A stretch of 64,000 bases of DNA from Desulfobulbaceae bacterium (GCA_013201405.1 JABMJC010000001.1:13878-77877); one strand, 5' to 3'. Numbered from the stretch's first letter, positions 1 through 64,000 are shown. The notes: generated from the sequence alone by a model not told the origin. Numbers and translations are program-made.

Positions 1-439
1 CGAGATGGTAGCTGCCCATGACAAAATGGCCCTTGTGCATTGCGCTGCGAAAAAAGTCTTCGTGTTCGATATTCGTAAAAGAACTTGGGGGAGAGGCGGC
101 GAGGATGCGGCCTTCTGTATTGGCCAAGGTCAGGGATGCATAGGCGTTGTTGCTGGCGCGCACCTCGTCGAGCAAAAGCTGACAGGCAGGGGCATCAAGC
201 TGCTGCACCGCATGGGCCTTGGCTAGGGTGGCCAGGAGCAGGCGGGCATTGTCTACTACCCGCTCATGGTGGGCGGCCATAGCCTGGATCTGACGCAGGG
301 CCGAATTCTCGGCGCTGCGGATCATGGCCTCACGCAGGGTATAGCCGGAGAAGAGCAGAATTCCCAGGGCCGGCAGCACGGCTGTCAGCACCAGCACGAT
401 GAGGGAGACGCGGATAGAGGCAAGGGCTGGGAAGCGCAT
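1..439 (-). CDS. Membrane-anchored sensor protein N-terminus (TM helix plus Cache-like periplasmic domain); probable histidine kinase or diguanylate cyclase; truncated at window start
   Basis: Manual translation from ATG 439: MRFPALASIRVSLIVLVLTAVLPALGILLFSGYTLREAMIRSAENSALRQIQAMAAHHERVVDNARLLLATLA..., open to base 1; GGAGG RBS upstream; absent from ORF track because there is no stop in the window. Confidence 0.7.
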   Translation of the reverse strand, partial: MRFPALASIRVSLIVLVLTAVLPALGILLFSGYTLREAMIRSAENSALRQIQAMAAHHERVVDNARLLLATLAKAHAVQQLDAPACQLLLDEVRASNNAYASLTLANTEGRILAASPPSSFTNIEHEDFFRSAMHKGHFVMGSYHL

Positions 440-685
440 GCACCCTCCAAAAAAACGATTGAACCAAGGATGATGATCTAGGGAAAAAAGATACCTGTCT
501 ATGGGCAAGGGTGCAAGGGCTTCTGTAGGGATACCGTCTTTCCGGGCCATTTAAGTGGGAAGCTACAACCATTGCGGTCAACAATGGCGATGCTGCTTAA
601 GAAGGATGCAGCAGGGGAACGGCCCATGTCTGTTGGTGGTCAAGTTAGCGGTATTAGACCTGTTCGCCAGAAAATTGTAACTGAC

Positions 686-1006
686 TTATCCGGAGCGTTT
701 GTCGAGTGCCTCCATGTACTCGTCCCATTCCACTGGCAGAGAGGTTTTTTTTTTGGTGTTGCACTCTTTGCAGCAGGGCACGAGATTATCTTTGGTGCTG
801 CGGCCACCGCGCGCCAGGGGGATGACATGATCCATGCTCAGTTGGGCATAACCCACCTTTTCTCCGCAGTACCAGCAGGTGCCGTTGGCGGTCTTCTGTT
901 GCCACCAGCGGGTTTTGCGCAGCTGTCGGGCCTTGTGGCGTTCCGCCCGAATTGTGGCTTCATCCGGTCCGTGCATCAGGGTCTCTATCTGGTCATCCCT
1001 ACCCAT
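686..1006 (-). CDS. Small HNH endonuclease (McrA-like fold)
   Basis: CWYC...MDHVIPLARGGRSTKDNLVPCCKECN motif; likely start MGRDDQ at 1006 overlapping the folC 3' end. Confidence 0.85.
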   Translation of the reverse strand: MGRDDQIETLMHGPDEATIRAERHKARQLRKTRWWQQKTANGTCWYCGEKVGYAQLSMDHVIPLARGGRSTKDNLVPCCKECNTKKKTSLPVEWDEYMEALDKRSG

Positions 1007-2352
1007 GGGGAGGGCGAAGTTTCCTGTTTTTGGATGAGGTAGTGTCTGGCCCTGCCCACCAGGTGGAGTGAGCCGGCCACGCAAATCAATTCATCTGCTG
1101 TAGCCAGGGCCATGGCTGCCAGCAGGGCCTCCTGCACAGAGGCAATACAGCGGCTTTTTTGACGTTCTTCCTTGCTCATACTCTCCCACAGGGCCTGCGG
1201 TGTGGCGGAACGCTCAAGCTCGGCCTGGGTGAGGATGATATGGGTGGCCATGGTAAAAAGTTTACGGCGGGCCTTTTCCATGTGCTTGTCTGCCATGTTG
1301 CCCCATACTAGGATCATGCGTCCTTTTGTTTCGCGGGCTGCGAGGCTTGTGCACAAGGCCTGTACTCCCGCCTCGTTGTGAGCCCCTTCCAACAGAAAGC
1401 GGCGATGGGTGTTTTGATAAGGCAGCATCAGGTATTCCATGCGACCAGGCCAGTGAACCTTGGCAAGTCCAGCCCGAACGTCTTCGGTTTTGATGGGAAA
1501 ACTGGTGGCAAGCAACTCCAGTGTGGCCAGGGCCAGGCTGGTGTTCACTACTTGGTGCGCCCCTGCCAGGGCAAGGGAAAGATCTGGTCTGTGCGTGCCA
1601 GTAATACCGGTGTAGCTGAGGCAGCCATCCTCGCCCTGGGCAAAAAAATCCCTACCCAGCAGAAACAACCTGCTGTCCAGACGCCTGCAGAAGGAGTCGA
1701 TCACTTCGGTGCCAGCTGCTGTTCGACCGGAAAATATCACTGGAACCCCTGGCTTGATAATCCCCGCTTTTTCCGAGGCAATGGCAGCTATATCCGTTCC
1801 CAGGTATTGTTCGTGATCGCGGCTGATGTCGGTGATCACCGTAACCATGGGGGTGACCACATTGGTGGCATCCAGCCGTCCGCCTAGGCCGGTTTCAAGG
1901 ATGGCCACATCCACGCCCTCTTGAGCAAACCAGGAGAGCGCCAGCAGAGTGGTGCATTCGAAGTAGGTAGGCTGCACGCCGGTACGGGCAAACAGGGCGT
2001 GCAAAAAGTTCATCTGTTTGCGAAACGCCTCTTTGGAGATGGGCGTGCCATTGATGACAAAACGTTCCCGAACCTCACACAGGTGGGGCGATGAATAAAA
2101 ACCCGCGCGGTAGCCGGCCTGGGCCAAGAGGGTGGCCAGGGTTATGCCCACTGAGCCTTTGCCATTGGTGCCGGCAATGTGGATGCAGCGCAGGCGTTGT
2201 TGCGGCTGCCCGAGTTCTTGCAGCAACTGGTGCATGGTGGCCAGCCCCAGTTTGATGCGGAAGAATTGCAGACTGTCCAGATAGGCGCAGGCCTCCTGGT
2301 AGGTACTGAAATGCGCGTTGTTCTTTGCTTCTAGAGTAAGGGTCATGGTCAA
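985..2352 (-). CDS. folC: Bifunctional folylpolyglutamate synthase/dihydrofolate synthase
   Basis: IHIAGTNGKGS, YSSPHL, ETGLGGRLDATN, WPGRME motifs. Confidence 0.95.
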   Translation of the reverse strand: MTMTLTLEAKNNAHFSTYQEACAYLDSLQFFRIKLGLATMHQLLQELGQPQQRLRCIHIAGTNGKGSVGITLATLLAQAGYRAGFYSSPHLCEVRERFVINGTPISKEAFRKQMNFLHALFARTGVQPTYFECTTLLALSWFAQEGVDVAILETGLGGRLDATNVVTPMVTVITDISRDHEQYLGTDIAAIASEKAGIIKPGVPVIFSGRTAAGTEVIDSFCRRLDSRLFLLGRDFFAQGEDGCLSYTGITGTHRPDLSLALAGAHQVVNTSLALATLELLATSFPIKTEDVRAGLAKVHWPGRMEYLMLPYQNTHRRFLLEGAHNEAGVQALCTSLAARETKGRMILVWGNMADKHMEKARRKLFTMATHIILTQAELERSATPQALWESMSKEERQKSRCIASVQEALLAAMALATADELICVAGSLHLVGRARHYLIQKQETSPSPWVGMTR

Positions 2353-4616
2353 GACAAGGGGATGAGGCGGGCATAATCCAGGTGCAGAATTTTACTGCCG
2401 TGGCGGTCAAAGAGCACCTCCACCCGCCTGGGCCCAGACAGGCGGCTCACTGATCCCTGGCCGAAAAAGGCGTGCTCCACCCGCATACCGGGCTGCAAAT
2501 CCTGCACCTTTCCAGGTTGCGGCTGGCCAGTGGCAGGTGACGCGCCATGCGTACCTGCCCCACTGGCACCCTTTGTCCCAGGCTGTGCTGAGACTGTGGA
2601 CTGCGCCTCCCAGGGCCTGGTGGGTGTGCTTGTTGGGGCAGTCTCGTACAGCTCGGGCTTGAGCTCGGCCAAAAAGGGCGACATGCCGGCATAAAAAAAG
2701 CGCCGGTCCGCTCCGATCATCTCCCGGGGATAACTGAGGAAAAGCTGGTTTTTGGCCCGGGTGGCTGCCACATAAAAAAGTCGGCGTTCCTCCTCCCACT
2801 GCTCGCCAGGTACTGCATGTTGGTTGGGGAAACGACCTTCGGCCAGGCCAATGATGAACACCGCCTCCCATTCCAACCCCTTGGCCGAATGGATGGTGGA
2901 GAGCACCAACCGCTGGCCGCTGGCCGAATCAAGCAAAGTTGTGTCTGCCACCTCGGGCGGGTCGAGTGCAGTGTCATCCACAAAGGCGCGCAGATCACCA
3001 TAGCCGCTGATCAGTGCCTTGATCTGCTCCAGGTCGCGGGCGCGCTTGGGATAGTCGTCAAAATAGATTTTTTCAAAGATGGGTTGGTAGTACGTCATGA
3101 CCAGATCCAGTTGCTCGCTGGGTGTGCGACCATCTTCCGCAAGGCTTGCCAAGCAGGTGCACAGCTGGTGCAGTTGGGCCTTCCAGGCAGAGCCAGCTGG
3201 GTAGGCGGCCAGGGCCTCGACGGGTGCATCTGTTTTGCTCAGGGCCTGCATGATTTTTTGGGCGGTCTTGGGTCCAACCCTGTCCAGTTGGAGGAGCAGG
3301 CGGTTCCAGGACAGGTTATCCTGCGGATTGATGGTTACCCGGAAAAAGGAAAGCACATCCTTGATATGGGCAGATTCGGTCAACTTGAGACCGCCGCGTT
3401 TTTCAAAGCCCAGGTTGCGACTGGCCAGTTCGATTTCCAGTTTAAAGGAGTGAAAGGCAGAGCGGAATAGGACTGCAATGTCACTTAAAGCCACACCCTC
3501 TGCATGCAGGCGTGCAATCTGATCAGCTACAAAGCGGGCCTCGGCCCCTTCGTTGCTACAAATGGCCAACTTGGGCGTTAGGCCACCTGCGTTTTCCGTA
3601 AACAGGATCTTGGTAAATTTTTCTTCGGCATGGGCGATGATATTGTTGCTCAAGTCTAAAATGGGTTTGCTGGAGCGATAGTTCTGCTCCAGTTTGATCA
3701 GCCGTGTGCCAGGAAACTCTTCGCCAAAGCGCATGATATTGGCAAAATCCGCACCCCTGAAACTGTAGATGGACTGGGCATCGTCACCCACCACCATGAC
3801 ATTGTCGTGGCAATAGGCCAGCAGGCGCACGATCTCGGCCTGGATGTGGTTAGTGTCTTGGTATTCATCCACCAGAATATGCTGAAAACGGCCAGACAGG
3901 CTTTCCCTGGCCGGCTTAGATTCGTGCAGCAGTCGCTTCCAGTTGAGCAAAAGATCATCATAATCCATCAGGGCATGATCCAGCTTGAACTGGTGGTAGT
4001 GCCCGGCAATGGTGATAAAATCATCCATAAATTCAACCAGGTGCATGTGGCCGCCCAAAACCAGTTCTTCCAGGCTGGCATTCTTGTTCACCGCACCGGA
4101 GATGAGGTTGAGGATCACCCGTTTGGAGGGGAAGCGTTTGCTGGCCCCGCCCATGCCCAGGGAAGACTTGATCAGGTTGATGATGCCCTCTGCATCGGCC
4201 CGGTCGATGATGGTAAATTGCGAGCCAATACCGATGTGGCTGCCATACTGGCGCAAGAGGATGTTGGCGGTGGCGTGGAAGGTGCCACCCATGACCCTGC
4301 GGCAGGCCGAACCGGTAAGCTGTGTTGCCCGCCAAAGCATGTTTTGCGCGGCCCTGCGGGTAAAGGTAAGCAGCAGGATGGATTCCGGATCCACGCCGTT
4401 GGCCACCAAATGCGCCATGCGGTGGACCAGGGTGCGGGTTTTGCCGCTGCCAGCCCCGGCAATGACCAGAATGGGGCCGTTCCCATGGGTGACAGCGGCC
4501 AGCTGCGCCGGATTGAGCCCCTCGAGAAACGGTACGGACGAAAAATCAGCCAGTTGGTGTGCAGTTGGGGTGGCCTGCTCTGTCGAGTTTTTTTGGGTCG
4601 TGTGATGTGCCTGCAT
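2349..4616 (-). CDS. uvrD: ATP-dependent SF1A DNA helicase UvrD/PcrA/Rep
   Basis: AGAGSGKT Walker A, VDEYQDTN, GDDAQSIYSFRGA, TIHSAKGLEW, EERRLFYVAATRA, C-terminal H-FFG-G Tudor-like tail; ATGA overlap with folC. Confidence 0.92.
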   Translation of the reverse strand: MQAHHTTQKNSTEQATPTAHQLADFSSVPFLEGLNPAQLAAVTHGNGPILVIAGAGSGKTRTLVHRMAHLVANGVDPESILLLTFTRRAAQNMLWRATQLTGSACRRVMGGTFHATANILLRQYGSHIGIGSQFTIIDRADAEGIINLIKSSLGMGGASKRFPSKRVILNLISGAVNKNASLEELVLGGHMHLVEFMDDFITIAGHYHQFKLDHALMDYDDLLLNWKRLLHESKPARESLSGRFQHILVDEYQDTNHIQAEIVRLLAYCHDNVMVVGDDAQSIYSFRGADFANIMRFGEEFPGTRLIKLEQNYRSSKPILDLSNNIIAHAEEKFTKILFTENAGGLTPKLAICSNEGAEARFVADQIARLHAEGVALSDIAVLFRSAFHSFKLEIELASRNLGFEKRGGLKLTESAHIKDVLSFFRVTINPQDNLSWNRLLLQLDRVGPKTAQKIMQALSKTDAPVEALAAYPAGSAWKAQLHQLCTCLASLAEDGRTPSEQLDLVMTYYQPIFEKIYFDDYPKRARDLEQIKALISGYGDLRAFVDDTALDPPEVADTTLLDSASGQRLVLSTIHSAKGLEWEAVFIIGLAEGRFPNQHAVPGEQWEEERRLFYVAATRAKNQLFLSYPREMIGADRRFFYAGMSPFLAELKPELYETAPTSTPTRPWEAQSTVSAQPGTKGASGAGTHGASPATGQPQPGKVQDLQPGMRVEHAFFGQGSVSRLSGPRRVEVLFDRHGSKILHLDYARLIPLS

Positions 4617-4703
4617 GGTCCCTTTTCTACCACAGTCCCGTTATCGTGGCAAGGCGCTGTCTGGAGACGACGTGCACACTTCCAGGAAAAAGGGATATGG
4701 CGG

Positions 4704-4733
4704 TTGACAGCAAAGCATCGCTCTAGGTAATGT
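4704..4733 (+). promoter_or_regulatory. Putative sigma70 promoter for the 4801 hypothetical-nagZ operon
   Basis: TTGACA-N18-TAATGT upstream of ATG 4801. Confidence 0.4.
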
Positions 4734-4800
4734 ACGACGTTGTGTACTTGTCGGCCCATCTGCATGCTTGTGCAGTGCCATGTAGTATTGCGGCGACATC

Positions 4801-5250
4801 ATGAACGAATCAACAACTAGTGATATACAAACCATGATCCAGACTATGAACAATCCAGATACTGTTTTCGCAGATCAAAAGGTGCTCGACAACCTCTTTC
4901 CAGCGGAGCGGAGCAACGATTTTTTTGAGGCCCTGTTCGGAGATGCCGAGGAAGGCGCGTACGACATCAGTCTGCGCTATGGCAGCTATGATGCTGCAGG
5001 CGGCACCTTGCGTTTTTACCTGGATCTGCACCAGCGGCCGGGTAAATGTCTGGCCTGCAACCTTACCCATGGTCTGCCCGAGGTGTTCAGCCGCCATCCG
5101 ATCGTTAATATCAAGGGCCTGGCCACAGATGTCACCAAACTCCTGGGGCCGGATGTGCAATGCACCGACTGGAAACTGGGCTCCACCCAGCAGGAGGAGA
5201 GCGCGCGCCACAGTATCCCGCTCACGCTCACCATCGCAAATTCCCAGTGA
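4801..5250 (+). CDS. Conserved hypothetical CxxC protein
   Basis: 149 aa; FFEALFGDAEEGAYDI...QRPGKCLACNLTHGLPEVFSRHP; stop overlaps the GTG of nagZ. Confidence 0.75.
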   Translation: MNESTTSDIQTMIQTMNNPDTVFADQKVLDNLFPAERSNDFFEALFGDAEEGAYDISLRYGSYDAAGGTLRFYLDLHQRPGKCLACNLTHGLPEVFSRHPIVNIKGLATDVTKLLGPDVQCTDWKLGSTQQEESARHSIPLTLTIANSQ

Positions 5251-6335
5251 GTGGCACAGGCAGGGAAGCACCCCTGCCCCTGGGGCAGCTCTTCATGCTC
5301 GGTTTTCGGGGTGAGGAGTTGCACTCCAGCTCTTGGCTGCACCATGCCCTGCGGCACGACAAATTGGGCGGGGTATTGCTTTTTGACCGCAATGTGGATG
5401 GCTCCATCCAAAACATCCGCTCTCCTGCGCAGCTGCGCCGCCTGACCCGTGCCCTGCAGGATGCCGCTGATGGGCAACTGCTCATCGCGGTTGATCAGGA
5501 AGGTGGCAAGGTGTGTCGCTTAAAGGCTGCGGCTGGCTTTCCACCCCTGCCTGCAGCAGCAGATTTGGCGACCCAGGGGATGGAGGCCAGTAAACAGGCG
5601 GCAAACCTGTGTGCAGAGATGCTTGCCCATAACGGCATCAACCTCAATTTTGCACCAGTGCTTGATGTGGACGCCGAGCCGCCCAACCCGGTTTGTCCGG
5701 TTATTGGCGGCTATGGCCGCAGTTTTGGTGCTGATCCCGATGTGGTTACAGAGCATGCCACGGTCTGGGTGAATGCCCATCACGCCCAGGGCATTGCCTG
5801 CTGTCTCAAGCATTTTCCCGGTCATGGCCGCGCCTGTGGCGACACTCACCTTGGTTTTGTCGATGCCAGTTCCACCTGGCAGCCGCTGGAACTGGAACCC
5901 TACCGCCGCCTGATTGGAACTGATGGTACTGGTTTTCAGGATGCGGTCATGAGTGCGCATTTAGTACTGCACCAATTGGATGCAAGCGGCAGGCCTGCCA
6001 CCTTGTCGCAACCGGTGTTGAGTGGGCTCTTACGGCGGGAACTGGGCTTTCAAGGGGTTGTCTGCACCGATGATCTGCAAATGGGGGCCATCCGCCAGCA
6101 CTGGAGTTTTCAAGAGGCCGTGCAGCAGGCTCTGCTTGCCGGAGCAGACATGCTGGTGGTTGGCAACAACCTGGTGGATCAGCCGACAGCTCTGCAGGAA
6201 GGGATAGCCGCCATAGAGGAACTGCTCGCCACAGGGCGCATTGATGAAGAGCGTATCCAGGCATCCCTGGTCCGTCTGCAGGCATTAAAGGCAGGCAGCT
6301 TACAAAAGAGAAACAGCTGCCCGGCCAGCCACTAA
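5247..6335 (+). CDS. nagZ: GH3 beta-N-acetylhexosaminidase (NagZ-like)
   Basis: VDQEGG, NFAPVLD, KHFPGHG, GDTH dyad, TDDLQMGAI; GTG start at 5247 by GTGA overlap. Confidence 0.9.
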   Translation: MSGTGREAPLPLGQLFMLGFRGEELHSSSWLHHALRHDKLGGVLLFDRNVDGSIQNIRSPAQLRRLTRALQDAADGQLLIAVDQEGGKVCRLKAAAGFPPLPAAADLATQGMEASKQAANLCAEMLAHNGINLNFAPVLDVDAEPPNPVCPVIGGYGRSFGADPDVVTEHATVWVNAHHAQGIACCLKHFPGHGRACGDTHLGFVDASSTWQPLELEPYRRLIGTDGTGFQDAVMSAHLVLHQLDASGRPATLSQPVLSGLLRRELGFQGVVCTDDLQMGAIRQHWSFQEAVQQALLAGADMLVVGNNLVDQPTALQEGIAAIEELLATGRIDEERIQASLVRLQALKAGSLQKRNSCPASH

Positions 6336-6468
6336 CTGCTTATTATATCGTCAGATGAGCCCAACCTAGTTTGAGCTGCTCTTGTTATTGAGCCGCATAA
6401 TCGCATGGTGTGGGGCATGGTGCGGGTTAACGAGCTAGATCCGCGTGGGCCGACCAGATGTGCTGTGC

Positions 6469-7731
6469 TCAGCTGATGTGGGGAATGTGGGGAAAGAGGA
6501 GAGCCCAAGCGTTTTCCCCGGCTTCCAGACCTTGGCTGTCGCGGGCAATGGGCAAGAGCCCATTGGCGCGCACCAGCGAGTTGAGCAGGCCCGGTTTGGC
6601 ATGTATTGGTTCGGCACGGGGCGGGCCGCCGTGTTTGGCAGGTAGCAGACGTACCCGCACATAGTCTTCCCGGCCAATGGGCGAGGGAATCTGCCTGGCA
6701 GCGACTACCTCTAAGGGAGTAAGGCCGTGTTGGGCTGCGAGCCCAAGCATACGCCGCAACAGGGGACGGGCAATGAGGTAGAAAACCACCATGGCCGATG
6801 CCGCATGCCCGGGCAGACCAAGGAGGGCCTGGTTGCCCCGCTTGGCGAGGATGGCCGGCTTGCCTGGCCGTGCCGACACACCGTGCACCAGCAGTTCGCT
6901 ATCTGGTAGGGACGAAAAAACACGGCGGGTGAGGTCGCGGTGCCCCATAGAGCTGCCGCCGGAGAGCAGGATCATGTCGGCCCTGTCCAGGGCCTGGTAG
7001 CAGCGGTGCTGCAGGGCGGCTAGGTTGTCTTTACAAATACCCAGAAACTGGGCCATGCCACCGACCTCTTCCACCAATGCCGCCAGGATGGTGGAGTTGA
7101 TGTCGCGAACCTGCCCGCCGGAAGGTGTCTGCTCCACAGGCACCAACTCATCGCCGGTGGAGAGGATGGCCACCTTGGGCCTCTGGTGCACTGCTACTTC
7201 GCGAATGCCAAACCCGGCCAAAAGTCCTAGATCCTGCGGCCGCAACTGATGACCCTTGCTCAGTACCAGGCTATCTTGGCTGTAGTCTTCACCAGCGTGG
7301 ATTATATTGCTGCCCGGCGTCACCGGACGGAAAACCGCCAAGGTATCTGGGCTGTGAAGTTTGGTGTCTTCCTGCATGACCACGGCGTCGGCTCCCCGGG
7401 GTACCTTGCCGCCAGTCCAGATGCGCAGGCACTGGCCAGCTGCCAGGCTCAGGCTGCGACTGCTGCCGCTTTCGCCCATCATGATCTCGCCGCAGAGCTG
7501 CAGAAGCGCTGGTTCGGAATCGGAGCAGCCAGCAATGTCGCAGGCGCGTACGGCAAAGCCGTCCATGATGGAGCGGGCAAAGGGGGGCAGGGCTGCGGGA
7601 CTGTGCACATCCCTGCTGAGCACCCGACCCCGCGCAACTCCCAGGGGCACGTGTTCTTCGGCCAGTGGTGCAAAGGTGGCACAGTGCGCAAGCATCTCCT
7701 GGGCACAGATCAGCTGAAAGAGGTCTTGCAT
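6469..7731 (-). CDS. moeA: Molybdopterin molybdenumtransferase
   Basis: PPFARSIMDGFAV, STGDELV, IRD/INS region, SGGSSMG, PGKP, GLPG motifs. Confidence 0.92.
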   Translation of the reverse strand: MQDLFQLICAQEMLAHCATFAPLAEEHVPLGVARGRVLSRDVHSPAALPPFARSIMDGFAVRACDIAGCSDSEPALLQLCGEIMMGESGSSRSLSLAAGQCLRIWTGGKVPRGADAVVMQEDTKLHSPDTLAVFRPVTPGSNIIHAGEDYSQDSLVLSKGHQLRPQDLGLLAGFGIREVAVHQRPKVAILSTGDELVPVEQTPSGGQVRDINSTILAALVEEVGGMAQFLGICKDNLAALQHRCYQALDRADMILLSGGSSMGHRDLTRRVFSSLPDSELLVHGVSARPGKPAILAKRGNQALLGLPGHAASAMVVFYLIARPLLRRMLGLAAQHGLTPLEVVAARQIPSPIGREDYVRVRLLPAKHGGPPRAEPIHAKPGLLNSLVRANGLLPIARDSQGLEAGENAWALLFPHIPHIS

Positions 7732-7802
7732 GGCTGTTTGCCCATCTTAAAATATGAGGTGCAACGCACCACCCGGTTACAGGTCCCTTGCCATGCCACC
7801 AA

Positions 7803-9227
7803 CTATACTGCGCTCTCCTCCCGCAGCCAGCCATCCACATCGTTGGCCACGATCACCCCATAGTTGATGGCCCCGAGCCAGCCACTCATGATGATCCCCA
7901 CCGAACCCACATGGAAAACCCCCGGTGCCTCCTTGTGCAGGCTGCGGGAGATATCGAGCCCTTCGAACTTGGTGCCAAAGGAACTGCCCTTGCGGTGCAG
8001 GGTGTAGCGTTTAAAGGTACGTGGGGTGGCACTTTCGATTACGTCGATTTTGCTGCGCACCCCTGGCAGGTAACGCTCCAGATCGCAGAGACAGCGCTCC
8101 ACCATCTGCTCTTTTTCCTCTGCGTATTCCTGGCTGTCCAGCCCGGCCCAGTCATCGTAATTGGCGTTCATAGAGGCAACGATGGTGTAGTCTGGCGGTG
8201 CCTGCGGCCGGATTTTGGGGTAGTAGATGCTGAAGGTACGGCTCTTGGTGCGCATGTCGCGCAGGGCTTCAGAGGTGAATTCCTTTTCGGTTGAAGTGAA
8301 GAGTAAGTCGCCGATATCAGGAATGCTTTCGCCCTTGCGGATGCCGAAATACACTTGGCAACTGGAGTTGTTGATCCGTACCCCGGCAAAACGGTCGCGA
8401 AAATCTGGAGTAAAGGCGGCCTGACCCACGAGATTGTCCACGGTATTGACGATCCCGGCGTTGGAAATTACGGCCCGCGCCGGAATAAAACCGCTGTGTG
8501 TACCGCTGACCTCCACCCCCTTGGCCTGGCCCTTTTCCAGAACAATGCGTTTCACCCGGGTGCTGGTGCGGATATCCACGCCCTGCTGACGCAGTTCATG
8601 CTCCATCAGGGCAATGAGTCGGTCAGTGCCACCTTCAAAGGTGAACACACCCCGGTTCATGAAGTTAGAAAAAACAATGCCATAGGTAATGGCCGGTTCA
8701 TCTAAAGTGGAGCCGTTGGCATAGCTGATGGGCTCCAGTAGCAGGCGATGGATATCACTACGACCAGGAAAGAAGCGGGCAAAGAGATCGCGGGTGCGCA
8801 GGCGCTGATCGTCGTAAAAATTCATCCCTTCGATGGTGGTGAAAAATTCGCGCACCACGGCTTCGCTCACCCCAAAACGCTCCTGCAGCAGGCGGATGAA
8901 ATCATCCTTACTGAAGGTGGTGGTCAGCGAGAACTGGGGATTGTCAAAGACGATATTTTTCAGTTGGACAATGGAGTTCTGAATGGTTCTGCCCCAGTAT
9001 TTCCTGCAGGTTTTCACCATGCCGTAGGGGAAACCGTGCAGGGAGACATCAAAGATGTGGTTACCACGTTTGAACCAGGTGGCAAGTCCCCCCAGTTGGA
9101 AGTGCTGCTCTAAAAGAAGGACTTGGTGACCGGCGTCGGCCAGGCGTTTGGCGCAGGTGAGCCCACCCAGGCCAGAGCCAATCACAATGGCGTCGTAGTT
9201 GTTTTTCAAGGAAGATGAAGAGGTCAT
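7803..9227 (-). CDS. CrtI/RetSat-like FAD-dependent oxidoreductase (copy B)
   Basis: IVIGSGLGGL Rossmann motif, EQH..LGG, FDVSLHGFP, ATPRTFKRYT, GSSFG; start 9227 or 9248. Confidence 0.85.
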   Translation of the reverse strand: MTSSSSLKNNYDAIVIGSGLGGLTCAKRLADAGHQVLLLEQHFQLGGLATWFKRGNHIFDVSLHGFPYGMVKTCRKYWGRTIQNSIVQLKNIVFDNPQFSLTTTFSKDDFIRLLQERFGVSEAVVREFFTTIEGMNFYDDQRLRTRDLFARFFPGRSDIHRLLLEPISYANGSTLDEPAITYGIVFSNFMNRGVFTFEGGTDRLIALMEHELRQQGVDIRTSTRVKRIVLEKGQAKGVEVSGTHSGFIPARAVISNAGIVNTVDNLVGQAAFTPDFRDRFAGVRINNSSCQVYFGIRKGESIPDIGDLLFTSTEKEFTSEALRDMRTKSRTFSIYYPKIRPQAPPDYTIVASMNANYDDWAGLDSQEYAEEKEQMVERCLCDLERYLPGVRSKIDVIESATPRTFKRYTLHRKGSSFGTKFEGLDISRSLHKEAPGVFHVGSVGIIMSGWLGAINYGVIVANDVDGWLREESAV

Positions 9228-9289
9228 GCGATGATGTGGTGGTACCATGCCGTCACAGGCCTTGGCGCCTGGTGCGGATGGATCTTTGT

Positions 9290-19259: not shown

Positions 19260-19292
19260 AAAAAAAGCCGGAGCAGCAACATGCTCCGGCTT
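19260..19292 (-). terminator. Intrinsic terminator downstream of the FKBP gene
   Basis: 11-bp perfect stem AAGCCGGAGCA/TGCTCCGGCTT, with a T-run on the minus strand. Confidence 0.75.
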
Positions 19293-19357
19293 GAACGCAC
19301 AACCTTCAACAACATCATGCGCATCTGCTGCGCACAACTGAGTTCGACTGGCTCAGC

Positions 19358-20104
19358 TCACTTCTTTTCCTCGGGCTTGACCTCTACCTTATCTGCCTCG
19401 GTCTTGGGCTCTTCCTTGATGATCTCGAGCAATTCCACATCAAAAATCAAAAGTGCACCAGGTTCGATGGCCGGTGGTGCACCGCGGTCACCATAGGCCA
19501 GATCCGGTGGCAGATAGAGTTCGAAGGTGGAACCCACGGCCATGAGTGGCAGGGCTTCCTGCCAGCCAGGAATCACCTGGTTGACCATGAATTCGGCCGG
19601 TTCGTTACGCTTATAGGAGCTGTCAAACTCTTCATTGTCAAGGGTGCGGCCCTTGTAATGTACTCGCACCATATCTTCAGGCGTGGGCTTGGGCCCCTTG
19701 CCTTTCTTAACTATCTTGTACTGCAGGCCAGAGGCCGTGGTCTGCACCCCATCCTTGCCTTTGTTGGCAGCCAAAAAATCATCGGCAGCCTTGCGGTTCT
19801 TTTGGATCATGGCCACGGTTTTCTGCACCTGCTTGTCATGCTGCCGCTTGGCAAAGTTCTGTTGAATCTCCTGGGCTTCCTCATCGGTCAAAAGCGGTTT
19901 GGTATCGCCATAGCCATCTTTGATACCCTGTTGCACCAAATTCAGATCAAAGTTCTCTTCCAGCTCCTTGAAGTATTTACCCAGGGAGAGCCCCATGGCG
20001 TAACTGAATTTGTGTTCCTCTGTCTGCATGCTCACCTTGTCGGTGGCAAAGGCTGCGCCGGCAACCAGAAAAACACTGACAACCACTGCTGTATACCATT
20101 TCAT
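19358..20104 (-). CDS. FKBP-type peptidyl-prolyl isomerase (Mip/FkpA-like, exported)
   Basis: Signal peptide, SYAMG, TASGLQY, VRVHYKG, FDSSYKR, VIPGWQEAL, LAYG motifs. Confidence 0.93.
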   Translation of the reverse strand: MKWYTAVVVSVFLVAGAAFATDKVSMQTEEHKFSYAMGLSLGKYFKELEENFDLNLVQQGIKDGYGDTKPLLTDEEAQEIQQNFAKRQHDKQVQKTVAMIQKNRKAADDFLAANKGKDGVQTTASGLQYKIVKKGKGPKPTPEDMVRVHYKGRTLDNEEFDSSYKRNEPAEFMVNQVIPGWQEALPLMAVGSTFELYLPPDLAYGDRGAPPAIEPGALLIFDVELLEIIKEEPKTEADKVEVKPEEKK

Positions 20105-20186
20105 TCTGTCCTTACTCCTACATGTTATGAAAATATAAAAAACCGGTGTATGGGTGCTGATCACCTGCAGGCCCGGTTGACTCGTT

Positions 20187-20462
20187 TTATTGTTCGGTCC
20201 GTTCTATTTCGGTGGCCACATGCCTGCCATCCCGAACAGCAAAGTCTACTTCGACTTTGTCGCCGATTTTTAGATCAGCAAAATTTTTAAGACCATCGTC
20301 ATAATCGGTTTGAGCGTTGGTATAGAAGGTAATGCCCTGAACGACAAAGCTGGCATTTTTCGGATCAATGGAGGTGATGGCGCCTTCCACGTCATCCGCC
20401 AAGGCTGTACCAAAAACAAAAACACTACCCAAAATGGCCAAGCCAACTATCATCTTTTTCAT
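20187..20462 (-). CDS. Small exported OB-fold-like protein (DUF5666-like)
   Basis: Signal peptide ending ALA; EGAITSID..FVVQG..T.Y..L..GDKVEV..ATEIE pattern; GGAGG RBS. Confidence 0.65.
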   Translation of the reverse strand: MKKMIVGLAILGSVFVFGTALADDVEGAITSIDPKNASFVVQGITFYTNAQTDYDDGLKNFADLKIGDKVEVDFAVRDGRHVATEIERTEQ

Positions 20463-20617
20463 GATTGTTCCTCCATAAAAAAAGCATGTTTTGGAGTTGA
20501 CTGAGCAAAACCATCAAACATTTTACTTTTTTGGAGCAATGCAGCAATTGTCGAATACAGCAACAATAAGCATCAGTTGGCTTTTGTCGTATTTTTTTTG
20601 CAAGTCTTCACGCCTTC

Positions 20618-21916
20618 TCAGAAGGAACGCTTGTCGATCACCCGCTTGGCCTTGCCTTCGGAACGCTCAAGCGTCTTTTCTTCCACCAGTTTCACCTCGA
20701 TATTCACCCCGAGCTGGGAACTCAGGCGGCGCTTGATTTGATCCACGATCTCGCGTTGTTTTTTCATCTGGTCGGAAAAAAGGGATTCTGTCACCTCCAC
20801 CAGTACGGTCACCCGGTCGGCATGGTGTTCCCGTTCCACAATGATCTGGTAGTGTGGCTTGGTACCTTCCACCTCAAAGAGTGCCTTTTCAATTTGCAGC
20901 GGAAAGATGTTGACCCCTTTGATGATCAGCATGTCATCGCTGCGGCCCATTACCCGTTCCATCCGTTTGAAGCTGCGGCCGCAGGGACAGGTGCCGGGCA
21001 GGATGCGGCTCAGATCCCTGGAGCGGTAGCGGATCATGGGAAAGGCCTCCTTGGTGAGGGTAGTGATGACCAGCTCGCCCACTTCTCCTTCTGGCACGGG
21101 CTCCAGGGTGACAGGATCCAGCACCTCCACCAGGAAATGGTCCTCATTGATGTGCAGACCATTGCATTCCTGGCACTCGCCCGAAATACCCGGGCCCATT
21201 ACTTCCGATAGGCCATAGTTGTCGGTGGCTAGGATGCCCAGTTTCTGGTGGATCTCCTGTCGCATGGCTTCTGACCAGGGTTCTCCGCCAAAGAGGCCGT
21301 AGCGCAGAGAAAGGCCGCTGGGGTTGATGCCCATATCCATCATGGTATCAGCCAGGACCAGCGAATAGGAGGGTGTACTCACCAGGGCCGTGCTCTTGAA
21401 ATCCTGCATGATCTGGATTTGGCGTTTGGTATTACCCGCAGATATGGGGATGACCGAGGTGCCGATCAGCTCGGCGCCGTAGTGCAGACCAAAACCGCCA
21501 GTGAACAGGCCATAGCCAAAGGCGATTTGGATGACATCGTTCTTGCCCACGCCTGCCGCGGTAATGATGCGGGCCACCAGATTTGACCAGGTTCTGATGT
21601 CATTTTTAGTGTATCCCACTACCGTGGCCTGGCCGGTGGTGCCGGAGGAGGCGTGTACCCGCACTACATCGCGCAGGGGTACGGCAAAGAGACCATAGGG
21701 ATAGTTGTCGCGCAGATCCTGTTTGACGGTAAATGGTAGGCGGCGCAGATCATCCAGGGAGTGGATATCATCGTGGTTGACGCGCAGCTCCGCAAACTTT
21801 TTCCTGTAAAAGGGGACATGGGTGCCCACCCGGTAGAGGGTAGACTGCAGCCGTTCCAGCTGAAGCTGTTTGAGATCATCTTCTTTGATACATTCCTTGT
21901 CCGGTTCCCAGAGCAT
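20618..21916 (-). CDS. paaK: Phenylacetate--CoA ligase family protein (copy 1)
   Basis: [42 protein letters not shown]. Confidence 0.9.
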
Positions 21917-21990
21917 AGCGGTTGAATTTGTATAAAGGTTTGTAAAGGATTGTGGTACTGACAGGCGAAGAATGGCCGGCCAGCCACAGC

Positions 21991-22716
21991 TCAGCCTATT
22001 TGTTCCCTGCCCAGATAGGCCCGTTGCACATCGTTGTTGGCCAAAAGTTCTGCAGCCTTGCCCTGCACAATGATTTTGCCGGTTTCCAACACATAACCAC
22101 GGTCGGCAATGTCCAGCGCAGCCCGGGCGTTTTGTTCAATGAGCAGCACGGTGTTGCCTTCGGCACGGAGCTGGGCAATAATGGTGAAAATTTCCCGCAC
22201 AATGAGTGGAGCCAGGCCGGTGGAGGGTTCATCCATCATCACTAGACGCGGTTTGGCCATGAGCGCGCGCGCCATGGCCAGCATCTGCTGCTCGCCACCC
22301 GAAAGTGTGCCGGCCAGCTGGCTGCGCCTGGCCTGGAGCACGGGAAAACGGGCGTATTGCTGCTCCATCTGGCTCCGCAGGGCTGCTGTACCGTTTCTTT
22401 TACGCAGGATGGAGCCGCCCAGCAACAGATTGTCTTCCACGCTCATGGAGGCAAAGACTTGGCGTCCTTCCGGCACCAGCACACAGCCCAGGGCAGCCAT
22501 GACCTCGGCTGGAGTACGGGTGATATCCTCTTCCTGGAAGAACAGGTCTCCCCGCCAGGGTTTAAGTAAGCCGGCCACCACATGCACGAGGGTGGTCTTG
22601 CCTGCCCCGTTGGCGCCGATGATGGCGACAATTTCCCCTGACCGCACATGCAGAGAGATATTTTTCAGCACCCGCAGCTGCCCATAGCCGCTTTCCAGGT
22701 TACGGATGGTCAGCAT
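21991..22716 (-). CDS. livF: HAAT-type ABC transporter ATPase (LivF-like)
   Basis: [33 protein letters not shown]. Confidence 0.9.
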
Positions 22717-22764
22717 GGCTGCAGCTCCTGATGGCCTGGGCTGAAGCGCCGGGCAACTGTGCTT

Positions 22765-23532
22765 TTATCTGGCCGGTTCATGGTCCTCCCCCAGATAGGC
22801 AGCGATGACCTCGGGATTGCGCTGAATGTTCGTGGGACTGTCCTCTGCCAGCTTGCGGCCTGAACTGAGCACCACGATTTCATCGCAAATATCCATGACC
22901 AAGGACATATCGTGCTCCACCAAGAGTACGGTGATGTTCTGTTCCCGGATTGTTGTAATCAGACGGCCAAGTTCTGCGGTTTCGTAGATGTTGAGGCCGG
23001 CTGCGGGTTCATCTAAGAGCAGCAGCTGCGGATCAGCAGCCAGGGCCCGGGCCAGCTCCACTGCCCGTTGCTGGCCAAAGGCGAGGGCATCTGTGGGACT
23101 GTGGGCAAGATCTGCGATATTTAAAAATTCGAGACAGGCCATACTTTTATCCCGAATGGCCGCCTCTTCTCGCCGGTGTTTGGGCAGGGGCAGCATGCCG
23201 GCGAGGAAGCCGGCCCGGCCCCTGGTATGTGCCCCCACCATCACACATTCCAGCACCTTCATACCGCTAAAGAGCTTGATGTTTTGAAAGGTGCGGGCAA
23301 TGCCCAGGGCAGCGGTCTGATAGGCTTTGAGCCCTTGAATCTCCCGGCCATTCAAGCGGATGCTCCCACTGCTGAGCGGGGTGTTGCAGGCAATTAGGTT
23401 AAAGAGTGTGCTTTTGCCTGCGCCATTGGGGCCGATCACCCCCTTGATGCAGCCGGTGGCCACGGTGAAACTAACATTGTCCACCGCTTGCAGGCCGCCA
23501 AAATGTTTGTGCACTTTGTGTAGTTCGAGCAT
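22765..23532 (-). CDS. livG: HAAT-type ABC transporter ATPase (LivG-like)
   Basis: True start MLELHKVHKHFGGL at 23532; GPNGAGKST, ARTFQN, DEPAAGL, VEHDM. Confidence 0.9.
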   Translation of the reverse strand: MLELHKVHKHFGGLQAVDNVSFTVATGCIKGVIGPNGAGKSTLFNLIACNTPLSSGSIRLNGREIQGLKAYQTAALGIARTFQNIKLFSGMKVLECVMVGAHTRGRAGFLAGMLPLPKHRREEAAIRDKSMACLEFLNIADLAHSPTDALAFGQQRAVELARALAADPQLLLLDEPAAGLNIYETAELGRLITTIREQNITVLLVEHDMSLVMDICDEIVVLSSGRKLAEDSPTNIQRNPEVIAAYLGEDHEPAR

Positions 23533-23540
23533 GGGGGCTC

Positions 23541-24647
23541 TCAGCTCTGTCTGTGGCGAGTGGCGGGCCACAGGCGTCGCCAGGGAATGCGGTTGCTCAA
23601 CTGCAACAGGCCGCCAGGTGCAAAGAGCATCACTGCCAAAAGAATCAGGCCAAAAACCGCATCGTCGTAGCTGCCAAAGACCCCGCGCAGGGAGAGAAAG
23701 GACAGGCCAACTCCCATAATCAATGCACCCCAGAGGCTGGTCATACCGCCAACAGCCACCAGGGCGACATAGCGTACCGATTTCATCACCGTGGCCTCCT
23801 CCGGGCCTATACCCTCGTTGAAGTGGGTGAGCAGTACACCGGCCAGGGCGGCGTAGACCGCGCTGAGTACAAAGACCTGCAGCTTGGCGCGGCTGGTATC
23901 CACGCCACAGGCCTCGGCTGCTTCTTCTGAGCCGTGCAGGGCACGCAGGGCCCGGCCCGAGCGGGAACGGGTCATCAGGTTGAGCAACAGCAGCAGTCCC
24001 AAGAGCAGCACGGTCCAGGCTACATAGTAGTTGAAGATACGCAGGTTGCTCTCCCCGGTGATCATGATAGCCCCTGGGCTGAGTAAGCCTGCGGGCAACA
24101 GCACAAAGCCAGGCACCTGGGAGATGCCGTCTGCTTCGCCGAAGGCGGGCAGTGCCAACACCATGCGGTAAATAATGGTGCCAAAACCCAAGGTGGCCAT
24201 GGCCAGGTAATGTCCGCGCAGCTTGAGTACCGGTACGCCTAATACCAGGGCGACCAGGGCAGCCACGGTAATGGCGGCAAGGCCGGCCGTCCATGGGGCA
24301 CAGGTGAGCAGGCTCTCGCCATAGAGATTTTCCCAGGTGAAGAGCAAGCCGGCCTGCTTGAGTAGTCCGACCACCGGGCTGGCGGCAAAGGGGGTAAGGT
24401 CGTAGGTGGTCAGCAGGGCAGAGATATAGCCGCCAATGGCGAAAAAGCCTGCGTGGCCGATGGAGATCTGGCCGGCATACCCCATGAGCGCACAGAGTCC
24501 GATGACCACCAGGCCGTAATAGGCGGCCATGGTCAGTTGAGTAAGGTAGTACTCGGTGCCGGTTATGCTGGTGAAAAACTGCACCAGGACCACGGCCGCA
24601 ACCAACAGGCCCAGCTTGGCCTGGGATGTGCGCATCTGTCCCACCAT
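23541..24647 (-). CDS. livM: HAAT-type ABC transporter permease (LivM-like)
   Basis: MGYAGQISIGHAGFF, LRGHYLAMATL, SGRALRA; TAATG overlap with livH. Confidence 0.88.
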   Translation of the reverse strand: MVGQMRTSQAKLGLLVAAVVLVQFFTSITGTEYYLTQLTMAAYYGLVVIGLCALMGYAGQISIGHAGFFAIGGYISALLTTYDLTPFAASPVVGLLKQAGLLFTWENLYGESLLTCAPWTAGLAAITVAALVALVLGVPVLKLRGHYLAMATLGFGTIIYRMVLALPAFGEADGISQVPGFVLLPAGLLSPGAIMITGESNLRIFNYYVAWTVLLLGLLLLLNLMTRSRSGRALRALHGSEEAAEACGVDTSRAKLQVFVLSAVYAALAGVLLTHFNEGIGPEEATVMKSVRYVALVAVGGMTSLWGALIMGVGLSFLSLRGVFGSYDDAVFGLILLAVMLFAPGGLLQLSNRIPWRRLWPATRHRQS

Positions 24648-25537
24648 TAGAATGCCTTGAGCCGGGCGACCGCAGATGAGCCGAACAAGCCGTGGGGCTT
24701 GATGAACAGGATGAGTAAAAGCAGGCTGACAGCCACTGCATCCTGAAAGGCTAAAGGTACCAGGGTGATGGAAAAGGCTTCGAGGATACCCAAGAGCAAA
24801 CCAGCCGCGACTGCCGCCATGGAGTTGCCCAGACCGCCGAGGATGGCGGCGGTAAAACCCTTGAGAGCCAGGGCTGCGCCCGAGTCGTACTGGGTGTAGG
24901 TGATGGGCGAGATCATGCAGCCGGCCAGGGCGCCCATGCCTGCGCTGAGCACAAAGGAAAGGGTGACCATGTTGCGGGTCTTGATGCCGCACAGGGCTGC
25001 AGCAGTACGGTTCACCGCGCAGGCACGCATTTCCCGGCCAAGGGTGCTGCGGTTGAAAAACAGGTGCAGCGCAGCCACCATGCAGCCACAGGCTAAAAGC
25101 ACCCAGACAACTTGCGGCGACAGACGCACCGGGCCGAATGTCCAGGCAGTGATGGCGTCGCCATAAAAGTATGGCAGGCTACGGATACCCTCACCCCATA
25201 TGTGCAGCGCCCCCTCACGGAGCAGGATGGATATGCCGATGGTGATGATGAGCATCTGCAGGATGCTGGGTTGACGCAACCAACGGATGCAGCACAGTTC
25301 CATGAGCGCGCCAATAAGCATGGTCAGGGCAACAGCCGCGGCAATGGCCCAGGCAAGCGGCAGCCACTGGACGAGGCTGATGGCGATCATGCCGCCCAGC
25401 ATAACGAATTCGCCCTGGGCAAAATTGATGATGCCAGTGCTGTTGTAGATGATGTTGAAGCCAACGGCAACCACCGCATACACTGCACCGTAGGTAATAC
25501 CAGCGACCAGGTACTGGAAAAAAAGCTCAAGACTCAT
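24647..25537 (-). CDS. livH: HAAT-type ABC transporter permease (LivH-like)
   Basis: INFAQGEF, GREMRA, ALKGFTAAILGGLG. Confidence 0.88.
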   Translation of the reverse strand: MSLELFFQYLVAGITYGAVYAVVAVGFNIIYNSTGIINFAQGEFVMLGGMIAISLVQWLPLAWAIAAAVALTMLIGALMELCCIRWLRQPSILQMLIITIGISILLREGALHIWGEGIRSLPYFYGDAITAWTFGPVRLSPQVVWVLLACGCMVAALHLFFNRSTLGREMRACAVNRTAAALCGIKTRNMVTLSFVLSAGMGALAGCMISPITYTQYDSGAALALKGFTAAILGGLGNSMAAVAAGLLLGILEAFSITLVPLAFQDAVAVSLLLLILFIKPHGLFGSSAVARLKAF

Positions 25538-25575
25538 GGCGGACTGTGCAAGCTGCTGATGCTGGCCAAAATACC

Positions 25576-26007
25576 TCAGGTAGCGCAGATTTCATGGCTG
25601 GAGACCAGGGCAAAGTCTTTTTCCTTGAGCATGGCCACGGCACCGGGCATATCGTCGAAGCGAAAGATCATGACCGCGCTGCCGTCGGCCCGGTGGGCGT
25701 AGGCATACATGTACTCCACATTGTAGCCGCCTTCGGTCACAGTGCGGAGCACTTCGGCTAGACCACCCACGCGGTCGGGCACAGCCACGGCCACCACATC
25801 GGTTTTGCTGACCGTAAATCCGCCATTTTTCAACACTTCCTGTGCTTTTTCCACATGATTGACAATCAGGCGCAGGATGCCAAAATCAGCGGTATCGGCC
25901 ACGGAAAGTGCCCGGATATTGATGTCGTTGGCTGCCAGAATCGAGGTGATCTCAGCCAGGCGGCCGGATTTGTTTTCGAGAAAAACGGCAATTTGTTCAA
26001 CCTGCAT
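25576..26007 (-). CDS. Tandem ACT-domain protein
   Basis: FLENKSGRLA..INIRALS..FGILRLIV; second ACT VPDRVGGLA..NVEYMY. Confidence 0.88.
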   Translation of the reverse strand: MQVEQIAVFLENKSGRLAEITSILAANDINIRALSVADTADFGILRLIVNHVEKAQEVLKNGGFTVSKTDVVAVAVPDRVGGLAEVLRTVTEGGYNVEYMYAYAHRADGSAVMIFRFDDMPGAVAMLKEKDFALVSSHEICAT

Positions 26008-26084
26008 GGTGCCTCCCGAATAAAGATGTGGGCATGGGGTGTGACAGAAGTCCTTGGTCCCTGCTCTGGTTGGTCACTAGCCTC

Positions 26085-27386
26085 CTACTGGGCACGCCGA
26101 TCAATGACCCGTTGCGCCTTGCCTTCGGAGCGCTGGATACTGCGGGGTTCAACCAGTCTCACCTGGCAACTTACCCCGAGCATGTCTTTTATTTCCCTTT
26201 GAATGCTTCTGGTCAAATGTTCCAATACTTTGATTTCTCCTGAAAAAACGCGCTCACTCACCTCCACCAGCACGGCCATCACATCCAGGCTGCCATCCCG
26301 GCTCACCTCGATCTGATAATGCGGTTCCACGCCGTTGATGCCCATGAGCACATGTTCCACCTGCGAGGGGAACACGTTCACCCCGCGGATAATCAGCATA
26401 TCATCGCTGCGGCCACTGACTTTGGCCATGCGCACCAGGCTGCGGCCGCAGTCGCAGGGCTCAAGCGTGAGGCGGGAAATATCCTTGGTGCGGTAACGGA
26501 TCAGCGGCAGGGCTTCCTTGGTCAGGGTGGTGAAAACCAATTCGCCCTCTGTTTCCAGCGGTTGGGTTTCCAAGGTATCTGGGTTGATGATTTCCGGCAG
26601 GAAATTGTCCTCCAGGATGTGCATGCCTTGCCTGGAATGCAGGCATTCCATGGCCACGCCCGGGCCGATTATTTCAGAAAGTCCGTAGATATCGACTGCC
26701 CGCAGGCCGAGTTTGCGCTCCACCTCTTCGCGCATGTTCACGCTCCAGGGTTCAGCCCCGTGGATACCCACCCGCAGTTTCAGATCACCTGGATCAATGC
26801 CTGCGTCCTGCATGGCATCTGCCAGATTGAGGGCATAGGATGGGGTGGAAAGCAGCACGGTTGAGCCAAAGTCGCGCATAATAGTGATTTGGCGTTTGGA
26901 GTTGCCCCCGGACACTGGTATAACCGTGGCACCCAAGGCCTCGATACCGTAGTGTGCCCCCAGGCCGCCGGTGAACAGTCCATAACCATAGGCATTGTGT
27001 ACCAGATCACCGCGATGGACGCCAGCCATGGCCAGGCAACGGGCCATCACCGCAGACCAGAGCTGAATATCGGTCATGGTGTAACCCACCACCGTGGGTT
27101 TGCCGGTGGTGCCGGAAGAGGCGTGCAGGCGGATGACCTCCTCCATGGGCACAGCGAACAGCCCGTAGGGGTAGTTGTCGCGCAGATCCTCCTTGGTGGT
27201 GAAGGGTAAATGCTGCAGATCGTCTAAGGTGCGGATGTCTTCAGGCTTGATGCCAGCCTGCTCCATCTTTTTCCGGTATGGCGGCACACTGGCATAGACC
27301 CGCGTCACCAGTGCCTGCAGACGCTGCAGCTGAATGGACTCTAGCCCTGTCCTGGGCAAGGTTTCTATTTCATCAATCCCGATCAT
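26085..27386 (-). CDS. paaK: Phenylacetate--CoA ligase family protein (copy 2)
   Basis: [50 protein letters not shown]. Confidence 0.9.
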
Positions 27387-27419
27387 GAACGCCTCATGTA
27401 ATACCGTTTTGCCGACCGT

Positions 27420-28004
27420 TCAGGCATGCACCGCTGCCCGTCCAGCTAGAAAGGCCTTTTTATTCACCCTGCGGAACTGCTCCTTCACGGTTGTATCGAT
27501 CACCTGTAGAAAAATTTCCTGATCAACAGCCAAAAAGTTGGACATGGCGCCCACCATGGCCACATTGACCGTGAGAAGTTCTCCTGCCTCCTGGGCTACG
27601 GCAAGGGCATCAATGACCACCACATTAATCTGGCGCGATCTCAGTTCGTCAAGAATATTGGCAGGATATTCAGCCTTGCCCAAGGCCACCGCAGGCGGCA
27701 GGATTTTCTGGGTATTGACCACCACTGCACTGTCTTTATGCAAATAGGGTAGGTAGCGGGCTGCCTCCAAAATTTCAAAGGCCACAAGAATATCTGCAGC
27801 ACCGGGATCAATTAAAGGAGAATATACTTTCTCCCCGTAGCGCAGGTGCGCCTCCACCGAACCGCCCCGTTGGGCCATGCCGTGTACTTCACTTTTTTTC
27901 ACATCAAAGCCAGCGGCCAGTTGGGCATGGGCGGTGAGTTCACTGGCCAGCAGGATGCCCTGGCCGCCAACTCCGGTAAAGAGGATATTGCCACTTGGTT
28001 TCAT
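27420..28004 (-). CDS. iorB: Indolepyruvate:ferredoxin oxidoreductase beta subunit
   Basis: GVGGQGILLAS, SEVHGMAQRGGSV; start MKPSGN at 28004 overlaps the iorA stop. Confidence 0.92.
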   Translation of the reverse strand: MKPSGNILFTGVGGQGILLASELTAHAQLAAGFDVKKSEVHGMAQRGGSVEAHLRYGEKVYSPLIDPGAADILVAFEILEAARYLPYLHKDSAVVVNTQKILPPAVALGKAEYPANILDELRSRQINVVVIDALAVAQEAGELLTVNVAMVGAMSNFLAVDQEIFLQVIDTTVKEQFRRVNKKAFLAGRAAVHA

Positions 28005-29818
28005 GCGCCTTCCTCCTCGTAACGGGTGATGGCTTCGAACTTGCAAACCGCTGCGCACTGGCCGCAGCCATTACATTGCAGTTCAGTGATGCGAGCAAAG
28101 CCCTTTTGTTTTTCACGGTAGCCCCGGGCCACGGCTTCCTCCGGGCCAAGCGGTGTCCAGCTGATGGCTGGGCAGCCCATCTGTACACACAGGGTACAGC
28201 CGGTACAGTTTTCCGTTTTGGTGTAATAGACTGGTTTTTTACGCCGCGCCTCCTCCGGCAAAAGCACACAGGGTGCGCGGCTGATGATCACCGAGAGATC
28301 CGGCGAGGCGATTTCCTCTTTTAAGACCTCACGGGTGGCCTCCACATCGTGCGGGTTGACCACCACCACCCTGGGCACGCCCAGGGCCTGGCAAAGTTTT
28401 TCCAGATCGAGCTGGGGGGCGACATCACCATGGATGCCCTTGCCGCTGGCCGGATTGGGTTGATGCCCGGTCATGGCCGTGGTGCGGTTATCCAGGATGA
28501 TCACCGAGGCGTAGGAGCTGTTGTAGACTGCGTTCAAAAGGCCGGTGATACCGGAGTGCATGAAGGTGGAGTCACCCAGTACGGCCACCACCTTACCAGT
28601 GCCGCTATCCCCCAGGGCTTTGGCCATGCCGTGGGCCACCGTGATTGAGGCGCCCATGCAGACGCAGGCATCTATGGCGGAAAGGGGTGGTAAGAATCCG
28701 AGGGTGTAGCAGCCAATATCGCCCGACACAAAGACATCCTTCATCTTGGACAGGCCGTAGAAAATGCCCCGGTGCGGGCAGCCAGCACACATGTTAGGCG
28801 GCCGCATCGGCAGCTCGAGCGGTTTGAAGGGTTCGCCCACCGAGTCGGGCTCAATGGCCTTGCGCACCAGAAAAGAGTTCAGCTCACCCCGGCTGGGAAT
28901 CAGATCCTTACCATGGCAGGTTATGCCCATGGCCTTGATGTGCGTCTCCAGAAAGGGATCAAGCTCTTCCACGACCATCAATTCGTCCACGCTGGCAGCA
29001 AATTCCCGAATTTTCTGCTCGGGAAGTGGCCAAACCATGCCCAGTTTCAGCACCGGCGCCTTGGGAAAGGCCTCTTTTACATAGTTGTAAGCAACTCCTG
29101 CGCAGATAAAGCCCCGCCGACCCTCTCCGGGTTCAATCCGGTTTTCGGGCAAAGTTTCGGCCAGCTCGCGCATCTTGGCCATGCGCTCCTCCATGGCCAG
29201 CCTGCGCAGTTTGGCCAGGCCGGGCAGCATCACCAGTTTGGCCGGAGTTTTTTCTATGCTCGGCTCGGGTGTTTGCTGGCGCTCACCCTTGGGCACCACC
29301 CCTTTCACATGGGCAATGCGGGTAGTGGTGCGCAGCAGCACCGGGGTATCCAGTTCTTCGCTTAAGCTGTAGGCGCGCTGCATCATGGAGCGCGCCTCGG
29401 CCGGATCGGATGGCTCCAGCATGGGCATCTTGGCGGCAAAGGCGTAGTTGCGGTTATCCTGCTCGTTTTGGGAGCTGTGCATCTCCGGATCGTCGGCAGT
29501 AATGATGACCAGACCACCGCGCACTCCGGTATAGGCAGAGGTGAAGAGCGGGTCTGCCGCTACGTTCAGGCCCACGTGTTTCATGGTGGCGAGCGCGCGT
29601 GCACCGGCAAAGGAGGCACCGAGAGCCACCTCCAGTCCCGCCTTTTCGTTGGGTGCCCATTCGGTATACACGCCCTCGTAGCCGGCAAGATTTTCCATGA
29701 TTTCCGTGGATGGCGTTCCCGGGTAGCCGGAGGCAACCCGTACCCCTGCCTCCCAGGCGCCAAGCGCGATGGCCTCGTTACCGGAAAGCCAGAGTTGTTC
29801 TTGCAGTTCCTCTGCCAT
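28001..29818 (-). CDS. iorA: Indolepyruvate:ferredoxin oxidoreductase alpha subunit
   Basis: GYPGTPSTE, MKHVGLNVAAD, CAGCPH, GDSTF.HSG ThDP motif, two ferredoxin-type Cys motifs (CTGCTLC, CNGCGQC). Confidence 0.94.
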   Translation of the reverse strand: MAEELQEQLWLSGNEAIALGAWEAGVRVASGYPGTPSTEIMENLAGYEGVYTEWAPNEKAGLEVALGASFAGARALATMKHVGLNVAADPLFTSAYTGVRGGLVIITADDPEMHSSQNEQDNRNYAFAAKMPMLEPSDPAEARSMMQRAYSLSEELDTPVLLRTTTRIAHVKGVVPKGERQQTPEPSIEKTPAKLVMLPGLAKLRRLAMEERMAKMRELAETLPENRIEPGEGRRGFICAGVAYNYVKEAFPKAPVLKLGMVWPLPEQKIREFAASVDELMVVEELDPFLETHIKAMGITCHGKDLIPSRGELNSFLVRKAIEPDSVGEPFKPLELPMRPPNMCAGCPHRGIFYGLSKMKDVFVSGDIGCYTLGFLPPLSAIDACVCMGASITVAHGMAKALGDSGTGKVVAVLGDSTFMHSGITGLLNAVYNSSYASVIILDNRTTAMTGHQPNPASGKGIHGDVAPQLDLEKLCQALGVPRVVVVNPHDVEATREVLKEEIASPDLSVIISRAPCVLLPEEARRKKPVYYTKTENCTGCTLCVQMGCPAISWTPLGPEEAVARGYREKQKGFARITELQCNGCGQCAAVCKFEAITRYEEEGA

Positions 29819-30038
29819 AATTTGTTACTCCTTGCCCGCAGCGAGTGGATTGGATCGTGGGTTGGCGTCACCGATGGTGCAACAGGCCCGAAACATAGCT
29901 GCTTTTGTCTGTAGTGTGAATGTTTTGCAGGAAGGCATCCATACTCCTTCTGCCCCTTTTACAGCAAGCCTTTTCCAGCATCTGGAACTGCGCCGCCTGA
30001 TTTTACCCAGGGATGCAGCTGCATGGAGTTGGCTTTTT

Positions 30039-31811
30039 TTATTGTGCGTTGCCGGCTGGCGTGGTGCTGGCCGCCTGAGGGGCTGCCGCTTTAACCCACA
30101 CCGTTTCTGTATTCCAATTCAAGTGCGCTGCCTCCTTGCTGATACTGCTCGCTCCGGCTACCAGGTCTGTGGCCTGCATGAGTTTGACTATCTCCTGACT
30201 GAAGCGGTTGAAACTCATCCCTGTAGTGGGAACAGCCAGGGAGTTGAGCAGTTCCAGGGTGGATTGCGATTTGCCTGCCAGTTGCGCGGAGCGCAGCAGG
30301 TAGACGCCGCTGTTGGCCTGGCCGAGCATTTTACTCAATTCCGGACCCAGTTGCTCTGCCAAGGTCGCAGGGAGTTTTACGGTCGACTGATTCAGGCTAG
30401 TGAGCAGTGGCTGCACAGAACTTTGCATGGAACCAAGCAAAACAAAGTTGTCGCTCAAGCCCAAAGCCGGAACCAGGCCGATATCGCTCATCAGTGGCCA
30501 GGAGTAAAGCTGGATATTGCCTGCCAGCTGCTGTTCTTGACCGGTAAGGCCAAGGGCAGCGCTCATTTGCTGGTTGAGGGCAGTGGCAATGCTGTTCATG
30601 TTGGTACGGTTACGCACAGAGGCAAAGACCGTTATGTCTGGCAGCGGGAAAATACCGGTTTCCACGACATCATTGAGTACCAGGCCATAGAGCGGACCAA
30701 AGGAAGCGGCTGCATCTTCCAGGGGAATACCAAGGATATCTTGTGCCTCCTGCTGCAGGCTGGCATACTCTTCCTGGTCCTCGGTGGCTATCAGGGCTAG
30801 CAGAGATTCTGGTTTGAGCGAGTAACCCCATTGGAAGAACAGGGTGTGCTCGTTCAGCAGGGCCAGGGGGGCTGGACCTTCAGCTGCGGCTGCATCCACC
30901 ATGGCTTTGAAAACGTCGTGCAGTTGTTCATAGCGCAGCTTGATCCGGCTCTTGTTCTGTAAACCCTTGGTGGTCTTGCCAGTGACATCGTAGCCATAGT
31001 CCATGCCTTGCAGATACGAGGCGATGTCTTGGGTGTCCTGATCTTGATCCAGTCGGGCCAGCAGGGCGGCGATACCGGCCAGGTTGTAATAGGCGCGGCT
31101 GTAGGTGTCGGAGGGTGTGGATTCCTTCCGCCAGAAATCAGTGGCCTCCAGGTATGTGGCCTGTGTCTTCAGGGAGGTGCCGGACTCCTTGGTTTGTATG
31201 GCGGCTACAAGGGGCACCTTGTCTTGGGCCAGGAGAACCAATCCTCCTGCATTGTAGCCGTAGAAAATTTCCCTGCCGTTATCCACCTGGATGCGGGTCA
31301 GCTCCAGACCATCGGTCTGCTCCTTGCTGACGGTGATTCCCTTGGCCATGCCGCCGAAGAGTTCGGCCGCAGCCCCTGCATTGGTGGTGGCGTAGACGAG
31401 CGCTGCGCGGCGGAGGGCCTGTCCCGGATCTTCCGAGAGGAGTTGTGTATCTGGTGGTAGAAGCGCCATGGTCAAATCATCGCCAAAAACCGTACGGAAA
31501 ACCGGATTTTTCATGGTGTTGGTGATGCTGTCAAACCACTGATCATAGGCCTGGATTGTATCAGACGTTGCGTCCATGTCCGCAAGAATGGCGTGCATGG
31601 TGTCTTTGGCGAAAAACTGGCCCAGCGGGCTTGCGGCGAAGTTGTCGGTGACGGTGTTGAGGTTGGTCAGCGAGAGTACCAGCAGGGCATCCTGGGGCAT
31701 GTATTCGGCCAGATCCTCTGCTGTTGGGCTGCTTTGCCGACTTGGTACAAAAAGAACCAAACCGATCACTACAAGCAGTGCAGCGGCAATGGCTATCCAC
31801 ATTTTTTTCAT
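30039..31811 (-). CDS. Membrane-anchored periplasmic hypothetical protein (DUF3352-like)
   Basis: 590 aa; N-terminal TM anchor, LAEYMPQDALL motif; GGAGGG RBS. Confidence 0.6.
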   Translation of the reverse strand: MKKMWIAIAAALLVVIGLVLFVPSRQSSPTAEDLAEYMPQDALLVLSLTNLNTVTDNFAASPLGQFFAKDTMHAILADMDATSDTIQAYDQWFDSITNTMKNPVFRTVFGDDLTMALLPPDTQLLSEDPGQALRRAALVYATTNAGAAAELFGGMAKGITVSKEQTDGLELTRIQVDNGREIFYGYNAGGLVLLAQDKVPLVAAIQTKESGTSLKTQATYLEATDFWRKESTPSDTYSRAYYNLAGIAALLARLDQDQDTQDIASYLQGMDYGYDVTGKTTKGLQNKSRIKLRYEQLHDVFKAMVDAAAAEGPAPLALLNEHTLFFQWGYSLKPESLLALIATEDQEEYASLQQEAQDILGIPLEDAAASFGPLYGLVLNDVVETGIFPLPDITVFASVRNRTNMNSIATALNQQMSAALGLTGQEQQLAGNIQLYSWPLMSDIGLVPALGLSDNFVLLGSMQSSVQPLLTSLNQSTVKLPATLAEQLGPELSKMLGQANSGVYLLRSAQLAGKSQSTLELLNSLAVPTTGMSFNRFSQEIVKLMQATDLVAGASSISKEAAHLNWNTETVWVKAAAPQAASTTPAGNAQ

Positions 31812-31998
31812 GAGCCCTCCTTGGGCACAGGCATGCGCCGTGTGTATTCCTACACCGCTCAGTTATGGAGCGGTTTTCATCATTCCACAAAGGAGTGAAT
31901 GTATCCCCTTTAGCCGTCACATTGCAAGCATATCCCGCTTGCACCCCAGAGAAGAACCGTCAGGAAATAGTTTTCTGTTCATCCGCTTCGGTTCAAGC

Positions 31999-33981
31999 TC
32001 AGTCGTTCAAGTCCGCTTCAATGGCGCTCATCGCTTCCTGGGCCTCTTCCCAGCGTTGATAGGCTCGCTCCAGATGCCGATCCACCTGGGCGTATTCGCG
32101 GCTGACCTCGGCCCAGCGCTGCTGATCGCTGTACAGTTCCGGATCGGCCATCAGGGCTTCCAGTTCGGTCTTGCGCACCTCTTGTCGCTCTATTTCAGCT
32201 TCGGCCGCATCATTTTTCTTTTTCCACGGACCAAGTTTTTTGTTCAGGGCCTGGCGTTCCTGCGCCCGCTGCCTGCGCAGCTCCTTTCTGTCAGGATTGC
32301 GGCCGAACTCTTCACTGTTGTCAGGGACAGCCCCAGCCGCCTGCCCGGAGGCATTGTCCGGGCTGCTCGCCGCCTCCAACTGCTGGCGACGCTCCAGGTA
32401 GTCGTCAATATTGCCCTGGTGCAGGGTGGCACGGCCATCTTTAATTTCCAGCACCTTGTTGACAAAGGAGTTAACGAAAAAGCGGTTGTGCGACACCACA
32501 ATAATCGTGCCCTCATACTGGGCCATGGCCTCTTGCAAAACTTCCTGCGAACTCATGTCCAGGTGGTTGGTGGGTTCGTCCAAGAGCATGAGGTTGGCCG
32601 GCCGTACCAGCATTTTGGCCAAGGCCACCCGCGATTTCTCCCCGCCGGAGAGCACCCGCACCTGCTTTTCTACTGCATCGCCGGTGAAGAGAAAGGCGCC
32701 CAACAGCGAGCGCACCTGGGTGATGCTCATCTCGGTGGCTGCGTGGTAAACGGTATCGACAATGCTTAGCTCGCCGGCCAGTTCTTGGGCCTGGTGCTGG
32801 CCAAAATAAGAAAGCATCACATGATGGCCGTATTTGATGTCTCCCTCCGCTTTCTCCAGTCCGGCCAGTATCTTCAGAAGCGTAGTCTTGCCCGCGCCGT
32901 TCACGCCGATCACCGCCAGCTTGTCGCCCCGCTGCAACGAGAAAGACATATCCTGGAAGACCTTTTTGCCCTTGAAGCTCTTGCCCACACCCTGCAAGGT
33001 GAGCACATCCCGGCCCGAGGCCACGGCTGGCGGAAAACCAAAGCGGATGCTGCGCTCTGTTTCCGAGAGTTCGATCAGCTCCATCTTTTCCAGCTGTTTG
33101 ACCCGGCTCTGCACCTGGCGTGCCTTGGTGGACTTGGCGCGGAAGCGGGTGATGAAGCGTTCGGTCTGGCGGATCAAGGCCTGCTGGTTGTCGTAGGCGG
33201 CCCGTTCCAGCTCCAGGCGCTGCGCCTTTTCCGCCAGATAGTGCGAGTAATTGCCACGAAAGACACTCAACTTGCCCAGGCTCAATTCCCAGGTGATGCT
33301 GGTGATGCGATCGAGAAAGGCACGGTCGTGCGAAATGAGCACCATGGCCCCCTGGTACTGCAAAAGAAAATCTTCCAGCCAGGTGAGGGAGTCGAGGTCC
33401 AGGTGGTTGGTGGGCTCATCCAGCAGCAGCAGCGCTGGTTTTTGCAAGAGCAGCTTGGCCAGAAGCAGACGCATGATCCAGCCGCCGGAAAAACTGCCCA
33501 GATCCCTGTCCAGATCCTCCTGCTTAAAACCAAGACCAAAGAGTACCTGCTCAATGCGGGGCCGCATGCGAAAGAGGTCGCTGTCTTCCAGCAAATGCTG
33601 CAGCTCGCCCTGCCGGGCGAGCAAGCTGTCCATGGCCGCATCATCCGGGCTGATATCAGCCAGCTGCCGGTTGAGTTCCTCCAACTCTTCCTGTTGCGCC
33701 AGCACCGTATCAAAGGCGCTTTGGGCTTCTTCATACAGGGTGCGGCCCCGACCGGCCAAACTCTGCTCCTGGGGCAGGTAGGCCACGGGAAACCAACCAG
33801 CGCGGTTGATAACCCCGGGATCGCTTTCCACAGCACCACACATGATGCGCATCAGGGTAGATTTACCTGCCCCATTGACCCCCACCAGGCCAACCCGGTC
33901 GCCGCTATGGATTTGCGCAGACACCTCCCGGAAGAGGTACTTGCCGCTGTATTGCAAAGAAAGATTGGTGATGCTGAGCAT
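31999..33981 (-). CDS. ABC-F family ATPase
   Basis: Two NBDs (GVNGAGKS/T, FSGGW, LSGGEK, DEPTNHLD twice), no TM helices, C-terminal coiled coil. Confidence 0.92.
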   Translation of the reverse strand: MLSITNLSLQYSGKYLFREVSAQIHSGDRVGLVGVNGAGKSTLMRIMCGAVESDPGVINRAGWFPVAYLPQEQSLAGRGRTLYEEAQSAFDTVLAQQEELEELNRQLADISPDDAAMDSLLARQGELQHLLEDSDLFRMRPRIEQVLFGLGFKQEDLDRDLGSFSGGWIMRLLLAKLLLQKPALLLLDEPTNHLDLDSLTWLEDFLLQYQGAMVLISHDRAFLDRITSITWELSLGKLSVFRGNYSHYLAEKAQRLELERAAYDNQQALIRQTERFITRFRAKSTKARQVQSRVKQLEKMELIELSETERSIRFGFPPAVASGRDVLTLQGVGKSFKGKKVFQDMSFSLQRGDKLAVIGVNGAGKTTLLKILAGLEKAEGDIKYGHHVMLSYFGQHQAQELAGELSIVDTVYHAATEMSITQVRSLLGAFLFTGDAVEKQVRVLSGGEKSRVALAKMLVRPANLMLLDEPTNHLDMSSQEVLQEAMAQYEGTIIVVSHNRFFVNSFVNKVLEIKDGRATLHQGNIDDYLERRQQLEAASSPDNASGQAAGAVPDNSEEFGRNPDRKELRRQRAQERQALNKKLGPWKKKNDAAEAEIERQEVRKTELEALMADPELYSDQQRWAEVSREYAQVDRHLERAYQRWEEAQEAMSAIEADLND

Positions 33982-33996
33982 GGTGTTGGGTCAGGG

Positions 33997-35043
33997 TCAG
34001 GTTGTATTATGAGAAGAAAGTACCTGCATCTGCAGGCTCTGGCGGGGCAGGCAGGCATCGGTGCGCAAGATGAAGCGGGAGCGCAGGCCAAGGGCTTCCA
34101 GACGCTTGAGATTGGCGCGCCGTATGCCGGTAAAGATGGACATATCGCCTGGGGCAATGCGCAGAATGCAGGGTTCGGGCCCGCGATGCCGGCTCAGGAG
34201 TTTGCGGGTCTTCTTAAGCATGAGCCTGGCTGCGACCTGTTCGCCAAAGGCGGGATGATAGGGTCCGGCCAGAATGTTCTGTTCCAGTTCCAGGCTAGGT
34301 TGCAAACCCATGCGGATAACCGCAAGCCCGTGGGCATCGAAGCGTTTTTTCATGTAGGCAGTGAAGAGTACGGCCTTGGGAAGGGAGAGCGGTTGAAAGC
34401 CGCCGCCGCGCCATTCCTTTTCCAGGGCGCTGCCGCGGAGCACTACCAAGGGATAAATACGGATACAGTTGGGCTGCTCGCGGATACAGGCAGCGGTCAT
34501 CCGGCGTATGCCGGCAAAGCTTTCTCCAGGCATACCGACCATGAGCTGCCAGCCCAGCTGTAGTCCAGAGGCACGGATACATGCCGAGGCGCGCAGACTG
34601 TCGGCATGGCTATGTCCACGACGTGCGCGTGCAAGCACGCTGTCATCACAGGACTGCACTCCCAGTTCAATCAGGCAAACACCGTGCTGGCGTAACAGGT
34701 GCAGCTGGTCTTGCTCGATATAATCCGGCCGGGTGGAAAGGCGGATACCATGCACCAGCCCTGCTTTAAGATAGGGCTGTACTGCAGTTAAAAGTTCGAC
34801 TTGGCGCTTCTGGGACAGGGCAGTGAAACTGCCGCCATAGAAGGCAACCTGTACCAGTTTTTTCCGTTGAGGGCGCAACCGGGCAAGCCAGGTCTCTATG
34901 TGCAGATGGATTTCCTGCGGGGTCAGGCGCGTATGGTGGGGCTGGCCCGGGCGGTCAAGGGGACGGGTATGGAACTGGTTGCAGTAACTGCAGGCATGCG
35001 GGCAACCTTCGTGGGGGATAAAAAGGGGAATAATCGTAGGCAT
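33997..35043 (-). CDS. Radical SAM protein (Elp3-like N-terminal/YhcC-like family)
   Basis: IIPLFIPHEGCPHACSYC CxxxCxxC, VAFYGGSFT, IRLSTRPD, ELGVQS. Confidence 0.88.
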   Translation of the reverse strand: MPTIIPLFIPHEGCPHACSYCNQFHTRPLDRPGQPHHTRLTPQEIHLHIETWLARLRPQRKKLVQVAFYGGSFTALSQKRQVELLTAVQPYLKAGLVHGIRLSTRPDYIEQDQLHLLRQHGVCLIELGVQSCDDSVLARARRGHSHADSLRASACIRASGLQLGWQLMVGMPGESFAGIRRMTAACIREQPNCIRIYPLVVLRGSALEKEWRGGGFQPLSLPKAVLFTAYMKKRFDAHGLAVIRMGLQPSLELEQNILAGPYHPAFGEQVAARLMLKKTRKLLSRHRGPEPCILRIAPGDMSIFTGIRRANLKRLEALGLRSRFILRTDACLPRQSLQMQVLSSHNTT

Positions 35044-35061
35044 GGCAAAGGCAGACACGGG

Positions 35062-35802
35062 TCAGTGTTTTTCCTGGCTACCCTGGCGCAGGTGCAGCAG
35101 AGCTGCCTGGGCTGCCTGCTGTTCCGCCTCTTTTTTGCTGCCTGCCTGCCCACGGCCAAGTTCCTGCCCACGAAAGCTGACAGATACCGAGAAAATGCGG
35201 GCATGGGCAGGCCCCTCCTCGCCGCAGAGAGTGTAGCAAGGGCCTTCGTTGTGGTGTTCTTGAAGGTACTCCTGCAGGGCGCTTTTGGCGTCACTGCTCA
35301 AGAGCTGTTCCTGTTGCGTGTCCAGCTGTTTTTCAAAGTGGCGGCGGACAAAGTCCAGAGCGGTATCATAGCCAGCATCCAGGAAGATGGCGCCCAGAAG
35401 TGCCTCATAGGCACTGGAAAGGATGGATGGTTTGTCACGACCACCAGAGCTCTCCTCTCCCTTACCCAGGAGCAGATGTTCACCCAAATGTATTGCCCTG
35501 GCACTGGTGGTGAGCCCATTTTCACTGACCAGGGCTGCACGGATACGGGTGAGTTTGCCTTCACGCAGCTCCGGGAAGCGGGTAAGCAGGATAAAGCCCA
35601 AGGTCAAGTCCAGGACAGAATCGCCCAAAAACTCCAGGGTTTCATTGTGCTGGCTGGCATATGGATTTTCAAAGGCAAAAGAGCTGTGAATCAGCGCCCG
35701 CAGGAGCAGCAACTGGGAGTTGAACTGGTGGCCGATTCGCTCCTGCAGGATGCGGAGGCTTTCTTCGGTATCTTGTAAAAGGGCAGGCAGGGTGCTAGGC
35801 AT
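35062..35802 (-). CDS. rnc: Ribonuclease III
   Basis: ALIHSS, NETLEFLGDSVL signature, dsRBD (DAKSALQE..GPAH..KKEAEQQAA). Confidence 0.96.
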   Translation of the reverse strand: MPSTLPALLQDTEESLRILQERIGHQFNSQLLLLRALIHSSFAFENPYASQHNETLEFLGDSVLDLTLGFILLTRFPELREGKLTRIRAALVSENGLTTSARAIHLGEHLLLGKGEESSGGRDKPSILSSAYEALLGAIFLDAGYDTALDFVRRHFEKQLDTQQEQLLSSDAKSALQEYLQEHHNEGPCYTLCGEEGPAHARIFSVSVSFRGQELGRGQAGSKKEAEQQAAQAALLHLRQGSQEKH

Positions 35803-35890
35803 ATGTATGGTGACTGTTTTTGGACAACAATATAATAGTTTTTTATGCCTCTTAACTTGAGGCCCGTAGATTTCTTAATAGATTTCTTAC

Positions 35891-35919
35891 TTGTCAAACG
35901 CTTGCCTATTGTTTAAGTT
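35891..35919 (+). promoter_or_regulatory. Sigma70 promoter of tRNA-Cys
   Basis: TTGTCA-N17-TAAGTT 16 nt upstream of the mature tRNA. Confidence 0.6.
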
Positions 35920-35935
35920 GGGCAGCAGTTACGTT

Positions 35936-36010
35936 GGCGACGTAGCCAAGCGGTAAGGCAGTGGTCTGCAAAACCATTATTCAGCGGTTCAAATCCGCTC
36001 GTCGCCTCCA
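35936..36010 (+). tRNA. tRNA-Cys(GCA)
   Basis: GGCGACG/CGTCGCC acceptor stem, anticodon loop CTGCAAA, GGTTCAAATCC T-loop, encoded CCA. Confidence 0.97.
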
Positions 36011-36018
36011 GCATGCTC

Positions 36019-36054
36019 AAGCGGTCTGCGCATCCACGCGCAGGCCGCTTTTTT
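36019..36054. terminator. Terminator between convergent tRNA-Cys and thpR
   Basis: AAGCGGTCTGCGC/GCGCAGGCCGCTT stem plus T-run. Confidence 0.7.
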
Positions 36055-36616
36055 ATTCCCCGTTTCCCTGCTCCTGCGTCGACAAGGCATATTCGACTTC
36101 TGCCAGGTGTGTAGCCCCATTGCGGCCGAGCACGCTGGAATACAAGGTAAAGTGCTCCACCATAAAAGGAGTACTGTTAAAAAGCGCATGCGCGCCCAGG
36201 TAGCGCTGCAGTCGGGGAAGTGCGCCTTCCTGCAGTCGTGCCAGGGTGATGTGGGGTATAAATTTACGTTTTTCCAGTGTTATACCACTGTGGCGCAGTT
36301 GGGTGGTCACCTTGCGTTGCAGGATTGTCAAAGTGCTACTTGTCTGCACACCGGTCCACAGTACTCGCGGCGTGCGCCGGGGGGGAAACAGGCCAAGCCC
36401 TTTCAGCTTGAGGGTAAAGGCAGGGGTCGCCACTTCCTGCAGGGCCTCCTGGATATCGAGGAAGCTGTTGCTGCTGACCTCGCCGATGAAGCACAAAGTC
36501 AGGTGCAACTGTTCCGGTGGAGTCCAGCGCACATCGGGCAGGCCGGTGCATAGTGCCGTCAGCTCGTCTCGCACCTGTGCCGGTGGATCGAGCGCGACAA
36601 AAAGTCTTTTGGTCAT
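36053..36616 (-). CDS. thpR: RNA 2',3'-cyclic phosphodiesterase (2H family)
   Basis: Two HxT motifs (LHLTLCFIG, PHITLAR), RLFVAL N-terminus. Confidence 0.92.
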   Translation of the reverse strand: MTKRLFVALDPPAQVRDELTALCTGLPDVRWTPPEQLHLTLCFIGEVSSNSFLDIQEALQEVATPAFTLKLKGLGLFPPRRTPRVLWTGVQTSSTLTILQRKVTTQLRHSGITLEKRKFIPHITLARLQEGALPRLQRYLGAHALFNSTPFMVEHFTLYSSVLGRNGATHLAEVEYALSTQEQGNGE

Positions 36617-36679
36617 GGTAGTGTTTCAACAGGTGAACGGCGCGGCCGTTCTGCCATGGTATTACATAGTTTGTGTGGT

Positions 36680-37528
36680 CTATGCGGGTGTGCCTGTATC
36701 CCAATCCATGCCGATATCACAGGCCGGGGCTGAATGGGTAAGGCCACCAATGGAAATAATATCCACCCCGCTTTCGCCAATGGCCCGCACATTGTCCATA
36801 TTGACCCCGCCCGAGGCCTCCACCAGGGCCCGGCCATCGATCAAAGCTACGGCCTCACGCATGAGCGCAGGCGGCATATTGTCGAGCATGATCAGCCCCA
36901 CCTTGAGTTGCAGGCATTCCTTCACTTCGGCAAGCGTCGTGGTTTCCACTTCGACGTTGATGGTGTGCGGTACCCGGCTGCGCACCCGCCGCACTGCCTC
37001 GGTGATGGAGCCGCAGGCCGCGATGTGGTTATCTTTGATGAGCACGCCGTCGCTTAAGCTGTAGCGATGGTTGTGGCCCCCGCCCACCCGCACTGCGTAC
37101 TTCTCCAAAAGCCGCAGGCCGGGTGTGGTTTTACGGGTATCAGTGATGACCACCGGCAAATCCTGCACCTGCTCGACAAAGGCCCGGGTGTAGGTGGCAA
37201 TGCCACAGAGCCGTTGTACCAGGTTGAGCGCCACCCGCTCACCCCGCAGCATGGAGCGGGTTGGTCCGCTGATCTTGAGCAGGACTGCGCCTGCCTCCAC
37301 CCGGGTGCCGTCTGCCACGGCCCGGGTGCAGCGCACCTCGCTATCGAGCAAGGCAAAGACCCGGGCAGCCACGCTGGCCATGCCGGCCGAAACCATGGCG
37401 CATCTGGAGATAAAAGAGGCACTGGCGTGATCGTTTTGGGTAAAGATAGCTTCAGTGGTGATATCACCGTGTTCCAGATCTTCCGTAAGGAAACGGTGCA
37501 GCAGGGGATCAAGTAAAAAGGTGTCCAT
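36680..37528 (-). CDS. nadC: Nicotinate-nucleotide pyrophosphorylase (carboxylating)
   Basis: GERVALN, DTRKTTPGLR, HRYSLSD, IKDNH, MLDN, EASGG. Confidence 0.96.
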   Translation of the reverse strand: MDTFLLDPLLHRFLTEDLEHGDITTEAIFTQNDHASASFISRCAMVSAGMASVAARVFALLDSEVRCTRAVADGTRVEAGAVLLKISGPTRSMLRGERVALNLVQRLCGIATYTRAFVEQVQDLPVVITDTRKTTPGLRLLEKYAVRVGGGHNHRYSLSDGVLIKDNHIAACGSITEAVRRVRSRVPHTINVEVETTTLAEVKECLQLKVGLIMLDNMPPALMREAVALIDGRALVEASGGVNMDNVRAIGESGVDIISIGGLTHSAPACDIGMDWDTGTPA

Positions 37529-37530
37529 GG

Positions 37531-40212
37531 TCAGCCCAGGGCCTGCATACGTTGGATGGATTCTTGATTTTTTGCGAGCCTGGCCTCCAGTTCCTGCGCC
37601 TTTTCGCGCTCCTTGGCCACCACCGCCGCAGGCGCCTTGCCGGTGAACTGCTTGTTGGCAAGCTTGGCGTTGATGCGGGTCAGTTCCTGTTGCAACTTGC
37701 CCCGCTCTCTGGTCAGTTTTTCCAGCTCACCCGCCACGTCAATCAAACCCTTGAGCGGCACCACCAGCTCCACATCCTGCACCAGGGCATGGCCAGCGTC
37801 GTTGGGCACCTTCCCTTCCGCAGCAAAAGTCAGCTCACTGGCTCTGGTCAGGGCCATAATGTCGGCCTGGTAGCGGTGCAGGAGAGCACGTTTTTCCTCG
37901 TTGGCGCAGAAAATGCTCGCCTTGATCTGCGCGCCCGGATGCAACTCCGCCCCGGTGCGGATGGTGCGCAGGCCGGAAATGACCTCCATCAAAAGTTTCA
38001 TCTCTTCCTCGGCCTGGGCATCGTCCCAAGAGGATGACGGCTCTGGAAAGGGGGCCAGCATCAGGTAAGCACGCTCACCGGGCAGGTGACTCCAGATTTC
38101 CTCGGTAACAAAGGGAATGATGGGGTGCAGGAGCGCAAGCGTTTGCTCCAGTACGGTCAGCAAGGTGGCGCGGGCCTCGCTAACAACAGCGGTATCCTTG
38201 CTAAAAAGATCTGGCTTGATCCATTCCAGGTACCAATCGCAGAAAAAGTGCCAGACAAACTGGTAGCAGCTGGAGGCTGCCTCGTTGAAGTTGTAGTGGT
38301 CTAGGGCTGCGCGCACCTCGCGGATGGTGGCATTGGCACGACTCAAAATCCAGCGGTGGGCCAGGCCTTGGGGCCGTTCACCTTCGGTGAGCGGTTTGAT
38401 GCCACTGTCTTGGCTCAGGTGCATTTCCGCAAAACGGGCCGCGTTCCATAGCTTGTTGATGAAGCGGCGGTAGCCGTCCACCCGCTCCTCATCCAGGCGG
38501 ATTTCCCGGCCCTGGGCGGCAAAGGCGGTGAGGGTGAAGCGCAGGGCATCAGTGCCGTACTGGGCAATCATATCCAGCGGATCAATAACATTGCCGGTTG
38601 ATTTCGACATCTTCTTGCCGAACTTGTCGCGCACCAGGGCGTGCAGATACACGTCTTTGAAGGGCACCTCGTCCATGAAGTGCAGGCCCATCATCATCAT
38701 GCGCGCCACCCAGAAAAAGAGGATGTCAAAACTGGTGATGAGCACCGAGGTGGGGTAGAAGGTGGCGAGTTCTTTGGTCTTTTCCGGCCAGCCCAGGGTG
38801 GAGAAGGGCCACAGGGCCGAACTGAACCAGGTATCGAGCACGTCTTCTTCCTGGACAAGACTGCTGCTGCCGCAGAAGGGACAGATATCTGGATCATCCA
38901 CAGCCACAATGAGTTTACTGCAGGCGCGACAGGTCCAGGCCGGGATACGGTGGCCCCACCAGATCTGGCGGGAGATGCACCAGTCGCGGATGTTATCCAT
39001 CCAGTTGTAGAAGGTCTTGTACCAGGTGTCGGGGTAGATTTTGATGCGGCCTTCCTGCACCGCAGCCACTGCCTTGTCGGCCAGGGGCCGCACCGACACG
39101 AACCACTGCTCCGACACATTGGGATCTATCACCGTATGGCAGCGGTAGCAGCAGCCGACTGCATGGCGGTAGGGCTCTTCCTTGATCAAAAAACCTTGGG
39201 CCTTCAGATCGGCAACGATCTGGCGGCGGCAGGAAGACTGATCCTGGCCGGCATAGGGCCCGGCGTTTTCATTCATGATGCCGCTGTCGTCCAGCACCTT
39301 GAGCTGGGGCAGATCGTGACGCAGACCCATTTCATAGTCGTTGCGGTCATGGGCGGGCGTAACTTTGAGCGCGCCGGTGCCGAACTCGCGCTCCACATAG
39401 CTGTCGCAGATAAGCGGAATGCTGCGGCCGCTAAGCGGCAGCTCGATCATGGCTCCGTGCAGATGGCTGTAGCGCTCATCCTCCGGATGCACAGCCACGG
39501 CCGTGTCGCCCAACATGGTTTCAGGCCTGGTGGTGGCAACCACGACCTCGCCTGTACCCCCGCTTACCGGGTAGCGGATATGGTAGAGGAGGTCGTCGCG
39601 CTCTTCGTGCTCGACCTCGTCATCGGCCAGGGCGGTGTGGCAGCGCGGGCACCAGTTGATGATGTAGTGCCCCTTGTAGATCAGCCCTTCGTTATAGAGG
39701 CGGACAAAAACCTCGCGCACTGCCTGGGAGAGGCCGTCATCCATGGTAAAGCGCTCACGCTCCCAGTCGCAGGAGGCGCCCAAACGCTTGAGCTGGTTGA
39801 CAATGGTGCCACCCTTTTCCTTCCGCCATTGCCAGACCCGTTCGATAAAGGCGTCTCGCCCCAAATCGTGGCGGTTTTTTCCCTCGCTGGCCAACTGCCG
39901 TTCCACCACGTTTTGGGTGGCAATGCCGGCATGATCTGTACCAGGAGCCCACAAGGTGTTATCGCCTTGCATGCGGTGATAGCGCACCAGAATATCCTGC
40001 AGGGTATTGTTGAGGGCATGGCCAATGTGGAGCACACCGGTGACATTGGGCGGTGGAATGACAATGCTGAAGGCGGCTTTGTCTGCTGCCATGGCAGCGG
40101 CAAAGGTATCGTCTTTAAGCCATTTGGCAAGCCAGCGCTCTTCCACTGTACTGAACTCGTAGGTTTTGCTAAGCCCGCCTGGATTTTCAGATTGCTGTAC
40201 AGATGCTTCCAT
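37531..40212 (-). CDS. valS: Valine--tRNA ligase
   Basis: PPPNVTG.LHIGH, DWCISRQIWWGHRIP, KMSKS, C-terminal coiled-coil arm. Confidence 0.97.
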   Translation of the reverse strand: MEASVQQSENPGGLSKTYEFSTVEERWLAKWLKDDTFAAAMAADKAAFSIVIPPPNVTGVLHIGHALNNTLQDILVRYHRMQGDNTLWAPGTDHAGIATQNVVERQLASEGKNRHDLGRDAFIERVWQWRKEKGGTIVNQLKRLGASCDWERERFTMDDGLSQAVREVFVRLYNEGLIYKGHYIINWCPRCHTALADDEVEHEERDDLLYHIRYPVSGGTGEVVVATTRPETMLGDTAVAVHPEDERYSHLHGAMIELPLSGRSIPLICDSYVEREFGTGALKVTPAHDRNDYEMGLRHDLPQLKVLDDSGIMNENAGPYAGQDQSSCRRQIVADLKAQGFLIKEEPYRHAVGCCYRCHTVIDPNVSEQWFVSVRPLADKAVAAVQEGRIKIYPDTWYKTFYNWMDNIRDWCISRQIWWGHRIPAWTCRACSKLIVAVDDPDICPFCGSSSLVQEEDVLDTWFSSALWPFSTLGWPEKTKELATFYPTSVLITSFDILFFWVARMMMMGLHFMDEVPFKDVYLHALVRDKFGKKMSKSTGNVIDPLDMIAQYGTDALRFTLTAFAAQGREIRLDEERVDGYRRFINKLWNAARFAEMHLSQDSGIKPLTEGERPQGLAHRWILSRANATIREVRAALDHYNFNEAASSCYQFVWHFFCDWYLEWIKPDLFSKDTAVVSEARATLLTVLEQTLALLHPIIPFVTEEIWSHLPGERAYLMLAPFPEPSSSWDDAQAEEEMKLLMEVISGLRTIRTGAELHPGAQIKASIFCANEEKRALLHRYQADIMALTRASELTFAAEGKVPNDAGHALVQDVELVVPLKGLIDVAGELEKLTRERGKLQQELTRINAKLANKQFTGKAPAAVVAKEREKAQELEARLAKNQESIQRMQALG

Positions 40213-40286
40213 TAAAATAGTTCAATAATGCTGGGGGTTAGAGAGAAAGAAAGTGTGACAGTGGCCATGCCGGAGGAGATGCTCTT

Positions 40287-41363
40287 TCAGAGCACGCTCC
40301 AGGGTCTTGGCATGAACAGCTGCGTATACAGGGTGATGGCGTAGCGGTCGGTCATGCCGGCGATGAAGTCGCACACCTGGCGGTGACGTTCGCGCTCTTT
40401 GCTGGCGTTTGCAGGTGCCGGCAATTCGGCGCAGCCTGCATGCAAATTGCTGCCGGGCAGTTCGTGCTCCAGAAAAAAGGCATACAGTTCCCGAATGATG
40501 CGTTGTGCCTTGACGAACTCGTTGTGTACCCGATAGTTGCGGTAGACGTTGTCGTAGAGAAAGGTACGCAGTTCGGTGATGGTTTCGTTCATGCCATCGC
40601 TTAGGTGCAGCTTGCCGTCATCTCTGGCCAAGGTGGTGCTCACCAGATCGCGCACCATGGCGTTGATGCGCTGGGAGGAACGTTCGCCCAAAACGCGCCT
40701 GAGATGCGCGGGCAGATCCTGCGGAGAGATCATGCCTGCGCGGATGGCATCGTCCATGTCGTGGTTGACATAGGCCATAATGTCTGCCACCCGTACCAGT
40801 TGCCCTTCTAGGGTGGCTGCCAGTTTGGGTGAGTTCTCCGGCAAGATTTCGCCCCGTCCCTTGGAGTGTTTGACAATGCCGTTGCGTACCTCCCAAGTCA
40901 AATTCAGGCCTTTGCCGTCGTTTTCCAAAAAATCGACAATACGCAAACTCTGCACATAGTGTTTAAACCCCTTGGGATGCAACAGATTCAGACTGTATTC
41001 CCCGGCATGGCCAAAGGGGGTGTGCCCCAGATCATGGGCCAGGGCAATGGCTTCGGTCAGGTACTCGTTCAGGCGCAGGCAAACCGCCATGGTGCGGGCA
41101 ATCTGTGATACCTCCAGTACATGGGTAAGACGGGTACGGTAGTGGTCGCCCGCCGGGGCCAGAAATACCTGGGTTTTGTGCTTGAGCCGCCGGAAGGTTT
41201 TGCTGTGGATAATGCGATCGCGGTCGCGTTGGAAATCGGTACGGAGTACACACTTGTCTTCTTCGGCCCGTAGCCGCCCACGGGAGCGACTGCTTATACA
41301 GGCATGGGGAGACAGGGTCAGCTCTTCCCGTTCCTCCTGCATGGCGCGCACCGTCCTGGCCAT
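40287..41363 (-). CDS. dgt: Deoxyguanosinetriphosphate triphosphohydrolase (HD family)
   Basis: RTDFQRDRDRI, RRLKHKTQVF, RTRLTH, AHDLGHTPFGHAGE, DFIAGMTD. Confidence 0.92.
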   Translation of the reverse strand: MARTVRAMQEEREELTLSPHACISSRSRGRLRAEEDKCVLRTDFQRDRDRIIHSKTFRRLKHKTQVFLAPAGDHYRTRLTHVLEVSQIARTMAVCLRLNEYLTEAIALAHDLGHTPFGHAGEYSLNLLHPKGFKHYVQSLRIVDFLENDGKGLNLTWEVRNGIVKHSKGRGEILPENSPKLAATLEGQLVRVADIMAYVNHDMDDAIRAGMISPQDLPAHLRRVLGERSSQRINAMVRDLVSTTLARDDGKLHLSDGMNETITELRTFLYDNVYRNYRVHNEFVKAQRIIRELYAFFLEHELPGSNLHAGCAELPAPANASKERERHRQVCDFIAGMTDRYAITLYTQLFMPRPWSVL

Positions 41364-41383
41364 GGTGGTTTTTCCTCCTGCTG

Positions 41384-42494
41384 TTATTTCTGCCAGAGTA
41401 AATAGGCGCGGATAAAGTCGTCCAGCCGGCCGTCGAGCACTGCCTCGACATTGCCTTCTTCCACGCCGGTGCGGTGATCCTTGATCAGCCGGTAGGGCTG
41501 GAGCACATAGGAGCGGATTTGACTGCCCCAGGCAATGTCCTTTTTGTCGCCCTGCAGATTTTCCTGGGCACGCAGTCGATCTTCGCGCTCCTGTTCATAG
41601 AGACGGGCCATGAGCATCTTCATGGCCATATCCTTGTTGCTGTGCTGGGAGCGCTCGTTCTGGCACTGCACCACAATACCGGTGGGAAAATGGGTGATGC
41701 GAATGGCCGAGTCGGTCTTGTTGACGTGCTGGCCGCCAGCACCACTGGCGCGGTAGGTGTCGATGCGGATGTCCTTGTCGTTGATCTCGATGTTGACGCT
41801 GTCGTCCAGCTCCGGCATGACCATCACCGAGGCGAATGAGGTGTGTCGCCGGCCACTGGAGTCAAAGGGTGAGATACGCACCAACCGGTGGATACCCAGC
41901 TCCGAGCGCAACAGACCATAGGCGTTCTTGCCCTTGACGAGCATGACCACGTTTTTGGTGCCAGCCTCTTCTCCGGGCAGCAGGTCGAGGATGTCGGTTT
42001 TAAAACCCCGGGCCTCGGCCCAGCGTAAATACATGCGCATGAGGATGCCCACCCAGTCCTGCGCCTCAGTGCCGCCTGCACCCGCGTGGATGGTGAGAAT
42101 GGCGTTGTTGGCATCGTGCTCGCCGGTAAACATGCATTCCAGTTCAACCGTGTCGATGCGTTCACGCAGGCCAGCGAGACTTCCCACTATATCCTGGTAG
42201 CTGTCATCGTCCCGTTCCTCAATGGCCATGTCCAGGAGCAGTTCAGTGTCTTCCAGGTCGATATAATTTTTTTCCCAGATACCGAGCAGATCCTGCAGTT
42301 GGCCCAGCTGGCGTTGCACCTGTTTGGCCTTGTCCTGATCGTCCCAGAAACCTGGGCTCAAGGTTTGCCGTTCCAGCAGTTCTATTTGTTCCCGCTTGTT
42401 ATCCAAGTCAAAGATGCTCCTTCAGGGCCAGCATGCGGCCCTTGAGATTGCTCAGGAGTTGCTTGGATTCTGCGGATTCTGTGATGTCTGCCAT
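41384..42494 (-). CDS. prfB: Peptide chain release factor 2 (programmed +1 frameshift after codon 28)
   Basis: SPF tripeptide (RISPFD), GGQ motif; ATG 42494 reads 28 codons to CTT TGA C and continues in +1 frame (DLDNKREQ). Confidence 0.96.
42407..42422 (-). promoter_or_regulatory. prfB +1 frameshift cassette (internal SD plus CTT TGA C)
   Basis: Minus strand reads AAGGAG CAT CTT TGA C, matching the canonical RF2 autoregulatory site. Confidence 0.93.
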
Positions 42495-42566
42495 GGTTCA
42501 CCTCGTAATTATACCCAATTATGACAAAAAAGCAGTCTTCCATAATAAACAGAAACAGAAAACAAC

Positions 42567-44297
42567 TCAAGGCCTGCCTATTTTTTTCGCGGGAACCTTG
42601 CCTAAAGGAGGTGTTTTCCCGTTTTTGGCCAGTTGGCGCAGAAGCCGCGGGAGGACAAGGGGCAGGATGAGCAGGGCGCAAAACAGGCCGAAACGGTGGC
42701 CAATGCGGGTGAAGACCGTGCGCGACTGCATCAGGGGAATGCTGGCCACAGCCGCGGCCTCGGTAAAAATAACACTTTCCTCGCTGGTGCGGCCGAGTGG
42801 GTCGATAAAACCGCTGATGCCGGTGTTGGCCGAGCGCACCAAAGCCCTGCGATTTTCCACTGCTCGCAGTACTGTCATGGCCAGGGACTGCATTGGCGCC
42901 TTGGAGCGACCATACCAGGCGTCATTGGTAATGTTGACCAGCACGTTGGCGCCAAGGGCTGTGGTGTCGCGGGCTATGGCCGGAAAGATAGACTCGTAGC
43001 AGATGAGAACCCCCAGGTGCAGGTTGCCGCTGGTTAGCGGCCCCTTGGCCTGGCCTGGAGTAAAGTCGTCGATGCTGACGGCAAGCGGTTCCAGGAAAAA
43101 GAGTACATGCCTGAGCGGTACGTATTCACCAAAGGGTACCAGGTGCTGTTTGTTGTAGACTCCATCCACCTTGCCGTCTGTACCAAAGAGCAGAGCACCG
43201 TTGTAGTGGTGCACGGTCCTGCCGGCCTGATTTTCCTCGATGCGGTACAGCGGTGCGCCGGTGAGAAGCCGTGTGCCTGAAGCGGCAAAGGCAGCCACCC
43301 GGCTGGCAAGGGGATCGTCCTGCGGATAAAAGGGCAGGGCGGTTTCCGGCCAGACAAGCAAAGCCAGTTCCGCTGTTTCTTTGGTCAGGCTGCGGGAAAG
43401 GCGAAGATAGCGCTCTACAGTGGCGCTTTTCATGTCTTCTGTCCATTTGGCATCCTGCTCGATATTGCCTTGGACCAAGCCTGCTTTCGTCTGCGTTGCT
43501 GCAGCCATTTCACTGTTGGTTTCCGCTGAGCGCAACAAGGAGTAAATCCCCAAGGCAAGCAGCAGGCAGCCTGCTGCGACCAAAGATGGCAGCGCTGCCC
43601 GCAGCAGGAGTGGCTGGCGGCGCCAGGCCACGACAACGAGCAAGGCAAAGACCGCATTAATCAGCACCAGAACAAAGGTGAGCAGATGGTGCCCACCAAG
43701 GTCTGCCGGCAGCAGGAGCTGCGGTTGCCGGAAAAGGCCGTAGCCCAGATCCATCCAGGGAAAACCGGTAAAGAGCACACCGCGCAAGGCATCCAGCCCT
43801 GTCCAGAGCAGGGGAGGGGCCCAAAGACGGATAAAGGTACTGGTGCTGGGGTGGGGATAGCTGGTCGCACCATTGAGCAGCCAGGAGAAGAGCAGGCAAA
43901 AGAGCGCACTGTACAGCGCCATGTACGCGGCCAGCAAAAAAAGCGCCGGTATACTCAGCCAGAGCGGCAGGCCGCCGTAGCGACCAAGGACAATGAGAAT
44001 CCACAAGAGCTGGCTGCCATGGACGACGAGACCAAAGAAAAAACCAGCGCCAGCAGCCTGGGCCGGGCGCAACTGTGGTACAAGCAGGAGCAGAGGGACA
44101 AGGCAGAAAAACAGCAGCGGCCACCAGCTGTTTAGACTGGCCAAACCAGAGGCATCTGGGGCACTTAAGCCGGGCATGGCCAGGTTGTAGAGCAGGGCTG
44201 CGCACAGTGCCGCCACCACGGCCGTACCTGCCCGCTGCCAGGGCGGTGTCTTTGGATTTTTTTGGAGCTCTCCAGCGCTGCTTGACCCTGTTGGCAT
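42567..44297 (-). CDS. lnt: Apolipoprotein N-acyltransferase
   Basis: GFPW, VQGNI, WPETA (Glu), KQHLVPFGEY (Lys), ICYE (Cys), TNDAWYG, RSANTGIS. Confidence 0.95.
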   Translation of the reverse strand: MPTGSSSAGELQKNPKTPPWQRAGTAVVAALCAALLYNLAMPGLSAPDASGLASLNSWWPLLFFCLVPLLLLVPQLRPAQAAGAGFFFGLVVHGSQLLWILIVLGRYGGLPLWLSIPALFLLAAYMALYSALFCLLFSWLLNGATSYPHPSTSTFIRLWAPPLLWTGLDALRGVLFTGFPWMDLGYGLFRQPQLLLPADLGGHHLLTFVLVLINAVFALLVVVAWRRQPLLLRAALPSLVAAGCLLLALGIYSLLRSAETNSEMAAATQTKAGLVQGNIEQDAKWTEDMKSATVERYLRLSRSLTKETAELALLVWPETALPFYPQDDPLASRVAAFAASGTRLLTGAPLYRIEENQAGRTVHHYNGALLFGTDGKVDGVYNKQHLVPFGEYVPLRHVLFFLEPLAVSIDDFTPGQAKGPLTSGNLHLGVLICYESIFPAIARDTTALGANVLVNITNDAWYGRSKAPMQSLAMTVLRAVENRRALVRSANTGISGFIDPLGRTSEESVIFTEAAAVASIPLMQSRTVFTRIGHRFGLFCALLILPLVLPRLLRQLAKNGKTPPLGKVPAKKIGRP

Positions 44298-44299
44298 CT

Positions 44300-45184
44300 T
44301 TATTCCTTGGTGATGCGCACTGTTTTTACCCGGCGTGCATCGGCACTTAAAACCCTGAAGGTGAGCAGCCCTTCCTGCAAGACCGCTCCTGTTTCCGGTA
44401 CCTTGCCCAGCCGGAGGATAATGAAGCCACCAATGGATTCATATGGTCCTTCAGGCAGGTCAATGCCAAAATGCTGTTCCACGTATTCAACGTCCACCTT
44501 GGCATCGACAATGGCGGTGTGTTCGTCTACCACTTTGACGCCACTTTCTTCGGTATCGTATTCGTCGTCAATGTCACCGACGATTTCTTCGATGATGTCC
44601 TCCAGGGTGATCAGGCCGCGCACACCGCCAAATTCGTCGGTCACCATGGCCATGTGCGTCTTGTTGGTTTGAAATTCCCGCAGCAATTCCGTGATGGGTT
44701 TGGATTCTGCAATGTGGGGCAAGGGCTTGATGATTTCCTCAATATCCTGCGGTTGATCGTTGCCGGAACTGCAGATACGCAGCAGGTCCTTGGCGTGCAA
44801 TACCCCAAGCACATGGTCCAGGGTGTCTTTGTAGATGGGAATGCGGGTATAGCCCTCTTCGTTGATCAGGCGAATGATTTCGGCTATGGGCGTGTTTCGT
44901 TCAGCGGCAACGATTTCCGCCGTGGGTGTCATAATTTCGGAGGTCAGGGTTGCACGGAAGTTGAAAATGGAGGTAATGAGTTGTTCTTCGTGCACGCTAA
45001 TCAGGCCCTGCTCCTCTCCTTCCTCCAGCAGTTCCTGTATTTCCTGTTCCAGCTCTTCTGTGGTGTCGGGCCCGCCACGCAGGCCAAATATGGTGCGTAC
45101 CTTATCCATCAGGGATTTACCGGCAACATCGTCCTCAGGCGCGGGCGTCTGCGCTGATGGCGGTTCTTCCTTGTCCATGAGCAA
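44300..45184 (-). CDS. corC: CorC/HlyC-type CBS-pair plus transporter-associated domain protein
   Basis: YTRIPIY, GVLHAKDLL, VTDEFGGVRGLITLEDIIEEIVGDI; upstream of lnt. Confidence 0.85.
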   Translation of the reverse strand: MLMDKEEPPSAQTPAPEDDVAGKSLMDKVRTIFGLRGGPDTTEELEQEIQELLEEGEEQGLISVHEEQLITSIFNFRATLTSEIMTPTAEIVAAERNTPIAEIIRLINEEGYTRIPIYKDTLDHVLGVLHAKDLLRICSSGNDQPQDIEEIIKPLPHIAESKPITELLREFQTNKTHMAMVTDEFGGVRGLITLEDIIEEIVGDIDDEYDTEESGVKVVDEHTAIVDAKVDVEYVEQHFGIDLPEGPYESIGGFIILRLGKVPETGAVLQEGLLTFRVLSADARRVKTVRITKE

Positions 45185-45561
45185 GAATTCCTCCTTGGTT
45201 CATCTCTGTTTGCAAGCCGTTACATACCATGCAGCAGTACCTGTGCAATGGTTCAAACGGCTTAGCCCACTATCAAATCAAATAGTATAAGTTTTCAAGG
45301 TAAAGAAGAAAGGGGAATTACTGCCGAGGGTGTAAATTATGCATACCACGGGCACTATGGTGGTTTGCCCGGGAAAAATCAAGAAAGAAGAGCAGAAAGA
45401 ACCGTGAGCCGCTGACTTGGCCTAGATGATCACCACAAGGCGTCTTCCCAGTAGTGGCAGGGATTCACCCTTGCGCGGGACAGCGTCTATCTGGTACTTG
45501 TTGTGCGGGTTATACTGCTGCACCCTGGTGCATCATTTTGCATACATCCCCGAGGAGAGCC

Positions 45562-47457
45562 ATGCCATTTCCAATCGATCTCACCGATTTCAGCCCCCTT
45601 CGTTTCACCGCTCAAGAAGACACACTGGGCGCTGAGCGCCACCAAATCTTACAGCGCAACATCAAGCTGGTGCGGGACAGTATTGTTTTTTTCACTGCCC
45701 TGGCCAACACCAAGGGACTTGGTGGGCACACCGGCGGTGCCTATAGCATTATCCCCGAGGTGCTGATTGCCGATGCCTTTATAAAGGGCATGGACAACTG
45801 CTATCCGGTGTTGTTCGATGAAGCCGGTCATCGCGTGGCCATGCAATACATCATGGCAGTGTTGAACGGCCATGCGCCGGTGGAGTCGCTTTTGCACTAC
45901 CGTGAATACGGGCACGGCCTCTATGGTCATCCTGAGCGCCATGAACAGTCGGGTATTTTTTTTAGCTCTGGCCGCTTGGGACATTTGTGGAGCTATGTGA
46001 ATGGCGTGGCCGAGGCAAACCCTGATAAGATTCTGTTCCTCTTTGGCAGCGACGGCTCCCAGCAGGAGGGCGATGACGCCGAAGCTGCCCGCTATGCCGT
46101 AGCTCGTGGGCTCAATGTGAAGTTGTTGATCGACGACAACAATGTGACCATAGCCGGGCATCCCTGCGATTATATGCCCGGCTATGCGCTGGAGCGTACC
46201 CTTGCCGGCCATGGTCTTGTTACCCTTATCTGTGACGGTGAGGAGTTCAACAGCCTCTATGCCCACATCCACCAGGCCATCACCACCCCGGGCCCGGTGG
46301 CGCTGGTAATCAAGCGGCCCATGGCCCCGGGTGTACCGGGTATTGAAGGTTCGACCAAGGGACATGATGTCATTGCCGTGGATTTGGCGGTGGATTATCT
46401 GAAGAGCCAGGGGCATGGGAAGGCGGTTGAACTTTTGCAACACAAACCAGCCAAAACCGAACAAAAGACGTACCTGGGCAGCAGTAGCGAGAACACCAAA
46501 AATCGGGATGAATTTGGCAAGATCGTGGTGGATCTGCTGAACAAACAGGAGAATCCGGCGAGCCGGGTGCTGGTGGTCGACTCGGATCTGGAGGGTTCCT
46601 GTGGCCTGCACCATATACGCAAGGCCTTTCCCCAGTTGTACGTGCATGGTGGCATCATGGAGCGCAACAACTTCTCCGTGGCCGCCGGCTTTGGGAGCGA
46701 GCCCGGTCGGCAAGGTATTTTCGGCACCTTTTCTGCCTTCCAGGAGATGGTCATCTCTGAAATTACCATGGCCCGGCTCAATCAGGCCAATGTGCTCGCC
46801 CATTTCTCCCATTCAGGTGTGGATGAAATGGCCGACAACACCTGTCATTTTGGGATCAACAACTTCTTTGCCGACAATGGTCTGGCCGAGGGTGACCATA
46901 CCCGCCTGTACTTCCCGGCCGATGCCCTGCAGTTGCGGGCAATCATGGAATCTGTTTTTTGGAATCCGGGCCTGCGCTTTATCTATTCCACCCGTTCGGC
47001 CACGCCCTTCATCCTCAACGAACAGGGCGAGCACTTCTTTGGGGAAGGATATTCTTTCCAGCCCGATGAGGACGAAATCATCCGTGAGGGGCAAGATGGC
47101 TATATTGTGTCCTATGGCGAAATGTTGTATCGAGCCCTGCATGCAGTGGAGCAACTGCGGGAAAAGGGGCTTGCCATTGGACTTGTCAATAAACCGGTGC
47201 TCAACGTGACCGACGAGAGCATGCTCGCCCGCCTGGGTGCAAGCCCCATGGTGCTGGTGGTGGAATCGCAGAATCTGAAGACAGGGTTGGGGGTTCGCCT
47301 TGGTTCCTGGCTGCTTGAGCGCGGTTATTCTCCAAAATACGGGTGCATGGGATCATGGAAAGAGGGTGCGGGCGGTTTGAGTGAACAGATACCGCATCAA
47401 GGACTGGATCCAGACAGCATCTGCGAACGGGTGCGGGCGATGCAAGGTCGTTCATAA
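45562..47457 (+). CDS. Divergent single-chain transketolase-family ThDP enzyme
   Basis: GGHTGG, GHPE, SSGRLGH, SDGSQQEG...DDNN ThDP motif, GIMER, C-terminal domain; GAGGAG RBS before ATG 45562. Confidence 0.8.
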   Translation: MPFPIDLTDFSPLRFTAQEDTLGAERHQILQRNIKLVRDSIVFFTALANTKGLGGHTGGAYSIIPEVLIADAFIKGMDNCYPVLFDEAGHRVAMQYIMAVLNGHAPVESLLHYREYGHGLYGHPERHEQSGIFFSSGRLGHLWSYVNGVAEANPDKILFLFGSDGSQQEGDDAEAARYAVARGLNVKLLIDDNNVTIAGHPCDYMPGYALERTLAGHGLVTLICDGEEFNSLYAHIHQAITTPGPVALVIKRPMAPGVPGIEGSTKGHDVIAVDLAVDYLKSQGHGKAVELLQHKPAKTEQKTYLGSSSENTKNRDEFGKIVVDLLNKQENPASRVLVVDSDLEGSCGLHHIRKAFPQLYVHGGIMERNNFSVAAGFGSEPGRQGIFGTFSAFQEMVISEITMARLNQANVLAHFSHSGVDEMADNTCHFGINNFFADNGLAEGDHTRLYFPADALQLRAIMESVFWNPGLRFIYSTRSATPFILNEQGEHFFGEGYSFQPDEDEIIREGQDGYIVSYGEMLYRALHAVEQLREKGLAIGLVNKPVLNVTDESMLARLGASPMVLVVESQNLKTGLGVRLGSWLLERGYSPKYGCMGSWKEGAGGLSEQIPHQGLDPDSICERVRAMQGRS

Positions 47458-47496
47458 CTAGCTCATAACCGAACCGCGCAAAGGCGTGGATAAACG

Positions 47497-47541
47497 AAAC
47501 CGCCAGCTACGGAAGACTACCGTCCTGGCGGTTTTGTTTTT
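47497..47541 (+). terminator. Intrinsic terminator after the transketolase-like gene
   Basis: AAACCGCCAG/CTGGCGGTTT stem followed by TGTTTTT. Confidence 0.65.
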
Positions 47542-47663
47542 GGGTGTAATGTGCGGCGCACGGCTTTCTGTACAATCAATGGTCGGGTTGATGAGCTTTG
47601 TGCTCTACAAATCTCCTTGTATCAACTCCACTTGGTTTTTCTTTTTGCTTTGAGGAATACCAG

Positions 47664-48272
47664 ATGAAAATAATCATTGTTGGTGCTGCAGGTACTATTG
47701 GTAAGGAAGTGGTGAGCATACTTGCCCGCAATCACGATATAGTGCGCGTCGGTTCCCGCAGCGGTGATGTGCAATGCGATTACACCGATCCTGCAGCCGT
47801 GCAGGCCATGTTCGAACAGGTCGGCCAATTTGATGCCTTGATTTCGGTTGTTGGCAGCGACAGTGTGTTTAAGCCCCTGTATGAGACTGAGGAACAGGAC
47901 TATCGTTATGGCTTTGAGCGTAAGTTCCTTAGCCAGATACGTCTGCTCAGGCTGGGAGAGCAATTTGTTTGCGACAGGGGAGTGTTTGTTTTTACCAGCG
48001 GCTTTCTGAGTCACTATCCGCATCCAATGAGCAGTGCCACAAGCCCGCTAAATGCGGCCATTGACGCTTTTGTCCGCACTGCCGCTCCGTTGCTCAAGCG
48101 CGGTATCCGCCTCAATGTGGTGAGCCCTGCCCCTGTTGTTGAACCTGGGCGGCAGGGCAGAGGTTTGGTCACTGCCGAGGAAGCAGCCCAATTTTACGTA
48201 GAGGCAGTGGAAGGTAATGCCACAGGACAAGTGTTGCGCGCCTGGGGCGGTTTGCCGGTGGTTACATGGTAA
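47664..48272 (+). CDS. Atypical short-chain dehydrogenase/reductase
   Basis: MKIIIVGAAGTIG Rossmann motif, NAAI..FVR, RLNVVSP; GAGGA RBS. Confidence 0.85.
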   Translation: MKIIIVGAAGTIGKEVVSILARNHDIVRVGSRSGDVQCDYTDPAAVQAMFEQVGQFDALISVVGSDSVFKPLYETEEQDYRYGFERKFLSQIRLLRLGEQFVCDRGVFVFTSGFLSHYPHPMSSATSPLNAAIDAFVRTAAPLLKRGIRLNVVSPAPVVEPGRQGRGLVTAEEAAQFYVEAVEGNATGQVLRAWGGLPVVTW

Positions 48273-48474
48273 CAGGCTGCTACCATGCCATGCTGGGCCA
48301 GATGGATGTTGGGGGCGGCATTTTGTTGATCTGTTGTGTGCAATAATCCGGCCATGACTTATTATACTGTCTGAGAGTCACGTAAAAACGGTTGGTTGAT
48401 CCATTTACCCGCGTGTGCGCTATCTAGTTGCTTTCTTGATCTATGAACACGTTCTGATTTGCTCGTGTATGCGC

Positions 48475-48503
48475 TTGCGCACTAATGGTTAAACCATTAT
48501 AAT
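48475..48503 (+). promoter_or_regulatory. Sigma70 promoter with a palindromic FadR-type operator in the spacer
   Basis: TTGCGC-N17-TATAAT; perfect inverted repeat TAATGGTT-A-AACCATTA at 48483-48499. Confidence 0.8.
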
Positions 48504-48538
48504 GCTATACTTCCAGAAACCACAACTCACCAACGCAC

Positions 48539-49261
48539 GTGGGCACACTTTTTCGCAGGGCCAGACAGAACCGCGTCTACGAAGACGTGGTTGAGCAGAT
48601 ACAGGCAGCCATACTCGATGGCAAGATTCCGGTGGGCACACGCCTGCCCGCAGAGCGGGAGCTGTGCGAGCAGTTGCACACCAGCCGGGGTACGGTGCGC
48701 GAGGCCCTGCGTATTTTGGAGCAGAAGGGGCTTATCGAAATACGCCTGGGTGCAAGTGGCGGAGCCTATGTGCAGGGCGCAGGCAGCACCCTGATGGCGG
48801 AAAACCTGAGCATGCTTTTGCGCTCAAACGATATTTCCCTTGAACACCTGGAAGAGTTTCGGGCCGCGATCGAAAGTTCGGCCGCGTATCTGGCGGCGCG
48901 CCGCATCACCCCAGAAGGCATTACCGAACTGCAAGGGCTGCTGGTGCAAGCCAGCAGGCTCCAGGAACAGGGCCTTGCCCAGTGGGATGCCTTTGTGCGG
49001 GCGGATGAAGCCATTCACCAGGCCATTGCCCGCGCCAGCGCCAATCCGCTCTACGACTACGTGCTGGGCAGCATCCACGCCAACATCCACCACTTTTACA
49101 ACATGTTTCTTAAGGCCGGCAGCGAGGTTATGGAAGAGAATTGCCAGGACCTCAAGGCCATCTGCGCCGCTGTCATCAACCAAAAAGCCGAGGAGGCAGC
49201 TGATTTGATGCGCGGCCATGTGCGCCGTTTTGCCTCCTACATGCAGGAGCAAAGACGCTGA
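48539..49261 (+). CDS. GntR/FadR-subfamily transcriptional regulator
   Basis: RLPAERELCEQL..SRGTVREALRILEQKGLI wHTH, FCD C-terminal domain; GTG start. Confidence 0.92.
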   Translation: MGTLFRRARQNRVYEDVVEQIQAAILDGKIPVGTRLPAERELCEQLHTSRGTVREALRILEQKGLIEIRLGASGGAYVQGAGSTLMAENLSMLLRSNDISLEHLEEFRAAIESSAAYLAARRITPEGITELQGLLVQASRLQEQGLAQWDAFVRADEAIHQAIARASANPLYDYVLGSIHANIHHFYNMFLKAGSEVMEENCQDLKAICAAVINQKAEEAADLMRGHVRRFASYMQEQRR

Positions 49262-49320
49262 ACCCCGTGGCCCGGCACCGATACACCCCTTTCAACCCAT
49301 CAACAAATAAAGGGAACACC

Positions 49321-52300
49321 ATGAGCCTCTCCCAGCAGCACATCGATCAGGCCATTACTCTGGCCGAGCAGTGGCAGACCCGTGCCAACCAGCTCCTCAC
49401 CAAGGAGGAAAAACACATTCAAGAGCAGATGAAGCAACTGCTCACCCACCCGAAGGACAAGGTGTTGTTAAGCCGCCTGATTGACCAGAGCTTCCGCTCC
49501 AACAATCCCAAACGGGTGGCAGACCAAATCAGTAACCTCCTGCAGGAAGAGGGTGTGCCCGAATTCTTCAGCCGGGTGGAAAAACTGGCCATCCAGATGT
49601 TTGTCGGCCTTGGCCGCCACTTCTCCTCTTTAACCGTGCCCAAACTGATCGAGCAGATGCGCTCCAGCAGCAGCCGAGCCATTATCCCCGGCGAACACGA
49701 GGCCCTGCACCAGCACCTGAAAAAGCGCTTTGATCAGGGCGTGCGCATGAACATTAACCACCTGGGCGAGGCGGTGTTGGGCGAGCAGGAGTCGGCCCAT
49801 CGCAAAACCACCTATATTAAGGACATGGAAGACCCGGATATCGAATATATCTCCATCAAGATATCCACCATCTACTCGCAAATTAGCTCGCTCGCCTTTG
49901 ACGAAACCGTGGCCACCCTGCAAGAGCGGCTCTCGGCCATCTACCGGGCCGCCAAGAAGCACTACTTTACCCGCCCCAGCGGCGAAAAGGTGCCCAAGTT
50001 CGTGAATTTGGATATGGAGGAATACCGCGATCTGGATATCACCTACGCGGTCTTTGTGGCCACCCTGGACCAGGAAGAATTTTTCGACCACTCCGCCGGT
50101 ATCGTACTGCAGGCCTATTTGCCCGACAGCTTCGAAATTCAAAAGAAACTGACCGCCTGGGCCAAGGAACGGGTGGCCAAGGGCGGCGCACCGGTGAAGC
50201 TGCGCATTGTCAAGGGCGCAAACATGGAGATGGAGAAGCTGGAATCCTCCCTGAACAACTGGCCGCTGGCCCCCTACGACAACAAGCTTGAAGTGGATGC
50301 CAACTACAAGCGCATGGTGCGCTTTGGCATGGAGCCGGACAATATCCGCGCGGTCAATTTGGGCATTGCCTCGCACAACCTCTTTGAGCTGGCCTATGCA
50401 GCGGTACTGGCCCGGGAAAACGGGGTGAATGATTTTTTCCACTTCGAGATGCTGGAGGGCATGGCCGACCATGTGCGCCGCGCCCTGCAGGAAAGTGCGG
50501 GCGATCTTTTGCTCTATGCGCCGGTGGCCAGCAAGGATGAGTTCATCAACGCCATTGGCTACCTGATCCGCCGGCTGGATGAAAACACTGCCCCGGAAAA
50601 CTTCCTGCGCTACTCGCCGGATCTGCAGGTGGGCTCGGCTGAGTGGAATTTTTTGAAGGAAGGGTTTCTACGCTCCTGCAAGGCCATTGACCAGGCCCAG
50701 AGCACGCCCAATCGCATTCAGGATCGTGGTAGCGAACAGTTTGATGCGGCGGTTTCCACCTACCATCGCGGCAAATTCATCAACGAGGCAGATACGGACT
50801 GGTCTTTGGCGGCCAACCGCCGCTGGGCCGAGGGTATTCGGGCCAAGTGGATGAAAAAGCCGGAAGATGCACCTCTGGAAATTCCGGTGGTGATCAACGG
50901 CGAAGAGCTCTTTGCAGGCCGCACCATCAAGGAATGCCTCGACCCAAACCAGCATGAAGCAGTCGTTACCGTGGCCCGCTATGCCCTGGCCTCAAGCGAG
51001 GATGCGGAACTGGCCCTCAAGGTGGCCAAGGATGACCCGGATGGCTGGCGCAAACTGAGCGTGCGCCAGCGCCATGAAATTCTCGCCAAGGTGGCCATGG
51101 CGCTCAGGGAGGCGCGCGGTGATCTTATCGGTGCGGCAGCAGCCAGCACCGGCAAGGTCTTTACCGAGGCCGACCCGGAAGTGTCGGAGGCCATTGATTT
51201 TGCCGAATTCTACCCCTATTCCGTGGCCAAGTTCGATGCCATGCCCAATCTCAAGCTGCAGGGCAAGGGCGTGGGCCTGGTTATTTCACCCTGGAACTTC
51301 CCTATCGCCATCCCCTGCGGCGGCATAAGTGCCGCTCTGGCCGCAGGCAACACCGTTATCTTCAAACCCTCTTCTGATGCGGTGCTCAATGCCTGGCAGC
51401 TCTGCCAGTGCTTCTGGCAGGCCGGAGTATCGAAGAAGGCGTTGCAGTTCGTGCCCTGCTCGGGCGCTGAGGTGGGGCCCAAGCTGACCTCAAGCCCCTT
51501 GGTTGATTTCATCATCCTCACCGGCGGCACCGAAACCGGGCTGCGCATTTTGCAGGAAACGCCCGGCGTCTACCTGGCCGCGGAAACCGGTGGCAAGAAC
51601 GCCACCATTGTCACCGACATGGCTGACCGCGATCAGGCCATTAAAAACGTGCTCCACTCCGCCTTTTCCAACTGCGGCCAGAAGTGCAGCGCCACTTCCC
51701 TGCTTATTTTGGAGGAAAGCATCTATGATGACCTGCATTTTAAGCGGCAGCTGGCCGATGCGGTGGCCAGCATGAAGGTGGGCCCGGCCTGGAGCTTAAG
51801 CAACAAACTGGCCGCGCTGATCAAGCCGCCCAGCGGCGATCTGGAGCGCGGGCTCACCAGCCTTGAACCGGGCGAGGAGTGGGTGATCAAGCCTGCCATG
51901 GTGGACGGCAACCCGGCCATCTGGTCGCCAGGCGTCAAGTATGGGGTGCGCCCCGGCTCCTACACCCACATGACCGAATTTTTCGGCCCGGTTCTGGGCG
52001 TGATGCGGGCCAAAGACCTGGATGAGGCAGTCAGCTTTGTCAACCAGACCGGCTACGGCCTGACCAGCGGCCTGGAAAGCTTGGATCCGCGCGAGCAGCA
52101 GCGCTGGAAGAACACGGTCTTTGCCGGCAACCTCTACATCAACCGGGGCACCACCGGCGCCATTGTGCTGCGTCAACCCTTTGGCGGCATGGGCAAATCC
52201 GCCTTTGGTCCTGGGCTCAAGGCAGGGAGCCTCGAATATGTGACCCAGTTCATGGATATCGAGGAAGTCTCAGCCCCGCCTGCCGGGGTACTGCCCGAAA

Positions 52301-52923
52301 ACCACCGCCTGCTGCAACTGGCCAGGGAGTGGCGCCTGCTTCTGCAGTGGGGCAAGCTGCAGCAGTATAAAGAGGATCTGGACAAGGCCATCCAGGCCAT
52401 CATCAGTTGTGTCTACCGGGCCCAAACCATGTACAAGATGGAGCAAGACTACTTTCACCTGCGCGGTCAGAATAACCTTTTGCGCTACTTGCCGGTGGAG
52501 CGGGTCTGCGTGCGCCTGCATGCAGACGACAGCCTCTTTGAAACCCTGACCAGGGTTTGCGCCGCCCTCATTGCCGGCTGCGAAACCGTGGTCAGCCTGC
52601 CGCCGGAGTTGGACAACGAGGTGCTCCGCTTCCTGCAGAGCCGCTATGGCCGCGAACTGCGGCAACTGGTGACCGTGGAGAAGGAGAGCGACGAGGAACT
52701 GGCCGCCCGGCTGAGCAAGGCGGGTCGCCTGCGCTATGCTGCGCCTGAGCGGGTACCGGCCAATGTCTATGCGGCTGCGGCCAAGACTGGCGCATACATT
52801 GCCAGAACCCCGGTGTACATGGAAGGACGGCTGGAACTGCTGCAGTACTTCCAGCAACAAGCCATCTGCAACAACTATCACCGCTACGGCAACCTGGGCG
52901 AACGCTCCCCGGAATTCGACTGA
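49321..52923 (+). CDS. putA: Bifunctional proline dehydrogenase/P5C dehydrogenase
   Basis: PRODH (LGE, DME, LQAYL, RIVKGAN, YLIRRLDEN) plus ALDH (ISPWNFP, ETGGKN, GQKCSA, EFFGP, GNLYINR). Confidence 0.94.
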   Translation: MSLSQQHIDQAITLAEQWQTRANQLLTKEEKHIQEQMKQLLTHPKDKVLLSRLIDQSFRSNNPKRVADQISNLLQEEGVPEFFSRVEKLAIQMFVGLGRHFSSLTVPKLIEQMRSSSSRAIIPGEHEALHQHLKKRFDQGVRMNINHLGEAVLGEQESAHRKTTYIKDMEDPDIEYISIKISTIYSQISSLAFDETVATLQERLSAIYRAAKKHYFTRPSGEKVPKFVNLDMEEYRDLDITYAVFVATLDQEEFFDHSAGIVLQAYLPDSFEIQKKLTAWAKERVAKGGAPVKLRIVKGANMEMEKLESSLNNWPLAPYDNKLEVDANYKRMVRFGMEPDNIRAVNLGIASHNLFELAYAAVLARENGVNDFFHFEMLEGMADHVRRALQESAGDLLLYAPVASKDEFINAIGYLIRRLDENTAPENFLRYSPDLQVGSAEWNFLKEGFLRSCKAIDQAQSTPNRIQDRGSEQFDAAVSTYHRGKFINEADTDWSLAANRRWAEGIRAKWMKKPEDAPLEIPVVINGEELFAGRTIKECLDPNQHEAVVTVARYALASSEDAELALKVAKDDPDGWRKLSVRQRHEILAKVAMALREARGDLIGAAAASTGKVFTEADPEVSEAIDFAEFYPYSVAKFDAMPNLKLQGKGVGLVISPWNFPIAIPCGGISAALAAGNTVIFKPSSDAVLNAWQLCQCFWQAGVSKKALQFVPCSGAEVGPKLTSSPLVDFIILTGGTETGLRILQETPGVYLAAETGGKNATIVTDMADRDQAIKNVLHSAFSNCGQKCSATSLLILEESIYDDLHFKRQLADAVASMKVGPAWSLSNKLAALIKPPSGDLERGLTSLEPGEEWVIKPAMVDGNPAIWSPGVKYGVRPGSYTHMTEFFGPVLGVMRAKDLDEAVSFVNQTGYGLTSGLESLDPREQQRWKNTVFAGNLYINRGTTGAIVLRQPFGGMGKSAFGPGLKAGSLEYVTQFMDIEEVSAPPAGVLPENHRLLQLAREWRLLLQWGKLQQYKEDLDKAIQAIISCVYRAQTMYKMEQDYFHLRGQNNLLRYLPVERVCVRLHADDSLFETLTRVCAALIAGCETVVSLPPELDNEVLRFLQSRYGRELRQLVTVEKESDEELAARLSKAGRLRYAAPERVPANVYAAAAKTGAYIARTPVYMEGRLELLQYFQQQAICNNYHRYGNLGERSPEFD

Positions 52924-52970
52924 TTGCCATCCCAGACCAACGCGGTTTCTTGACAGAGACTGCGTGCATG

Positions 52971-53007
52971 CGCCGCCTCCATCTACCCCCCATGGAGGCG
53001 GCGTTTT
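52971..53007 (+). terminator. Intrinsic terminator after putA
   Basis: 12-bp stem CGCCGCCTCCAT/ATGGAGGCGGCG plus TTTTT. Confidence 0.8.
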
Positions 53008-53163
53008 TGTCCTGCCTGGCCTGCGCGTTCCAATTCGGCGCTAAAAATGCTATCAAGAAGGCGAGGAAGAACGAGGCTGGCAAATATACAGGTACGTTTT
53101 GTGACCTATTTTCTGCAACCGGCACAGATAGAACTTGGTATGGAATTGAGATAAAAGAAAAAT

Positions 53164-54057
53164 ATGCAGCCACAACAGTACAGCGCCTACCTCTTCACCG
53201 GCCTGACCATCCTCTTCTGGGGCGGAGCTGCCTCTGCCTTCAAATTGGCCCTGGCCTGGATTACACCCTTTACCCTTTTGGCCTATAGTTGCCTGATCTC
53301 CTTTCTCTTCTTATTTGCCCTTTTGGCTGTGCAGGGCAAGCTCGGTGCCATCGCCCGCCTGCCAGCCAAGGAAATGCGCCATGCCCTGCTCTTGGGCCTG
53401 CTCAATCCTTTTTTATACTACATTGTCCTGTTTAAGGCCTACAGTCTTTTGCCCGGCCAGATCGCCATGTCGCTCAACTATGGCTGGCCCCTGGTGCTCA
53501 CCCTGCTGTCTGTACCCATTTTGGGACAGCACCTGAGCCGCTCGCAACTGGCGGCCGTGACAGTGAGTTTTTTCGGGGCCATTATCATTGCCACCAAGGG
53601 CGAGCTGACCAGCTTTGGCGGGCTTAACGGGCTGGGCCTGATCCTTGCCGCTGCCTCCACCCTGATTTGGGCAGTGTTCTGGCTGGTGAATGCCCGCAGC
53701 AACCAGGATCCGGTAGCGCAGCTCTTTCTCGGTTTTGGCGCGGCCCTGGTCTGCATAATCCTGGCGGTGCCGCTTTTTGGCGGCATGGAGCGGCCGCCCC
53801 TGCAGGCCACCCTGCCGCTGATCTATGTGGGTCTTTTTGAAATGGGGCTTACCTTTGTCCTCTGGCTCAGCGCGCTTAAGCGGGCAAAAAGTGCTGCCAG
53901 CATCGGCAACCTCATCTACTGCACTCCGTTCCTTTCCCTGATCTTCCTGCGCCTGATCGTGGGCGAGGCCATCCACAGCGCCACCTTCATCGGCCTGGTG
54001 CTGATTGTGGCCTCCCTGCTCTTTCAGGAGTGGCAGCGGGCAAAAAGAGCAGCATAA
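53164..54057 (+). CDS. EamA/DMT family transporter
   Basis: About 10 TM helices in two EamA repeats. Confidence 0.88.
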   Translation: MQPQQYSAYLFTGLTILFWGGAASAFKLALAWITPFTLLAYSCLISFLFLFALLAVQGKLGAIARLPAKEMRHALLLGLLNPFLYYIVLFKAYSLLPGQIAMSLNYGWPLVLTLLSVPILGQHLSRSQLAAVTVSFFGAIIIATKGELTSFGGLNGLGLILAAASTLIWAVFWLVNARSNQDPVAQLFLGFGAALVCIILAVPLFGGMERPPLQATLPLIYVGLFEMGLTFVLWLSALKRAKSAASIGNLIYCTPFLSLIFLRLIVGEAIHSATFIGLVLIVASLLFQEWQRAKRAA

Positions 54058-54176
54058 GCCTGCATGGCCGGGCGGAAATGACTATACTGTGGATTGGTTC
54101 CTGTGTCGCAGCAGGCGCTTCGCGGCACACTATCAGCTCAGGATCCCTACAGATCGCAACCAACGAGGTGATACCA

Positions 54177-54617
54177 ATGAAAAAAATAATCGCCCTTGCC
54201 CTGCCCGTGGGCCTTGCTGGCCTATTCCTCCTGCCCGATGCGGCCCTGAGCCGTATCTCCGGTTCCCTCGGCTACAGCCCTGCCGATAATGTCTATTTTG
54301 GTGTTTCGCGCGACTTCCATTCCAGAGGCGCTGCATTCTGGGGCGGACTGGGCGAGCTTTCCCTGGGCCATATCTTTGCACCCTTTGTTGTTGATCCGCC
54401 CTTCGTACTGGACCAGCCCTTCAGCCAGCCAGGCTATGCCCCGTATGCCCCGAGGTATAGCACCCAGCCCGTGTACTCCTATCCTCCAGCAGTACCACCC
54501 GGACTCTGCCGCTGGGAACGCACCGTACTCGATGGCTCTGGCCGGCCGCTTCTGGATGCGAGCGGCATGCCGGTGAAGCAGTACACCATCGGCTCCTGCT
54601 CGTCGCCGCCTCAGTGA
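54177..54617 (+). CDS. Exported Pro/Tyr-rich hypothetical protein
   Basis: GAGGTG RBS, MKKIIAL signal peptide, Pro-rich linker, C-terminal two-Cys module. Confidence 0.65.
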   Translation: MKKIIALALPVGLAGLFLLPDAALSRISGSLGYSPADNVYFGVSRDFHSRGAAFWGGLGELSLGHIFAPFVVDPPFVLDQPFSQPGYAPYAPRYSTQPVYSYPPAVPPGLCRWERTVLDGSGRPLLDASGMPVKQYTIGSCSSPPQ

Positions 54618-54639
54618 GGACTTTGCAGGCGGAGCAACC

Positions 54640-55320
54640 TCACTGCCCTGGAGCCGAGGGTAAAAAGGAGCTGATATCTGCAGAGTACTTGGTCATGGCC
54701 TTGAAACCTTTGCTGGCCAAGGCTTCTTTGGCCTGTTCCCCATCTTTTTTGTCTACCCGGATCACCAACTGGCTGATGCCGCAGTGGCCGGCCACAGGGT
54801 AGCAAAAAAAGCTCTGAATGTTGATCTGTGCTTCGCTGAGTGCAGCCGTCACCTTGGCCAGGCGACCAATTTGGTCGTCGATAAAGAGGCTCAATCTGAT
54901 GCTGTCTTCGCTCATGCCAATGGCGTCCAGCAAAACACCCATGACATCGGTGCTGGTAACAATGCCCACCAGGTCGCTGTTAGCCGTCACTGGCAGTGAG
55001 CTGATGTCATGGGTTTGCATGATATAGGCAGCTCGCTCGATGGTGGTGTCTGGAGTGGCGGTGACCACGGTTCGCACCATGATCATGTCAACGGTCAACT
55101 TTTGTAGCAGATAGGCCAATTCGTGTGCGCTCAAGGTGGTGGCAGGAGAAGCCCAATTCTGCTTGAGATCGCGGTCGGAGAGCACGCCGACCAGCTTGCC
55201 GTTTTTTACCACCAGCAGATGATCGATATTGTTTTGATCCAGAAGATCCCTGGCTTCCACCAGGGAAGTCTTGGGGGAAACCGTGATCAGCTCTGTACGC
55301 ATGATGCTGCCGATGTACAT
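54640..55320 (-). CDS. CBS-pair plus ACT domain protein (AcuB-like)
   Basis: Two CBS repeats (IDHLLV..GVLSDRD; ISSLPV..GIVTSTD) followed by an ACT domain; AAGGAG RBS. Confidence 0.85.
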   Translation of the reverse strand: MYIGSIMRTELITVSPKTSLVEARDLLDQNNIDHLLVVKNGKLVGVLSDRDLKQNWASPATTLSAHELAYLLQKLTVDMIMVRTVVTATPDTTIERAAYIMQTHDISSLPVTANSDLVGIVTSTDVMGVLLDAIGMSEDSIRLSLFIDDQIGRLAKVTAALSEAQINIQSFFCYPVAGHCGISQLVIRVDKKDGEQAKEALASKGFKAMTKYSADISSFLPSAPGQ

Positions 55321-55422
55321 CTTTTACTCTCCTTGTGTAAAGTTGGATCACTTCTATCAAACGGATAAACCTGCAATATTTGCATAAACATCTGTCAAAA
55401 AACAGATGTGCGCAGCACCGGG

Positions 55423-56844
55423 TTATACGTAAATTCCTTTCACTTCATGGGCTGGATTCAAGGGACGGGCGGCCAGTTCCATGGCCAGAAATTTTGCTTC
55501 CCGCACCATTTCGTTAAGGCCAATACCCTGCCAGCCAAAACCCAGAACATGTAGATTGGCATGGATTTTTTTTAGCTGGTCACGCCAGGCCAGCAGGCTG
55601 CTGTAGGATTCCTCTGGTTGGGGGATGCCTGCCTCGGGACGGAGAACCGCCGTAAAACTAGGTTCTTTGGGTAACGCCATGAGCTGGCTGACATCTGCAA
55701 AGGCGCGCTCGATCATGTCGCTATCCGAGAGTTGCAGGCGTTCTGGATGGCGGCGTCCGCCCACCAGAACTTCCAGAAGCTGGCCGTTGCCGGGCGCACG
55801 ACCAGGAAACATGTGGGTGGAAAAAAGCGCACCCAATGCAAAGCGCTGCTCCTGTTCTGGGGCCAGATAGCCAAAACCAAAAGGTATGGCGGCTTCTGGG
55901 CCAAAACCCAAAAGTACACTGTGGATGCGGGCTTCGGGCAGGGCTTTGGTCGGTGGAGACAGCTCGGTAAGACTTTGTTTGAGCAGTTGCAAACTGGCGT
56001 TAATCGGCAGGGCCAGCACCAGGTGCTGGCAGCGGTATTTTTTGTGTTCTGTGCCCAGCAGCCATCCACCCTGATCTGGTTGGAGAGTCTGTACCGCAGT
56101 CTGCAGATGGAGTTGTTGGGCATCCTGCAAGGGCTTGGCCAGGGCCAAGGGAAATTGCTCCATGCCTGCGACAAAACTGGTCATGGCGGGCAGGCCAGGT
56201 TGCACTGCACCTGTAGTTTGTCGCTCCCGCCTGCGGGCGCGCATTCTACTGAAGAGCGCGCGGAGCACTGAGCCGTGTTTTTTTTCCAGCTCGCGCAAAC
56301 CAGGCATCACCCCGTCGATGCGCAATTTTTTGATATCACCTGCATAGGTGCCAGTGTACACTGCATCGGCAAAGGGCAGCATGGCCGGGCCAAAGCGGTG
56401 CTCCACCCACTGGGCCACCGTGGGCTCACCGGCATCACCGGCATAATAGGGACGCCACAAATCGCCCAAGATGCGAAATTTGTTGCGCCAGCTCATGAGC
56501 GGAGCCAGCACAATACGCGGTGGAGTTTGCGGTACCATGACCAGGCGGCCGCCCAGGCAGAGGTAGCGAACAAAGCGGCTCAATGGCGCGCTGAGCTGGT
56601 CGTTTTCCAGCTCGGCCAGGGCAATGAGTTCTCTGCTCTCTTGCCGATTATCCAGAAAACCATGCGGGCCCCATTCTGCCAGATAGCCCTGGCTGTGGTA
56701 GCTGCGGATGGCGCCGCCGGGACGGTCGCCTTGTTCCAGCACACACAAAGAACGTGCAGGTTGTTCCCTGCGCAAAAACGTGGCCACGGCCAGGCCGCTT
56801 ATGCCTGCACCAACAATGCAGACATCAACTGTAGTTACATTCAT
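55423..56844 (-). CDS. hemY: HemY/HemG-type flavin protoporphyrinogen (or coproporphyrinogen) oxidase
   Basis: IVGAGISGLA, GGAIRS..EWGPHGFL, GTYAGD, GFGYL, GIGLN; start uncertain (56844-56865). Confidence 0.85.
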   Translation of the reverse strand: MNVTTVDVCIVGAGISGLAVATFLRREQPARSLCVLEQGDRPGGAIRSYHSQGYLAEWGPHGFLDNRQESRELIALAELENDQLSAPLSRFVRYLCLGGRLVMVPQTPPRIVLAPLMSWRNKFRILGDLWRPYYAGDAGEPTVAQWVEHRFGPAMLPFADAVYTGTYAGDIKKLRIDGVMPGLRELEKKHGSVLRALFSRMRARRRERQTTGAVQPGLPAMTSFVAGMEQFPLALAKPLQDAQQLHLQTAVQTLQPDQGGWLLGTEHKKYRCQHLVLALPINASLQLLKQSLTELSPPTKALPEARIHSVLLGFGPEAAIPFGFGYLAPEQEQRFALGALFSTHMFPGRAPGNGQLLEVLVGGRRHPERLQLSDSDMIERAFADVSQLMALPKEPSFTAVLRPEAGIPQPEESYSSLLAWRDQLKKIHANLHVLGFGWQGIGLNEMVREAKFLAMELAARPLNPAHEVKGIYV

Positions 56845-56901
56845 ACTCCACATAGCTTGAGGCATGGCAGGCGCAGAGCTTAGTGGCAAGCCGGCCTGTT
56901 C

Positions 56902-56929
56902 TTGACATAAATGCAAGTATGTTTACCAT
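56902..56929 (+). promoter_or_regulatory. Putative sigma70 promoter of htpG
   Basis: TTGACA-N16-TACCAT. Confidence 0.35.
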
Positions 56930-57031
56930 TTTGCATCGATAAATGGAAGGAACATGATGCCGGATCGCCAACCTCTATGCACGGGCCTCCGGCTTCCTCA
57001 TTCATAGATCTGTACACAAAAGGAGTTGTGC

Positions 57032-58915
57032 ATGGCTGCTGCAGAAGTTGAAACGAAACATTTTCAGGCGGAAACCAGAAAGGTTCTGGATATCGTTATC
57101 AATTCGCTCTACACCGAGCGGGATATCTTTGTGCGTGAGCTGGTGTCTAATGCTGCCGACGCCCTGGAGAAATTCCGTCACTACAGCTTGGTGGAAGAGG
57201 TGGAATTCGATGCACATGTTCCCCTGGAAATTACCATTGACTGTGATGACAAAAAACACATCCTGACCATTACTGATACCGGCATCGGCATGAGCAAGGA
57301 TGAGCTGGAAAGCAACCTGGGTACCATTGCCCATTCTGGCTCCAGCCAGTTTCTTGAACAACTGGCCGAAGCGGCCCAAAAGGATGTCAATATCATTGGC
57401 CAGTTTGGCGTGGGTTTCTATTCTGTCTTCATGGCCGCCAAGATGGTTCGGGTGCAAAGCCGTTCGGCCAGCGGCGAAGAGGGACACGAGTGGGCCTCTG
57501 ACGGTGCAGGCACCTATACCATCAGCCCTTGCCCGGGTCTGCACCGGGGCACCAAGATCATCGTTGAGCTAAAGGAAGACGCCCACAACTACGCCAGCAA
57601 GTTCACCATTGAACGCATCATTCAGCAGTATTCCACCTTTATACCCTTTCCGGTTAAGGTGGAGGGCAAGAAGGTGAACACCGTGCAGGCCATCTGGGCC
57701 CGCTCGAAAGGTGAAATTACGGACGAGGAATACAACGAGTTCTACAAGTTCATCGGCAATGCCACGGATGAGCCGCTCTACCGTTTTCATTTCACTGCTG
57801 ACGCCCCCCTGGCTATCCAGGCGCTTTTGTATGTGCCCAAGGAGAATTTCGAAGTGCTGGGCATGGGCCGTATGCCACCGGGTGTCAACCTCTACTGCCA
57901 GAAGGTGCTGATTGATCAGCACAGTGAAAACATCCTGCCGGAGTGGCTGCGTTTTCTCAAGGGGGTAGTGGATTCCGAAGATCTGCCCCTCAATATCTCC
58001 CGGCAAGCTTTGCAGGACAACTCGTTGGTGCTTAAGCTGCGCCGGGTGCTGACCAGACGGATCATTAAATTTTTCAATGAAGAGGCTGAGAACGATCCAG
58101 CCAAGTACCAGGAATTCTGGCACACCTTTGGTATCTTCATTAAAGAGGCGATCACCTCGGATTTTGAGCATCGGGAAGAGTTGGGCAAGCTGCTGCGCTT
58201 TGAGTCTTCGGCTGGCAAAGCGGATGAAATGGTGTCTCTGGATGCCTATGTTAACCGCATGAGCGAGGGACAAGACAGCATCTACTACATCAATGGTCCC
58301 AGCCGAGCTGCCGTGGAAAGCGGACCCTATGTGGAGATGTTCCGTAAAAAGGGTGTGGAGATTCTCTATACTCTGGAACCCATTGATGATTTTGTGCTCA
58401 ACCACCTGGGCTCCTACCGCGACAAGAAACTGGTGTCTGCAGACCGCGCTGATCTGGATCTATCCAAGGCTGTGGTGCAAAAAGACGAAGAGGGTGCCAC
58501 AGCAACTCCGCAGGAAGAACCCTTGTCTTCAGAGGCGGTGGAGCAGCTTTGTGCCTGGATGAAGGAGGTGCTGGGAGAACAGGTACAGGCGGTGAAACCT
58601 TCGCAGCGCCTGGTGGATAGTCCAGCCATGATTGTCAATGTGGATGGCTATATGACCTCCTCCATGGAGCGTCTGCTTAAGGCTTCGGGCCAGGATGGTG
58701 CCCTTGGCATGGGCGGCAAGAAAGACATGGAAATCAATGCAGCCAGCCCGCTGATCAAGAAACTGGCTGCACTCAGGCAGGTCGATGCAGACTTTGCCGC
58801 GGATCTGGCCTGGCAGGTGCACGACAATGCCAAGATCCAGGCTGGTTTGGATGTGGATCCCATGGAGATGGTGCGGCGCAACTATCGTATTCTCGAACGG
58901 GCCGCAGGCGAGTAA
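57032..58915 (+). CDS. htpG: Chaperone HtpG (Hsp90)
   Basis: FVRELVSNAADA, DTGIGM, NLGTIAHSG, IGQFGVGFY, GVVDSEDLPLNISR; AGGAG RBS. Confidence 0.97.
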   Translation: MAAAEVETKHFQAETRKVLDIVINSLYTERDIFVRELVSNAADALEKFRHYSLVEEVEFDAHVPLEITIDCDDKKHILTITDTGIGMSKDELESNLGTIAHSGSSQFLEQLAEAAQKDVNIIGQFGVGFYSVFMAAKMVRVQSRSASGEEGHEWASDGAGTYTISPCPGLHRGTKIIVELKEDAHNYASKFTIERIIQQYSTFIPFPVKVEGKKVNTVQAIWARSKGEITDEEYNEFYKFIGNATDEPLYRFHFTADAPLAIQALLYVPKENFEVLGMGRMPPGVNLYCQKVLIDQHSENILPEWLRFLKGVVDSEDLPLNISRQALQDNSLVLKLRRVLTRRIIKFFNEEAENDPAKYQEFWHTFGIFIKEAITSDFEHREELGKLLRFESSAGKADEMVSLDAYVNRMSEGQDSIYYINGPSRAAVESGPYVEMFRKKGVEILYTLEPIDDFVLNHLGSYRDKKLVSADRADLDLSKAVVQKDEEGATATPQEEPLSSEAVEQLCAWMKEVLGEQVQAVKPSQRLVDSPAMIVNVDGYMTSSMERLLKASGQDGALGMGGKKDMEINAASPLIKKLAALRQVDADFAADLAWQVHDNAKIQAGLDVDPMEMVRRNYRILERAAGE

Positions 58916-58977
58916 GCGCTGTCTTGTTGACTCATCCCCAAGGTAGGGGGTTGGGTAGGAGATTGAGTCTCATCTTG

Positions 58978-59025
58978 AAAAATGGATGTGTTCGGGCTAT
59001 AGGAACACATCCATTTTTGTTTTTT
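58978..59025 (+). terminator. Strong hairpin/terminator after htpG
   Basis: 16-bp perfect stem AAAAATGGATGTGTTC/GAACACATCCATTTTT plus T-rich tail. Confidence 0.75.
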
Positions 59026-59044
59026 CTGTACCCTCGGAGATACC

Positions 59045-59416
59045 ATGAAACGCTCCATTTTCTTCTTGCTTACCATGCTGCTTGTGCTGCTGGGCGGTTG
59101 CCATTCCAAGCCGGTGCGGCATCTGGCCTCTGATGTCTCGCTGATCCAGCCGGGCGTGACCACACTCACCGAAGTGCATCAGTACCTTGGCGAACCCAAG
59201 GGAATTCGTGAGGTGTCGCCGGGGGTCAAGGAATATGTTTACTCAGAAGACACGATCAGTTTTTGGGGAAAAATGCCGGTGCTCGGCTCCATGGTGGGGC
59301 CCAGCGGCTATGAAATGATTATCCTCACCATGCAAGAAGAGGTGGTGCAAGACGTGGTTTTCCGCAATTTCAATGAAAAAGACCGTGATTGGGTCAAGCA
59401 TTATACCTGGGAATAG
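59045..59416 (+). CDS. Lipoprotein with a SmpA/BamE-like domain
   Basis: Lipobox LGGC; IQPGVTT..EV..YLGEP pattern. Confidence 0.7.
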   Translation: MKRSIFFLLTMLLVLLGGCHSKPVRHLASDVSLIQPGVTTLTEVHQYLGEPKGIREVSPGVKEYVYSEDTISFWGKMPVLGSMVGPSGYEMIILTMQEEVVQDVVFRNFNEKDRDWVKHYTWE

Positions 59417-59430
59417 TAGTGGTGCTCTCC

Positions 59431-60075
59431 TTGTCTTCCTTTACCATCAACCGTGAACGAATGATTCAGGAGCAGCTTCTGGCCCGCGGCATTGAGGATG
59501 TGCGCGTGTTGGAAGTTATGCGACAAACGCCGCGGCACATCTTTGTGGAAGATGCCCTCAAGGAGCAGGCCTACGGCGATTTTCCCATGCCCATTGGTTG
59601 CGGCCAGACCATCTCCCAGCCCTACATTGTAGCCCTGATGACCGAGGCCCTGGAGCTGCAGGGCCATGAAAAGGTGCTGGAGGTGGGCACTGGCTCCGGC
59701 TATCAGGCAGTAGTGTTGGCACAGCTCTGTGCCCGGGTTTATACGGTGGAACGGGTCGAACTCCTGATGAACCGGGCCCGGCGCCTCTTTGATCGTCTGC
59801 GCTGCCATAACATCAGTTCTCGTCTGGACGATGGCACCATTGGCTGGCCTGCTGAGGCTCCTTTTGATCGCATTATCGTGACCGCTGCCGGGCCGCAGGT
59901 GCCGGCGCCCCTGTTGGAACAACTGGCTGATCCGGGTCGCCTGATCATGCCGGTGGGCAGTCGTTCTGAGCAAATGCTGCAGGTGGTGGAACTGATCCAA
60001 GGCGAGTTGCGGGTGCACGATATCACTCCGGTGCGTTTTGTCGATTTGATCGGTGCCCACGGCTGGGCTGACTGA
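59431..60075 (+). CDS. pcm: Protein-L-isoaspartate O-methyltransferase
   Basis: PRH.FV, GQTISQP, VLEVGTGSGYQA, APFDRIIVTAA; start uncertain (59419-59461). Confidence 0.93.
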   Translation: MSSFTINRERMIQEQLLARGIEDVRVLEVMRQTPRHIFVEDALKEQAYGDFPMPIGCGQTISQPYIVALMTEALELQGHEKVLEVGTGSGYQAVVLAQLCARVYTVERVELLMNRARRLFDRLRCHNISSRLDDGTIGWPAEAPFDRIIVTAAGPQVPAPLLEQLADPGRLIMPVGSRSEQMLQVVELIQGELRVHDITPVRFVDLIGAHGWAD

Positions 60076-60178
60076 GAAACGACGCCAACTGCTCCTGATT
60101 CAGGTTGGAGCACCTTTGCCTTGCTCTTTTCGGCCGTAGGTAATTGGTGCGGCTTGCCTTTCTCTTCTTTAGTTGTTC

Positions 60179-62002
60179 ATGACTTATCTCAACAGCAATG
60201 ATTTTCTCGACCTTTTGGTGCAACAACAGCTGTTGAGCCCCAGCCAGCGTCAATTTGTCGAGCAGAATCGGGCAAGGCAGGCACAAAAACTGCTGCGCCA
60301 GTTTGGTGGCCGTCGCCGTGACGATATCAACCGCCAACACAAGGGTTTTCCCGACCTGGTGGACATTATTCTCTCCTTGGGCATGCAAACTCCCGGTCCG
60401 AATCCGGTGCCCATTACCGAGGAGCTGATGCTGCGGCTGGTCAGTCGGGCGCACAAAATCCCCTTTAAAAAGCTGGACCCGCTCAAGCTGGATATAGACG
60501 TGGTCACCAAGACCATTCCCAAAAGCTTTGCCATCCGCCACCTGCTTTTGCCTTTTGCCCTGCAAAATGGCGTGTTGCAGGTAGCCACCTACTATCCCGA
60601 CAACCAGCTCGCGCTGGAGGACGTGGAGCGGGTGTCCCAGGTAAAGACAGTGCCTTTCCTTACTCCCAAGGAAGACATCAAGAAAATACTGGCCGAGTTT
60701 TTTGGTTTTCAACGTTCGATTAGTGCTGCGGAATCCCAGTTCGGGGTGGCGGAGGGCAACGCAGCCATTGATATTGGTAACTTAGAGCAATACGTTCGCC
60801 TGTCTACCGCCCAGGAGCTCAGCTCCACCGATCAGCACATCAAGGCAGCAGTGAACCATTTGTTCACCTATGCCCTGGAACAACGGGCCAGCGATATCCA
60901 CATCGAGCCCAAGCGCGATATGTGCGTGGTGCGCTACCGCATCGATGGGGTGTTGCACACCATCTACAAGCTGCCCAAGGCAGTGCATTCGGCCATCACT
61001 TCGCGCATCAAGGGTTTGGCCAGGCTGGATATTGCAGAAAAGCGCCGCCCCCAGGATGGCCGCATCAAAATCGGTCGCAGCGAAGAGGGGGCATTGGAGG
61101 CGGAAGTGCGCGTGTCTTCGGTGCCGGTGGCCTTTGGTGAAAAAACGGTCATGCGTATCCTTAATCCGGAGGTCATTTTTCAGAACCTGGATGACCTCGG
61201 TTTTTCCCAGCGCGACCGGGTGGTCTATAATAGTTTTATGGCTTCGTCCCATGGTTTGGTTTTTGTCACTGGCCCCACGGGTAGCGGTAAATCGACCACC
61301 CTCTATTCTACCCTGAAGCAGATCGCCACCCCGGAGAAAAACATCATCACCGTGGAAGATCCGGTGGAGATGGTGTATGAAGAGTTCAATCAGATTGCGG
61401 TACAGAGCCAGATAGATGTGACCTTTTCCACTATTTTGCGCAATATCCTGCGCCAGGATCCGGATATCATCATGATTGGTGAAATCCGCGACCTGGAAAC
61501 CGCCACCCATGCGGTGCAGGCAGCGCTCACCGGGCATCTGGTCTTTTCCACCCTGCACACCAACGATGCCGTTTCCACCATCCTGCGCCTGGAGGATTTG
61601 GGTTTGGAGCCGTTTCTGATTGCCTCCACCATGTTGGGTGCACTGGCGCAGCGACTGGTGCGGCGTATCTGCCCACACTGCGCCGAAACGTACAGTGTGG
61701 ATGGCGATAACTTGGCCAGACTGGGCTTCCCGGTTTCTGGCAGGGAAAGTATTGAGCTTTCGCGCGGCAAGGGCTGTCAGCACTGTCGCAACACCGGCTA
61801 TCTTGGCCGCATGGGCATCTTCGAGGTTTTTTCCATGTCTGGCCAAATGAAAACACTCATTGCCAACCGGGCCACGGATACAGAACTGAGACAGGTGGCC
61901 ATCCGCGAAGGCATGACCACCCTGCGGGAGGATGCCTGGCGCAAGGTGCGGGCCGGACAGACCACAGTGGAAGAGGCTTTGCGGGTAACGAGCGAGGCCT
62001 GA
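60179..62002 (+). CDS. GspE/PilB-family secretion ATPase
   Basis: ASDIHIEP, PQDGRI, GPTGSGKST, LRQDPDIIMIGEIRD, GHLVFSTLHTN, CPHC..CQHC. Confidence 0.92.
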   Translation: MTYLNSNDFLDLLVQQQLLSPSQRQFVEQNRARQAQKLLRQFGGRRRDDINRQHKGFPDLVDIILSLGMQTPGPNPVPITEELMLRLVSRAHKIPFKKLDPLKLDIDVVTKTIPKSFAIRHLLLPFALQNGVLQVATYYPDNQLALEDVERVSQVKTVPFLTPKEDIKKILAEFFGFQRSISAAESQFGVAEGNAAIDIGNLEQYVRLSTAQELSSTDQHIKAAVNHLFTYALEQRASDIHIEPKRDMCVVRYRIDGVLHTIYKLPKAVHSAITSRIKGLARLDIAEKRRPQDGRIKIGRSEEGALEAEVRVSSVPVAFGEKTVMRILNPEVIFQNLDDLGFSQRDRVVYNSFMASSHGLVFVTGPTGSGKSTTLYSTLKQIATPEKNIITVEDPVEMVYEEFNQIAVQSQIDVTFSTILRNILRQDPDIIMIGEIRDLETATHAVQAALTGHLVFSTLHTNDAVSTILRLEDLGLEPFLIASTMLGALAQRLVRRICPHCAETYSVDGDNLARLGFPVSGRESIELSRGKGCQHCRNTGYLGRMGIFEVFSMSGQMKTLIANRATDTELRQVAIREGMTTLREDAWRKVRAGQTTVEEALRVTSEA

Positions 62003-62022
62003 TGTAGGCAGCGGAGACACGT

Positions 62023-62484
62023 ATGGGGCAGAAAATAGTTGGCAGAAACAAGAAAGCCTTCCATGATTACTTTATCGAGGAAACCATGGAGGCGGGCATG
62101 GTGCTCACCGGGCCGGAGGTGAAGTCGCTGCGGGCGGGCAAGGTTAATTTGCGCGATGGTTATGCCCAAATTAAGAACGGTGAGGTGTATCTGTACAATG
62201 TACACATTTCGACTTACAGCTATGCCACCAACATGCAGCAAGATCCTTTGCGTGCACGCAAGTTGTTGTTGCATCGGCGAGAAATCCGCAAGCTCATCGG
62301 TAAGTTGCACGAGAAAGGGCTTGCTTTAATACCAATTAAGATATATTTTGTAGGGAGTGGTAAGGCTAAGGTTGAATTGGGTCTTGCCCGCGGCAAAAAA
62401 CTCTACGACAAGCGTGCCGCACTCAAAGAACGGGAATCCAGCCGCGAAATCGAGCGCTCCATGCGCCGCGGCCGGGACGAATAA
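62023..62484 (+). CDS. smpB: SsrA-binding protein
   Basis: [41 protein letters not shown]. Confidence 0.97.
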
Positions 62485-62518
62485 ATTCGCGGTTTAACCG
62501 CGCCTAGAAACATAAGAT

Positions 62519-62878
62519 GGGGGCGAAACGGATTCGACGGGGATATTGAAGCTTATGTTGCATGCCGAGTTTCTGCCGGCTCGTTAAAATGGCGGAACTA
62601 AATATAATCGCAGACGATTATAACTACGCACTCGCCGCTTAATCGCGGTTGATGCCGTTCCACCGGCCTTCGCCCACTGGGCCGGATTCGGAGCGTCGAC
62701 TTCGTGGGCTGGCTTGAAGCGGGTGTCTGAACTGTAACAAGCGAGATCTTTTCAGGCTGGCAGCAGGTTCTCCTGTTTCGGGTGAGCGCCTGCTGTAAGA
62801 TTATGACCCGGAACTACGCATGTAGATACAGAAGGGGAGAATTTCCGGACGCGGGTTCAACTCCCGCCGCCTCCACCA
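62519..62878 (+). ncRNA. ssrA: tmRNA; tag peptide (A)ADDYNYALAA at 62610-62642
   Basis: 5' GGGGGCG pairs with 3' CGCCTCC-ACCA including a G3.U; GGATTCGAC and GGTTCAACTCCC loops; tag ORF ends ALAA-stop. Confidence 0.97.
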
Positions 62879-62909
62879 AATCACATTCCAGAGACATCTA
62901 GTACAATAC

Positions 62910-62945
62910 ATAAACCCGCTACCAATCAAGGTTAGCGGGTTTTTT
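62910..62945 (+). terminator. Terminator-like hairpin downstream of ssrA
   Basis: AAACCCGCTA/TAGCGGGTTT stem plus T-run. Confidence 0.65.
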
Positions 62946-62973
62946 GTTGTCTAGTGAGTTCTAGGGTATTCCC

Positions 62974-63012
62974 TTGACATCCGGGGGCACGAGGGGGCAT
63001 AATCGGGGGCAT
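62974..63012 (+). promoter_or_regulatory. Integrase promoter overlapped by three GGGGGCA direct repeats
   Basis: TTGACA-N18-CATAAT; GGGGGCA at 62983, 62993 and 63005. Confidence 0.55.
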
Positions 63013-63042
63013 ACCCATGTACCCCCAAAGGAGATGCCCCCA

Positions 63043-64000
63043 ATGCCCCTTACAGACGCTCAGATCAGGCAGTTACAGCCAAAAGAGAAGCCATACAAAA
63101 CCTTTGACGGTGGGGGCCTGTATATTGAGGTTTTCCCTGACGGTGCTAAGCGGTGGCGCTACAAGTATCGTTTTGGCGGCAAGGAAAAACGCCTTGCTCT
63201 TGGCGTCTACCCGAAAGTCGGGTTGAAGGACGCACGGAAAAAGCACACAGAGGCAAGGGCACGGTTGAGCGAAGGTCTGGATCCTTCTGAGGTGAAGAAG
63301 GCCACAGCAGCCGCTCAAGAGGGCGAGAACAGCTTTGCCGCTATCGCCCATGAATGGCACGGTAAGTTTGCAGCCGTGCAGTGGTCTGATTCGCACGCTA
63401 AAAATATCATGGCCCGCCTACAGAAGAATGTCTTCCCCTGGCTGGGTTCCCGCCCGGTGCACGAGATAAGCGCGCCGGAAATCATCAGGGTGCTGCGCCT
63501 TATCGAAGAAAGGGGACACCTGGAAACATTGCACCGCACCCTAAATAACTGCGGCCAGGTCTTCCGCTATGCCATTGCCACAAGCCGGGCCACCAGCGAC
63601 CCCACCTACAAACTTGGCGAGGCATTCCCCAAACCGGTCAAAAAACACTTCAGCGCAATCACTAACCCGGAAGAACTGGGACGCCTGCTGGTGGCAATCG
63701 ACAACTATCACGGTGAGCTTGTCGTCAAATGCGCCCTGCAATTGGCAGCCCTTACCTTTCTGCGCCCCAACGAGCTGCGCTTAGCCAGGTGGGATGAATT
63801 CCACTATGAAACAGCAGAGTGGATTATACCTATTGCCCGCATGAAGCGGTTACGACGCGATAAAGAAGCCAACCCCAAGGAAGTACACATTGTACCCTTG
63901 GCCAGACAAACACTGGACATCCTGCGGCAGCTGCGCCCATTAACTGGTGACGGTGCTCTGGTGTTCCCCGGCTTCCGGGGCAAAGGTCGCCCCCTGAGTG
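63043..64000 (+). CDS. P4-like tyrosine recombinase/integrase (truncated at window end)
   Basis: Manual translation: MPLTDAQIRQLQPKEKPYKTFDGGGLYIEV..KRWRYKYRFGGKEKRLALGVYP (arm-binding domain); FLRPNELR catalytic Arg box; HIVPL; AAGGAG RBS. Confidence 0.93.
   Translation, partial: MPLTDAQIRQLQPKEKPYKTFDGGGLYIEVFPDGAKRWRYKYRFGGKEKRLALGVYPKVGLKDARKKHTEARARLSEGLDPSEVKKATAAAQEGENSFAAIAHEWHGKFAAVQWSDSHAKNIMARLQKNVFPWLGSRPVHEISAPEIIRVLRLIEERGHLETLHRTLNNCGQVFRYAIATSRATSDPTYKLGEAFPKPVKKHFSAITNPEELGRLLVAIDNYHGELVVKCALQLAALTFLRPNELRLARWDEFHYETAEWIIPIARMKRLRRDKEANPKEVHIVPLARQTLDILRQLRPLTGDGALVFPGFRGKGRPLS

Follow-up and report, generated by a model that had tools for sequence, protein, structure and literature searches.

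Aryl acids are converted into aromatic amino acids by way of indolepyruvate:ferredoxin oxidoreductase (IOR) in Methanococcus maripaludis, a route for which Porat et al. 2004 is cited in PMC4162585 and Major et al. 2010 in PMC3462420, and rumen microbes form Phe from phenylacetate (PMC7356843). A Geobacter iorAB-paaK operon (GSU1739 and downstream) was listed in 2009 as a biosynthetic (tryptophan) operon (PMC2700814). That assignment comes from annotation and not from experiment. The gene order of GSU1729–1739 is presumably the same as that described here, with two genes for binding proteins (SBPs).

In Bacteroides, an IOR-linked AMP-forming ligase was assayed with indole-, phenyl- and hydroxyphenylacetate, whose CoA thioesters it forms, by Jiang et al. 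2026, who favoured biosynthesis on a thermodynamic argument; the catabolic pathway in their scheme uses a phosphotransferase and a kinase instead (PMC13285125). Deletion of Bacteroides iorA (BT0430) lowers the production of 4-hydroxyphenylacetate, so that IOR there runs oxidatively in vivo (PMC10746243).

The locus described here lies in a 64-kb stretch of DNA (the window) from a near-complete Desulfobulbus genome (2.46 Mb, 99.99% complete). It shares with M. maripaludis a two-subunit IorAB, a complete de novo pathway, which leaves the aryl-acid route as an alternative, and a proposed reductive carboxylation, and differs in its bacterial host, in the gathering of an importer, two ligases and an ACT protein in one operon, and in that no Ehb-type donor was identified. 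With Geobacter it has iorAB-paaK in common, but not an SBP gene within the operon; with the B. thetaiotaomicron system (BT0430-0429) it shares an IOR, a PaaK-type ligase and a debated direction. The cluster is ordinary: it is widespread in anaerobes, and parts of it have been described before. As its chemistry has been published for other anaerobes, the locus adds testable predictions and not a new system; added here are the missing in-operon SBP, an SBP clade closest to aromatic-acid binders, the old ligase clades, and a complete de novo pathway without paaA-E or bamA.

Gene order and distribution of the cluster

Occupying positions 20618–29818 of the minus strand are nine intact ORFs, tightly spaced and with zero internal stops, in agreement with the nine co-directional genes of the preliminary description. 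From iorA to paaK2 the intergenic gaps are −4, 33, 77, 38, −1, 8, 48 and 74 nt, with the ATG of livM overlapping the stop codon of livH, and the base composition of the operon is about that of the remainder of the window. The features are as follows.

29937–29967, minus strand: sigma70-like promoter candidate TTGCTG ... TATGGAT, 5′ of iorA (alignment with relatives)
28001–29818, minus strand: iorA, IOR alpha subunit, 605 aa (TIGR03336; POR_N, TPP_enzyme_C and Fer4 domains)
27420–28004, minus strand: iorB, IOR beta subunit, 194 aa (NF005325, NF005322), with a 4-nt overlap with iorA
26085–27386, minus strand: paaK1, predicted AMP-forming arylacetate-CoA ligase of the upstream clade, Y133/A144/I233 (TIGR02155; PDB 2Y27/2Y4O)
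25576–26007, minus strand: stand-alone double-ACT protein, 143 aa (PF19571 ACT_8; PDB 2F06)
25538–25575, minus strand: 38-nt spacer without the SBP gene that most relatives have there (locus comparison)
24647–25537, minus strand: livH-type ABC permease (PF02653)
23541–24647, minus strand: livM-type ABC permease, 368 aa (PF02653; start read from the sequence)
22765–23532, minus strand: livG-type ABC ATPase (NF008449, E 5e-77)
21991–22716, minus strand: livF-type ABC ATPase (NF008626, E 2e-74)
20618–21916, minus strand: paaK2, predicted AMP-forming arylacetate-CoA ligase of the downstream clade, F133/F142/L144/N233 (TIGR02155; PDB 2Y27, 4R1L)

IorA, single-copy in the host genome, scores 694.3 bits against the NCBIfam equivalog TIGR03336 (cut-off 650.9). 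IorB is over the cut-offs of two PRK06853 models, NF005325 (254 against 230) and NF005322 (244 against 237), and under that of TIGR03334 (beta). By these equivalog scores, together with the TPP and Fe-S domains, the pair is assigned as an IOR. Throughout, reaction types follow from family membership, and the direction of flow, the substrates and the role of the ACT protein are what we infer.

The order iorA-iorB-paaK-ACT-SBP-livHMGF-paaK recurs in Desulfobulbales, Nitrospirota and others. Among 80 named loci, the full ten-gene order is present in 21, iorA-iorB-paaK-ACT in 43, and a paaK immediately 5′ of the ACT gene in 67. All 29 Desulfobulbus-genus genomes of at least 90% completeness carry iorA, and of 201 genomes sampled across the phylum 126 have the ACT gene. 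A transporter is missing from about 13 Desulfobulbales loci with the arrangement paaK-ACT-paaK, and of the 80 metagenome loci that hold the closest ligases 64 include an ACT gene and 31 ior; the enzymes are therefore the core of the module and the importer an optional insert.

Upstream of iorA, the promoter candidate can be aligned to a conserved block, TTGCCT ... GGTAAGGATG, of about 15 Desulfobulbus loci; promoter and terminator counts are at the level of shuffled sequence. An Rfam scan of this region returned zero elements, and a leader-peptide scan in the window none that was aromatic-rich. In 25 related loci, a T-box search gave a single hit, in L112, which is on the opposite strand; ahead of the module there was none. 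In these scans the window shows no upstream aromatic-responsive leader of the kind by which a T-box- or attenuator-controlled salvage operon is recognized. That no starvation-responsive leader was found upstream is an observation against salvage.

The importer and its binding protein

The livHMGF genes named in the preliminary description are all four present, but it had passed over the absence of the SBP gene found in most relatives. This gene lies directly 3′ of the ACT gene in 55 of the 80 named loci, where the window has the 38-nt spacer. The same gap occurs in G051, G047, G009, G018, G014, G003, G049 and L040, and L045 retains a C-terminal SBP remnant at the ACT-livH position, showing that the SBP gene was deleted in that lineage.

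Encoded elsewhere in the host genome are three LivK-like proteins. Two of the genes have their own permeases and, from their sequences, look like true LIV binders; the true LIV binders of the host match LivJ at 7e-70. The third (C75:10446-11624, genome G000) has no adjoining permease, and its product falls in an orphan clade (support 100 in a quick tree) nested among the operon-type SBPs. Many Desulfobulbus carry both orphan and in-operon copies, and with a separate clade coexisting in this way, relocation of the in-operon gene to C75 is rejected. The two closed genomes without the operon permease (G012, G042) are also without the SBP clade; a counter-example is G049, in which the permease is present and the SBP absent at E 1e-100. 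Because the in-operon gene has been lost, the importer would use the orphan C75 SBP, which we infer to serve the operon permease.

The livH-type permease is only 30–31% identical to the two true LIV permeases of the genome and falls under the LivH profile cut-off, and the operon lies outside the LIV importer class (LivKHMGF), which is defined jointly by a LivJ/K-type binder and LivH/M over cut-off. In a comparison with the PDB, the best solved relatives of both the orphan and the in-operon SBPs are aromatic-acid binders, namely CouP/RPA1789 and kin (E 1e-34 to 2e-39) and, at E 1e-27 to 4e-32, 7YLT, which comes from the IadK2 paper on Variovorax auxin. Amino-acid binders score below these, and E. 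coli LivJ/K is absent from the matches at E 1e-12.

CouP of R. palustris binds phenylpropenoids via His309, Gln305, Arg197, Ser222 and Thr102 (PMC3610893), and Variovorax IadK2, a member of the aromatic B-III subcluster, binds indoleacetate (PMC10374108). In the alignment, all 12 orphan SBPs share the His309 equivalent, as do 49 of the 64 operon SBPs, the remaining 15 having Tyr, and the conserved Phe of B-III is invariant; the Thr102 column holds Ser or Thr. The B-III binders are the best matches of the clade, yet identity to the solved proteins is low and the Arg197 column is mostly Lys, two points that, with the ligase scores under the TIGR02155 cut-off, stand against salvage. A difference from the CouP and IadK2 systems is that those feed catabolism.

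These features of the clade suggest aryl acids, not amino acids, as its ligands, in keeping with the aryl-acid import proposed in the preliminary description. Since its nearest relatives are CouP and IadK2 and not LivJ/K, ‘liv’ is probably a misnomer, and the importer would take up phenylacetate, 4-hydroxyphenylacetate and perhaps indoleacetate.

Direction of flow

The reading that we favour, and hold to be reasonably probable, is an optional salvage route in which arylacetates are imported, ligated to CoA with formation of AMP, carboxylated by IOR and transaminated to aromatic amino acids. The two ligases, with their different pockets, would supply aryl-acetyl-CoAs (the reaction type being that of the family), which IorAB would carboxylate with reduced ferredoxin to arylpyruvates, as shown in Methanococcus. 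The reduced ferredoxin could be supplied by PFOR, for which the genome has a gene of suitable size, and a putative unlinked aminotransferase would convert the arylpyruvates to Phe, Tyr or Trp. No RnfC over cut-off is present in the genome, which is an observation against salvage.

The preliminary description had called for a genome-wide check of the shikimate and chorismate pathway, and none of the genes for shikimate, Trp, Phe or Tyr synthesis is missing. Profile searches of the genome recovered a class II DAHP synthase, DHQ synthase, aroA, aroC and shikimate kinase, with aroD- and aroE-like ORFs read from the sequence next to aroA; tblastn recovered trpA-E, pheA and a prephenate dehydrogenase, and no archaeal-type DHQ synthase II was found. 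Auxotrophy is ruled out by these genes. The lack of an auxotrophic need speaks against salvage; salvage would accordingly be optional, saving energy and not filling a gap.

Three features favour the biosynthetic direction proposed in the preliminary description: ligases that form AMP, an importer, and the absence of ring degradation. The Bacteroides IOR knockout opposes it. IOR is reversible, so both directions of flow may occur, and the opposite one, already allowed for at the outset, is kept here as a rival. Aromatic amino acids or arylpyruvates, imported or overflowing from synthesis, would then be decarboxylated by IOR to aryl-acetyl-CoA, with reduction of ferredoxin; a reversed PaaK or an unlinked ADP-forming synthetase would release the aryl acid for excretion. 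The lowered 4-hydroxyphenylacetate of the BT0430 deletion and the fermentative role of Pyrococcus IOR agree with a mainly oxidative module, as does the binding of 4-hydroxyphenylpyruvate by CouP, owing to which the importer could also take arylpyruvates. Two ATP-grasp acyl-CoA synthetase-type genes, on C140 and C41, could release aryl acids and so also weigh against salvage. However, the linked ligases are AMP-forming, favouring thioester synthesis, the SBP lies outside the amino-acid clade, and the cluster is without the phosphotransferase and kinase pair; we consider a mainly oxidative role rather unlikely.

The ligases and the ACT protein

The pair of PaaK paralogues noted in the preliminary description is 55% identical and comprises the sole two such ligases in the genome. 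Full-length homology, the P-loop SSGTTG, the YGLSE motif and the catalytic Lys place both in the PaaK subgroup of aryl-CoA ligases. Against TIGR02155 they score 605 (paaK1) and 565 bits (paaK2), under the equivalog cut-off of 646, and they are classed by sequence as PaaK-like and not as catabolic PaaK. The closest structures are PDB 2Y27/2Y4O for paaK1 (E 6e-143), and 2Y27 (E 2e-135) and 4R1L (E 2e-130) for paaK2.

In a FastTree phylogeny, the upstream and downstream copies form separate, old clades spanning phyla, the downstream clade holding 63 downstream copies with support 100. Numbered by the window ligases, the upstream copies (n = 78) have Tyr133 in 74, Ala144 in 63 and Ile233 in 74, and the downstream copies (n = 64) have Phe133 in 64, Leu144 in 61 and Asn233 in 63; the equivalent columns are Tyr/Ala/Ile in Burkholderia PaaK1 and Phe/Ile/Ile in PaaK2. 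We take these three positions to line the substrate pocket, as is reported of Law and Boulanger 2011; the residue roles given here draw on that work and on a review. PDB 4R1L, presumably the Bacteroides ligase, differs from both window ligases at pocket positions.

Of the Burkholderia enzymes, PaaK1 is the one with the wider pocket and with relaxed specificity (PMC4498308). The B. cenocepacia pair shows the same contrast of Tyr with Phe at 133 and of Ala with a large aliphatic residue at 144, but serves aerobic ring cleavage, and window PaaK2 adds Asn233 and Phe142. Different substrates had been proposed for the two paralogues; the fixed pocket-position differences between the clades support this indirectly, and paaK1 and paaK2 are likely to differ in specificity.

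A further alternative is that the importer and the ligases handle acids of another kind (benzoate-type, branched-chain or other small ones) or serve another pathway, with IOR as a broad 2-oxoacid oxidoreductase. The ligase scores below the PaaK equivalog cut-off are compatible with it, as are the 2-hydroxyisobutyrate and polyaromatic ligases within the PaaK clade and Asn233 of PaaK2, which is Ile in both Burkholderia enzymes. Both ligases are, however, 51–53% identical to E. coli PaaK over their full length, PaaK1 equals Burkholderia PaaK1 at the pocket positions, and IorA is over its equivalog cut-off, making this alternative improbable.

That aryl acids are imported and activated to be broken down completely for carbon is very improbable. 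PaaK does start phenylacetate degradation in other bacteria, but paaA-E, paaI and paaX have zero tblastn matches in the whole genome, none of 46 genus genomes has BamA/Oah over cut-off, and paaA-E is found in 0 of the 80 metagenome loci mentioned above, so that the ring is not degradable by known routes. The absence of ring-cleavage and benzoyl-CoA genes first noted at the locus extends, for paaA-E and BamA/Oah, to the genome.

Between paaK1 and the transporter genes is the ACT protein, an ACT pair of family PF19571 (match to PDB 2F06, E 7e-30). From the adjacency of the genes, it probably senses a ligand on behalf of the ligases, and this adjacency is also the basis for the feedback role proposed in the preliminary description; a complex prediction with both ligases scored 0.01 (mark 0.32), a result that speaks neither for nor against interaction. 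Taken further, salvage could involve an ABC importer of high affinity that is dedicated to arylacetates and has been wrongly annotated as Liv throughout Desulfobacterota and Nitrospirota. Its cargo would go to two ligases that divide the substrates between them, with the stand-alone double-ACT subunit as allosteric regulator. We offer this fuller scheme only tentatively; in the literature searched, no importer and no ACT regulator is described for an aryl-acid salvage route.

If salvage is the true role of the module, a very common operon of anaerobes would draw phenylacetate, hydroxyphenylacetate and indoleacetate into assimilation and would not be a degradation cluster; the transporter now labelled ‘branched-chain amino acid’ would need renaming.

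Genes flanking the operon

Upstream of iorA and downstream of paaK2, the first and last genes of the operon, are:
Window 30039-31811, (-): 590-aa protein, probably exported
Window 20187-20462, (-): 91-aa DUF5666 protein, after paaK2

Searches with the 590-aa protein against Pfam and NCBIfam profiles returned zero matches. Among the compared loci, its gene lies 5' of iorA in Desulfobulbus and a few close relatives, with identities of 27-37%, and none was seen among the more distant loci. Among the loci compared, the DUF5666 gene after paaK2 was seen in this genome and its very close relative G051 alone; in most Desulfobulbus an FKBP-type isomerase gene comes next.

The orphan SBP gene lies on contig C75 in this genome, versus ~5.6 kb downstream of paaK2 in G051:
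L138, G051:C3:48330-49508, strand opposite to paaK2: orphan SBP gene

Reduced clusters

Two closed Desulfobulbus genomes have ior clusters from which the transporter genes are absent:
L150, G042:C1:2353000-2366000: reduced ior cluster
L120, G012:C1:1124000-1142000: reduced ior cluster

One of the two clusters reads iorAB-ACT-paaK2, the other iorAB-paaK1-ACT, and each genome carries a divergent ligase gene elsewhere, outside the reduced cluster.

Genes resembling pheA

Encoded elsewhere in this genome is a predicted fusion protein:
G000:C157:31290-32972: 560-aa ORF, PheA-like part and prephenate dehydrogenase-like part

Directly behind paaK-ACT in two low-GC metagenome loci (L185 and L190) is a pheA-like gene, an arrangement that points to a connection with Phe biosynthesis.
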